Both the position numbers and the translations under genes were made by a program. From Elusimicrobiota bacterium (GTDB lineage Bacteria > Elusimicrobiota > Elusimicrobia > UBA1565): a DNA stretch of 43,353 nucleotides. Each line of letters begins with the position of its first letter. The stretch's first letter is position 1. A model generated the notes under the pieces. That model saw only the letters and a program-made list of their open reading frames with translations, was not told where the DNA came from and made no database searches. Where the stretch lies: NCBI GenBank assembly GCA_043819795.1, contig JBDREN010000169.1, positions 1 through 43,353 of the forward strand, written 5' to 3'. This document shows positions 1 to 43,353 of the stretch, piece after piece.

Positions 1-2
1 AT

Positions 3-971
3 CAGCTCCCCGCCGCGGCCGTGCCGGCGGCCTTGAATCCCCCTGTTCCCCCGGAGGCGGCGCCCCCCGCCGCCCGGCCGCCGGCGGCGGCGCCGGAGTA
101 CCCCGAGCTCGACGCCGCGGCTTTCCGCAAGTTCCTGGACAGCGCCCCCTACGGCCGGGGCGTCAAGCCCCTCATCGAGCTGCTGGCCCGGCACGCGCCC
201 GAGCCGGAGCGGCGCGTGGCCCTCGGCGTGTTGACCCGTTTAATGCCCCACATCGTCTCGGATTCGGTCAAGGCGGGGACCCGGTCCCGCGCGTCCCTCA
301 CTCCCATGCTCGAGAGCCTCGCCCCGGACCGCCACCAGATCGCCCTGCACGACGGGCCGGTCATAGTCGAGGAGCGGTCCCTGTTCCGGAAGGGCCGCGT
401 CTACCTGCTTCCCGACGACCCCGCGTTCTACCGGCAGCGCGGCGTCCCCGTTCCCTCCCTGGAAGCCTTCTCGCGAGAGAGCGCCTCGGACAAGGAGACC
501 GACGGCCCCTGGGGCCGGGTGCGCGTTTACGCGGACGGGTCCGAGCGCCTGCTCCGGTCGCCGGAGGCGATGGCCGGGGCCCTGCTGGGCGGCCTGCTCA
601 TGCTCGACGCCCGGCTGCGCGGATGGGACGACGCGTTCCACAGCGGGCTGCGGGCCGAGGCGGCCGAGTTCCGCTTCTATCGCCGCATGCAGCGCGACAC
701 GGGGACTGAGCCGCGGCTGGACCGCGCGCTCAAGACGCGCTACCACGAATGGCAGGAGCGTCCCGAGGACTACATCGATCTCATGCTGCACTCCCACCTT
801 GGTCGCTCGTCGCGTCAGGAGCTGGAGGTGCTCGAAGCCGCGGGCGTAGCGAAGGCCGGGGAAGCGGAAGGGGCCGCGGCGGACCCGGAGGCCGCGCGCC
901 TGCCGCCCGGCGATTCGCCCGCCGCCCGGGCCTGGCTCGAGGCGGAGCGCCGCGCACGGGAGACTCGATGA
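3..971 (+). CDS. Hypothetical protein, probably 5'-partial (Pro/Ala-rich linker at the start)
   Basis: Frame is open from the window edge; GC3-rich codons; stop overlaps the next ATG (ATGA at 968-971). Confidence 0.7.
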   Translation, partial: QLPAAAVPAALNPPVPPEAAPPAARPPAAAPEYPELDAAAFRKFLDSAPYGRGVKPLIELLARHAPEPERRVALGVLTRLMPHIVSDSVKAGTRSRASLTPMLESLAPDRHQIALHDGPVIVEERSLFRKGRVYLLPDDPAFYRQRGVPVPSLEAFSRESASDKETDGPWGRVRVYADGSERLLRSPEAMAGALLGGLLMLDARLRGWDDAFHSGLRAEAAEFRFYRRMQRDTGTEPRLDRALKTRYHEWQERPEDYIDLMLHSHLGRSSRQELEVLEAAGVAKAGEAEGAAADPEAARLPPGDSPAARAWLEAERRARETR

Positions 972-1561
972 GGGCCGCCGCCGCCGTCGCGCTGCTGCTG
1001 ATGATGCCCGCCCGCGCGGCGGGGGCGTCCTCCGGCGGGGGCTCCCGCGAACGCGCTCCCGGCTCGGCCGATCCCCGGTACGTCCGCTACTCGCCCCCGA
1101 GCCGAACCTTCTCCTGCGAGATCCCGTCGGGATGGACGCCGATGGAAGAGCCGACGCCGCGGGGCTCGGCCGTCCACATCGTCGGGCCTCAGCAGGCCCG
1201 CGGCGCCTGGAGAGCGGCTTATCACATCCACTTCTTCGAGAAAGACAAACCTGGCTTCGTCCCGAGCCGGGAAGCGCTCAAAGCCGCCCGACGGCGGGAC
1301 GCGGGCCGCGACGTGACCGGCATGAGCTCCCGGCGCGTGGCGCGCAGGCCCGCCCGCGTATTCCAGGTCCACGAGAAGCGCCTGCTGCCCGCCGGCCGCC
1401 TGCCCGCCGAGCTCGTGGCTCTGCATCACTTCTACGTATTCGTCCCTTCGGGGAGCGACGACTACTTCGTGATCAAGTTGTCCACGACCGAGGAGGCCTT
1501 CCTTGACTACCGGCGGGAGCTGGGCCGCTTCCTCGAATCCTTCCGCGTGATAGGATACTGA
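968..1561 (+). CDS. Exported hypothetical protein (PsbP/Mog1-like fold possible)
   Basis: ATG at 968 coupled to the upstream stop; signal-peptide-like MRAAAAVALLLMMPARAAGA; FSCEIPSGW and C-terminal FLESFRV pattern typical of PsbP-like proteins. Confidence 0.65.
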   Translation: MRAAAAVALLLMMPARAAGASSGGGSRERAPGSADPRYVRYSPPSRTFSCEIPSGWTPMEEPTPRGSAVHIVGPQQARGAWRAAYHIHFFEKDKPGFVPSREALKAARRRDAGRDVTGMSSRRVARRPARVFQVHEKRLLPAGRLPAELVALHHFYVFVPSGSDDYFVIKLSTTEEAFLDYRRELGRFLESFRVIGY

Positions 1562-1564
1562 GCC

Positions 1565-1948
1565 ATGCCGTCCGATACCTTCCGCTGTCCCAACTGCGAC
1601 GCCCCGCTCGAGAAGAGCGCCGCCGCCTTCGTCCTGGGCGCGACAGGCTACCGCACCTCCGAGAAGGACCCCCTTCCCGAGAACGTCACCTGCCCGAGCT
1701 GCGGAGAGGATATCCCGGTGCAGGGCATGATCGAAGGCCGCTACGACGTCAAGCCCGAATGGCAGGGGACGCTGGTCCTGGTGCTGACCGCGGCCGCGTC
1801 CTTCTTCCTGTCCGCGGCCTACGGCATGAGGTTCTGGCCGGCCCTCGGCTTGGGCCTCGCGATCGCCGTGGCCGCGGTCGTCGCCCTATCGGCGGCGCTG
1901 TGGGCCTTCGGGCGGATACGCGACGCGCTCAGGCGCCCGCCTTCCTGA
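1565..1948 (+). CDS. Zinc-ribbon membrane protein
   Basis: CPNC...CPSC motifs followed by two hydrophobic helices. Confidence 0.75.
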   Translation: MPSDTFRCPNCDAPLEKSAAAFVLGATGYRTSEKDPLPENVTCPSCGEDIPVQGMIEGRYDVKPEWQGTLVLVLTAAASFFLSAAYGMRFWPALGLGLAIAVAAVVALSAALWAFGRIRDALRRPPS

Positions 1949-2945
1949 AGCCCTCGGAGAGGCGCTTGAAGCCCTCGTCGTAGCGCTCGTTCATGTCGGA
2001 GTGCCCGAAGGGGTGCTCCTCGTAGACGTGCCGGACGCCGAGGCGCTTGAGCTCGCGCGAGAGCTTGCGCGCGCCCAGGTGCAGATAGTACTCGTCCCTC
2101 GTCCCGCAGTCGAAGAAGAGGGTCCGCAGCCTCTTGAGGCCGCCCGCGTGCCTGGCGGCCAGCCGGACCGGATCGTGGGCCTGCCAGCGCTTGAACACCT
2201 TCGGGACGGTCTCCCCGGTCGACTCGTCGAACGGGATGTCGAATCCCATGGGGCTCTTCGGGTTCGGGGAGTAGCAGCAGGACATGCCCGCCATGCCGAC
2301 GAGCGAGTGCGGCAGGCGGATCTTCTCCCGCGTCCGGCCGAACTCCCTAACGAAACGCGCGAAGCTGCCGCCGTACTGCGCGAGGGCGTTCACGCACTTC
2401 GGGAAGTCCGACGCGTAGGACATCTCGAAGAACATGTCCCCGCTGTGGCAGACGACGTGCCCGAACACGTCCGGATGCCGCATGCCGAGGACCAGCGCGC
2501 CGTAGCCGCCGCTCGACTTGCCCATCACCGCCCGGCCCTCCGCGGCGCCCGGCGTGCGGTACTTATCGTCGATATAGGGAACCAGCTCCGAGACGATGTG
2601 GTCCTCGTAGCGGCCGGCCCCTTCCGAGTTGATGTACTGGCTGCCGCCGTAGCGGGTGAAGCAGTCGGGGATGACGAGGATGCTTTCGCGCGCCTCGCCC
2701 GCCGCGATCAACCGGTCGAGCCGCTCGACGAGGCTCTCCTTCCAGGGATGCGTGTCGACGACGCCCTTGGGCGTCCCGATGAAACCCGTGAGGAAATAGA
2801 CCACCGGATACCGGCGGACCCGGTCCTTGAAGTAGGACGGCGGCACGTAGACCGGAACCTCGCGCAGGCGCGGGTCGCCGAGGGGGTTCCCCTTGAGGAC
2901 CACGCTGCCCAACGTCTCATTCAGGAGCGTCCCGTTGATCTTCAT
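1929..2945 (-). CDS. Putative esterase, alpha/beta hydrolase (enterochelin esterase-like family)
   Basis: Start MKINGT after GGAGG; VYVPPSY, YPVVYFL, GKSSGG nucleophile elbow, DCGTRDE and a C-terminal GH motif. Confidence 0.85.
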   Translation of the reverse strand: MKINGTLLNETLGSVVLKGNPLGDPRLREVPVYVPPSYFKDRVRRYPVVYFLTGFIGTPKGVVDTHPWKESLVERLDRLIAAGEARESILVIPDCFTRYGGSQYINSEGAGRYEDHIVSELVPYIDDKYRTPGAAEGRAVMGKSSGGYGALVLGMRHPDVFGHVVCHSGDMFFEMSYASDFPKCVNALAQYGGSFARFVREFGRTREKIRLPHSLVGMAGMSCCYSPNPKSPMGFDIPFDESTGETVPKVFKRWQAHDPVRLAARHAGGLKRLRTLFFDCGTRDEYYLHLGARKLSRELKRLGVRHVYEEHPFGHSDMNERYDEGFKRLSEGFRKAGA

Positions 2946-2977
2946 TTCCTCGCCTCCGAAGTCTTGCGCGGCGGCCG

Positions 2978-3982
2978 TCAGTCGTCCGCGGGATGGGCGG
3001 GTTCCTCGGCGATCCTTTCCAGATCGTCGTCGCTCGGTAGTCCGGCTCCTTCCGATCCCGGGCTGGTGAGCGTGTCGGTGGAGACGTCGGGCTCGAGGAC
3101 GGTGATGGGGTTGTCGATCCACTCGAGGATGTCGGGCACCAGGGTCTTTCGACTGTAGTACAGCATGCGGGTCCCGTGCCCGCGCGGCACGCGCATGAGC
3201 GTCGCGTTCTCCTCCCCGACGGAGCGCTTGGCGAACTCGAAGAGGATCGGAGTCTCGGTCGAGGAGCGCCGGTCGTCGTCGCCCACGACCAGGAGGATCG
3301 GGCGGTCCCGGTAGGCGCGCATGGCGTTGACCGTCAGGACCTCCCGGTAGCTCATGCCCGGCGAGAGGATGAAGACCATCGCGATCTCGGGATGAAGGGC
3401 GGCGTACTTCAGGGCGATGCTGCCGCCGACGTTGGCGCCTCCGAGGGCGATGGACTCCTCGGGGACCCCCTTCTCGGTCAGGAACCGCGCGGCCGCGGCG
3501 ACGTCCTCGCGCATGTTGTCCCAGTCGTTGCGGCGCTTGCCGACCTGGAACTCCCTCCAGCTCGACGGCTGTCCTTCCGGGGCGCTCTGGCTCAGGCCGT
3601 GGCCGCGCAGGTCGATCGCGAGATAGCCGATGCCGCGCCGCGCCATATCCCGGGCCAGCCAGTACCAGTTCTGCTTGCGCCCGCGGGCGTCGTGCAGGAG
3701 GATGAACGTGAGCTTGTCCTCCTCGGAAGACTCGAAGTGGCGCCCCGAAAGGGTCCAGCCGTCCGCTGTCCGGATATCGACGAGCTCTCCCTCCAGCTCC
3801 CGGACCTCCCGCTTCTTGCTCAAGGCCGCCGGGAGCTCGCGCGGCTTCTGGGCCGCGGCCTCAGCGGGCCCCTCCGCCTTGGCCCCGGCTTCGGCAGCGG
3901 ACGCGCCCGGGGCACAGACGGCCGCCAGCACCAGGAGCCCTGCCAGCGTCCCCGGAAAGCGGCGAGCCGGGAACGCCATCAC
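2978..3982 (-). CDS. Exported alpha/beta-fold hydrolase homologue with non-canonical nucleophile (GANVG)
   Basis: Signal peptide, ILLH, IDLRGHGLS, LSPG and GHGT motifs; elbow reads GANVGG. Confidence 0.8.
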   Translation of the reverse strand: MMAFPARRFPGTLAGLLVLAAVCAPGASAAEAGAKAEGPAEAAAQKPRELPAALSKKREVRELEGELVDIRTADGWTLSGRHFESSEEDKLTFILLHDARGRKQNWYWLARDMARRGIGYLAIDLRGHGLSQSAPEGQPSSWREFQVGKRRNDWDNMREDVAAAARFLTEKGVPEESIALGGANVGGSIALKYAALHPEIAMVFILSPGMSYREVLTVNAMRAYRDRPILLVVGDDDRRSSTETPILFEFAKRSVGEENATLMRVPRGHGTRMLYYSRKTLVPDILEWIDNPITVLEPDVSTDTLTSPGSEGAGLPSDDDLERIAEEPAHPADD

Positions 3983-4491
3983 GCCCAGACCAGGACCTTG
4001 GACTCCCGGCCGTTGACGCTCTTGGAGGGATACACGGCCCGAAGGACCTCTCCGGGCGAGAACCAGAGTTTGATCTCGTGCTCGGCGTCGGAGGCGTCCC
4101 CGGAGGCGTGCAGGACATTCTCGAACCGGCCGGCGGTCGTGATCCGGCCGAACGAGCCGCGGATCGTCCCGGGCTCCGCCTCCTCGGGGTTGGTGACGCC
4201 GGCGACCTTCCGGGCCGCCGCGACGGCCCCCTCCCCCTCGTAGACGAGGGCGAGCACTCTATTGTCGGGGATGCCGTGGAACTCGCCGCGGATGTACCGG
4301 ATCAGCTCCTCGAAAAAAGGCTTGTCCTTGAGGTTGCGGTAATGCTCGCGCGCCAGCTCCGAGCTCACCGAGACCACCTTCGCGGCCGCCAACGTGAGCC
4401 CCGCGGCGTCGAGACGGTCGAGGACCATCCCGGTCAGCTTGCGCTTCGCGCCGTCCGGCTTGATGAGTATGAGTGTCTGTTCGATCGCCAT
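3979..4491 (-). CDS. ndk: Nucleoside-diphosphate kinase
   Basis: EQTLILIKPDG, GVTNPEEAEPGTIRGSFG, NVLHASG (catalytic His), EIKLWF. Confidence 0.95.
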   Translation of the reverse strand: MAIEQTLILIKPDGAKRKLTGMVLDRLDAAGLTLAAAKVVSVSSELAREHYRNLKDKPFFEELIRYIRGEFHGIPDNRVLALVYEGEGAVAAARKVAGVTNPEEAEPGTIRGSFGRITTAGRFENVLHASGDASDAEHEIKLWFSPGEVLRAVYPSKSVNGRESKVLVWA

Positions 4492-4526
4492 ATGAGGTCG
4501 CGCTCCGTTCATATTGTCAAAGAATT

Positions 4527-4566
4527 ATTGTATTAAATTGACACCCTCCCGGCAATCTAGTAAACT
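4527..4566. promoter_or_regulatory. Overlapping divergent sigma70-type promoters (ndk and response regulator/lysS operon)
   Basis: + strand TTGACA(4538-43)-17 nt-TAAACT(4561-66); - strand TTGCCG(4555-50)-17 nt-TACAAT(4532-27). Confidence 0.7.
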
Positions 4567-4634
4567 CGGGGCGCACGAAGACCTTCCCTCGGCGTTTCTT
4601 CGGGCCGGGGGCGCTAAGGAGGACCTGGAGCGCG

Positions 4635-5018
4635 ATGGCGCACATCCTGGTGGTCGACGACGAGCGGGACGTCGTCACCCTCATGAGGTTCCTGCTCCAG
4701 AAAGACGGACACCGGGTCACCGAGGCATACAACGGCGCCCAAGCGCTCGAGAAGATGGGCGTGGAGCCCGCCGAGGAGGACGCCGAGCTGCCGGACCTGA
4801 TCGTCCTCGACGTGATGATGCCCGTCATGGACGGTTACACGGTGTGCGGCAGGCTCGAGCAGAACGGACGCACCCGCAGGATCCCTTTGATCGTCATGAC
4901 AGCCAAGGGCCAGATGCGCGACCTCTTCGAGAAGGCCTCGAACGTGGTGGCCTGCGTGGAGAAGCCCTTCGACCCCCAGAAGCTGCGGCAGGTGATCCGC
5001 GACGTCCTGAAGAGCTGA
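4635..5018 (+). CDS. Stand-alone response regulator (CheY-like receiver)
   Basis: ILVVDDE, LDVMMPVMDG, TAK, KPF; AAGGAGG upstream. Confidence 0.92.
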   Translation: MAHILVVDDERDVVTLMRFLLQKDGHRVTEAYNGAQALEKMGVEPAEEDAELPDLIVLDVMMPVMDGYTVCGRLEQNGRTRRIPLIVMTAKGQMRDLFEKASNVVACVEKPFDPQKLRQVIRDVLKS

Positions 5019-5413
5019 TGGCCACCATCCTGGTCGTTGACGACGAGCCCGAGATCGTACTGCTGCTGCGCTTCATCCTCGAGAAGGACGGGCACAAGGT
5101 CCACGACGCCGCAAACGGCGTCGTGGCGCTCGAGCGTCTCGGCGTCCAGCCCCCGTCCCAGGACGTCGTCATGCCCGCCCTGATCATCCTCGACATCATG
5201 ATGCCGGTAATGGACGGATACACGCTCAACAACCGGCTTCAGAAAGAGGAAAAGACCCAGACGATCCCCATCCTCGTGCTGACGGCCAAGGGGCAGAAGA
5301 TGCGCGACCTCTTCGAGATGGCCCCCAACGTGGCCGCCTACGTCCAGAAGCCCTTCGACCCCAAGATGCTGCGCGAGCTCATCACGGGCATCATCGCCGG
5401 GAACAACAAGTAG
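5018..5413 (+). CDS. Stand-alone response regulator (CheY-like receiver), paralogue of the upstream gene
   Basis: TGATG overlap at 5016-5020; ILVVDDE, LDIMMPVMDG, TAK, KPF. Confidence 0.92.
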   Translation: MATILVVDDEPEIVLLLRFILEKDGHKVHDAANGVVALERLGVQPPSQDVVMPALIILDIMMPVMDGYTLNNRLQKEEKTQTIPILVLTAKGQKMRDLFEMAPNVAAYVQKPFDPKMLRELITGIIAGNNK

Positions 5414-5418
5414 CGGGC

Positions 5419-6900
5419 ATGGAAGTCGAACTCATCAAGTCCCGGCACGACAAGATGCGCGAGATGCGGGAGCGGGGCGTGGAGCTGTTCCCCCACCGGT
5501 GGGAGCGGACGCACTCCGCGCGCGAAGCCGCCGCCCTGGCCGAGGGGATCCAGGCGCAGGAGCGCACCGGGCACACGGTCCGCGTCGCGGGCCGCATCGT
5601 CCAGGCCCGGGTGATGGGCAAGGCGTCCTTCGCGCACATCCTCCACGACGGATTCAAGCTGCAAGTCTACCTCAAGCGCGACATACTCGGGGACGAGACC
5701 TACCGGCTCTTCAAGAAGGACCTGCACGTGGGAGACTTCATCGGCGTCGAGGGGACCGTCTTCAAGACGAAGACCGGAGAGACCTCGGTCGAGGCCTCCT
5801 CGCTGACGCTGCTGGCCAAGGCCCTGCGCCCGCTGCCCGAGAAATGGCACGGCCTGCGCGACATCGACACGCGCTACCGAAAGCGCCACCTCGACCTCAT
5901 CGCGAACGCGTCCGTGCACCGGCTCTTCGAGGCGCGCTCGAGGCTCGTCGCCTCGGCGCGCAGCACCCTCTCCGGGCTGGGCTTCCTCGAAGTGGAGACC
6001 CCGGTCCTGCTGTCGCAGGCCGGCGGCGCCACCGCCACGCCCTTCAAGACCTTCCACCGCGCTCTCGGAGCCGACCTCTACCTGCGCATCGCCACCGAGC
6101 TATACCTCAAGCGGCTGATCATCGGCGGATACGACGCCGTCTACGAGATCGGCCGCATCTTCCGCAACGAGGGGATCGACACGCGGCACAACCCCGAGTT
6201 CACCATGCTCGAGGCCTACCAGGCCTATTCGGACTACAACGTCATGGCCGATCTCCTGGAGCGGATCGTGGGCGACGCGGCCGCGGCGCTGGGCCTGGAG
6301 TCCGTCGAGTACCGCGGCAAGCCCATCGACCTCAAAGGGCCGTTCCGGCGCCTGCGCCTGCCGGAGCTCTGGAGGGAGCGCTGCGGCGAGGACATCCACC
6401 GCATCCTCAAGGGGAAGGGCTTCGACCGGGAGGGGATCCTCGCGACGGCCGGACGGCTCGGCGTGGAGGCCGGGGAGGGCACCCCGAGCGCCAAGGTCTT
6501 CGAGCGCATCTTCGACGAGAAGATCCTCCCGGACCTGCATGAGCCGGCCTTCCTGTTCGATCATCCGACCGCCATCACGCCGCTGGCGAAATGCCTCCCC
6601 GGCGACGTATCGCTCGTCGAGCGCTTCGAGTTCTTCATGGGCGCCGAGGAGGTCGCCAACGCCTATACCGAGCTCAACGACCCCGTCGACCAGCGCGAGC
6701 GCTTCGAGGAGCAGGCGCGCCAGAAGGCCGGTGGCCTGAGCGAGGCCGAGCTCCTGGACGAGGACTTCGTAGAGGCGATGGAGCACGGGATGCCCCCGAC
6801 GGGCGGGATCGGGATCGGCATCGACAGGCTCGCCATGGTGCTCACCGGCCACCCCTCGATCCGCGAGGTCATCCTGTTCCCGACCCTGAAGCCGGAGTGA
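5419..6900 (+). CDS. lysS: Lysine--tRNA ligase (class II)
   Basis: OB-fold (VAGRI, MGKASF), LPEKWHGL, YLRIATELYLKRL, FRNEGIDTRHNPEFT, GMPPTGGIGIGIDRL. Confidence 0.97.
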   Translation: MEVELIKSRHDKMREMRERGVELFPHRWERTHSAREAAALAEGIQAQERTGHTVRVAGRIVQARVMGKASFAHILHDGFKLQVYLKRDILGDETYRLFKKDLHVGDFIGVEGTVFKTKTGETSVEASSLTLLAKALRPLPEKWHGLRDIDTRYRKRHLDLIANASVHRLFEARSRLVASARSTLSGLGFLEVETPVLLSQAGGATATPFKTFHRALGADLYLRIATELYLKRLIIGGYDAVYEIGRIFRNEGIDTRHNPEFTMLEAYQAYSDYNVMADLLERIVGDAAAALGLESVEYRGKPIDLKGPFRRLRLPELWRERCGEDIHRILKGKGFDREGILATAGRLGVEAGEGTPSAKVFERIFDEKILPDLHEPAFLFDHPTAITPLAKCLPGDVSLVERFEFFMGAEEVANAYTELNDPVDQRERFEEQARQKAGGLSEAELLDEDFVEAMEHGMPPTGGIGIGIDRLAMVLTGHPSIREVILFPTLKPE

Positions 6901-8183
6901 GGGCCTTGCCTTTCGAGCTCTTCGTCGCCCTCCGCTACCTCAAGACGAAACGCAAAGGCCTCTTCACGCTCGTGACCACCGTTATCGGGGTGGCGGGAGT
7001 CTCGATCGGCGTCGCGGCTTTGCTGACCACCCTGTCGGTAATGAATGGCTTCCAGTCCGACATCCAAAAGAAGATCGTGGGGGCCCAGGCCCACTTGAGC
7101 GTCTACGCCAAGATGAGCGAGGCCAAGCGGGAGAAGCTCGAGACCGTCCTTCGCGAGGAGAAAGATGTCCGGGCCACGGCGCCGTTCGTGCTCGGCCAGG
7201 GGATCATCACCTTCGAGGAGCGCTCCACCGGGATCGTCGTCAAAGGGATCGACCCGGCGGCCGAGTTCAAGGTCAACAACCTCGAGGAGTCGCTCACGGC
7301 CGGCTCCTGGTCCGCCCTGACGGGACCCGCCGAGCGCCGTAAGGACGGGAGCTCAAGCGCTGGCACGGGACCCGGAGGGGCCAGTGCCGCGCAAGCCGGC
7401 ATCGTGCTCGGAGAGGAGCTGGCCCGGCATCTGGGCGTCTGGCTCGACGAGACGGTCGTCCTCATCTCCCCGCAGAGCCTCGCGACGCCGTTCGGGCTCG
7501 TGCCCGCGATGAAGAAATTCCGGATCGTCGGCCTGCTGCGCACCGGCTACTACGAGTTCGATAGCGCCACGGGGTACGTCTCCATAAAGGAGGCGGCCGA
7601 TTTCTTCAAGACCCCGGGCGGCATGTCGGGGATACAGGCCCGGCTGCGCGACCTCGACGACGCCGACGCCGTCTCGGCCGTCCTCCAGGACCGTCTCGGA
7701 TGGGACTTCACGGTCCGCTCGTTCACGCAGATGAACCGGACGCTCTTCGCCGCCCTCAAGCTGGAGAAATACGTGATGTTCATCATCCTCGCGCTGATCA
7801 TCCTCGTCGCGTCGCTCAACATCGCCTCGAACCTCATCCTTATGGGTACCGAAAAGCTCCGCGACATCGGGCTGCTCAGGGCGATGGGCGCCGCTCCCGC
7901 CCAGATCCGGAAGATATTCCTCTGGGTGGGGCTCCTGATCGGCTGCTTCGGGGTCGGCTTCGGGGTCCTGCTCGGCCTCGCGCTCTGTTGGGTCGTCTGG
8001 CGCTATCCGATCGTCGAGCTCCCGGCCGATATCTACTACCTCTCCCGGGTCCCGGTCCAGGTCGAAGCCCTCGACGTCCTAGGGGTCATGGTCTGCGGCC
8101 TCGCGCTCTCGGTGCTGGCCACGCTCTACCCGGCCCACCGAGCCTCCAAGGTGGATCCGATCGAGGCCATCCATTATGGCTGA
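6897..8183 (+). CDS. lolC: Lipoprotein-releasing ABC transporter permease (LolC/LolE family)
   Basis: GTG start overlapping the lysS stop; FELFVALRYL, LSVMNGF, NIASNL...EKLRDIGLLRAMGA, ATLYPA. Confidence 0.88.
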   Translation: MRALPFELFVALRYLKTKRKGLFTLVTTVIGVAGVSIGVAALLTTLSVMNGFQSDIQKKIVGAQAHLSVYAKMSEAKREKLETVLREEKDVRATAPFVLGQGIITFEERSTGIVVKGIDPAAEFKVNNLEESLTAGSWSALTGPAERRKDGSSSAGTGPGGASAAQAGIVLGEELARHLGVWLDETVVLISPQSLATPFGLVPAMKKFRIVGLLRTGYYEFDSATGYVSIKEAADFFKTPGGMSGIQARLRDLDDADAVSAVLQDRLGWDFTVRSFTQMNRTLFAALKLEKYVMFIILALIILVASLNIASNLILMGTEKLRDIGLLRAMGAAPAQIRKIFLWVGLLIGCFGVGFGVLLGLALCWVVWRYPIVELPADIYYLSRVPVQVEALDVLGVMVCGLALSVLATLYPAHRASKVDPIEAIHYG

Positions 8184-8937
8184 CACCACCGACGACCGCG
8201 GTGCCGCGCAGGCTAGTCCCGAGAACGACCCCGGGACCGCGCAGGCTGGCGTGGTCATCGAGGCGCGCGGCGTGTCCAAGAGCTACCTCCAGGGGACCCA
8301 GTCGCTCGAGGTCCTCCAGGGGGTGGACCTCACGGTCCACGCAGGCGAGTTCGTGGCGATCCTCGGCCCGAGCGGCTCGGGCAAATCCACGCTGCTCAAC
8401 CTCCTCGGGCTCATGGACCGCCCCTCGGCCGGCGAGATCCTGCTGGCGGGCCAGGCCACGTTCCGGCTGGACGAGCGGCGGCGCTCGGAGCAGCGCAACC
8501 GCCGCCTGGGATTCATCTTCCAGTTCGACTCGCTGCTGCCCGAGTTCACGGTGCTCGAGAACGTGACGATGCCGGCCCGCATCCGGCCGGAGCATCGCGG
8601 CGGGGGCCTCGCGCCGGTCGAAAGCCGCGCCCGCGAGCTTCTCGGAGCCCTGGGCATCGCGGAGCTGTCCGGACGATTCCCCTCTCAAATCTCGGGCGGG
8701 GAGCGCCAGCGGACGGCCATCGCCCGGGCCCTGGTCAACCGGCCGGCAGTGCTCCTGGCCGACGAGCCCACCGGAAACCTGGACAGACGCAACGCAGAAT
8801 TGGTATTTAATAGGTTGAAGGAGCTGGCCGGCGACCTTGGCGTAGGGGTCGTACTGGTCACCCACAACGAACATGCCGCCGAGTTCGCCACCCGACCCAT
8901 CCATCTGGTGGACGGCCGCATCGCCGAGGCCCAATAG
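8176..8937 (+). CDS. lolD: Lipoprotein-releasing ABC transporter ATP-binding protein
   Basis: Walker A GPSGSGKST, GFIFQF, ISGGERQR, LADEPTGNLD, VTHN. Confidence 0.9.
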   Translation: MADTTDDRGAAQASPENDPGTAQAGVVIEARGVSKSYLQGTQSLEVLQGVDLTVHAGEFVAILGPSGSGKSTLLNLLGLMDRPSAGEILLAGQATFRLDERRRSEQRNRRLGFIFQFDSLLPEFTVLENVTMPARIRPEHRGGGLAPVESRARELLGALGIAELSGRFPSQISGGERQRTAIARALVNRPAVLLADEPTGNLDRRNAELVFNRLKELAGDLGVGVVLVTHNEHAAEFATRPIHLVDGRIAEAQ

Positions 8938-8962
8938 GCGGCATAACAGGGGGAGGAGTCCC

Positions 8963-9856
8963 ATGAAGATTTACATCGACGGTCGCTACTACGACCGGGA
9001 GGACGCGAAGATCTCGGTATACGACCACGGCCTCCTCTACGGGGACGGCATCTTCGAGGGCATCCGCGCCTACAACGGCCGGGTGTTCAAGCTCAAGGCC
9101 CACGTGGACCGGCTCTACAACTCGGCCACGGCCATCCTCCTGAACGTCCCCATGACGCGCGAGGAGATGATGCGCGCCGTCTGCGACGCGGTCCGCGTGA
9201 ACGAGCTGAAGGATGCCTACATCCGCGTGATCGTGACGCGCGGCGTGGGCGACCTCGGCCTCGACATGCGCAAATGCAAGAACCCGAGCGTGATCATCAT
9301 CGCCGACAAGATCGAGCTCTATCCCGACGAGGCATACCAGCGCGGCCTCAAGCTCATCATCTCCCACCTGCGCCGCGTGCCCCCGGACACGCTGTCTCCT
9401 TCGATCAAGTCGCTCAACTACCTCAACAACATCCTCGCTCGCGCCGAGGCGTCCCGCGCCGACTGCGATGAGGCCATCATGCTCAACCATGACGGCTACG
9501 TCGCCGAGTGCTCGGGCGACAACATCTTCTTCATCCGGGACAACAAGGTCTTTACCCCTCCCGTGTTCGTGGGCATCCTGGAGGGCATCACGCGGACCGT
9601 CGCGATGAAGCTCTCCCGCACGAAGCTGGGCCTCGATGTCATCGAGCAGGTATTCACGGTGCCGGAGCTCTACCGGGCCGACGAGGTGTTTTTGACCGGC
9701 ACCGGCGCCGAGATCATCGGCGTGACCCAGATCAACGGCCGCCCGATCACGGACCAGAAGTCGGGCCCGATCACCAACAAGCTGATCCAGGCGTTCCGCG
9801 AGTACGCGAACTCGCCGGAGGCGGGCGTCGCGGTCTACGAGGAAGTGAAGGTCTAG
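8963..9856 (+). CDS. ilvE: Branched-chain amino acid aminotransferase
   Basis: GGAGG RBS; DHGLLYGDGIFEGIRAY, IKSLNYLNN (PLP Lys), ILEGITR, FLTGTGAEI. Confidence 0.95.
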   Translation: MKIYIDGRYYDREDAKISVYDHGLLYGDGIFEGIRAYNGRVFKLKAHVDRLYNSATAILLNVPMTREEMMRAVCDAVRVNELKDAYIRVIVTRGVGDLGLDMRKCKNPSVIIIADKIELYPDEAYQRGLKLIISHLRRVPPDTLSPSIKSLNYLNNILARAEASRADCDEAIMLNHDGYVAECSGDNIFFIRDNKVFTPPVFVGILEGITRTVAMKLSRTKLGLDVIEQVFTVPELYRADEVFLTGTGAEIIGVTQINGRPITDQKSGPITNKLIQAFREYANSPEAGVAVYEEVKV

Positions 9857-9903
9857 CCGACGATCGGCCGCGCGCGCCATCCCCTCTCGGCTTGAGAGGC
9901 GAC

Positions 9904-10392
9904 ATGCTCTGCTCCAGGTGCCAGAAGAACGAAGCCACGGTCTTCTATAAGCAGCTCGTCAACAACAAGGTGACGGAGTACCAGTTCTGCGCGAGCTGCG
10001 CCAAGAAGGTCAAGGGCCACGCCGCGGTCCCCAGCTCCCCCATCTTCGAGCTCCTCTCGACGCTCGGCAGCCAGCTCCGGCCGTCCGAGCAGCGCCGCCC
10101 GCGCGAGTGCCCGCGCTGCGGCCTCAAGTACCCTGAGTTCCGCGAGAGCGGCCTGCTCGGCTGCCCGGCCTGCTACGAGAGCTTCGCCGAGCCGCTCGGG
10201 GACGTCGTCAAGCACATCCACGGCGCCCTGCGGCACTCGGGGAAGAGCCCGCCCAGGGCCGGGGCCGCGTTCGACGACAAGAGGAAGGCGGAGGAGACCG
10301 CCTCTTTGCGCAAGTCGCTGGCGGCCGCCGTGAGCAAGGAGGACTTCGAGGAGGCGGCCCGGCTGCGGGACCGCATCCGAAGGCTCAAGTGA
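9904..10392 (+). CDS. mcsA: Protein-arginine kinase activator McsA (CxxC motifs + UVR domain)
   Basis: Four CxxC motifs, IHG...HSGK, EDFEEAARLRDRI; adjacent to mcsB. Confidence 0.92.
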   Translation: MLCSRCQKNEATVFYKQLVNNKVTEYQFCASCAKKVKGHAAVPSSPIFELLSTLGSQLRPSEQRRPRECPRCGLKYPEFRESGLLGCPACYESFAEPLGDVVKHIHGALRHSGKSPPRAGAAFDDKRKAEETASLRKSLAAAVSKEDFEEAARLRDRIRRLK

Positions 10393-11441
10393 TGCGGCTC
10401 GGCAACATGCTCCACCACAAGATGGGCTGGGCGCTGCCCGCCGGCCCGAACCACGAGGTCGTGCTCTCCTCCCGCGTGCGCCTGGCGCGCAACCTCGCCG
10501 ACCGCCCCTTCCCCGGCCGGGCCGGCGCGGAGGACTCCGCCGCGGTCCTCGCGACCGTCGCCGATGTCGTGCGAAAAAGCAAGTCCTTGGGGAACGCCGC
10601 GCAGATCACGCTCGAGGAATTGGCGCCGTTGGACCGTTCCTTTCTGGTCGAACGCCACCTCATCAGCAACCTGCTGGCCTCCGAGCCGAAGGGCCGGGCC
10701 GTGATCGTGGGGGACCGCGACATCCTGAGCCTCATGATCAACGAGGAGGATCATCTGCGCCTGCAGGGGATCGACTCGGGCCTCTGCCTCAAGGAGCTCC
10801 TCGGCAAGACCGGCGCACTCGATTCGGAGCTCTCCGAATCCCTCGACATCGCCTACCACCTCGAGTGGGGCTATCTGGCGGCGTGTCCGACGAACCTCGG
10901 CACCGGGCTGAGGGCCTCGACCCTCGTGCACCTGCCGGGGCTCACGCTTACCGGGCAGATCAATCGCGTCCTCGACGGGCTTTCGCGCCTCGGCGTCATC
11001 GCGCGGGGGCTCTACGGGGAAGGCACGAAGGTGATGGGCGATTTCTACCAGATCTCGAACGCGACCTCCCTGGGCCCGGCCGAAGGGGCCATCGTCGAGG
11101 ACATGACGAACGTCGTCGGCATCCTCATCCAGAAGGAGAACGAGGCGCGCTCGGAGCTCTCGGACGGGACGAGGAAGCTGCGCCTCGAGGACCTCGTCTA
11201 CCGCTCGCTGGGGATCCTCGGCAACGCCCGCATGGTCACCTACGAGGAGACCATGCAGCACCTCTCCTACGTGCGGATGGGGCTCTCGCTGGGATGGAAG
11301 CTGCCGGCCTCCCTCGACACCGTCAACGAGCTCATCGTCCTGGCCCAGCCGGCCCACATCCAGATGCTCGCCGGCAAGGAACTCGACTCCATGGACCGGG
11401 ACTTCCTGCGCGCGACGCTCCTGCGCCGCAAGCTCGAGTAA
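10392..11441 (+). CDS. mcsB: Protein-arginine kinase McsB
   Basis: SSRVRLARN, LVERHLIS, NEEDHLRLQ, CPTNLGTGLRAS, RGLYGEG, FYQISN, QPAHIQ. Confidence 0.95.
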   Translation: MRLGNMLHHKMGWALPAGPNHEVVLSSRVRLARNLADRPFPGRAGAEDSAAVLATVADVVRKSKSLGNAAQITLEELAPLDRSFLVERHLISNLLASEPKGRAVIVGDRDILSLMINEEDHLRLQGIDSGLCLKELLGKTGALDSELSESLDIAYHLEWGYLAACPTNLGTGLRASTLVHLPGLTLTGQINRVLDGLSRLGVIARGLYGEGTKVMGDFYQISNATSLGPAEGAIVEDMTNVVGILIQKENEARSELSDGTRKLRLEDLVYRSLGILGNARMVTYEETMQHLSYVRMGLSLGWKLPASLDTVNELIVLAQPAHIQMLAGKELDSMDRDFLRATLLRRKLE

Positions 11442-11473
11442 TCAGCGCAGCAGGCTTGCCCTGCGGCGCTGAT

Positions 11474-13594
11474 CTACCTCCGCCATTCCAACCTGCTGAC
11501 CACGTTGATCCCCGCCGCGTCCACCCCGGAGCCGTGCTCGCGATAGCCGCGGTCGAGCGCGTTCTCGACGGAGACGACCAGGCGCATGCCGCGCGTCAAG
11601 CGCAGGCCTCCGCGGAGGTTCAGCGTCCACCAGCCCGGCGTCCCGGCGGGATCGACGCGCGGGTCGTCGCGGTCGGACGTCGAAAGGCGATCCTGGGGCG
11701 CGGCGCCGCGCAGGAACACCTCCATCCAAGGGAAGCTCGGCAAAAAAGGGGTCCAACGGAATCCGAGCGTCCCGGCCGGCGGCGGGACCCGGGTGAGCGG
11801 CTCGTCGGCCGCGCAGTTTCGGCCGAAGGTCCAGGAGGCCGCGGCGTACAGCCGCCGGTCGGCGGCCAGGCTCATGCCCCCCTCCCACTCCGCCCCGGCG
11901 ACGAAGCCTTGGCCGAAGTTCGCCCGCTGGTAAACGGGGCTCTCGCCGGGGTCCCGTATCCCGTCGCCGTCTTCGTCAATGAAACTCAGACCGTTGAACG
12001 CGCCGGGCACGCGCTCGATGAGGTCCGTCAGCCTCGTGTAATGGACGGTGAGCGAGTGAGAGAACGAGCCGGCCTTCTGCCAGGCCCCGAGCTCCAGGCC
12101 CGTGCTCTTCTCCGATCGGAGCCCGAAGCTGGGGACGTCGGTCCCTGAGGCGGCGGTCTTGAGGACCACCGTGTCGTTGAGGTTCGGCGGACGGAAGCCC
12201 TGCCAGAGCCCGGCATGCAGCCGCAGCATGGGGCGCGCCTGCCAGCGCGCGCCCGCGCCCCCGGTCCAGCTCGAGAACGTGTCGTCGAAGGGCCGTCCCG
12301 CGGCCGGGCCGGAACGGAGGCTGGAGTCCACCGAGACCCGGCTGAAGCGTCCTCCGGTTTCCAGGGTCCACTCCTGCGCCGGGCGCCAGCGCAGGAGGGT
12401 GAAGCCCGCGAGCGAGCCGTAGGTCGAGCCGTCGGGATAGCTGCTCCCTGAAGGATCGTCGGTCCGGATTCCCGTGGCCAGACTCACGTCCTCGCGCCCG
12501 CTGCCGACGCGGTCCTGGTACCCCTCCAGCCCCGTGAGCAGCGTCCATGCGCCGCCCACAGGCCGCTCCCAGTCCAGCCGGCCGCCGATCGTCCGTACGG
12601 TGTCCTTATATATCGACCGAGTGGACGAGCCGGTCTTGCGGCTGCGCCTGGTTTCGTGCTGCCTTTGCCAATAGACCCGGGAACGGAGCGCGGGGCCGCC
12701 CCCCTTCCCGGTCTCCGCCCCGAGCACGACCAAGTCCCTGCTCACGGGATCGAAGAGATACTCGTCATACTCTCCCGTCGATCCGAAGAGACGAGCCGTA
12801 GGGTACTTGTCGTAGCGGGCCAGGTCCTCCTGCCGGCCGTGCTGGTAGGTGAGCGTCCACAGCGCCCGCTCCGTCCGCCAGTCCAGGGCCAGGTCACCCC
12901 CCGACGAGGAATACCCGGTGGGAACGGCGCGTCCGCGTCCGCCGCCGGTCCTCAGGTGCTCGGACCTCCCCCCCCTCAAGCCCGCGATCCAGCCCAGCCG
13001 TCGCCAGTTCCCGGACACCTCCATCCGGGCGGCGCGCCCGCGCGTCGCGGAGCGGTAGTCCGCGAAAAAGGCGGGCTCCACGCTCAGCGGCCGGGAGTAG
13101 TCGGTCCGGCGCTTGGGCGAAAGATAGACGACGCCGCCGAGCGCGTCGCCGCCGTAGAGGACCGAGCCCGGCCCGCGAAGCACGTCGACGCGCTCGAACG
13201 AATCCGGGTCAAGGGTGCCCAGGGACTGGACGTTCCGGGTCGCGGCATGGTTCAGGCGCGCCCCGTCGATCAGGACCAGATTGTCCTTGCCGATGAAGCC
13301 GCGGACCGAGACGGCGGGCTGCCCCGGCATCGTCTTCTGCACAAGCACGCCGGGCTCATCCCGCAGGGCATCGGGCACCGAATCGGGAGTCGACTCCTGG
13401 ATCCGGGTACGCTGGACCCGCGCCACCGGCCGCGTGGACTCTTCATGGGGAGCCGGCGCCGGGCGGACGGGCGCGGTAATCTCCATGCGCACGCCGCGGT
13501 CGCGGTCAGGAGGCTCCTGCCCGGAAGCCGGGCCGCGAAGCAGAAGGAGAACGCCGGCCGACAACGCCAGAGACGCCCGCGGAACGGACCCCAT
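11474..13594 (-). CDS. TonB-dependent outer-membrane receptor
   Basis: Plug motifs DALRDEPGV, SVRGF, LVLIDG, RVDVLRGPGSVLYGGDALGGVV; barrel motifs GFRPPNL, ENALDRGYREH. Start could be 13594 or 13606. Confidence 0.9.
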   Translation of the reverse strand: MGSVPRASLALSAGVLLLLRGPASGQEPPDRDRGVRMEITAPVRPAPAPHEESTRPVARVQRTRIQESTPDSVPDALRDEPGVLVQKTMPGQPAVSVRGFIGKDNLVLIDGARLNHAATRNVQSLGTLDPDSFERVDVLRGPGSVLYGGDALGGVVYLSPKRRTDYSRPLSVEPAFFADYRSATRGRAARMEVSGNWRRLGWIAGLRGGRSEHLRTGGGRGRAVPTGYSSSGGDLALDWRTERALWTLTYQHGRQEDLARYDKYPTARLFGSTGEYDEYLFDPVSRDLVVLGAETGKGGGPALRSRVYWQRQHETRRSRKTGSSTRSIYKDTVRTIGGRLDWERPVGGAWTLLTGLEGYQDRVGSGREDVSLATGIRTDDPSGSSYPDGSTYGSLAGFTLLRWRPAQEWTLETGGRFSRVSVDSSLRSGPAAGRPFDDTFSSWTGGAGARWQARPMLRLHAGLWQGFRPPNLNDTVVLKTAASGTDVPSFGLRSEKSTGLELGAWQKAGSFSHSLTVHYTRLTDLIERVPGAFNGLSFIDEDGDGIRDPGESPVYQRANFGQGFVAGAEWEGGMSLAADRRLYAAASWTFGRNCAADEPLTRVPPPAGTLGFRWTPFLPSFPWMEVFLRGAAPQDRLSTSDRDDPRVDPAGTPGWWTLNLRGGLRLTRGMRLVVSVENALDRGYREHGSGVDAAGINVVSRLEWRR

Positions 13595-13832
13595 ACCCCC
13601 AATCATAGCTTTGTTCTCGCCCCCAGCCAATGCCGATCGGGCCGCGACAGGTCTCGGGATTCCCATGAGGACGGATTCGCCAGGGCATCCGGCTCCTGAA
13701 TCGGCGGCAAGACTTCACCGCTTCCTTAATAGCACCGGACCGGAACCGGCGCGGAGAAATGGTCCGGCCGCCTGATGTTTGATAGAATAGGGGCCTAAAA
13801 ATCCATTCAGCGGGACCGAGCAGGAGATACCC

Positions 13833-15755
13833 ATGCATCTGATCGACGTCCTCATCATCGGGGCCTTCATCGCCTACGCAGTGTACTCCGGCTTCCGGGC
13901 CAAGGACGCGGCGTCCCAGAACCTCGAGGAGTACTTCCTCGCGGGGCGCAGCCTGTCGGGCTGGAAGGCCGGGATCAGCATGGCGGCCACCCAGTTCGCC
14001 GCCGACACGCCCCTTCTGGTCACGGGGCTGATCGCCACCGCGGGCATCTTCTCGCTCTGGCGGCTCTGGATATACGCTCTGGCGTTCTTGCTGATGGGCT
14101 TCGTGCTCGCCGCGAGCTGGCGCAGGGCGGGCGTGCTCACCGACGCGGAGCTCACCGAGTTCCGCTACGGGAAGGCCCCCGCGGCCGTGCTGCGCGGCTT
14201 CAAGGCCATCTACCTGGGCACGATCTTCAACTGCACGGTGCTGGCGATGGTGCTCCTGGCCGCGACGCGCATCGCGGAGCCCTTCCTGCTCTGGAACGAA
14301 TGGCTGCCCGCGGCGGTCTTCGACCCGATGGTCTCCTTGGTACGTTCGCTCGGGGTGCCGCTCACGGTCTTCGCGGGCGAGAGCGCGGAGGTCTGGGTGC
14401 GCTCCGCGAACAACCTGATCTCCATCGGAGCCATCGTGCTCGTCACGACTTTCTACTCCACGACCGGCGGACTGCGCAGCGTGGTCAACACCGACGTGGT
14501 CCAGTTCGGCCTGGCCATGGTGGCCACGGCCTGCTACGCCGGCATCGTAGTGTACGCGGCCGGGGGCTTCGGCTCGCTCCAGGCCAGGATCGCGGAGATG
14601 TTCGCCAACGGCGGGCCGGAGGGCATCACCCCCACGCAGATTTTGGCCTTCACCCCCTCGCAGGCCAAGGACGCGACCTGGGCGGTGCTCGCCGTCATCT
14701 CCATCCAGTGGCTCGCCCAGATGAACGCCGACGGCACCGGCTACCTGGCCCAGCGCTCCATGGCCTGCCGCACCGACGAGGACGCCCGGAAGGCCGCGGT
14801 CATCTTCACGGTCGCGCAGATATTCTTCCGCAGCCTGCTCTGGCTGCCGATCGGGCTCGGCCTCATGGTCCTTTTCCCTCCGGACCTGTCTCTGCCCTTC
14901 GAGCTCATGAAGGCCGAACGGGAGTCCACGTTCGTGCGGGGCATCGCGGAGTTCCTGCCCGTGGGCGTCAAAGGCCTGATGGTGACGGGCATGCTGGCCG
15001 CCCTGGCCTCCACGGTGGACACCCACCTCAACTGGGGCTCCTCCTACTGGACCAACGACATCTACAAGCGCTTCGTCTGCCAGGCCTGGCTCAAGAAGGA
15101 GCCCAGCGGCAGGAACCTGGTCTGGGTGGCGCGCGGCGCCAACATCCTGATCCTCGTCATCGGGCTCGTCATCATGACCCAGCTCTCGTCGATCCAGACG
15201 GCCTGGACCGCGAGCCTGCTCTTGGGAGCGGGCCTCGGGGTGCTCTTGGTCCTGCGCTGGCTCTGGTGGCGGATCAACGCCTGGGGCGAGATCGCGTGCA
15301 TCCTGGCCTCCATGATCCTCGCGCCCATCCTCCTCATGAGCACGGAGTCCGAGTCCATCCGCCTGATCCTCATGGCCGTGGGAGCCACCGCGAGCGGCAT
15401 CCTCGTCTCTCTTTGGACCGGGCCCGAGGACATGGAACGGCTCAAGAAGTTCTACGCGCAGGTAAAGCCCTTCGGTTTCTGGAAGCCGGTGGCCGAGGCG
15501 TTGGGCGAGGACGGCGACCTGCCGAAAAAGAAGCTCGGGCGCAGCCTGGGAGCCGTGGCCCTGGCCGCATTCTCGATCTTCTGCCTGCTGACCGGCATCG
15601 GGAGCTGGTTCTGCGGGAGCCCGCCGCCTGTTTGGTTCCCGTGGCGCGGCCTTTGGATCGCGCTGCTCCTGGTCGCGGGCTCGGCCCTCGTGCCGACCTG
15701 GTGGCGGATGGGCTTCCACCTGGAGGGGCCTTCCGCCGGAGCCCGAAAAGCCTGA
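13833..15755 (+). CDS. Sodium:solute symporter (SSS) family transporter
   Basis: AGGAG RBS; EYFLAGRSL, GGLRSVVNTD, YLAQR, LAALASTVD; many TM helices. Confidence 0.92.
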   Translation: MHLIDVLIIGAFIAYAVYSGFRAKDAASQNLEEYFLAGRSLSGWKAGISMAATQFAADTPLLVTGLIATAGIFSLWRLWIYALAFLLMGFVLAASWRRAGVLTDAELTEFRYGKAPAAVLRGFKAIYLGTIFNCTVLAMVLLAATRIAEPFLLWNEWLPAAVFDPMVSLVRSLGVPLTVFAGESAEVWVRSANNLISIGAIVLVTTFYSTTGGLRSVVNTDVVQFGLAMVATACYAGIVVYAAGGFGSLQARIAEMFANGGPEGITPTQILAFTPSQAKDATWAVLAVISIQWLAQMNADGTGYLAQRSMACRTDEDARKAAVIFTVAQIFFRSLLWLPIGLGLMVLFPPDLSLPFELMKAERESTFVRGIAEFLPVGVKGLMVTGMLAALASTVDTHLNWGSSYWTNDIYKRFVCQAWLKKEPSGRNLVWVARGANILILVIGLVIMTQLSSIQTAWTASLLLGAGLGVLLVLRWLWWRINAWGEIACILASMILAPILLMSTESESIRLILMAVGATASGILVSLWTGPEDMERLKKFYAQVKPFGFWKPVAEALGEDGDLPKKKLGRSLGAVALAAFSIFCLLTGIGSWFCGSPPPVWFPWRGLWIALLLVAGSALVPTWWRMGFHLEGPSAGARKA

Positions 15756-15776
15756 CGGCGACGAATACGCGCGAGA

Positions 15777-18700
15777 ATGACACCTGAGGAGAACAGCGAG
15801 ATGCTTCCTTTCGATACCGTGATATTCGACCTCGGGGGCGTCATCACCCGGACGTCCCGCTACCACGCCGCCGCGTGGAAGGAGCTCTTCGACGCCTTTC
15901 TGAAGAAGCGCGCCGAGACCGGGGCCGAGCCGTTTAGGCCCTTCGACTTGGAGGAGGACTACAGGCGCTACATGGACGGGAAGCCCCGCCTAGAGGGCAT
16001 CGCGGCCTTCCTCGACTCCCGCCACATCGAGATCGCCCACGGCGAGCCCTCCGACGCGCCGGACGCGGAGACGGTCTGGGGATTGGGCAACGCGAAGAAC
16101 GCGATCTTCCAGCGCATCATGCGGGAGCAGGGCGTCGACGTCTACCCCGCCACCCTGAAGCTGGTCAAGGCCCTCCGGTCCCGCAAGGTGAAGGTCGGCG
16201 TGGTGTCCTCGAGCAAGACCGGCCGGCAGATCGTCGAGAAGGCCGGCATCCAGGACCTCTTCGACGCGGTGGTCGACGGGGAGACCCTGGCCAAGCGGGG
16301 CCTGAAGGGGAAGCCCGAGCCCGACGTCTTCCTCGAGTGCCTGGAGCTCATGGGCGGCTCAAAGGAGCGCGCGGTCGTCATCGACGACGACGCCTCCGGC
16401 GTCGAGGCCGGAAGGACGGCCGGGTTCAGCCTCGTCATCGGAGTCGACCGGGACGGCACCCGCGCCAACCTCCTCGAAGCGGGCGCCGACTTCGTGGTGG
16501 ACGACCTGGAGGAGATCTCCGTCGAGCATATGGAGAGCTGGTGCCGGCGGCGCGAGCAGGCCCGGCCGTCGGCTCTGGGACACTGGAAGGACCTGGAGTC
16601 CTCGTGGTCGGGCAAGCGGCTGGCGGTCTTCCTGGACTACGACGGCACCTTGACCCCGATCGTCGCCACGCCGGACCTGGCCGTCCTCTCCGAGGAGACC
16701 AAGAAGGTCCTCAAAGACCTGGCGGAGGTCTGCCCGACCCTCATCGTCAGCGGCAGGGGACGCGAGGACGTCGCGGGCCTGGTCGGCCTCGAGGAGCTCT
16801 ACTACGCGGGCAGCCACGGCTTCGACATCGCCGGGCCCCAGAGCTCGAAGATCGTCCATGAGGTGGACAAAGACCTCAAAGCCGTCATAGAAGAGGTCGC
16901 CGCCAGCATCGAGGAGCAGGTCCGGGGGATCGAAGGGGCGCTCGTGGAGAACAAGCGCTTCTCGCTCGCCGTCCATTACCGGCAGGTGGCGGAGGCCGAC
17001 GTGCCGCGCTTGGAGAAGATGGTCGACGAAGCGGTGGCCAAGCATCCCAAACTACGCAAGGCCGGGGGCAAGAAGGTCTTCGAGCTGCGCCCGAAGATGG
17101 ACTGGGACAAGGGCAAGGCCCTCTTATGGCTGATGAAGGCGCTCGAGCTCGAGGACGCGCTGCCCGTCTACATCGGCGACGACGTCACCGATGAGGACGC
17201 CTTCAAGGCCATCGCCGGACACGGCGTCGGCATCCTCGTGTCCGAGGTCCCCAAGCCGACGGCCGCGGAGTACTCGCTGCGCAACCCCAAGGTGGCCCGC
17301 GACTTCCTCCAGCGTCTGGCGCGCTTCCTCAAACTGGACCCCTGGGTCCTCGTCTACGAGGGCTACGACCCCGAGAGGGAGGGGCACAGGGAGGCCCTCT
17401 GCACGCTGGGCAACGGCAATTTCGCCACCCGCGGCGCCGGGGAGGAGGCGAAGGCCGACGAACTCCGCTACCCCGGAACCTACCTGGCGGGCGGCTACAA
17501 CCGCCTGAACAGCGAGGTCTCGGGACAGACCATCGTCAACGAGGATCTGGTCAACTTCCCCAATTGGCTGCCCTTGAGCTTCCGTCCCGAGGACGGGGAA
17601 TGGCTGGACCTCTCCAAGGTCGAGGTCCTCGCCTACCGGCAGGAGCTGCACCTCAGGCAAGGCCTGCTCGTCCGGAAGTTCCGGATCAAGGACTCCCGCG
17701 GCCGGGAGACCACCGTGCTTTCGCGCCGCATGGTCCACATGAGAGACTCGCGCCTGGCGGCCATCGAGTACACCATCACCCCGGAGAACTGGTCCGGCAA
17801 GATCCGCGTCCGCTCCGTGCTCGACGGGGGCGTCGCGAACACGGGGGTCAAGCGCTACCGCCAGCTCAGCTCCCAGCACCTCGAGGTGCTGGACAACGGT
17901 CCCGTCGCCCCCGAGGGCGTCTTCCTGACGGCTCGGACCGTCCAGTCCAAGATCGAAGTGGCCCTGGCGGCCCGCACCCGGCTCTACAAGATGGGCAAGC
18001 GGCTCGGCGAAGTCCCGAACCTCCTCAAGAACGCGGCCTCCGTCGGGCAGGAGTTCTCGACCAAGGTCGCGGAAGGCAAGCCCCTGAGAGTGGAGAAGAT
18101 CGTCGCGCTATGCTCTTCCCGGGACCGCGGCATCACGGACACCGCCCTGGGCGCCCGGCACGCGATGGCCATGTGCGGCCGGTTCGAGTACCTTCTGCGC
18201 AGCCACGCCCTGGCCTGGAAATCCCTATGGCGGCGTTGCGACGTGGAGCTGATCCCGGCCGACCCGCACGACGACGCCATGCAGCGCCTGCAGCTGATCC
18301 TGCGCGTGCACATCTTCCACATCCTGCAGACGGCCTCCCTCAACACCATCGGGCTCGACGTGAGCGTGCCCGCCCGCGGCCTGCACGGGGAGGCGTACCG
18401 GGGCCATATTTTCTGGGACGAGATGTTCGTCTTCCCGTTCTATAAGTTCCGCCTCCCTGAGGTGATGCGCTCGCTGCTCATGTACCGGTATCACCGCTTG
18501 AACATGGCCCGGGCCAACGCGGTCGAGGCGGGCTTCCAGGGAGCCATGTTCCCCTGGCAGAGCAGCAGCGACGGCAGGGAGGAGAGCCAGATCATCCACT
18601 TCAACCCGAAGTCCGGGACATGGGATCCCGATAACAGCCGCCTCCAGCGCCACATCAACGCCGCCATCGCCTACAACACATGGAAGTACTACGAGGCGAC

Positions 18701-19745
18701 CGGAGACCGGGAGTTCCTCGAGAGATACGGGGCCGAGATGCTCCTGGAGATCGCCCGGTTCTGGGCCAGCGTCACGGCCTTCGACCGCGAGAGCGGCCGC
18801 TACGAGATCAAAGGCGTGATGGGGCCCGACGAGTATCACGAGAAATATCCCGGCGCCGAGCACGGAGGCGTGGACAACAACTCCTACACCAACGTCATGG
18901 CCGTGTGGTGCCTGAGGCGGGCGCTGGACTCGCTAGAGGAGGTGCGAGCAGGATCCCGCCACGAGCTGACCGCATTGCTCGACCTCCAGAAGGAGGAGCT
19001 GGACCGCTGGCGAAAGATCACGCGCAAGATGAAGGTGGTCTTCCACAACGGCGGCATCATCAGCCAGTACGAGGGCTTCGAGAAGCTCAAGGAGTTCGAC
19101 TGGGACGGCTACCGGAAGAAATACGGCGACATCCACCGGCTCGACCGCATCCTGAAGGCGGAAGGCGACTCCCCCGACAACTACCAGGTGTCGAAACAGG
19201 CGGACGCGGCCATGCTCTTCTACCTGCTCGAGCCCCGCGAGCTCAAGGGGCTCTTCTCCGATCTGGGCTACGCCTTCGACGAGAAGAAGATCCCCGCCAA
19301 CATCGAGTACCATATGGGCCATAGCTGCCACGGCTCCACCCTCAGCCAGCTCGTCTACGCATCCGTCGTGGACCGCATCGACCGCGACAAGGGCTGGGAG
19401 TACTTCTGCGAGGCTCTGCGCAGCGACGTGGACGACGTGCAGGGCGGGACCACGCCCGAGGGCATCCACCTGGGCGCCATGGCCGGGACCGTGGAGATCC
19501 CCATGAGCCACTTTACCGGCATCGACCCGGTCGGCGACGCGCTCAGCTTCAAGCCGAACCTGCCCAAGCCCCTCAAGCGCCTGCGCATGAACATGAAGTT
19601 CCGGGGCGCCTGGCTCGCGGTGGACGTCGGCAAGGAGGTCCTCCGCATCACGGTGGCCAAGGACGGCGCCAATCCGGTGCCGGTCCTGGTCAAGGGGGAC
19701 TACCACTCTATCCCCCCCGGCTTCTCCCGGGAGTTCCATCTCTAG
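15777..19745 (+). CDS. Tri-domain protein: beta-phosphoglucomutase-type HAD + trehalose-6-phosphate phosphatase + GH65 glycoside phosphorylase (OtsB1/Rv2006-like architecture)
   Basis: Domain 1: FDLGGVIT, GKPEPDVF, IGVDR. Domain 2: FLDYDGTL, SGR, YAGSHG, WDKGKA, YIGDDVTDEDAF. Domain 3: LGNGNFATRG, ARGLHGEAYRGHIFWDE, GPDEYHE, KQAD, HGSTLS, EGIHLGAM. Confidence 0.9.
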   Translation: MTPEENSEMLPFDTVIFDLGGVITRTSRYHAAAWKELFDAFLKKRAETGAEPFRPFDLEEDYRRYMDGKPRLEGIAAFLDSRHIEIAHGEPSDAPDAETVWGLGNAKNAIFQRIMREQGVDVYPATLKLVKALRSRKVKVGVVSSSKTGRQIVEKAGIQDLFDAVVDGETLAKRGLKGKPEPDVFLECLELMGGSKERAVVIDDDASGVEAGRTAGFSLVIGVDRDGTRANLLEAGADFVVDDLEEISVEHMESWCRRREQARPSALGHWKDLESSWSGKRLAVFLDYDGTLTPIVATPDLAVLSEETKKVLKDLAEVCPTLIVSGRGREDVAGLVGLEELYYAGSHGFDIAGPQSSKIVHEVDKDLKAVIEEVAASIEEQVRGIEGALVENKRFSLAVHYRQVAEADVPRLEKMVDEAVAKHPKLRKAGGKKVFELRPKMDWDKGKALLWLMKALELEDALPVYIGDDVTDEDAFKAIAGHGVGILVSEVPKPTAAEYSLRNPKVARDFLQRLARFLKLDPWVLVYEGYDPEREGHREALCTLGNGNFATRGAGEEAKADELRYPGTYLAGGYNRLNSEVSGQTIVNEDLVNFPNWLPLSFRPEDGEWLDLSKVEVLAYRQELHLRQGLLVRKFRIKDSRGRETTVLSRRMVHMRDSRLAAIEYTITPENWSGKIRVRSVLDGGVANTGVKRYRQLSSQHLEVLDNGPVAPEGVFLTARTVQSKIEVALAARTRLYKMGKRLGEVPNLLKNAASVGQEFSTKVAEGKPLRVEKIVALCSSRDRGITDTALGARHAMAMCGRFEYLLRSHALAWKSLWRRCDVELIPADPHDDAMQRLQLILRVHIFHILQTASLNTIGLDVSVPARGLHGEAYRGHIFWDEMFVFPFYKFRLPEVMRSLLMYRYHRLNMARANAVEAGFQGAMFPWQSSSDGREESQIIHFNPKSGTWDPDNSRLQRHINAAIAYNTWKYYEATGDREFLERYGAEMLLEIARFWASVTAFDRESGRYEIKGVMGPDEYHEKYPGAEHGGVDNNSYTNVMAVWCLRRALDSLEEVRAGSRHELTALLDLQKEELDRWRKITRKMKVVFHNGGIISQYEGFEKLKEFDWDGYRKKYGDIHRLDRILKAEGDSPDNYQVSKQADAAMLFYLLEPRELKGLFSDLGYAFDEKKIPANIEYHMGHSCHGSTLSQLVYASVVDRIDRDKGWEYFCEALRSDVDDVQGGTTPEGIHLGAMAGTVEIPMSHFTGIDPVGDALSFKPNLPKPLKRLRMNMKFRGAWLAVDVGKEVLRITVAKDGANPVPVLVKGDYHSIPPGFSREFHL

Positions 19746-19754
19746 GCAGCGGGG

Positions 19755-19785
19755 CGGGACGGCGGCGGCCAGCCCCGCCGTCCCG
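19755..19785 (+). terminator. GC-rich hairpin after the GH65 fusion gene
   Basis: CGGGACGGCGG / CCGCCGTCCCG perfect 11-bp inverted repeat; no U-tract. Confidence 0.4.
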
Positions 19786-19800
19786 AGGCGGGAGAGGCTT

Positions 19801-21108
19801 ATGGGCCATATCGTCAACTCCGACCGCGAGTACCGCCTGCTGCGCGAGCGGCTGGACCGCAACGTCACGGGCGCTCCGGACTCGCCCGCCCTGACGAGGA
19901 TCCTGAGGCTCCTCTTCTCGCCCGAGGAGGCCGAGCTCGCCCGGCGCATCCCCGGCAGCCCCACGCCCCTGGAGGACCTGTCGCGCAAGCTCGGCATCCC
20001 CGCCGACCGGCTCGGAGAGAAGATGACCGACATGGCCCGCCGGGGCCTGGTCGTCGACCTCGAGCACGGCGGCACGCGCTACTTCCTGCTCCCCCCGGTC
20101 GTGATCGGGTTCTTCGAGTTCACCTTCATGCGCGCGCGCCCCGACATGCCCATGGCCGAGCTGGCCCGCCTCTTCGACGAGTACATGCACCAAGACGACC
20201 GCTTCGCGCGCTCCGTCTTCCGCGGCCGGACCCAGATCGGCCGCGCCCTGGTCCGCGAGGAGGCTCTGCCCGAGGGGGACCACGCCGAGGTCCTCGACTG
20301 GGAGCGCGCGAGCCATCTGGTGCGCTCGGCGCCGGCCCTGGGCGTCTCTTTGTGCGCCTGCCGCCATCAGGCGTCCCATGTCGGCAAGGCCTGCGACAGG
20401 CCGGTTGAGACCTGCCTCACGCTCGGCCACGCGGCCAAAGCCATGATCCGCAGCGGCGCCGCCCGCCCCGTCACGGCCGATGAGGCCATGCGCATCATCG
20501 GGAGGTGCAAGGAGCTCGGGATGGCCCAGATCGGCGACAACGTGCGCCGCCGGGTGACCTATATCTGCAACTGCTGCCGCTGCTGCTGCCACATGGTCCG
20601 GGCGGTCAGGACCTACGGCATCCGCGAGGCGATCGTCACCTCGAACTGGATAATGGATGTCGATCCCGCCCTATGCTCCGGCTGCGGGGAATGCGTCGAG
20701 GCGTGCCCGGTCGAGGCGATCGAGATCCGGCGGATGACGGAGCGAAGCGAGGAGCGCCGGTGGGCCGTGCTCGACGAGACCCTCTGCCTGGGCTGCGGCG
20801 TCTGCCGCTCGGCCTGCGCGTCCGGCGCCCTCTCCATGAGGCCCCGCGCCCGCAAGACCGTCCCCCCGGAGACCGTGTTCGACCGGCTCGTGACGATGGC
20901 CGTCGAGCGCGGCAAGCTGGCGGACCTGCTCTTCGACGAGCCCGAACGCCTGAGCCACCGCGCTTTGGGGCGCGTCCTCGGCGTCCTGGAGAGGACTCCC
21001 CTCTTCAAGGCCGCCGCGGCGGTCGAGCCGTTGCGGTCGGTCTTCCTGAACGCCCTGGTCAAGGGAACGAAGATGAAGGCGGGGCCGCTCGCCGAGGAGC
21101 TGGGGTAG
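19801..21108 (+). CDS. 4Fe-4S dicluster domain protein with N-terminal winged-helix-like region
   Basis: CACR, ICNCCRCCC, CSGCGECVEACP and CLGCGVCRSACA ferredoxin motifs. Confidence 0.88.
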   Translation: MGHIVNSDREYRLLRERLDRNVTGAPDSPALTRILRLLFSPEEAELARRIPGSPTPLEDLSRKLGIPADRLGEKMTDMARRGLVVDLEHGGTRYFLLPPVVIGFFEFTFMRARPDMPMAELARLFDEYMHQDDRFARSVFRGRTQIGRALVREEALPEGDHAEVLDWERASHLVRSAPALGVSLCACRHQASHVGKACDRPVETCLTLGHAAKAMIRSGAARPVTADEAMRIIGRCKELGMAQIGDNVRRRVTYICNCCRCCCHMVRAVRTYGIREAIVTSNWIMDVDPALCSGCGECVEACPVEAIEIRRMTERSEERRWAVLDETLCLGCGVCRSACASGALSMRPRARKTVPPETVFDRLVTMAVERGKLADLLFDEPERLSHRALGRVLGVLERTPLFKAAAAVEPLRSVFLNALVKGTKMKAGPLAEELG

Positions 21109-21161
21109 GGTCCGGCGCCCCCGAGCGGCTATCCGGCGCACTCTTTTGGAGGTGACCCACG

Positions 21162-24100
21162 ATGAAACGACCGCGCGCGACCTACCGCCTCGATCCCGAC
21201 GCGTCGTCCTTCGTCATCGAGAACTACAATTGGGCCGAGCCCTTTTCGAACTTCCTGCCGGGCATAGCCGGCAAGTGGGGCATCCCCCTGTGGGTCTACT
21301 ACGTGAGCCGCGCTCAGGCGGTCTGCTCGGCCGGCGTGCGGGACAAGGACGGCCAGATCCTGGAGTTTTACTCCTTCAATAAGGCCCTCATGCGCGTGGC
21401 CCGCGAGGGATTCCGGACCTTCATCAAGCTCGACGGGGGGCCGGCCTACGAGCCCTTCCGGAAGACCGACCGGCCCGGGATACTGCAGACCATGATGGTC
21501 TCCTCCGCCGAGCTGCGCCTGCGCGAGAGGAACAGGCCGCTGCGGCTGGAGATCGAGGTAGCCTACTTCACGCTCCCGAACTTCCCGGTGGCGGCCCTGT
21601 GCCGGGACGTGCGCATCCGCAACCTGGCGGACGAGGAGCGCCGGATAGAATGGGTGGACGGCGCCCCCCGGGTCCTGCCCTACGGCCTGGACCAGGCTCG
21701 GATCAAGTCCATCCCCCGGCACATCGAGGGGATGATGGGCGTGGGCTCCTTCGCCGGCATCCCCCTGTTCCGGCTCAAGCAGACCGCCGACGACGTCGAG
21801 CGCGTCGCCCGCGTCACGGGCGGCCATTTCTACGTGGCGCCGGGGGTCTCGCTGGGGAAGGGCGTCGTCGTCGATCCGGAGGCGGTCTTCGGCGAGGCCA
21901 TGAATTTCGACCGCCCTTGGCACTTCGACGCCTCGGGCCTGCGGGGCGTGCTCGCCTTCCCGCAGTACGGGGACAACAAGACGCCCTCGGCCTTCGCCGC
22001 CCGGGCCGACCGCCTGGCCCCCGGGGGAGAGGCTCGCCAGGTCTCGCTGATCGGGCACGTCGGCCGGGACGAGGACCTGCGGGGGCTGCTGGCCGCGCTG
22101 CGCAAGAAAGGCTTCGTCGAGGACAAGCGCGCCGAGAACGGGAGGGTGGTGGAGGAGATCGCGGACCGCTGCTTCACCGTCTCCTCGTCGCCCCACTTCG
22201 ACGCCTACGCCCGGCAGGATTTCCTCGACAACGTGGTCCGCGGCGGCATGCCGCTCGTCCTCGAGACGGCCCGCGGCAAGAGCGTGCTGCCCATCTACTC
22301 CCGCCAGAACGGGGACTTGGAGCGCGACTACCACCACTTCGTCCTCGACCCGACCTACCTGTCGCAGGGCACCGGACACTACCGGAGCGTCCTGCAGAAC
22401 CGGCGGACGGATACCTGGTTCTTTCCCGAGGTGGAGGACGCCAACCTCCGCGCCTTCCTGAACCTGATCCAGCTCGACGGCTACAATCCCCTAGAGGTGA
22501 AGGGAGTCGCCTACCGGGTCGAGAACGCGGCGGGCCTGCGCAAGTGGCTGCGCGCCAACGTCGGATCCCCCGTGTTGCGCGCGGGTTTGCTGGAGAAGAT
22601 GGGCGCGGCCTTCACCCCCGGCGAGCTCCTGCTGTCTTTGGAGCGCGCGGGCGGCCTGGCCGCGGCGGACCGCGAGCGGACGCTGCGCGGGATCCTGGCC
22701 TTCTGCCGGGAGGGCGAGATCGGCGGCCTGCACGAGGGCTTCTGGGTGGACCACTGGCATTACAACATCGACCTGCTCGAGATCGTCCTGGCGGTCTATC
22801 CCGAGCGCGCCGGGGAGTTCCTGCTGGGAGGCGCGCGCCTGACCTTCTTCGACGACCCGGACGTGATCCTGCCCCGCGACCGCAAGACGGTGGACGCGGG
22901 AGGCAATATCCGCTGCTACGGCGCGGTCGTCCGGGACCCCGAGAAGGAGCGCCTCATCGGCGCGCGCCGGACCGACGCCTACAAGGCTCGTACCCGCCAC
23001 GGGAAGGGAAGCGTCTATAAGACCAGCGTCGTGGTGAAGCTGCTCTGCATCGTCGCCAACCGCCTGGCCACGCTCGATCCGGCCGGGACCGGCGTCGAGA
23101 TGGAGGCGGGCAAGCCGGGGTGGAACGATTCCATGAACGGCCTGCCGGGCCTGTTCGGATCCGGGCTCTCGGAGACGATCGAGCTCCGCAGGGCGCTGCG
23201 CTTCCTGCTGGAGGCTCTCGAGCGCTTGGACGCCGCGGAGGCGAAGCCCGTCCCGGTCTACGAGGAGCTCGTCCGGCTCATGCGCCGCCTCATCGGTCTC
23301 ATGCGGCGGCGGCTCTCCCCCCACGAGCGGGCCGCCTTCCGCTACTGGGACGAGGCGAACACCCTCAAGGAGCTCTACCGCGAGCGCACCAAGTTCGGCG
23401 TCTCCGGCCGGGAGGTCTCCATGCCGCTGGCCGAGATCCGTGACTTCCTGTCGGAGGGGAAGGCGCTGCTCGACGCCGTCTTCACGGGACCCGCGCGCAG
23501 GAAGGTGCTCTCGCGCGACGGCGTCCCGTACACCTACTTCGTTAACGAGGTCGTGAGGAGCCGTCCGCTCGGACGCGAGAGCCGGCTCGGCTACCCGCTC
23601 GTGCGGCCGCTCGCGTTCCGGCAGCGCCCCGTTCGCCTGTTCCTCGAAGGGCCCGTCCACTGGATGAAGGACAGGCCCCACGAGGCCAAGAAAGTCTACG
23701 AGGCGGTGCGCCGCTCGAAGGTCTACGACCGCAAGCTGAGGATGTACAAGTCGTGCGAGGACATGACGGGAGAGTCCCCGGAGCTCGGCCGCGCGGTCGG
23801 GGCCTACCCCCGCGGCTGGATCGAGAACGAATCCATCTACCTGCACATGGAGTACAAGTACCTGCTCGAGATACTGCGCAGCGGCCTCTGCGAGGAGTTC
23901 TGGCGGGACGCCCGGACCGCGCTTATCCCCTTCATGGACCCGGCGGCTTACGGAAGGAGCACGCTGGAGGGCGCGTCGTTCATCGTCTCGAGCGCGTACG
24001 CGGACCCGCGGCTCCACGGCCGGGCCTTCCAGCCGCGCCTCTCCGGGATCACCTGCGAGTTCCTGCACATCTGGATCCTCGCGGCGGCCGGCCCGCGGCC

Positions 24101-24452
24101 GCTGCGCGAGGGCGCCGGGGGCCGGCTCGAGCTGGCTCTCGAACCGCGCCTTCCGGGATGGCTCTTCACCCGCCGTCGCTGCGTCCGGCGCTGGCACGAC
24201 GCGCAAGACGGCTGGCTCGATGTCGAGGTGCCGGCGAACGCATTCGCATTCAAGCTCCTGGGGCGGACGCTCGTCGTCTATCACAACCCGGCCCGGAAGC
24301 CCACCTACGGCCCCAAGGGAGCGCGGCCCGCTTCGTACCGGCTGGAGTACCGCGACGGGAGGACCGTCGAGGCGGCGGGCGCCGTGGCCTCGCCCCACGC
24401 CGAGGCCGTGCGGGAAGGCGCGGTACGCCGGATCGACGTCACGCTCCGGTGA
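21162..24452 (+). CDS. Glycoside phosphorylase, likely GH161 (beta-1,3-glucan phosphorylase-like; often annotated 'cellobiose phosphorylase')
   Basis: FSNFLPGIAG..GIPLW, GDLERDY, QLDGYNPL, EGFWVDHW, EMEAGKPGWNDSMNGLPG, GWIENESIYLHMEYKYLLE, RLSG. Family assignment is from recalled motifs. Confidence 0.75.
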   Translation: MKRPRATYRLDPDASSFVIENYNWAEPFSNFLPGIAGKWGIPLWVYYVSRAQAVCSAGVRDKDGQILEFYSFNKALMRVAREGFRTFIKLDGGPAYEPFRKTDRPGILQTMMVSSAELRLRERNRPLRLEIEVAYFTLPNFPVAALCRDVRIRNLADEERRIEWVDGAPRVLPYGLDQARIKSIPRHIEGMMGVGSFAGIPLFRLKQTADDVERVARVTGGHFYVAPGVSLGKGVVVDPEAVFGEAMNFDRPWHFDASGLRGVLAFPQYGDNKTPSAFAARADRLAPGGEARQVSLIGHVGRDEDLRGLLAALRKKGFVEDKRAENGRVVEEIADRCFTVSSSPHFDAYARQDFLDNVVRGGMPLVLETARGKSVLPIYSRQNGDLERDYHHFVLDPTYLSQGTGHYRSVLQNRRTDTWFFPEVEDANLRAFLNLIQLDGYNPLEVKGVAYRVENAAGLRKWLRANVGSPVLRAGLLEKMGAAFTPGELLLSLERAGGLAAADRERTLRGILAFCREGEIGGLHEGFWVDHWHYNIDLLEIVLAVYPERAGEFLLGGARLTFFDDPDVILPRDRKTVDAGGNIRCYGAVVRDPEKERLIGARRTDAYKARTRHGKGSVYKTSVVVKLLCIVANRLATLDPAGTGVEMEAGKPGWNDSMNGLPGLFGSGLSETIELRRALRFLLEALERLDAAEAKPVPVYEELVRLMRRLIGLMRRRLSPHERAAFRYWDEANTLKELYRERTKFGVSGREVSMPLAEIRDFLSEGKALLDAVFTGPARRKVLSRDGVPYTYFVNEVVRSRPLGRESRLGYPLVRPLAFRQRPVRLFLEGPVHWMKDRPHEAKKVYEAVRRSKVYDRKLRMYKSCEDMTGESPELGRAVGAYPRGWIENESIYLHMEYKYLLEILRSGLCEEFWRDARTALIPFMDPAAYGRSTLEGASFIVSSAYADPRLHGRAFQPRLSGITCEFLHIWILAAAGPRPLREGAGGRLELALEPRLPGWLFTRRRCVRRWHDAQDGWLDVEVPANAFAFKLLGRTLVVYHNPARKPTYGPKGARPASYRLEYRDGRTVEAAGAVASPHAEAVREGAVRRIDVTLR

Positions 24453-24462
24453 ACTAAAGCGT

Positions 24463-24496
24463 GAGGCGAGAGATCCCGCGACGGGCCTCTCGCCTC
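24463..24496. terminator. Hairpin between convergent genes
   Basis: GAGGCGAGAG...CTCTCGCCTC with inner CCCG/CGGG pairing. Confidence 0.55.
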
Positions 24497-24516
24497 GTTA
24501 CGCCCGGACAGCTCGC

Positions 24517-24834
24517 CTATGTGGCGCCTTTGCCGTCGCAGGCCGGGCACTTCTTCGAATACTTCCGGCCCGTCCCGCCGCAACGCTCGCATACCCATAC
24601 GGCCCGGAAGGTAAACCGAGCCTTGCCGGGCTCCGGCCGCGCCGGGGACGGCGGCTTGTCCGACGGCGACGAGGAAGGCGCTGGAGCCCGGAAGCCCCCG
24701 TTCATGCGCCCGTTGAAACCCGTCATCGCCTTCTCCGCGCAGGAGCCGCAGACGTCGGGACACGAGCCCGCGCTTTCGCGGACCTTCTTCTTGCACTTGG
24801 GGCAGGTGAACTCGAAGCTGCGTCTCCCCGTCAT
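24517..24834 (-). CDS. Small Cys-rich zinc-binding protein
   Basis: CPKC, CPDVCGSC, CERCGGTG, CPACDGKG (DnaJ-like CxxCxGxG repeats). Confidence 0.7.
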   Translation of the reverse strand: MTGRRSFEFTCPKCKKKVRESAGSCPDVCGSCAEKAMTGFNGRMNGGFRAPAPSSSPSDKPPSPARPEPGKARFTFRAVWVCERCGGTGRKYSKKCPACDGKGAT

Positions 24835-24929
24835 AGACAGCGACCCCTTCGGCGCTTCTTGTCGGCCTTCTTGCGACCCCCGGGCTTCTTGTTCAACTTC
24901 TTGGGGTTCAGCCCGGCGTCCTTGGCCAT
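24831..24929 (-). CDS. 32-aa Lys/Arg-rich small protein (MAKDAGLNPKKLNKKPGGRKKADKKRRRGRCL)
   Basis: Not in the ORF track. TAAGGA RBS just upstream of the ATG; stop overlaps the zinc-finger ATG (ATGA). Confidence 0.6.
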   Translation of the reverse strand: MAKDAGLNPKKLNKKPGGRKKADKKRRRGRCL

Positions 24930-25051
24930 TCGTTCCTTAAGTGTTACCCCCATCAGCGCGTTATTTCAATGACCGGATGGTAAATCTTCCGTAAAGATTT
25001 GGGATTTGAGTACTCGGACCCTTGAGCTCTGGAATACGCGGACGGTGAGAT

Positions 25052-26536
25052 CTATTTCGAGAGGAACCTATGATTCAGAAAAGCGAGAGGAACGGTCAAC
25101 ATCAGCAGCGCGGACGCGAGGAAGGCGCGCGGGACCGTCGAAAGCTTGAACAGGGGTCCGTCGGCCCTGAACAGGTTCAATAGAGGATGCAGGCTCCACT
25201 CCCAGAGCTCCGCCGTCTGCTCGACGATGGCGTAGGATCCGGGGTAGGTGAAGAACGCTCCCACGGAGTGGACGAGGATGGAGACGCTGAACGCGGCCGT
25301 CCAGAGGACCTTCGCCCGGCCGGAGCCCGCGATCTCGGCCTCGATCTCCCCGCAGAACAAGGCCAGCACGATGCATACGGCCGCGAAGTAGCGGGTGCCG
25401 AAGGTCTGGCCGCCGGTCCAGGACGACCGGAAGCAGTAGAAGACCAGGGTCGCGAAGCAGGCTCCGATCAGGTAGGGGGCCCAACGCCGCCGGGGGTCCA
25501 GGCACGCGCGCTTCATCCCCCATATCCCGAAAACCGCCGCCGGAACGAAGAGAAAAAGCCCGCGCGTCGGGCTCGCCAGCATCGCGAAAAGCGCCTCCCA
25601 CTGGAAAGCCCCGAAGAGACCGCCCTGTACTCCCATGTACGGCGGCCGCAACCGGCCCGTATAGTAGAGCCAGTAGGCCGCGTTGAGGGCGAGCGGCGCC
25701 ATGGCGCCCGCGCAGAACCGCGGCAGACGCTCTCTGCGGTGGAACAGATAGAAGAGCGCGGCCGCGGCCAGGAAGAACACGCTGTCCTCCCGGCAGGTGG
25801 TAGCGAGCGCGAAGCCGAACCCGCTGAGATAAGGCGCGATGGACCGGGGCTCTCTGAGCATCCCCAGAAGCCCCAGCGCCACGCCGAGCTGCGCGGGGCC
25901 GTGGGAGTGGAGCGCCTGGCTGCTGACGCTGAACGTCCACGTGCCCAGGCCGTAGAACAACGCCATGGTGACCGCCCAGCTGTGCGACGCCCGGCCCCGG
26001 ACCATCTCGTAGACCACGGGCACCGACGCCGCGCAGATCAAGGAGCCGGAGACCTTGGACAGGTTGTGCAGGAGCAGGTCCTCGGGACGGGCGCCGGCCA
26101 GAACGGCCGGCAGAGCGACCGGCAGCGCCAAAAGCCCCGGCACGATCGAGAACACCGACATGAGCGGCTGCGACGTCACCACCACGAAGTCGCGCAGGCT
26201 CTGCTCCACCAGGAACAGGCGGCGGAAAGGCTCCATCGACAGCGTCCCGTGCCGCAGGAGCGCGAAAGGGAGGATGCTGTTCGGGATGTCGTCGCCGCCG
26301 TGCCAGCGGAAGGTGGCCAGGTACGCCGTGAGCGCCACGAGGAGCAGCGGCGCGTGCGCCGGCTCGTCGAAGAGCGCGCGCCCCTCCGAACGCCGCCGCA
26401 GGATCACGCGGGCCAAGCAGGCCGCGGACAGAAGGAACAACGCGGTCCACGGGTGGACCCGGACGTACGGGTTGTCCAAGCCCACGGCCAAAGAGGCCAG
26501 GCATAGGGCCGCCAGAGCCCCCAGGAGGAGCTTCAC
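25052..26536 (-). CDS. Polytopic membrane protein, GT-C-fold glycosyltransferase-like
   Basis: GTG start overlapping the PepSY stop; GGDD in the first loop, SSQALHSHG, SPTRGLFLFVP, WTGGQTFGTRY. Confidence 0.7.
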   Translation of the reverse strand: MKLLLGALAALCLASLAVGLDNPYVRVHPWTALFLLSAACLARVILRRRSEGRALFDEPAHAPLLLVALTAYLATFRWHGGDDIPNSILPFALLRHGTLSMEPFRRLFLVEQSLRDFVVVTSQPLMSVFSIVPGLLALPVALPAVLAGARPEDLLLHNLSKVSGSLICAASVPVVYEMVRGRASHSWAVTMALFYGLGTWTFSVSSQALHSHGPAQLGVALGLLGMLREPRSIAPYLSGFGFALATTCREDSVFFLAAAALFYLFHRRERLPRFCAGAMAPLALNAAYWLYYTGRLRPPYMGVQGGLFGAFQWEALFAMLASPTRGLFLFVPAAVFGIWGMKRACLDPRRRWAPYLIGACFATLVFYCFRSSWTGGQTFGTRYFAAVCIVLALFCGEIEAEIAGSGRAKVLWTAAFSVSILVHSVGAFFTYPGSYAIVEQTAELWEWSLHPLLNLFRADGPLFKLSTVPRAFLASALLMLTVPLAFLNHRFLSK

Positions 26537-27093
26537 CGGGGCCCCGGATCGGCGACGCTCCCGGGCTTGCCGGCGCCGGACCGCTTCCGGGCGCGCCGCT
26601 TGGCCTGGTGAGGCAGGACGAACAGGTAGATGCCCGTGATCCAAAGCAGCAGAAGGACGATCCCGGACGTCATGAACAGGCCCATCTTGACCTTGTCGTG
26701 GAAGAACGAGCCGTCATGGATGTCCTCGATGACGTCCGAGCGGCGGTAGGCGGCCTGGAGCACCTCCCCGTTCTCGGTGTCGATCTGGACCTCCCAGCCG
26801 GTCTTCGCCTGGACCTTGACGATCCCCCTCCCGGGACGGACATCCAGGCGATCGATGTCCTCCCAGCCCTCGATCCGCGCGGCGGGGACCGTCCGGGCGG
26901 CCTCCAGGATGGCGTCAAAGCCGACGCGGGGGACCGTCCCGGCCCCCCGCCGGCTGGGAGGCTGGATCCAGTCCACGTGCTTCTTGAGCTGCAGGAGTAT
27001 CCCGCTGACCAGGATGATGAGGATGGGCGCCGAGAAGCCGATGGCCACCCATCGGTGGATCTTCCTATTGAAGATCGAGGCCTTTGGCGCCAT
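26533..27093 (-). CDS. PepSY-associated TM helix protein
   Basis: RKIHRW, SGILLQLKK, EVQIDTENGEVL, IEDIHDGSFF, ITGIYL. Confidence 0.85.
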   Translation of the reverse strand: MAPKASIFNRKIHRWVAIGFSAPILIILVSGILLQLKKHVDWIQPPSRRGAGTVPRVGFDAILEAARTVPAARIEGWEDIDRLDVRPGRGIVKVQAKTGWEVQIDTENGEVLQAAYRRSDVIEDIHDGSFFHDKVKMGLFMTSGIVLLLLWITGIYLFVLPHQAKRRARKRSGAGKPGSVADPGPR

Positions 27094-27127
27094 TCCGTGA
27101 TGGTAGCAGATTTGGCATAATGGCCGC

Positions 27128-27409
27128 ATGACCGACGTCCCTGATCAGCTGGCCGGACAGATCGAGGCGGCCTACGACTACCGCGGCCATGTGACGATCA
27201 CGCTCGCCGGCGGGGAAAGGCTGGAGGGCTTCGTCTACAACCGCGTCCAGGCCCACCCCAAGCCGCCGGACGGCGGCTTCATCGAGGTATTCCTCAAGGA
27301 CAGCGACGCGTCCCGCCGGCTGCGCATCTCGGAGATCCGCTCCATCGAGCTCACGGGAAAGGACCACGCCGAGTCCTACGAGCAGTTCCTCGACCGGACC
27401 GGCAAGTAA
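27128..27409 (+). CDS. Small conserved hypothetical protein (Sm-like fold possible)
   Basis: AYDYRGHVTITLAGGERLEGFVYNR...ISEIRSIELTGKD; good codon bias. Confidence 0.75.
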   Translation: MTDVPDQLAGQIEAAYDYRGHVTITLAGGERLEGFVYNRVQAHPKPPDGGFIEVFLKDSDASRRLRISEIRSIELTGKDHAESYEQFLDRTGK

Positions 27410-27432
27410 CCTCCGCTCACCGCATCGGGATC

Positions 27433-28224
27433 CTACGCGGTCTCGGACGTCGCGCGTCCGAAAGACCGGACCCTCTCGAACACCACGGCCGCCCGCGCCA
27501 CGAGGGTCCGCAGCTCGTCCTCACGGAAGATCGCGCTGGAGATCACGCGCATGTACCGCCCGCTCACGTGGACGTACAGCTCCCTCTTCTCCGTGCGGAG
27601 CTCGAAGATGTCCTGAAGCGCGGCGAGGGTCCTGAGGTCCAAGACGCCGAACGCGTAGTCCACGGGCAGCGAGCGCACCACCATATCGGCCGCCTGTCCC
27701 TTGAGGTCGACGACGGGCTCCCGCTCCCGCAAGACCCGCAGGCATTCCCCCGAGGCCCGGCGGTCATGGATCACGAGCACGCCGGGGCGGAACCTCGGAG
27801 CCTCCGCGCTGAGGATGACGGAATATTCGTCCTCGGCCTCGCCCACGAAATCCAACGACATGTCGAGCGGCTCCGGCCCCTCGCCCGAGGACCAGACGGC
27901 CACCGCCTTCTTGCCCTCCGGCTCGGGCAGGCGCCGCAGGACGAGCTCCAGCTCCGGGACGGCCACCTCGCCTATGCCGCGCGCGGCGCGTAGGAGCCGT
28001 CCGCGCACGGTCCGGTGGAAGAGGAACAAGACGGTCAGGAAAACGCCCACCACCAGCCAGTTGGGCAGGTACAAGGCGTAGCCGGCGCCTCCGATCAGGA
28101 CGGCCGCGCCCACGGGCACGGCCCACGTGCCGGCCTCGCGGTTCCCGGACTTGTATAGCGAGCCGCCGATCGCGGCCGCGCCGACGGCGCTCAACGCCAG
28201 GATGACGAGGGGGTTCTCCGGCAT
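27433..28224 (-). CDS. Hypothetical membrane protein
   Basis: N-terminal TM helices; TGATG coupling to the upstream cyclodeaminase gene. Confidence 0.7.
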   Translation of the reverse strand: MPENPLVILALSAVGAAAIGGSLYKSGNREAGTWAVPVGAAVLIGGAGYALYLPNWLVVGVFLTVLFLFHRTVRGRLLRAARGIGEVAVPELELVLRRLPEPEGKKAVAVWSSGEGPEPLDMSLDFVGEAEDEYSVILSAEAPRFRPGVLVIHDRRASGECLRVLREREPVVDLKGQAADMVVRSLPVDYAFGVLDLRTLAALQDIFELRTEKRELYVHVSGRYMRVISSAIFREDELRTLVARAAVVFERVRSFGRATSETA

Positions 28225-28814
28225 CAGCCCAAAGCCTTTCGGATCTCCTCCGCTTCCTCGTCAAGCGGCCGGGACGACTCCGGGTCTTTGAGCGAGCCGG
28301 TGTTGATCCCGACGTTCACGAGCGCGCAGAAGGCCGCCGCGCGCAGGAGATGGACGGCGCAGTCCATGTCCGAGGCGACCGTGCCGACGGTCCGCTCCTT
28401 CTCGGCGCGGACGCGCTCGAGAGCGTGCGCGGCCGTCCGGGCGGTCTCGAGCGGCACCTCCGCCGCGGCCTTCAGCGCCTCCTGGATCTTCTCGCGCCTG
28501 CCGGGGCTGTCCTTGGGCAGCCTGTAGGCGGCCATGACGTCGTCGAAGACCGCCGCGTCCTCGAGCGTGAGGCGCTGGAGCTCGGCCCGCAGAGACTCGA
28601 AGGCCTCCCGCGCCGCCAGCAGGTCCGCGCGGCGCGCCTCGTCTATCTTCTTGCTGCGGGAGCTGATGCCCGTCGCCATGCCGCCGAGCGCGCACCCGAG
28701 CGCGCCGACCGTGCCGGCCGCCGCGCCGCCCCCGGGCGTCGGATCGGTGCTCGCGAAGGCCGCCACCAGCCCGTCCGCCGCCACGGCCCAGCCCGGTCGC
28801 GTTTGCTCGCTCAT
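28224..28814 (-). CDS. Cyclodeaminase/cyclohydrolase family protein (formiminotetrahydrofolate cyclodeaminase-like)
   Basis: ASTDPTPGGG, DAAVFDDVMAAYRLPK, AAEVPL, SD, NVGIN...LKD. Confidence 0.88.
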   Translation of the reverse strand: MSEQTRPGWAVAADGLVAAFASTDPTPGGGAAAGTVGALGCALGGMATGISSRSKKIDEARRADLLAAREAFESLRAELQRLTLEDAAVFDDVMAAYRLPKDSPGRREKIQEALKAAAEVPLETARTAAHALERVRAEKERTVGTVASDMDCAVHLLRAAAFCALVNVGINTGSLKDPESSRPLDEEAEEIRKALG

Positions 28815-29596
28815 GCCCCCCCCTTGACGCGTCGTTCCCGCCCTCGGCGGGACCGTTCGCCCCCCGAAGACGCTCCCGCGGCGCTCCTGCGGCTCTTGGG
28901 CTCGAGCCCGAGCCAGCGGAGCCACTGGCGAACGTCCCGAAAATCCTTGGCCAGGTGGTCCGGCCGCGAGCGGACCAGCTCCCGCCACGTCCCGAAACCC
29001 GTGCCCACCGCGATCGTGCGGTAGCCCGCCTTCTTGCCCGCGGCCACGTCCAGGGGCGTGTCCCCGATCACGTAGACGTCGCCCGGGCTGACCTTGCGCC
29101 CCTCCAGGTGTCTCCGCGCCCGCTGCACGGCCTTTCTCAGCACAGCCGGCCTGTGATAGGAGTCCGACCCGAACCCTCCGAAGAGGAAGTAGTCCCCCAG
29201 GCCCGAGGGCGCCAGCTTGATGCGCGCGCCCTGCTCGATGTTGCCGGTCCCGAGGCCGAGGAAGACGTCCTTCTCGCGGCTCAGGCGCCTGAGCAGGCCC
29301 CGGATGCCGGGCGTCAGCCGGTACTTCTTGGCGCGCAGCGACACCCGCACGTGGCGCGGCAAAACGCGCACGTACTCGCGATGCACGCGGTCTATCTCGG
29401 CGCGCCTCGGCCGGCGTCCGACCGCGGCGCGGATGGCCTCCTCGAAGTTGCGCAGATCGGTCTTGCCGGCCAAGCTCGCCGCCCCGCAGTCGCGCCGCAC
29501 GCCGAAGACGTTCTGGACCGCGCGGTTGAGGGCCTTGCGCCCGGCGCCGCCGGCCCGTACGAGCGTCCCGTCGAGGTCGAAGAGCAGTATCCTCAT
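28811..29596 (-). CDS. HAD-superfamily hydrolase (phosphoglycolate phosphatase-like)
   Basis: LFDLDGTL, GKTD, TGN, GGFGSD, VIGDTPLDV. Confidence 0.88.
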   Translation of the reverse strand: MRILLFDLDGTLVRAGGAGRKALNRAVQNVFGVRRDCGAASLAGKTDLRNFEEAIRAAVGRRPRRAEIDRVHREYVRVLPRHVRVSLRAKKYRLTPGIRGLLRRLSREKDVFLGLGTGNIEQGARIKLAPSGLGDYFLFGGFGSDSYHRPAVLRKAVQRARRHLEGRKVSPGDVYVIGDTPLDVAAGKKAGYRTIAVGTGFGTWRELVRSRPDHLAKDFRDVRQWLRWLGLEPKSRRSAAGASSGGERSRRGRERRVKGGA

Positions 29597-30858
29597 CAAG
29601 CCCTCAGCTCCACCGCGCTGTGCACGAGAGTCCCCCTCTTGAACACCGCGGCCACCAGGTTCGCGCCGAACCAGTAGGGGAGCTCCCGGTAGTCCGCGCA
29701 GTCGAGGACGATCGCGTCCCCCTCCTTGCCGACCTCCAAGGACCCGTGCGTCTTGCCCAGACCGAGGGCGTGGGCGCCGTTGATCGTGGCGGCCGTGATG
29801 GCCTCCTCGGGCGTCATGCGCATCCGGACCGTCGCGATCGAGAGGATCTCCGCCATGTTCCAGCACGGGCACGAGCCCGGGTTGAAGTCGGTGGCCAGGG
29901 CCACGGGCAGGCCCGCGTCGAGGATGCGCCGCGCCGGCGGGTATTCCTTGAGGCCCAGGAAATGGTTGGAGCCCGGCACGAGCCCGGCCACCGTGCCGCT
30001 CTCCTTGAGCCGGGCGAGGTCGTTGTCGTCGACGTGGTCAAGGTGGTCCGCCGACACGGCCTTGAGCCGGGCCGCCACCCCGGCCCCGCCGCTGCGGCTG
30101 AGCTGCTCGGCGTGGATCTTGACCGAGAGGCCGGCATCCTTGCCCGCGCCCAGGAACCGTTCGCATTCGCGCGCCGTGAAATAGCCCCTCTCGCAGAAGG
30201 CGTCCACGAAGCGAGCCAGCCCCTCCTCGGCCACGACCGGCAGGACCTCGGCGCAGAGCATGTCGATGTAGTCCCCGGGCTTCCCCTGATACTCCGGGGG
30301 GATGGCGTGCGCGCCCAGGAACGTCGGCACGAGCTCGAGAGGCGAGCCCGCCGCCACGTGCTTGATGGCGCGAAGCGCCTTGAGCTCCGAGTCCTTGTCC
30401 TGGCCGTAGCCGGTCTTCGCCTCCAAGGTCGTGGTCCCGCACTCGACGAAGCGCTGCGTCCGCTCCAGGAGCTTCAAAGACAGCTCGCGCTCGGTCGTCC
30501 CGCGGACGTCCCGGATGCTCGAGAGGATGCCGCCTCCCTCGGCCGCGATCTCCTGGTAGCTCTTGCCCTGGGACCTCAGGACGAAGTCCTTGAGACGCGG
30601 GGACGCGAATACCGGATGCGCATGGCTGTCGACGAATCCGGGCATGACGACGCGCCCGCCCGCGTCGTAGACGCGCCCCTTGCGCGCGTCGGGATGCTGC
30701 ATGACCAGGTCCATGAGCCCGACGGCCGCGATCCTGCCCTCCGCCAAGAGCAGAGCCCCGTTCCGGATGAGGCCCACGCGGTTCGCGTCCTTGCCGGCGC
30801 GCGGAACGTCGGGGCCGGAGAGCGTGAGAAGCGTCGCGTTCGTGATGAGGTGCTTCAT
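29596..30858 (-). CDS. hutI: Imidazolonepropionase
   Basis: PGFVDSHAHPVF, GGGILSS, EAKTGYG, TFLGAHA, KIHAEQL, SADHL, ALATDFNPGS. Confidence 0.95.
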   Translation of the reverse strand: MKHLITNATLLTLSGPDVPRAGKDANRVGLIRNGALLLAEGRIAAVGLMDLVMQHPDARKGRVYDAGGRVVMPGFVDSHAHPVFASPRLKDFVLRSQGKSYQEIAAEGGGILSSIRDVRGTTERELSLKLLERTQRFVECGTTTLEAKTGYGQDKDSELKALRAIKHVAAGSPLELVPTFLGAHAIPPEYQGKPGDYIDMLCAEVLPVVAEEGLARFVDAFCERGYFTARECERFLGAGKDAGLSVKIHAEQLSRSGGAGVAARLKAVSADHLDHVDDNDLARLKESGTVAGLVPGSNHFLGLKEYPPARRILDAGLPVALATDFNPGSCPCWNMAEILSIATVRMRMTPEEAITAATINGAHALGLGKTHGSLEVGKEGDAIVLDCADYRELPYWFGANLVAAVFKRGTLVHSAVELRA

Positions 30859-30963
30859 GGCGCAAGAACGACCACGATTCTACAAAATACGGGACGACGC
30901 TCCCCGTCGAAGGCCGAAGCCGGCCGCGAATAAGCTATAATATGCGTGTCGGGACGCGGATCA

Positions 30964-32241
30964 ATGACTGTAGAAACTCGCGATATCCCCATCCTCGCGG
31001 TCGACGACGAGCCAGGCGACTGCGATCTCAACAAGGCCATCCTGGAAGCCGCGGGCTTCCGCGTGGCGACCGCCCAGACCGCGCGCGAGGCCAAGGCTCT
31101 CCTGGCCGAGCGCTCCTTCGCGGTGCTCCTGGTGGACCTCCGCCTGCCCGACGCCAACGGCCTGGAGCTCCTCAAGATCGCCCGCGCCAACGATCCGCAT
31201 ACGGTCGCGGTCGTCATCACCGCCTTCTCGTCTTTGGAGGACGCCATCGCCTCCCTGCAGGCAGGAGCCTATGATTTCCTGCTCAAGCCCTGCCCGGCCG
31301 ACCGCCTCGAGGCCACGGTCCGCCGCGCCGCCGAGAAGTACGCCCTCAGCCGCGCGCTCACCCAGCGCACCCGCCAGCTCGAGGCCGTCAACGAGCACCT
31401 CGACACGCGCGTGCGCGAGGCCACCGAGGAGATCTTCGAGCTTAACGAGCGCCTCAAGCGCAAGAACGAGGAGCTCTCGGACACGAACAAGTCCCTGACT
31501 CACTTCCTCGAGGACGTGGCGCACGAGCTCCGCAACCCCCTCGGCGTGGTTCAGGGCTACGCGACCCTCCTGCTGAAAAGCCCCATCGGAGACTGGGACC
31601 CCGACGAGCTCAACCGCGGCCTGCGCAACATGGCCGCCAACAGCGAGCACATCCGCGCGCTGGTCGAGGAGCTGCTCGACGCCTCGCGCCTGGCGCGCCG
31701 CAAGCTCGTCTTGGACCCCGAGCGCTTCGCCGCGGCCGAGGCCGTCAGCGACGCGGTGGACTCCCTCCAGCTTCAAGCCAAGAAGCGGGACGTCCGGCTC
31801 GAGGCCGAACTCCCGCAGGACCTCGGCCTTCCGGTCTGCGCGGACCGCAAGCGCCTGCGCCAGGTCCTCTACAACCTGATCAGCAACGCGATCAAGTTCA
31901 CGCCGCCGGGCGGCCGGGTCGCGGTGGGCCTGCTCCCGGACGGGAGGTTCACGCGCTTCTACGTCTCCGACACGGGCAAGGGCATCCCCGAAGAGGACCT
32001 CGAACGCATCTTCGACCGGTTCTATCAGTCCTCCGGCGCCCCGTCCCGCGCGAAGGGCCTCGGGCTGGGCTTGAGCATCGTCGACGGCCTCGTCAAGCTG
32101 CACGGCGGCCTCATCTGGGCCGAGAGCGAGCCGGACCAGGGCGCCTGCTTCCACTTCGTCCTGCCCCGCCATCCCGACGACATGAAGCCCGACGCCGAAG
32201 AGAAGCGCCGGCTGGCGGAAGCGCTCGCCTCCCCGAACTGA
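30964..32241 (+). CDS. Hybrid cytoplasmic sensor histidine kinase (N-terminal receiver, coiled coil, HisKA, HATPase)
   Basis: LAVDDE, DLRLPD, KP; AHELRNPL; NLISNAIKFT, DTGKGI, GLGLGLSI. Alternative GTG start at 30946. Confidence 0.92.
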   Translation: MTVETRDIPILAVDDEPGDCDLNKAILEAAGFRVATAQTAREAKALLAERSFAVLLVDLRLPDANGLELLKIARANDPHTVAVVITAFSSLEDAIASLQAGAYDFLLKPCPADRLEATVRRAAEKYALSRALTQRTRQLEAVNEHLDTRVREATEEIFELNERLKRKNEELSDTNKSLTHFLEDVAHELRNPLGVVQGYATLLLKSPIGDWDPDELNRGLRNMAANSEHIRALVEELLDASRLARRKLVLDPERFAAAEAVSDAVDSLQLQAKKRDVRLEAELPQDLGLPVCADRKRLRQVLYNLISNAIKFTPPGGRVAVGLLPDGRFTRFYVSDTGKGIPEEDLERIFDRFYQSSGAPSRAKGLGLGLSIVDGLVKLHGGLIWAESEPDQGACFHFVLPRHPDDMKPDAEEKRRLAEALASPN

Positions 32242-32374
32242 CCCGCGCGGCTTCCCGCCGCGTCCGGCTTTCTTGTATTGAAACGGCCGCCTCCCGCCGA
32301 GCGGCTATCGTCTCAGCACGGGAGTACGTGCTGCGTAGCGAACAGGAAGTCTGCGCCGCGAGGCGGCTGCCGTT

Positions 32375-33286
32375 TTAGCGCCCGAGCAGGTGGCGCAAAG
32401 CGGGCTCCAGCTCGGGATGCCTGAACCGGAAGCCGGCTTTCTCGAGGCGGGCGGGCGCGACCTTCTGGCCGCCGAGCAATAAGGCCTCGCCCATCTCCCC
32501 GAACATCATCCTCACGGCGAATGCGGGAAGCGGGGTGACGGCCGGCCTTCGAAGCACTCGGCCGAGCGTCTTGGCGAACTCTCCGTTCCTCACGGGGTTG
32601 GGGGCCGTGGCGTTGACGGGCCCCGAGAGGCCGCCATCGAAGAGAGCGAAGCGGATCGCGGCGACCAGATCGGCTATCGAGATCCAGCTCATCCACTGTC
32701 TGCCGCCGCCCACGGGCCCGCCCACTCCCATGCGGAACGGAGGAAGCATCCTGCCCAAGGCCCCTCCGTCCGGGCTCAGCACCACGCCGATGCGCAGGTT
32801 GACCACGCGGATCCCGGCCTTGGAGGCCGGCATGCACGCCTCCTCCCAGCTCCCGCACACGTCGGCGAGGAATCCCGCGCCGGCCGGGCTCCTCTCGTCC
32901 ACGGCATCGAAGGAGTCGCCATAGAAACCCACGGCCGAGGCGCTGACCAGGACTTTGGGCTTGGGCTCGAGCCCGGCGAGCGTCCGGGCGAGAAGCTCCG
33001 TGCCCTTGACCCGGCTGTCGCGGATACTCGCCTTCTTCGCCTCGCTCCAGCGCCCGGCCGCGAGGTTCTCCCCGGCCAGGTTCACGGCGGCGTCGATCCC
33101 CTTGAGCTTGGCGGAGTCGATCTCGCCGGCCTCGGGATCCCAATGCGCGTCGTCGGCCCCGAGCTTGTCCTTGGCGCGCATGACGCGCACCACGCGATGG
33201 CTGTCGGCGAAAAGAGCGGTCGTGAGCGTCGAGCCCACGAGCCCCGTGGCTCCGGTGACGGCGATGCTCACAGTCTGCCCAGGCAT
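32375..33286 (-). CDS. TIGR01777-family NAD-dependent epimerase/oxidoreductase (YfcH-like)
   Basis: VTGATGLVG, VNLAGE, RW, SASAVGFYG, GFLADVCGSWE, GRQWMSWI, GPVNATAP, GFRFRHP. Confidence 0.92.
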   Translation of the reverse strand: MPGQTVSIAVTGATGLVGSTLTTALFADSHRVVRVMRAKDKLGADDAHWDPEAGEIDSAKLKGIDAAVNLAGENLAAGRWSEAKKASIRDSRVKGTELLARTLAGLEPKPKVLVSASAVGFYGDSFDAVDERSPAGAGFLADVCGSWEEACMPASKAGIRVVNLRIGVVLSPDGGALGRMLPPFRMGVGGPVGGGRQWMSWISIADLVAAIRFALFDGGLSGPVNATAPNPVRNGEFAKTLGRVLRRPAVTPLPAFAVRMMFGEMGEALLLGGQKVAPARLEKAGFRFRHPELEPALRHLLGR

Positions 33287-33377
33287 ATCGTCGAGCCCTC
33301 CTGTCCGCCGGGCGGGTCGGCGGCGTCCCGGACCCTCTCCGACCCGGCACGGCCGCGCAAAATTGTTATACTTAAGT

Positions 33378-33890
33378 ATGCCTACGAAGACAACCAAGAC
33401 CAAGAAGACCGCGGCCAAGGCCGCGAAGAAGAGCGGTGAGCTCAAGGTCGGCGACCGCGCGCCCGCGTTCGACCGTCCCGACGATTCCGGGAAGCGACAC
33501 AAGCTTTCGGCCTACAAGGGCAAGACCGTCGTCCTCTACTTCTACCCGAAAGACGACACCCCCGGCTGCACGATCGAGGCCTGCGACTTCCGCGACAGCT
33601 TCGCCGAGTTCACCAGGAGCGAGGCCGTCGTCCTCGGCGCCAGCTGCGACTCGCTCGCGTCCCACCGCGCTTTCAAGAGGAAGTTCGGCCTAAGCTTTTC
33701 CCTGCTTGTGGACGAGGACGGCAAGCTCGGCACCGCCTACGGCGTGCTCAAGCCCCAGAGCTATATGGGCCACATGTACATGGGCGTGGAGCGCACCACG
33801 TTCGTGATCGGCCCCGACGGCAAGATCAAGCGGATCTTCCGGCAGGTGAACCCGCAAGGTCACGCGTCGGAAGTGTTGGACTCTCTCTAG
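33378..33890 (+). CDS. bcp: Peroxiredoxin BCP/PrxQ with Lys-rich N-terminal extension
   Basis: VVLYFYPKDDTPGCTIEACDFRD, RTTFVIGPDG, GHASEVL. Confidence 0.92.
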   Translation: MPTKTTKTKKTAAKAAKKSGELKVGDRAPAFDRPDDSGKRHKLSAYKGKTVVLYFYPKDDTPGCTIEACDFRDSFAEFTRSEAVVLGASCDSLASHRAFKRKFGLSFSLLVDEDGKLGTAYGVLKPQSYMGHMYMGVERTTFVIGPDGKIKRIFRQVNPQGHASEVLDSL

Positions 33891-33920
33891 CCACGCGCAG
33901 TCGCCGTAGTCGGCGCAGTC

Positions 33921-33966
33921 GCCGGCCCGGGAATCGGGCGGACGGGATTCCCCGGGCCGGCTCTTT
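33921..33966 (+). terminator. Probable intrinsic terminator after bcp
   Basis: GCCGGCCCGGGAATC...GATTCCCCGGGCCGGC stem followed by TCTTT. Confidence 0.6.
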
Positions 33967-34103
33967 ACCGTCCCGCCGCGCTGCCCGCCGAGCCGCACGG
34001 CGACTCCGGCCGTCGTCCCCGCGACCCCAAGCTTCACCCAGTATCAATCTCATGAGCACTCTTGCGCGATCCGGCCGACCGGCGCACAGCCAATGCCAAG
34101 CGA

Positions 34104-34149
34104 CATGGCTTTGGATTATGACGCCCAGGTTCGAATCCTAGTGGGGCAG
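34104..34149 (+). pseudogene. 3' half of a tRNA-Gln(TTG) (pseudo-tRNA / attachment site)
   Basis: Anticodon arm CATGG-CTTTGGA-TTATG, variable ACGC, T-arm CCAGG-TTCGAAT-CCTAG (one mismatch), acceptor 3' strand TGGGGCA + discriminator G. No TGCCCCA 5' strand in the upstream intergenic region; only a D-arm-like GCCAAGCG at 34095. Confidence 0.75.
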
Positions 34150-34320
34150 ATGATTTGGACAGAGAGCCATTTGGGACACGATCTCAAATGGCTTTCTCCA
34201 TTGTGGGACGAGCTTTATTCCATCCAGCAAAAAGTTCGAGCACACCGAGGCCAAGATTTCTCTCTTCTGCGCGGCGTTCGCCAATTTGTACTGCTGGCAA
34301 CATGTATCAGACAGCTCGGA
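34138..34320 (-). pseudogene. C-terminal remnant of a large serine recombinase reading into the tRNA 3' end
   Basis: Hand translation SELSDTCCQQYKLANAAQKREILASVCSNFLLDGIKLVPQWRKPFEIVSQMALCPNHLPH*, matching the recalled KRxxL..SN..LDG.KL...RKPF...LP tail of tRNA-targeting recombinase-family proteins; in-frame TAG upstream at 34339-34341. Confidence 0.65.
34161..34197 (+). terminator. Hairpin immediately after the tRNA-Gln end
   Basis: AGAGAGCCATTTGGGA-CACGA-TCTCAAATGGCTTTCT, 16-bp stem with two G-U pairs. Confidence 0.65.
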
Positions 34321-34490
34321 TTCACACAGCCCTCCCGGCTACCCAATAGATCCATGCCCCTGCACGTGTGGAGAGTGATCAGTGCCGAGAGTTCGCACAC
34401 AAAGGATCCGACGATAAAGAGGATGGCTGGTGGAAGCGCGCAAAGGGCGAGCCTGGGCCGAAGGTCCGACTTCTATGGAGTGATCGGCCG

Positions 34491-35387
34491 TTACCTCAGG
34501 CGGACGCCCTTCACCCTGCCGAGCAGCTGGGGCGTCTGGTCGCGGTTGTCGGCGCGGGCGGCATCGCGCACGAAGGGCGTCAGGAACTCGTGCAGGTCCT
34601 TGAGCGACGTGCGCCGCTCGTTGAGGCCGCGAAGGAAGTGGTAGGTGAAGAGGCCGTGGCCCTGGGACTCTTCGCTTCCGGTGATCTCGTCGCCGGCCGA
34701 GGCCGCCAGGACCGCGACGCGGCCGATCCCTATCGAGGCGCCGTCCGTCTTGAGGACAAGGGGGCGTGTGCCCTTCGGGATGACGGACCTTCCGCCCGCG
34801 CCCGAGAAGCATGCGTCCAGGGCGACCACGACCTGCTTCGCCTTCAAGGCGTCCAGGCGCCGGTAGAGACGTTTGAGAGGGTAGGCCGTGTTGGCGAGAT
34901 ACTTGGGGTCGCCGTCCCACGGCAGCAGGTAGGCCGACCTCGTCTTGACGTCGGGGGCCCCGTGCCCGGAGAAGTACACGAGCACCTTGGACCGCTCGTC
35001 GACCTTCTCCGGCAGCCAGGATTCCACGTATTTTTCGATCGCGGCCCGCCCGGCGGACCGGCCGGTCAGCAACACGACGTTCCTGTCCGGATAGCCGAGA
35101 GCGAACAGGTGGGCGCGCACCGCCCGGGCGTCGCGCTCCGCGAAGTCGGCGTTCGGAAGCCCCTCGTAATGCTCGATCCCCACGATCACGGCGTACAGGT
35201 CTTTCCGCTCCTTGAGCCTGTAGTCCGGCTCGTCCACGTCCGATTTGTAGGTGCGCTGGGGGGACCCCTTCGTCTCGGCCGGAGGGGCGAGGTCCAGCCC
35301 CGCGAACGGGTCCCGCGTGGGAGGCGGCGCGAAAGGCGAGGCGCAGGCGCTGAGGGCCATGGCGAAGGGGAGGATCCATCGTCTCAT
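34491..35387 (-). CDS. Caspase-family (peptidase C14) lipoprotein, catalytic dyad intact
   Basis: Lipobox MRRWILPFAMALSAC; AVIVGIEHY, YFSGHG (His), LDACFSG (Cys), HGLFTYHFLRGL, QTPQ. Confidence 0.88.
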   Translation of the reverse strand: MRRWILPFAMALSACASPFAPPPTRDPFAGLDLAPPAETKGSPQRTYKSDVDEPDYRLKERKDLYAVIVGIEHYEGLPNADFAERDARAVRAHLFALGYPDRNVVLLTGRSAGRAAIEKYVESWLPEKVDERSKVLVYFSGHGAPDVKTRSAYLLPWDGDPKYLANTAYPLKRLYRRLDALKAKQVVVALDACFSGAGGRSVIPKGTRPLVLKTDGASIGIGRVAVLAASAGDEITGSEESQGHGLFTYHFLRGLNERRTSLKDLHEFLTPFVRDAARADNRDQTPQLLGRVKGVRLR

Positions 35388-35391
35388 CGCG

Positions 35392-36828
35392 TCACCTCAG
35401 TTTGACCCCTCCATCCCCGATGAGCCGCACGGTCTGCTCGCGGTTCTCCCTCCGCGCGGCGTCCGCCACGGCCTTCGCTGCCAGAGAGCGCAGTTCCTTG
35501 AGCTTGGCCTTCCCCTCCTCGCTCTGGAGGGCCTTGAGGAAATGGTACGTGAAAAGGCCGTGGCCCTGCGCGGTCGCCGCCCCCGCCTTCTCCGATGCGG
35601 CTGCGGCCGTCAAGACCGACAGGTTCGCCGGGACGGCGTTCTTCACCTCCATCACGAGCGGCCGGGCCCCCTTGGGCAGGACCGAGCGTCCCCCCGTGCC
35701 GGAGAACCCCGCGTCCAGCAGCACCACCACCTGCCGGGCCTTTTGCCCGGCAAGCTTCTCGTAGAGCCGCTTGAGCGGATAGCCCGTGCTGGCCAGAAAG
35801 CGCGGATCCCCGTCGCTCGGCAGGAGATACCTCTCGCCACTCTCCACGTCGGGAGCCCCGTGCCCCGCGAAATAGAACAACACGCGGGACTTCTTGCCGA
35901 CCCTCTCCGGCAGCCAGGACTCGACGTATTTCTCGACCGCCGCCCGGCCCGCGGCCGTCCCGACCGCGTAGGCGATGTTGCGGCGCGGGTAGCCCAAGGC
36001 CAGGAGGTTGTCCAGGACGGCCTGGGCGTCACGCTCGGCGAAGGCCGCCCGGGGCGAGTGGTCGTAGGCCTCCACTCCGACCACGACGGCGAAGAGGTCC
36101 TCCTCGACGGGGTGCAGGAAGGCGGGCCGGTCCACGTCGGAACGGATCGCGGAGAATCCGGCGTTCGCGGCCGCCGCTCCCTTCGCGCGGACCGCCTCGG
36201 CGTAGTTCCGGAGAGGCTCGGAGGCCAGGAGCTCCCGCTCGAGGTCGTAGCGCGCCTGGAGGTAGGCATCCCTGATCTTGACGTCCATCCTGCCGGTCCG
36301 TCGCTGAATGTGCACGACGCGGAGGGACTCCAGCTGCCGGCCGTTGGGGGTCAGGAAGATGGCCCCGTTGTCCACGGTGATCACCCCGGGATGTAGCAAG
36401 CACATATTCACGAGGACGCCTATGGGGAAGGTAATGGGGTTCATCAACCATGCATAGCGCAGGTCGATCTGGAATTTCGGCGACCGGATATCCACGACCG
36501 CCACAACGTCGGCGCCTGAGGCGGCCGCGTCCTTGAGCCGCCGGGCCAGGAACACCTTCTTGAAGTCCCGTTGGAGCATGCCGCTGATGTCTTCGAACAA
36601 CCCCTCCGGATCGAAGTCCCATCCGCCCAGCCGGCGGGCCCATTTCCGGCCCATCCGGCCGTACTCGATGGCGTCCTTGGTGTTCTGGGAGATCATCAGG
36701 GCCAGCGTGAGTTCCTTGTACGGGGACGCGGGCGGTTTGGCGCCGAAAGGGTCCACGGGGCGCGGGGTGGAGGCGCAGCCCGAAAGGAGCAGGCAAGCCG
36801 CCAGCGCGGCGGCCAGCGGCCTGCTCAT
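35392..36828 (-). CDS. Caspase-family (peptidase C14) lipoprotein, catalytic Cys replaced by Gly
   Basis: Lipobox MSRPLAAALAACLLLSGC; AVVVGVEAY, YFAGHG, LDAGFSG, HGLFTYHFL. Confidence 0.85.
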   Translation of the reverse strand: MSRPLAAALAACLLLSGCASTPRPVDPFGAKPPASPYKELTLALMISQNTKDAIEYGRMGRKWARRLGGWDFDPEGLFEDISGMLQRDFKKVFLARRLKDAAASGADVVAVVDIRSPKFQIDLRYAWLMNPITFPIGVLVNMCLLHPGVITVDNGAIFLTPNGRQLESLRVVHIQRRTGRMDVKIRDAYLQARYDLERELLASEPLRNYAEAVRAKGAAAANAGFSAIRSDVDRPAFLHPVEEDLFAVVVGVEAYDHSPRAAFAERDAQAVLDNLLALGYPRRNIAYAVGTAAGRAAVEKYVESWLPERVGKKSRVLFYFAGHGAPDVESGERYLLPSDGDPRFLASTGYPLKRLYEKLAGQKARQVVVLLDAGFSGTGGRSVLPKGARPLVMEVKNAVPANLSVLTAAAASEKAGAATAQGHGLFTYHFLKALQSEEGKAKLKELRSLAAKAVADAARRENREQTVRLIGDGGVKLR

Positions 36829-36931
36829 TCGGTCTCGGCGGACCCTAAGGGAATGCATCGGCTTTTGGACCCTCATTGTAAGCCTCATGCCTTTGGAAGT
36901 CAAGACTCATTAGAAGTGGTGGCAGTGCTCT

Positions 36932-37150
36932 TCATCCGTCGTGAATCACGGCTGGCTTCACACCGAGCCGAATACTTCCCAGTCTCTTCTGATTCCTGAC
37001 CATAGGCCTTGTTTGATGCAGCTCCCACTGTGAAACAGCCGTCTTCCCAACCCACAGCCCCTTCGCCAGATCGATCTGAGTCAGACCACGCTGAATCCTC
37101 AGATATCGGATTTTCTGACCTAAAGTCCTCGGTTTGCCGAGTTGGGCCAA
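36932..37150 (-). CDS. XRE-family HTH protein (possibly degenerate, start uncertain)
   Basis: PRTLGQKIRYLRIQRGLTQIDLAKGLWVGKTAVSQWE...RP; TTG start; AT-richer codons than neighbours. Confidence 0.65.
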   Translation of the reverse strand: MAQLGKPRTLGQKIRYLRIQRGLTQIDLAKGLWVGKTAVSQWELHQTRPMVRNQKRLGSIRLGVKPAVIHDG

Positions 37151-37194
37151 AATCGCCTCTTTGGCCGTCTGATGGCAGCAGCTGGAAACGGACG

Positions 37195-37227
37195 CGGAAA
37201 GTCCTTTCTATCAAATGACTCGGGCAG
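37195..37227 (+). repeat. att-like junction repeat, copy 1
   Basis: CGGAAAGTCCTTTCTATCAAATGACTCGGGCAG; followed by hairpin GAGCCCTCC-GCGA-GGAGGGCTT-TT (37251-37274). Confidence 0.9.
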
Positions 37228-37393
37228 TGACTCGAACGGCATACAGAACCGAGCCCTCCGCGAGGAGGGCTTTTCCCCGCCGGGAACGCTGCTGGGCACG
37301 GCTCACCTGGGAATTCGGAGCTGCGCTTGCAGGACCCCATCCGACAACCGATTCAAGGAGAAGCCGCCGCTGGACGGGGTCCGATAACGGCTC

Positions 37394-37927
37394 CTAGGAT
37401 TCCGGAGAGGTCCGCTCGCCTTCTTGGAAGATCTCCTCGACGAAGAATCTGGTCTTGGCGGGCACGCTGCGACGGGGATAGTATCGTTCGATCAGGGAGA
37501 ACACCGATTGGGGATCCTCTAGGCCGAGGTAGCGGATCAGAAAGCGAACGTCGTCGCGGTCATGAGTGTCGAACCTCGCTGATACGCACTTCATGGCCAG
37601 CATGTAGTCTGCCCGCGGGGCCCACACGCGAAGGTTGGAGAAATCCAAGACGACTTCCCTCGGAGGCTCCGCGTGGAAGTACCCCTTCGCGGCGTCGTTC
37701 AGCCAATCCTCGGGGAGATCGAACCTGCGGGCCACCGCCCGGACGGCCCGCCGCATCTCGCGGGTCGGCCTGAACACCGCATCCACGTCCTTCGTGGCCT
37801 TGCGCGCCTCGAAGACCAGGCACATCACGGCGCCGCCGCACATCCCCACCTCGCCCACGACATCCATCTTTTCCAGTTCCGCATTGAGGGCCTTGAAGAG
37901 CTTTCGGATGAGGTCTCGATCCAGCAT
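37394..37927 (-). CDS. Nucleotidyltransferase (DUF6036 / AbiEii-like), putative toxin
   Basis: CGGAVMCL...RKATKDVDAVF, DWLND, YMLAMK...AR...DRDD. Confidence 0.8.
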   Translation of the reverse strand: MLDRDLIRKLFKALNAELEKMDVVGEVGMCGGAVMCLVFEARKATKDVDAVFRPTREMRRAVRAVARRFDLPEDWLNDAAKGYFHAEPPREVVLDFSNLRVWAPRADYMLAMKCVSARFDTHDRDDVRFLIRYLGLEDPQSVFSLIERYYPRRSVPAKTRFFVEEIFQEGERTSPES

Positions 37928-37929
37928 GA

Positions 37930-38490
37930 TTAAGCCCGAGAGAGGAAGTTCCCCAAAACGAAGATATTCCTCTGCCGGAAGGAGGCGGGCGACTCGACCA
38001 AGGCCGTCGCCTTCAGATTCTCAATGCCCGCCACGAACCAAGGGTCAGGCACCGGCGGGACTCCGGCGCACCACCAGGGGACCGCGACCCCTTGTTCGGC
38101 GCAAAGGCGCTCGACCGTCGCGCAGAGAAGAGCATGGAGGCGATGACTGAGGCCGGGATGAGGCCCCTCCGCCACGAGATCGCAGGAAGGACGCCTCCTG
38201 AAAGCGTCGACGAATTCGAAAAGCGCCAGGCGCCAGGAATCCTCCCCCTCCCGCACGATCCGGGCGGAAGCCTCCGCGATCGAACCGGCGCGCGCCGGGG
38301 ACGCTTTCTCCCCCTGGAGGGAGCTTACCGTCGCGCCCAGAGCCTCGGCGATCTTGGCCAAGGTGGACCATCGCGGATTGTGCCCCCCCGCCTCCAAGAG
38401 CTGCAGGGTCTTGTAGGCGACGCCGGCTCTTCGGGCCAGTTCCCTTTGAGAGAGCCCAAGTCGGCGCCGCTTCTCCCTGATCGACTCCAT
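37930..38490 (-). CDS. XRE-family HTH protein, putative antitoxin/autorepressor
   Basis: IREKRRRLGLSQRELARRAGV...LEAG..NP...TLAKIA; C-terminal PWFV...ESPASFRQRNIF; stop 2 nt before the NTase start. Confidence 0.82.
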   Translation of the reverse strand: MESIREKRRRLGLSQRELARRAGVAYKTLQLLEAGGHNPRWSTLAKIAEALGATVSSLQGEKASPARAGSIAEASARIVREGEDSWRLALFEFVDAFRRRPSCDLVAEGPHPGLSHRLHALLCATVERLCAEQGVAVPWWCAGVPPVPDPWFVAGIENLKATALVESPASFRQRNIFVLGNFLSRA

Positions 38491-38496
38491 AGGGAT

Positions 38497-38525
38497 AGTA
38501 TAGTTGACGTAATATATTACGTCAA
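38497..38525 (-). promoter_or_regulatory. Leaderless sigma70 promoter overlapped by a perfect 22-bp palindromic operator
   Basis: TTGACG-17 nt-TATACT-6 nt-ATG on the - strand; palindrome TTGACGTAATATATTACGTCAA at 38504-38525. Confidence 0.85.
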
Positions 38526-38595
38526 TGGCCCTCTGGCGACACGTTCGATGCCCTGGGCGGGCCTCTCAGTCGTCGGTGGCAGATGGAAGCGCACG

Positions 38596-38628
38596 CGGAA
38601 AGTTCTTTCTATTGAATGACTCGGGCAG
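38596..38628 (+). repeat. att-like junction repeat, copy 2
   Basis: CGGAAAGTTCTTTCTATTGAATGACTCGGGCAG; followed by AATTTGGAC (cf. ATGATTTGGAC after the tRNA) and hairpin GGGCCCT-CCG-AGGGCTC (38651-38667). Confidence 0.9.
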
Positions 38629-38812
38629 AATTTGGACCATAGAAAGAACTGGGCCCTCCGAGGGCTCGTCCTATCTCCCGCCGCGAACACCTTCTGCATC
38701 GCCCCGACGAATCCGACACTCCGCATGCTTGGACGTATCCGCCGCATGTCTCAGGCAGCCCCCCCTTCTGAAGGAACGCCCCCCTTGGGGCCGTTCTTGC
38801 CAAGCCCTCGCC

Positions 38813-40279
38813 TCAAAAGGCCAACAAGAAGTCGAGGAGCGGAACGAGGAGAACCCGCCTGTCGGGGAAGGCTTCGTACGTCTCGCGGGTCACGGCGATG
38901 CCGATCGGCGAACGGTGTCTCTCCATGAAGCGGAACAGCGGTCCCAGGTCCCCACGCTCCACCCGTCGGCGAAACTTCACCTCGACCGGGATGACCGTCC
39001 CATCCAGATCCTCCAGAACGAAGTCCACCTCCTCGAACCCTCCCCTCGGCTTGGCCGGATCCCGCAGGCCACGATAGAAGTGTACCTGCAGGCCGACTCC
39101 CCTCAGCACCGTCTGAACGAGGGTCTCGACGAGCGGCCCCACGACATCGGGCTGGGACTCAGCCAGCGACGGCGCGCCCCGGAAGATCGCGTTCCGGACC
39201 CCCAGGTCCGTCAAGGTGATCTTCACGGGGGTCTTCGCCGCGGCCTTGCGGGCCAAGGGAAAGCGGGAGAATTCCCGGATGAGTAGGGCGTCCGCCAAGT
39301 AATGGAGATAGCGGCCCACGGTGGGCTGATTGGTCGCGTACCCCGCCGAACTCGCTTCGTCGGCCAGCCTCTTCTGGGCGATCTCCTGACCAGTTCGCCG
39401 CGCGACCTCCATGTAGAGATGCCTCAGCAGGCGCGGCTGATCCACCGGGAACAGATCGGGAATGTCCACGCCCAGCACCCGCTCGAAGACTGTCTCGACC
39501 AGGTAGTCCGCCCACCGGTCCTCCTCGACGGCGTCGGTGTGAAGGTCCGGATAACCGCCCCGGTTGTAGTACCTCTCCAGCCTCCGCATCCAGCTATGCC
39601 GGCGCTGCGGGGGCTGCCGATGGACCGCGTCGAAGACCTCCGCGGACTTCCAGCCTCGCCCGATCAAGTCCCTCCAGCGGAGGCGGCTAGGAAGCCCCTC
39701 AAGAGAGCCGCCCTGCACGAGCTCCAGAACCTCTCTGAACTGCATGGGCGGGATCTCGGTGGTGAGGGCCCGACCGGCGAGGCTCTCGCGCTGTCCGCGC
39801 GCCACCAATACGCTCGATGAGCCCGTCAGCATCATCCTCGGCCGGTAGGTATCGAAGACATGCTTCACCTGCGCGCTCCACTTGTCGAGCTTGTGAATCT
39901 CGTCAAGGAGCAAGTAGGCCGGCGGCCCCTCCGCCAGCGCCCTCCCACGGACGTCGGCCTCGTACCACCGCAGCATAGCCAGCAAGCTGCTTTGCTCCCG
40001 CAGCACGTCGAGGTCGAAACGAACGAACAGGATGTCGGTCGGCGCTGTCCCCGAGGCGACAAGCCGCCGTACGACCTGCAACATCGCGGTCGACTTGCCC
40101 ACTTGGCGGGGGCCGCGCAACACTTGGACTCTCGCCCCCTCTCTCCTCAGCGCCTCCAGCACCCCGGCAACCGCCGGCCTCTCATAGGCCGGCGGATCCG
40201 GCCGCACACGGTGAGGCGGGGTCCACCAGGGGTTGGTCTCCCTGAGAACCTGCCTAGATTCTTGTGATAACAGCGGCAT
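38813..40279 (-). CDS. AAA-family ATPase (AAA_14 + DUF4143-type) with C-terminal PD-(D/E)xK-like motif
   Basis: NPWW, GPRQVGKST, LLLDEIH, TGSSS, ESLAGR, GGYP, EVDFV...IPVEVK. Alternative start at 40294. Confidence 0.88.
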   Translation of the reverse strand: MPLLSQESRQVLRETNPWWTPPHRVRPDPPAYERPAVAGVLEALRREGARVQVLRGPRQVGKSTAMLQVVRRLVASGTAPTDILFVRFDLDVLREQSSLLAMLRWYEADVRGRALAEGPPAYLLLDEIHKLDKWSAQVKHVFDTYRPRMMLTGSSSVLVARGQRESLAGRALTTEIPPMQFREVLELVQGGSLEGLPSRLRWRDLIGRGWKSAEVFDAVHRQPPQRRHSWMRRLERYYNRGGYPDLHTDAVEEDRWADYLVETVFERVLGVDIPDLFPVDQPRLLRHLYMEVARRTGQEIAQKRLADEASSAGYATNQPTVGRYLHYLADALLIREFSRFPLARKAAAKTPVKITLTDLGVRNAIFRGAPSLAESQPDVVGPLVETLVQTVLRGVGLQVHFYRGLRDPAKPRGGFEEVDFVLEDLDGTVIPVEVKFRRRVERGDLGPLFRFMERHRSPIGIAVTRETYEAFPDRRVLLVPLLDFLLAF

Positions 40280-40299
40280 TAATCCAGACTCCATACATA

Positions 40300-40328
40300 G
40301 TTATACACGGCATTTATAACTCTGTCAA
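40300..40328 (-). promoter_or_regulatory. Near-consensus sigma70 promoter for the ATPase cassette
   Basis: TTGACA(40328-23)-17 nt-TATAAC(40305-00). Confidence 0.75.
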
Positions 40329-40418
40329 GCGGGGCCGAACAGCGATTGCCGCACGCAACCGGCCATCTGCGCGCCTTTCCAACCTCAAATATCATCCCCT
40401 TCAAAACTGAAGCCAACC

Positions 40419-40454
40419 CGGAAAGTTCTTTCTATTAAATGACTCGGGCAGCCA
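40419..40454 (+). repeat. att-like junction repeat, copy 3, ending in tRNA-like GGGCAG-CCA
   Basis: CGGAAAGTTCTTTCTATTAAATGACTCGGGCAG + CCA + TTTTTT. Confidence 0.9.
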
Positions 40455-40463
40455 TTTTTTAGG

Positions 40464-40489
40464 GGAGGAACCTCTTCGGAGGCTCCTCC
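40464..40489 (+). terminator. UUCG-tetraloop hairpin after junction copy 3
   Basis: GGAGGAACCTC-TTCG-GAGGCTCCTCC followed by TTT. Confidence 0.65.
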
Positions 40490-40588
40490 TTTCCATTTCA
40501 GTAAAATTTGCTTGCGCGATAGTTCGAGTACTACCCGATGAAGAGGAGTGTCGCGGTTCAGACCTTTTTGGACACTTTGGCGTCCGAT

Positions 40589-40785
<197 letters not shown>

Positions 40786-40806
40786 GGTCGGCCGGCTCCC
40801 GGAGCG

Positions 40807-43353
40807 CTATCGCTTCTTGTCCGCCCCCATGTCCGGCTGGGCGCTCAAGCCCGTCCACTTCTGCATGAGGCCCGGAGCACAGCCCTTCTTCAGCTGGCCC
40901 TCCCCCACGCCCAGCGCCGCGGCGATCTGCCGGCAGGTGCAGCCCCGCGTCGCGGCCATGTCGTAGACCGCGCTCTGCGCGTTCCCGGGACCCACCTCGA
41001 ACGCCCCGAACGCCGCGTCCCCGTTCTGCCCGTACTGGTTCGGGTTGAGCGCCATGGCGTCGAGCGCCGAGTCCGGGCACGCGTCGGACTCGCCGTCGAA
41101 GTCGTCGGGCACCCCGTCCGCGTCCGAGTCCGCCGGCGCCCCGACCGCGTAGTGGCTGAAGTGCTCCACCGCCACCGTCAGCGTGTTGTTGACCGTGTCC
41201 ACCGCGGCCCCCAGCGCCTCCCACTGGCCGGAGGCCGGGATGTAGCGGTAGACGTCGAGCTTAGCCTCCGCCCGCGGGTTCGACAGCTGCGAGTCCTCGT
41301 AGCGGAACACCAGCTTCACCGGAGCCCCGAAGCCCGCGCCCGAGGGCATGATGTCGTAGTGCAGCAGGATGGTCGCCCCGCCCTTGTTCGTCTGCACCGA
41401 GAAGTTGCTCTGGTCGCTCACCAGGCTCACGGTCGTCGGGTCGCTCATGGCGCCGGGCGGGAACGTGGCGCTCACGCCCTCGGAGGTGACCGTGCCGCCG
41501 CCGGAGCCCACCACCGCGCTCGCGTCGCCGTCCTGCGCGTTGGCCTCTCCGTCGCCGTCTATGTCGTCGTCGCAGACGTCGCCTTCCGTATCGTCCGAGG
41601 CGGCGTCATAGTTCGCCTGGTCCGGGTTGTAGTCGTTGGGGCAGTTGTCCGCGTCCCCGCACACTCCGTCGCCGTCCGCGTCATTGTCGGGGTCATTGGG
41701 GCACGCGTCGCACGCGTCGCCCATGGCGTCGCCATCGGCGTTCGCCTGGTCCGCGTTGGCCGTAGCCGGGCAGTTGTCGAGCGCGCCCTCGTACTCGTCG
41801 CCGTCCGCGTCCAAAGCGTCGTTGCACGCGTCCCCGATGCCGCTTGCGTCCGCGTCCGCCTGGTCCGCGTTGGCGGTCATCGGGCAGTTGTCCTCGCCGT
41901 CCAACGATGCATCGTTGTCGTCATCCGGATCCACGCAGTCCGCGGAGCCGTCGGCGTCGTTATCCGGGAACCCCTCGTCGATAGAACCGTCACAGTCGTT
42001 GTCCAGCCCATCGCAGTCCTCGGCCGACGGCGTCCCCTCATCGCAGGTGTCCTGCTCCTGGCCCGCCGCGCAGATCAGCTCGCCCGTCGCTGCGCACACG
42101 CCCTGGCCGCAGCTCGTCCCCGCCGCGACGTACCCGTCGTCGGCCGTCCCGTCGCAGTCCTGGTCGACCCCGTCGCAGTCCGCGTCATCCGAGGCCGGCG
42201 TCCCCGGCATGCAGGAGTCGACGACCGCGCCGTCGACGCAGGCGGTCGTCCCCGAGGCCGCGCAGGCGCCGACGCCGCAGGAAGTCGCGGAGGCGGCAAA
42301 GCCCTCGTCGGTCTGCCCGTCGCAGTCGTTGTCCTGACCGTCGCAGAGCTCCGCGGCTCCCGGATTCGTATCACTATTCAGATCGTCGCAGTCCACCGGC
42401 CCGCAAGAGCCGCCGTCGGGGGAGTATCCGTCCTGGTCGAGGTCCGCGCAGCCGCAGGGCTCTCCGGAGTCCGAGTTCACCGCGATGCTGACCGTGGCGG
42501 GGTCGGAAAGCGACAAAAGGTCGCTCGCCATGTAGGTGAAGCCGTCGGTCCCGCAGAAGGTCGGATCGGGAGTGTAGGTGAAGGAGCCGTCGGGGTTCAG
42601 GCTCAGGCCGCCGTGGTCCGGGTCGGTGTCCTGGACCGCGGTCAGGGGGTCCCCGTCCGGGTCGCTGTCGTTGGCCAGGACCCCCTCGGCCATCGCGCGC
42701 GGCCGATAGACGAACACGCCGTGGGACGTGCCGGCGTAGAGCTCGTTGCGCCCGTCCCCGTCCAGGTCCGCGATATGGACGCGGAAGACGTCCGCCTCGT
42801 CCTGCGCCATGTCGTCGCGCCAGACCTCGGCATAGCCGGAGCCGTCATATTGGAAAACGATGACGCTTTCGCGGCGCCCCGCCTGGTAGCCCCAGCCCAG
42901 GGTGCCGGCCGCCAACTCCTCGCCCCCTCCCGTCAGCAGCTCGCCCACGTCCAGGGACGGCTGGCTGTCGGCGTAGGTGCTCAGCGCAGGCGAGGTGAAG
43001 ACCTTCTGGTAGTTGTGGTCGTAGATCCAGAGGACCGGCGACGACCAGCCGCTGCCGCAGGAGCCGGGATTGAGGCCGCGGACGAACTCCAACTGGCCGT
43101 CCCCGTCCAGGTCGCCCGCCGCCACCCCGCTGATCCCGTCGCCGGTGTCCGATAAGACGACGTTGCCGGAATGGTTGTAGACCCTAAACCCGTACTCGCC
43201 CCAGCACGACGTCCCGGCCACCAGAAAATCGGACCCCGCGGGGGCGATGGCGTTCACGTCGCTGTTGATGCCGTCGTAGAAGGACTGGGCGTAGCTCGTG
43301 CCGTGTACTCGAAGGCGATCATCCTGCGGTTCCACCAGGGCTCCCCGACCACC
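40807..43353 (-). CDS. Large surface/secreted protein, 5'-partial: FG-GAP-like repeats, Ig-like/VCBS module, MopE-type Cys/Asp repeats, thrombospondin type-3 repeats, ZU5-like C-terminal domain
   Basis: GDLDGDG and ADLDGDG; GVLANDSDPDGDPLT...LNPDGSFTYTP; DCDD...PGAAELCDGQDNDCDG; DNCP...NADQADAD; HFSHYAV. Frame is open to the window end. Confidence 0.88.
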   Translation of the reverse strand, partial: GGRGALVEPQDDRLRVHGTSYAQSFYDGINSDVNAIAPAGSDFLVAGTSCWGEYGFRVYNHSGNVVLSDTGDGISGVAAGDLDGDGQLEFVRGLNPGSCGSGWSSPVLWIYDHNYQKVFTSPALSTYADSQPSLDVGELLTGGGEELAAGTLGWGYQAGRRESVIVFQYDGSGYAEVWRDDMAQDEADVFRVHIADLDGDGRNELYAGTSHGVFVYRPRAMAEGVLANDSDPDGDPLTAVQDTDPDHGGLSLNPDGSFTYTPDPTFCGTDGFTYMASDLLSLSDPATVSIAVNSDSGEPCGCADLDQDGYSPDGGSCGPVDCDDLNSDTNPGAAELCDGQDNDCDGQTDEGFAASATSCGVGACAASGTTACVDGAVVDSCMPGTPASDDADCDGVDQDCDGTADDGYVAAGTSCGQGVCAATGELICAAGQEQDTCDEGTPSAEDCDGLDNDCDGSIDEGFPDNDADGSADCVDPDDDNDASLDGEDNCPMTANADQADADASGIGDACNDALDADGDEYEGALDNCPATANADQANADGDAMGDACDACPNDPDNDADGDGVCGDADNCPNDYNPDQANYDAASDDTEGDVCDDDIDGDGEANAQDGDASAVVGSGGGTVTSEGVSATFPPGAMSDPTTVSLVSDQSNFSVQTNKGGATILLHYDIMPSGAGFGAPVKLVFRYEDSQLSNPRAEAKLDVYRYIPASGQWEALGAAVDTVNNTLTVAVEHFSHYAVGAPADSDADGVPDDFDGESDACPDSALDAMALNPNQYGQNGDAAFGAFEVGPGNAQSAVYDMAATRGCTCRQIAAALGVGEGQLKKGCAPGLMQKWTGLSAQPDMGADKKR

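Follow-up and report, generated by a model that had tools for sequence, protein, structure and literature searches.

CIMEs arise through deletion and site-specific accretion, as reviewed in PMC5704250 with reference to Pavlovic 2004 and Bellanger 2011. Integron arrays are built differently, with the tyrosine recombinase IntI and an adjoining attI site, palindromic attC sites that are used as a folded single strand, and promoterless cassettes under a shared promoter. In the available part of PMC5704250, CIMEs have lost integration and transfer genes, have kept attL and attR, and form tandem rows with other elements that are functional or decayed. The available part of PMC3146451 describes the ssrA-specific genomic islands of Dehalococcoides, which belong to the serine integrase DsiB and lie in tandem behind the RNA gene; a serine recombinase of about 540 aa on the reverse strand adjoins attL, a motif is conserved upstream of each repeat, and 15 islands without an integration module have been proposed to be cis-mobilizable. 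No Elusimicrobiota array of this type is described in the literature searched, which covered few subscription journals.

Here we analyzed a stretch of 43,353 nucleotides (the window, contig C169) from an Elusimicrobiota bacterium, which the first-pass annotation had read as an integron-like row of modules at a tRNA-Gln 3ʹ end. With a probability of about 0.65, we read the region as a tandem accretion of decayed islands of large serine recombinases (LSRs), CIME-like and comparable to the Dehalococcoides ssrA islands, and not as an integron. The features of the region are as follows.

34080–34149, + strand: decayed tRNA-Gln(UUG)-like copy, with the 3ʹ part as B arm (attB-type half-site)
34147–34148, + strand: likely crossover dinucleotide CA of the left, attL-type junction, placed by the symmetry axis of the L089 attP and by L028 and L035, whose inverted insertions lie at TG
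34147–34317, − strand: LSR C-terminal stub, 57 aa, matching the L052 LSR C-terminus at 49% identity (E 5e-15)
34149–37226, + strand: unit 1, 3078 bp, chimeric, with left end and right arm of different LSR families (arm match 6/15)
34491–35387, − strand: caspase-domain (Peptidase_C14) protein, lipoprotein-like N-terminus as read from the translation
35392–36828, − strand: second caspase-domain protein, a paralog of the first
36932–37150, − strand: short XRE HTH ORF, 72 aa (HTH_3, E 1.4e-8), possibly a regulator remnant
37169–37227, + strand: P arm copy 1 (33-mer 37195–37227; putative crossover CA 37225–37226)
37227–38627, + strand: unit 2, 1401 bp, GCCCTCC-type terminator at its start (37251–37275)
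37394–37927, − strand: putative nucleotidyltransferase (weak DUF6036 match, E 0.0026, below the Pfam cut-off)
37930–38490, − strand: XRE HTH protein (profile match)
38497–38525, − strand: unit 2 promoter (promoter scan), overlapped by a 22-bp palindrome (38504–38525)
38551–38649, + strand: P arm copy 2 and, fused to it, a cognate-type Pʹ arm (putative crossover CA 38626–38627)
38628–40450, + strand: unit 3, 1823 bp, the sole window unit with a cognate end pair (arm match 12/15)
38813–40279, − strand: AAA_14/DUF4143 ATPase, matching the PADLOC candidate defence model PDC-S01
40406–40451, + strand: P arm copy 3 (putative crossover CA 40449–40450)
40807–43353, − strand: large FG-GAP/Ig/TSP3 repeat gene (domain matches)

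The 33-bp repeat was recovered three times in one orientation, as claimed (starts 37195, 38596, and 40419, all on the + strand), and matched in none of 100 shuffles. Its final six bases equal those at 34144–34149, CCA follows in copy 3, and copies 1 and 2 are similar across about 50–77 bp; the Rfam search gave no match of note for the repeat. Remeasurement returned the same three unit sizes, and the cargo of all three units lies on the − strand. The copy 2 junction contains an 11-bp inverted repeat (38602–38612/38639–38649), and its right half is 2 bp below the intact attP spacing. This short junction had hinted at GC as the crossover, a placement that was dropped in favor of CA. Copy 3, eroded to about 45 bp from an arm length of roughly 100 bp, is followed by GCCA and then a hairpin (40461–40491), forming an attR-type junction. 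A hairpin is present after each of the four cores, as had been reported, but that of copy 2 does not stand out from shuffled sequence (z −0.45), compared to −6.0, −2.1, and −2.8 for the remaining three; the first of these is a coding hairpin within the LSR stub (34162–34200) that serves as terminator.

The proposed location at a tRNA-Gln 3ʹ end held in part: the half-site is the 3ʹ part of a tRNA-Gln-like sequence, but the anchor is a decayed copy and not a working gene. It was called neither by ARAGORN nor by Rfam, keeps at most 4/7 acceptor pairs as read from the sequence, and is identical to the tRNA-Gln(CUG) of the genome at 38/57 positions; a relaxed ARAGORN run gave 373 calls, all taken as noise. 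The intact tRNA-Gln genes of the genome are on contigs C61 and C218. No tRNA lies behind the bcp gene in any of the 11 family relatives having a bcp match, and no empty site could be defined at the corresponding chromosomal position, as the bcp neighbors differ in relatives. The 33-mer is not exclusive to this locus (two further copies are on contig C129 and one on C151).

No integration or transfer genes were found in the window units by domain search. The nucleotidyltransferase and HTH genes of unit 2 were paired in 8/8 homologous loci and probably form a toxin–antitoxin-like pair, the former as toxin and the latter as antitoxin/autoregulator. Homologs of the unit 2 and unit 3 cargo had no att arms, tRNAs, or LSRs in 11/11 loci. 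Units 2 and 3 had been credited with their own promoters; the scan recovered that of unit 2, and that of unit 3 (TTGACA-17-TATAAC at about 40330–40302) was seen by eye only. Both promoters are conserved upstream of the att-less homologs and thus belong to the genes and not to a cassette. The FG-GAP/Ig/TSP3 gene is probably the cargo of a fourth unit that would run on into C129, where the two further repeat copies lie; a gap of about 260 bp is predicted between the two contigs.

The window holds no intact integrase, as first noted. Its LSR remnant amounts to 57 codons, from an LSR other than the cognate one, and the 22 PF00589 matches in the genome all lie outside C169 and C129. A search of this genome, which is 90% complete, did not recover the cognate (L089-type) LSR; in the order it was present in 10 of the 101 genomes (E 1e-80 or better). 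Among the candidates, the LSR at a tRNA-Asn on C117 was rejected (about 30% identity to the present LSR group), as was the truncated C61 LSR; the element of the latter contig sits at an intact tRNA-Gln. The L025 LSR, whose frame runs through the repeat, was rejected because its left end has no mirror motif and L089 gives the true pair; at L025, two families meet at a junction.

Locus L089, in a related genome, is an intact 7.8-kb element at tRNA-Gln(CUG), in the order tRNA-Gln, 540-aa LSR (Resolvase, Recombinase, and zinc-ribbon domains), cargo, and 33-mer at +7813. This one complete element shows the 33-mer as the phage-side (P) arm at the far end of one LSR element family. Brought together, the ends of L089 make up an inverted repeat of 14 bp, with spacers of 10 nt and CA at the center, the likely crossover. 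The distance from GTTC, a putative protein-binding motif, to CA is 23–24 nt in 32/37 P arms compared to 18 nt in the tRNA arm, including the B arm of the window, and a mirror motif at +23/+24 was found in 19/30 LSR-bearing left ends. In the available part of PMC3783163, the distal motif of attP lies about 5 bp further out than that of attB, a shift that these spacings and the mirror motif match. Three features expected of LSR att sites are present: inverted symmetry about a crossover of 2 bp, an outward-shifted attP motif, and a three-domain cognate LSR, the last in L089 and not found in this genome. The earlier assignment to serine-recombinase att sites is upheld by this element and its inverted repeat, and the tRNA-Gln 3ʹ-end specificity by L089 together with the loci of relatives.

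Arrays behind tRNA-Gln are common in this Elusimicrobiota order. We counted 37 recombinase-less units (median 1.8 kb, mostly 0.6–5 kb, often single-gene), closed by at least five types of right arm, and no recombinase, relaxase, or primase domains among 75 ORFs of related units. In 32/73 loci, LSR-like sequence begins no more than 200 bp from the tRNA, with the LSR gene on the opposite strand, reading into the tRNA. Left and right arms were cognate in 6/37 units, where 2.1 were expected (p about 0.006, with kin that are not independent), and such a low number is as expected for mosaics. Loci L103 and L124 have 3231 bp in common at 93% and diverge exactly at the junction, bearing out the predicted gain and loss of cargo at these points. 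Two read runs contained 0.20 and 0.07 of the words; among the short pieces listed for the low-coverage contigs of four runs, none crosses an att junction, nor does any joint in the list fall on one.

On our preferred reading of decayed, stacked LSR islands, several LSR element families target the CA in the acceptor stem of tRNA-Gln, as seen at loci across the order. Newcomers also enter an occupied site or a partial tRNA copy, so that elements stack: intact elements of the cognate LSR family lie behind the arms of other families in L140, L141, and L149 and within a tRNA fragment in L148, which supports the one-after-another insertion proposed earlier, in an order that is presumed and undated. 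Deletion would then strip the LSR and core genes, leaving the att ends and one to three cargo genes. Locus L041 consists of a left end, an LSR stub of about 95 bp, a copy of the L089 cargo gene (91%), and a P arm, and is clearly a deletion derivative of the L089 element. The annotation had set an origin of the units as islands shortened by deletion against its own reading; this origin is seen in part, because unit 1 starts with an LSR stub and L041 derives by deletion, and the remaining units would have followed the same path. By recombining with the junctions of such leftovers, an LSR element next to them or visiting could probably take them along or drop them, as the CIME literature and the junction-exact divergence suggest. 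The array in this genome is probably stranded: its anchor tRNA is decayed, its attP-like junction lacks 2 bp, and a cognate LSR was not recovered.

The left ends present a separate observation. A GCCCTCC-type terminator was found in 30/48 arms opening or following recombinase-less units, compared to 0/30 LSR-bearing left ends, and this stereotyped left end is unaccounted for by the best explanation.

Against the decay reading, decay should leave LSR-coding stubs and not such terminators, the units are small and tight, and cognate pairs are rare yet commoner than chance. We also weighed a reading as dedicated non-autonomous cassettes, with an attBʹ-like left end carrying its own terminator, cargo, and a P arm, which would circularize and reinsert through a helper LSR in trans; the left end would restore a usable attB behind the tRNA, so that arrays grow and reshuffle like integron arrays. 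Besides the uniform left end and the exact divergence of L103 and L124, this reading draws on arrays of up to six units (L124) and two or more units in 8/16 loci, on toxin–antitoxin-type and single-gene cargo, on the LSR element at the intact tRNA-Gln of C61, and on a two-component unit that stands first in the L095 array and behind a junction in L020, with left ends alike at 91%. We nevertheless think it rather unlikely. The ends are non-cognate in 31/37 units, the AAC motif is at the attB position (+17 to +19) in only 3/32 internal right arms, cargo common to several loci usually retains one boundary or none, and the window cargo occurs without att sites in all 11 homologous loci. Moreover, recombination between attR and attB is beyond most serine integrases, according to the available part of PMC3783163, and neither the 33-mer nor the tRNA remnant matched viral contigs. 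In its widest form, the order would run integron-like gene capture by serine recombinases, in which visiting LSR elements excise and reinsert small cassettes that have a standard left end (CCA plus terminator), restoring the tRNA-Gln site, and right arms from at least five LSR families; the tRNA gene as a reshufflable cassette store, with the window as a stranded copy, seems doubtful to us.

It is quite improbable that the arms are dead scars in ordinary variable DNA, where deletion, homologous recombination, and insertions of other origin shaped what lies between them, with units never mobile as such: the decayed anchor, eroded arms, chimeric ends, a cognate LSR not found in the genome, and GCCCTCC hairpins found also away from junctions would suit it, but the distal motif spacing is kept in 32/37 arms, junction motifs are strand-specific (19 vs. 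0 in one count and 29 vs. 3 in another), and relatives diverge exactly at the crossover.

Read as stacked, decayed LSR islands, the locus charts a hot spot at tRNA-Gln in a phylum that has seen little study. It also provides natural attP/attB pairs, with the crossover defined, for several uncharacterized LSRs, which are open to direct test and attractive for genome editing. Should the uniform left end turn out to belong to cassettes, serine recombinases would sustain a system like the integron, and it would be worth revisiting the rule by which attR-type sites, when no directionality factor is present, are dead ends.

Compared to known systems, the array is like integrons in its row of small accessory-gene units, toxin–antitoxin-type cargo, and variable content, but has no IntI and no attC stem-loop, its sites are double-stranded and serine-type, and its cargo genes have their own promoters; the integron likeness first proposed is not supported, as there is no resident integrase, attC-type site, or shared promoter. 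As far as the sources available on staphylococcal SCC and pseudo-SCC islands go, serine-recombinase elements are likewise stacked at one site there, some recombinase-less, but the target is rlmH instead of tRNA-Gln, the units here are much smaller, and the cognate LSR falls far below the Ccr cut-offs (best NCBIfam match CcrB, 170 bits vs. 900). Prochlorococcus tycheposons are tRNA-anchored too, with repeated integration in which newer elements push older ones outward and cargo stays; in the available part of that report they mostly use tyrosine recombinases and are parted by partial tRNA copies, in contrast to the LSR half-sites here (bioRxiv 10.1101/2020.12.28.424599). With CIMEs, in the part of PMC5704250 available, the array has in common the lack of integration and transfer genes, tandem placement, and chimeric junctions. 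As for att ends, right arms are clear, and left arms are cognate in unit 3 only and in 6/37 units overall; deletion and tandem placement with related elements are seen in L041 vs. L089, the unit 1 stub, L025, L140, L141, and L149. The CIME example at tRNA-Lys, a composite, uses tyrosine integrases, whereas the sites here are LSR-type. CIMEs also differ in their conjugative origin and cis-mobilization, neither of which is evident here. As described in the available part of PMC3146451, the Dehalococcoides ssrA islands are similar in their tandem arrangement behind an RNA gene, reverse-strand LSR of about 540 aa next to attL, motif conserved upstream of each repeat, and units without an integration module. 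They differ in their target, the T-loop of tmRNA instead of the CA of the tRNA-Gln acceptor stem; here a direct repeat of 20 bp from the RNA gene is lacking, the site is shared by at least five types of arm, units are mostly 0.6–5 kb, and the terminator left end is stereotyped. By analogy, the array would be a miniature of the stacked islands already known in Dehalococcoides and streptococci.

The 33-bp repeat (33-mer) occurs in the window at 37195, 38596 and 40419 (copies 1–3), and shuffled sequences gave 0 matches in 100. The sequence and domain annotation agreed with the first-pass annotation on the sizes of the three units between the junctions (3078, 1401 and 1823 bp), their cargo and its strand. 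A hairpin had also been claimed after each of the four cores; three of the four folded better than shuffles, while that after copy 2 was no better. Across the whole genome (G000; 4.99 Mb in 241 contigs, 90% complete), three further copies were found, at C129:2491, C129:4201 and C151:42994, the last being diverged. At C151:42600-43030 it lies about 300 bp on from a decayed tRNA-Tyr-like copy. The nine titled genome records containing the motif were all from Elusimicrobiota. When the phylum was sampled, 10 of 401 genomes had the motif, namely G000 and 9 of 48 in a sister family, and it was present in 0 of 9 sampled from G000's own family.

We fetched the DNA downstream of tRNA-Gln(CUG), whole or as a 3ʹ fragment, at 73 loci; one came from a metagenome contig and the other 72 from genomes of the order, and 64 had at least 600 bp of downstream DNA. 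Sequence like that of a large serine recombinase (LSR) began less than 200 bp from the tRNA in 32 of the 73. L089 held a whole element: the gene for a 540-aa LSR, which has Resolvase, Recombinase and zinc-ribbon domains, reads into the tRNA and is accompanied by five or six more genes and the 33-mer at +7813. Together the two ends of the element make up a 14-bp inverted repeat in which 10-nt spacers flank CA on each side, and in L028 and L035 the arm was inserted backwards, in tRNA-like sequences with TG at the CA position. Because the inverted repeat centres on CA and the reversed insertions lie at TG, CA is likely the crossover dinucleotide. In 32 of 37 right arms the distance from CA to a GTTC motif was 23–24 nt, as against 18 nt in the tRNA arm. 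Of 30 LSR-bearing left ends, 19 had the end of the mirrored motif at +23/+24, and none had it at +17 to +19. These spacings agree with PMC3783163, in which the attP and attB sites of serine integrases are described as differing by a 5-bp shift. The earlier proposal of serine-recombinase att sites is thus well supported by the L089 ends, the CA axis and the GTTC shift. Junction motifs were strand-specific, with 19 versus 0 and 29 versus 3 on the tRNA strand and the other strand in two scans. A sister LSR group with 53–55% identity to the cognate (L089-type) enzyme had a similar arm motif at tRNA-Asp and tRNA-His (L142, L143, L144, L145).

Units lacking an intact LSR were curated by hand, giving a set of 37 that includes the window's three and one on C129; pattern matches judged false (L117, L123 at 1885, L053) and doubtful junctions (L078, L120) were excluded. 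Their lengths were 588–9235 bp (median 1823), and 8 of 16 tRNA-anchored loci carried between two and six of them; the arms that close the units are of at least five types. A domain scan of 75 of the 77 unit ORFs outside G000 (two near-duplicates omitted) detected no recombinase, relaxase or primase domain; the cargo included six caspase-domain proteins, ParE, HicB, Fic, and metal-resistance and two-component genes. Caspase-domain proteins with a lipoprotein-like N-terminus, which often also bear ankyrin repeats, were strikingly common cargo behind tRNA-Gln in this order (window 34491-36828; L071, L082, L091, L092, L097, L098, L101, L124), and G000 has a large paralog family of them. L103 and L124 shared their initial 3231 bp at 93% and diverged at the crossover. 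Since intact cognate-family elements lie behind arms of other families (L140, L141, L149) and in a bare tRNA 3ʹ fragment (L148), elements stack and use partial tRNA copies. L041 is made up of a cognate left end, roughly 95 bp of LSR sequence and an arm, together with a cargo gene that shares 91% identity with one in L089; with the LSR so shortened between L089-like parts, decay through deletion is evident from the sequence in this case. At L025:7046-10019, a satellite-like element occupies an internal array position, with an LSR next to a P4-family primase directly behind a 33-mer and the LSR frame running through the repeat.

Within the window, unit 1 opens with the following feature:

34147-34317, LSR C-terminal stub of 57 codons, 49% identical to the LSR of locus L052 (E 5e-15)

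The stub comes from an LSR family distinct from the cognate, which makes unit 1 a chimera. A GCCCTCC-type terminator stands at the start of unit 2. The ends of unit 3 are a cognate pair (12 of 15 positions), but the left arm falls 2 bp short of the spacing in the intact site. Among 101 genomes from the order, 10 had the cognate LSR; it was not found in the 90% complete G000, whose sole whole LSR is on C117 at tRNA-Asn. Homologs of the unit 2 and 3 cargo lay at 3 ATPase and 8 HTH/nucleotidyltransferase loci, with the same promoters wherever the flank was present; the fetched flanks of all 11 lacked att arm, tRNA and LSR, and two weak profile matches (E 0.14 and 0.9) were both inside genes.

No tRNA gene in the window was called by ARAGORN, and Rfam gave no noteworthy match. 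The anchor at 34080-34149 agrees with the tRNA-Gln(CUG) of the genome at 38 of 57 positions, and reads as having a UUG loop and at most four of seven acceptor pairs. It is a decayed tRNA-Gln copy, probably imported; in the 11 relatives from the family in which bcp was matched, no tRNA stood behind it. On C61, the intact tRNA-Gln(CUG) is itself occupied by an LSR from a different family, which reads into the tRNA and runs off the contig. The final codons of the LSR genes at C61:12749-13452 and C117:14909-16738 are antisense of tRNA-Gln(CUG) and tRNA-Asn, respectively, and integration there alters the recombinase C-terminus. A second array-like site is C107:4099-4170, where a bare tRNA-Gln 3ʹ half is followed by a GCCCTCC terminator, a gene like the L071 ORF6N cargo and four caspase-domain genes.

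To the right of copy 3, the large repeat gene probably continues on C129. The left end of C129 has N-terminal modules of a like repeat gene, then two 33-mer copies around a 1710-bp unit. By their translations, the genes of this unit (2491-4201 copies, within C129:1-7651) are AbiEi-like and nucleotidyltransferase-like, resembling a toxin-antitoxin pair, and an ankyrin-caspase gene follows. Near the contig end (window ~43290-43300), a one-base frameshift in the large repeat gene relative to its C129 paralog module is either an assembly error or the mark of a pseudogene.

The array is real and mechanistically well anchored, and we give a probability of about 0.65 that it is of a known kind, namely stacked, decayed LSR islands. 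Cognate end pairs occurred in only 6 of 37 units, versus 2.1 expected by chance (p ~0.006, with kin units not independent). Of 48 arms opening or following recombinase-less units, 30 had the stereotyped GCCCTCC-type terminator, and none of the 30 LSR-bearing ends did. This terminator could derive from the tRNA-Gln terminator of the hosts themselves, carried via cis-mobilisation, or from shortening of the LSR-coded hairpin; alternatively, it could mark a dedicated cassette. Short palindromes (e.g. TATCCTCAAGGATA) recur in the crossover-to-terminator stretch of the stereotyped left end at junctions of L075, L101, L103, L105 and L124. A dedicated integron-like cassette system is unlikely, as only 3 of 32 internal arms showed the attB-type motif position and shared cargo mostly kept one boundary or none. 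The resemblance to integrons proposed at first was not borne out for three integron features: IntI with attI, attC sites, and promoterless cassettes with a shared promoter. That the units are inert scars is slightly less probable still.

None of the publications retrieved in our literature search describes this array in Elusimicrobiota. The nearest parallels to stacked, decayed LSR islands begin with Dehalococcoides, where tandem islands lie behind ssrA with a reverse-strand serine integrase adjoining attL, and 15 islands without integrase are proposed to be cis-mobilizable (PMC3146451). Pseudo-SCC composites may be a further parallel. Tycheposon islands (bioRxiv 10.1101/2020.12.28.424599) are built along comparable lines with tyrosine recombinases, and integration, decay to a CIME (a decayed island keeping its att ends) and accretion form a general route reviewed in PMC5704250.
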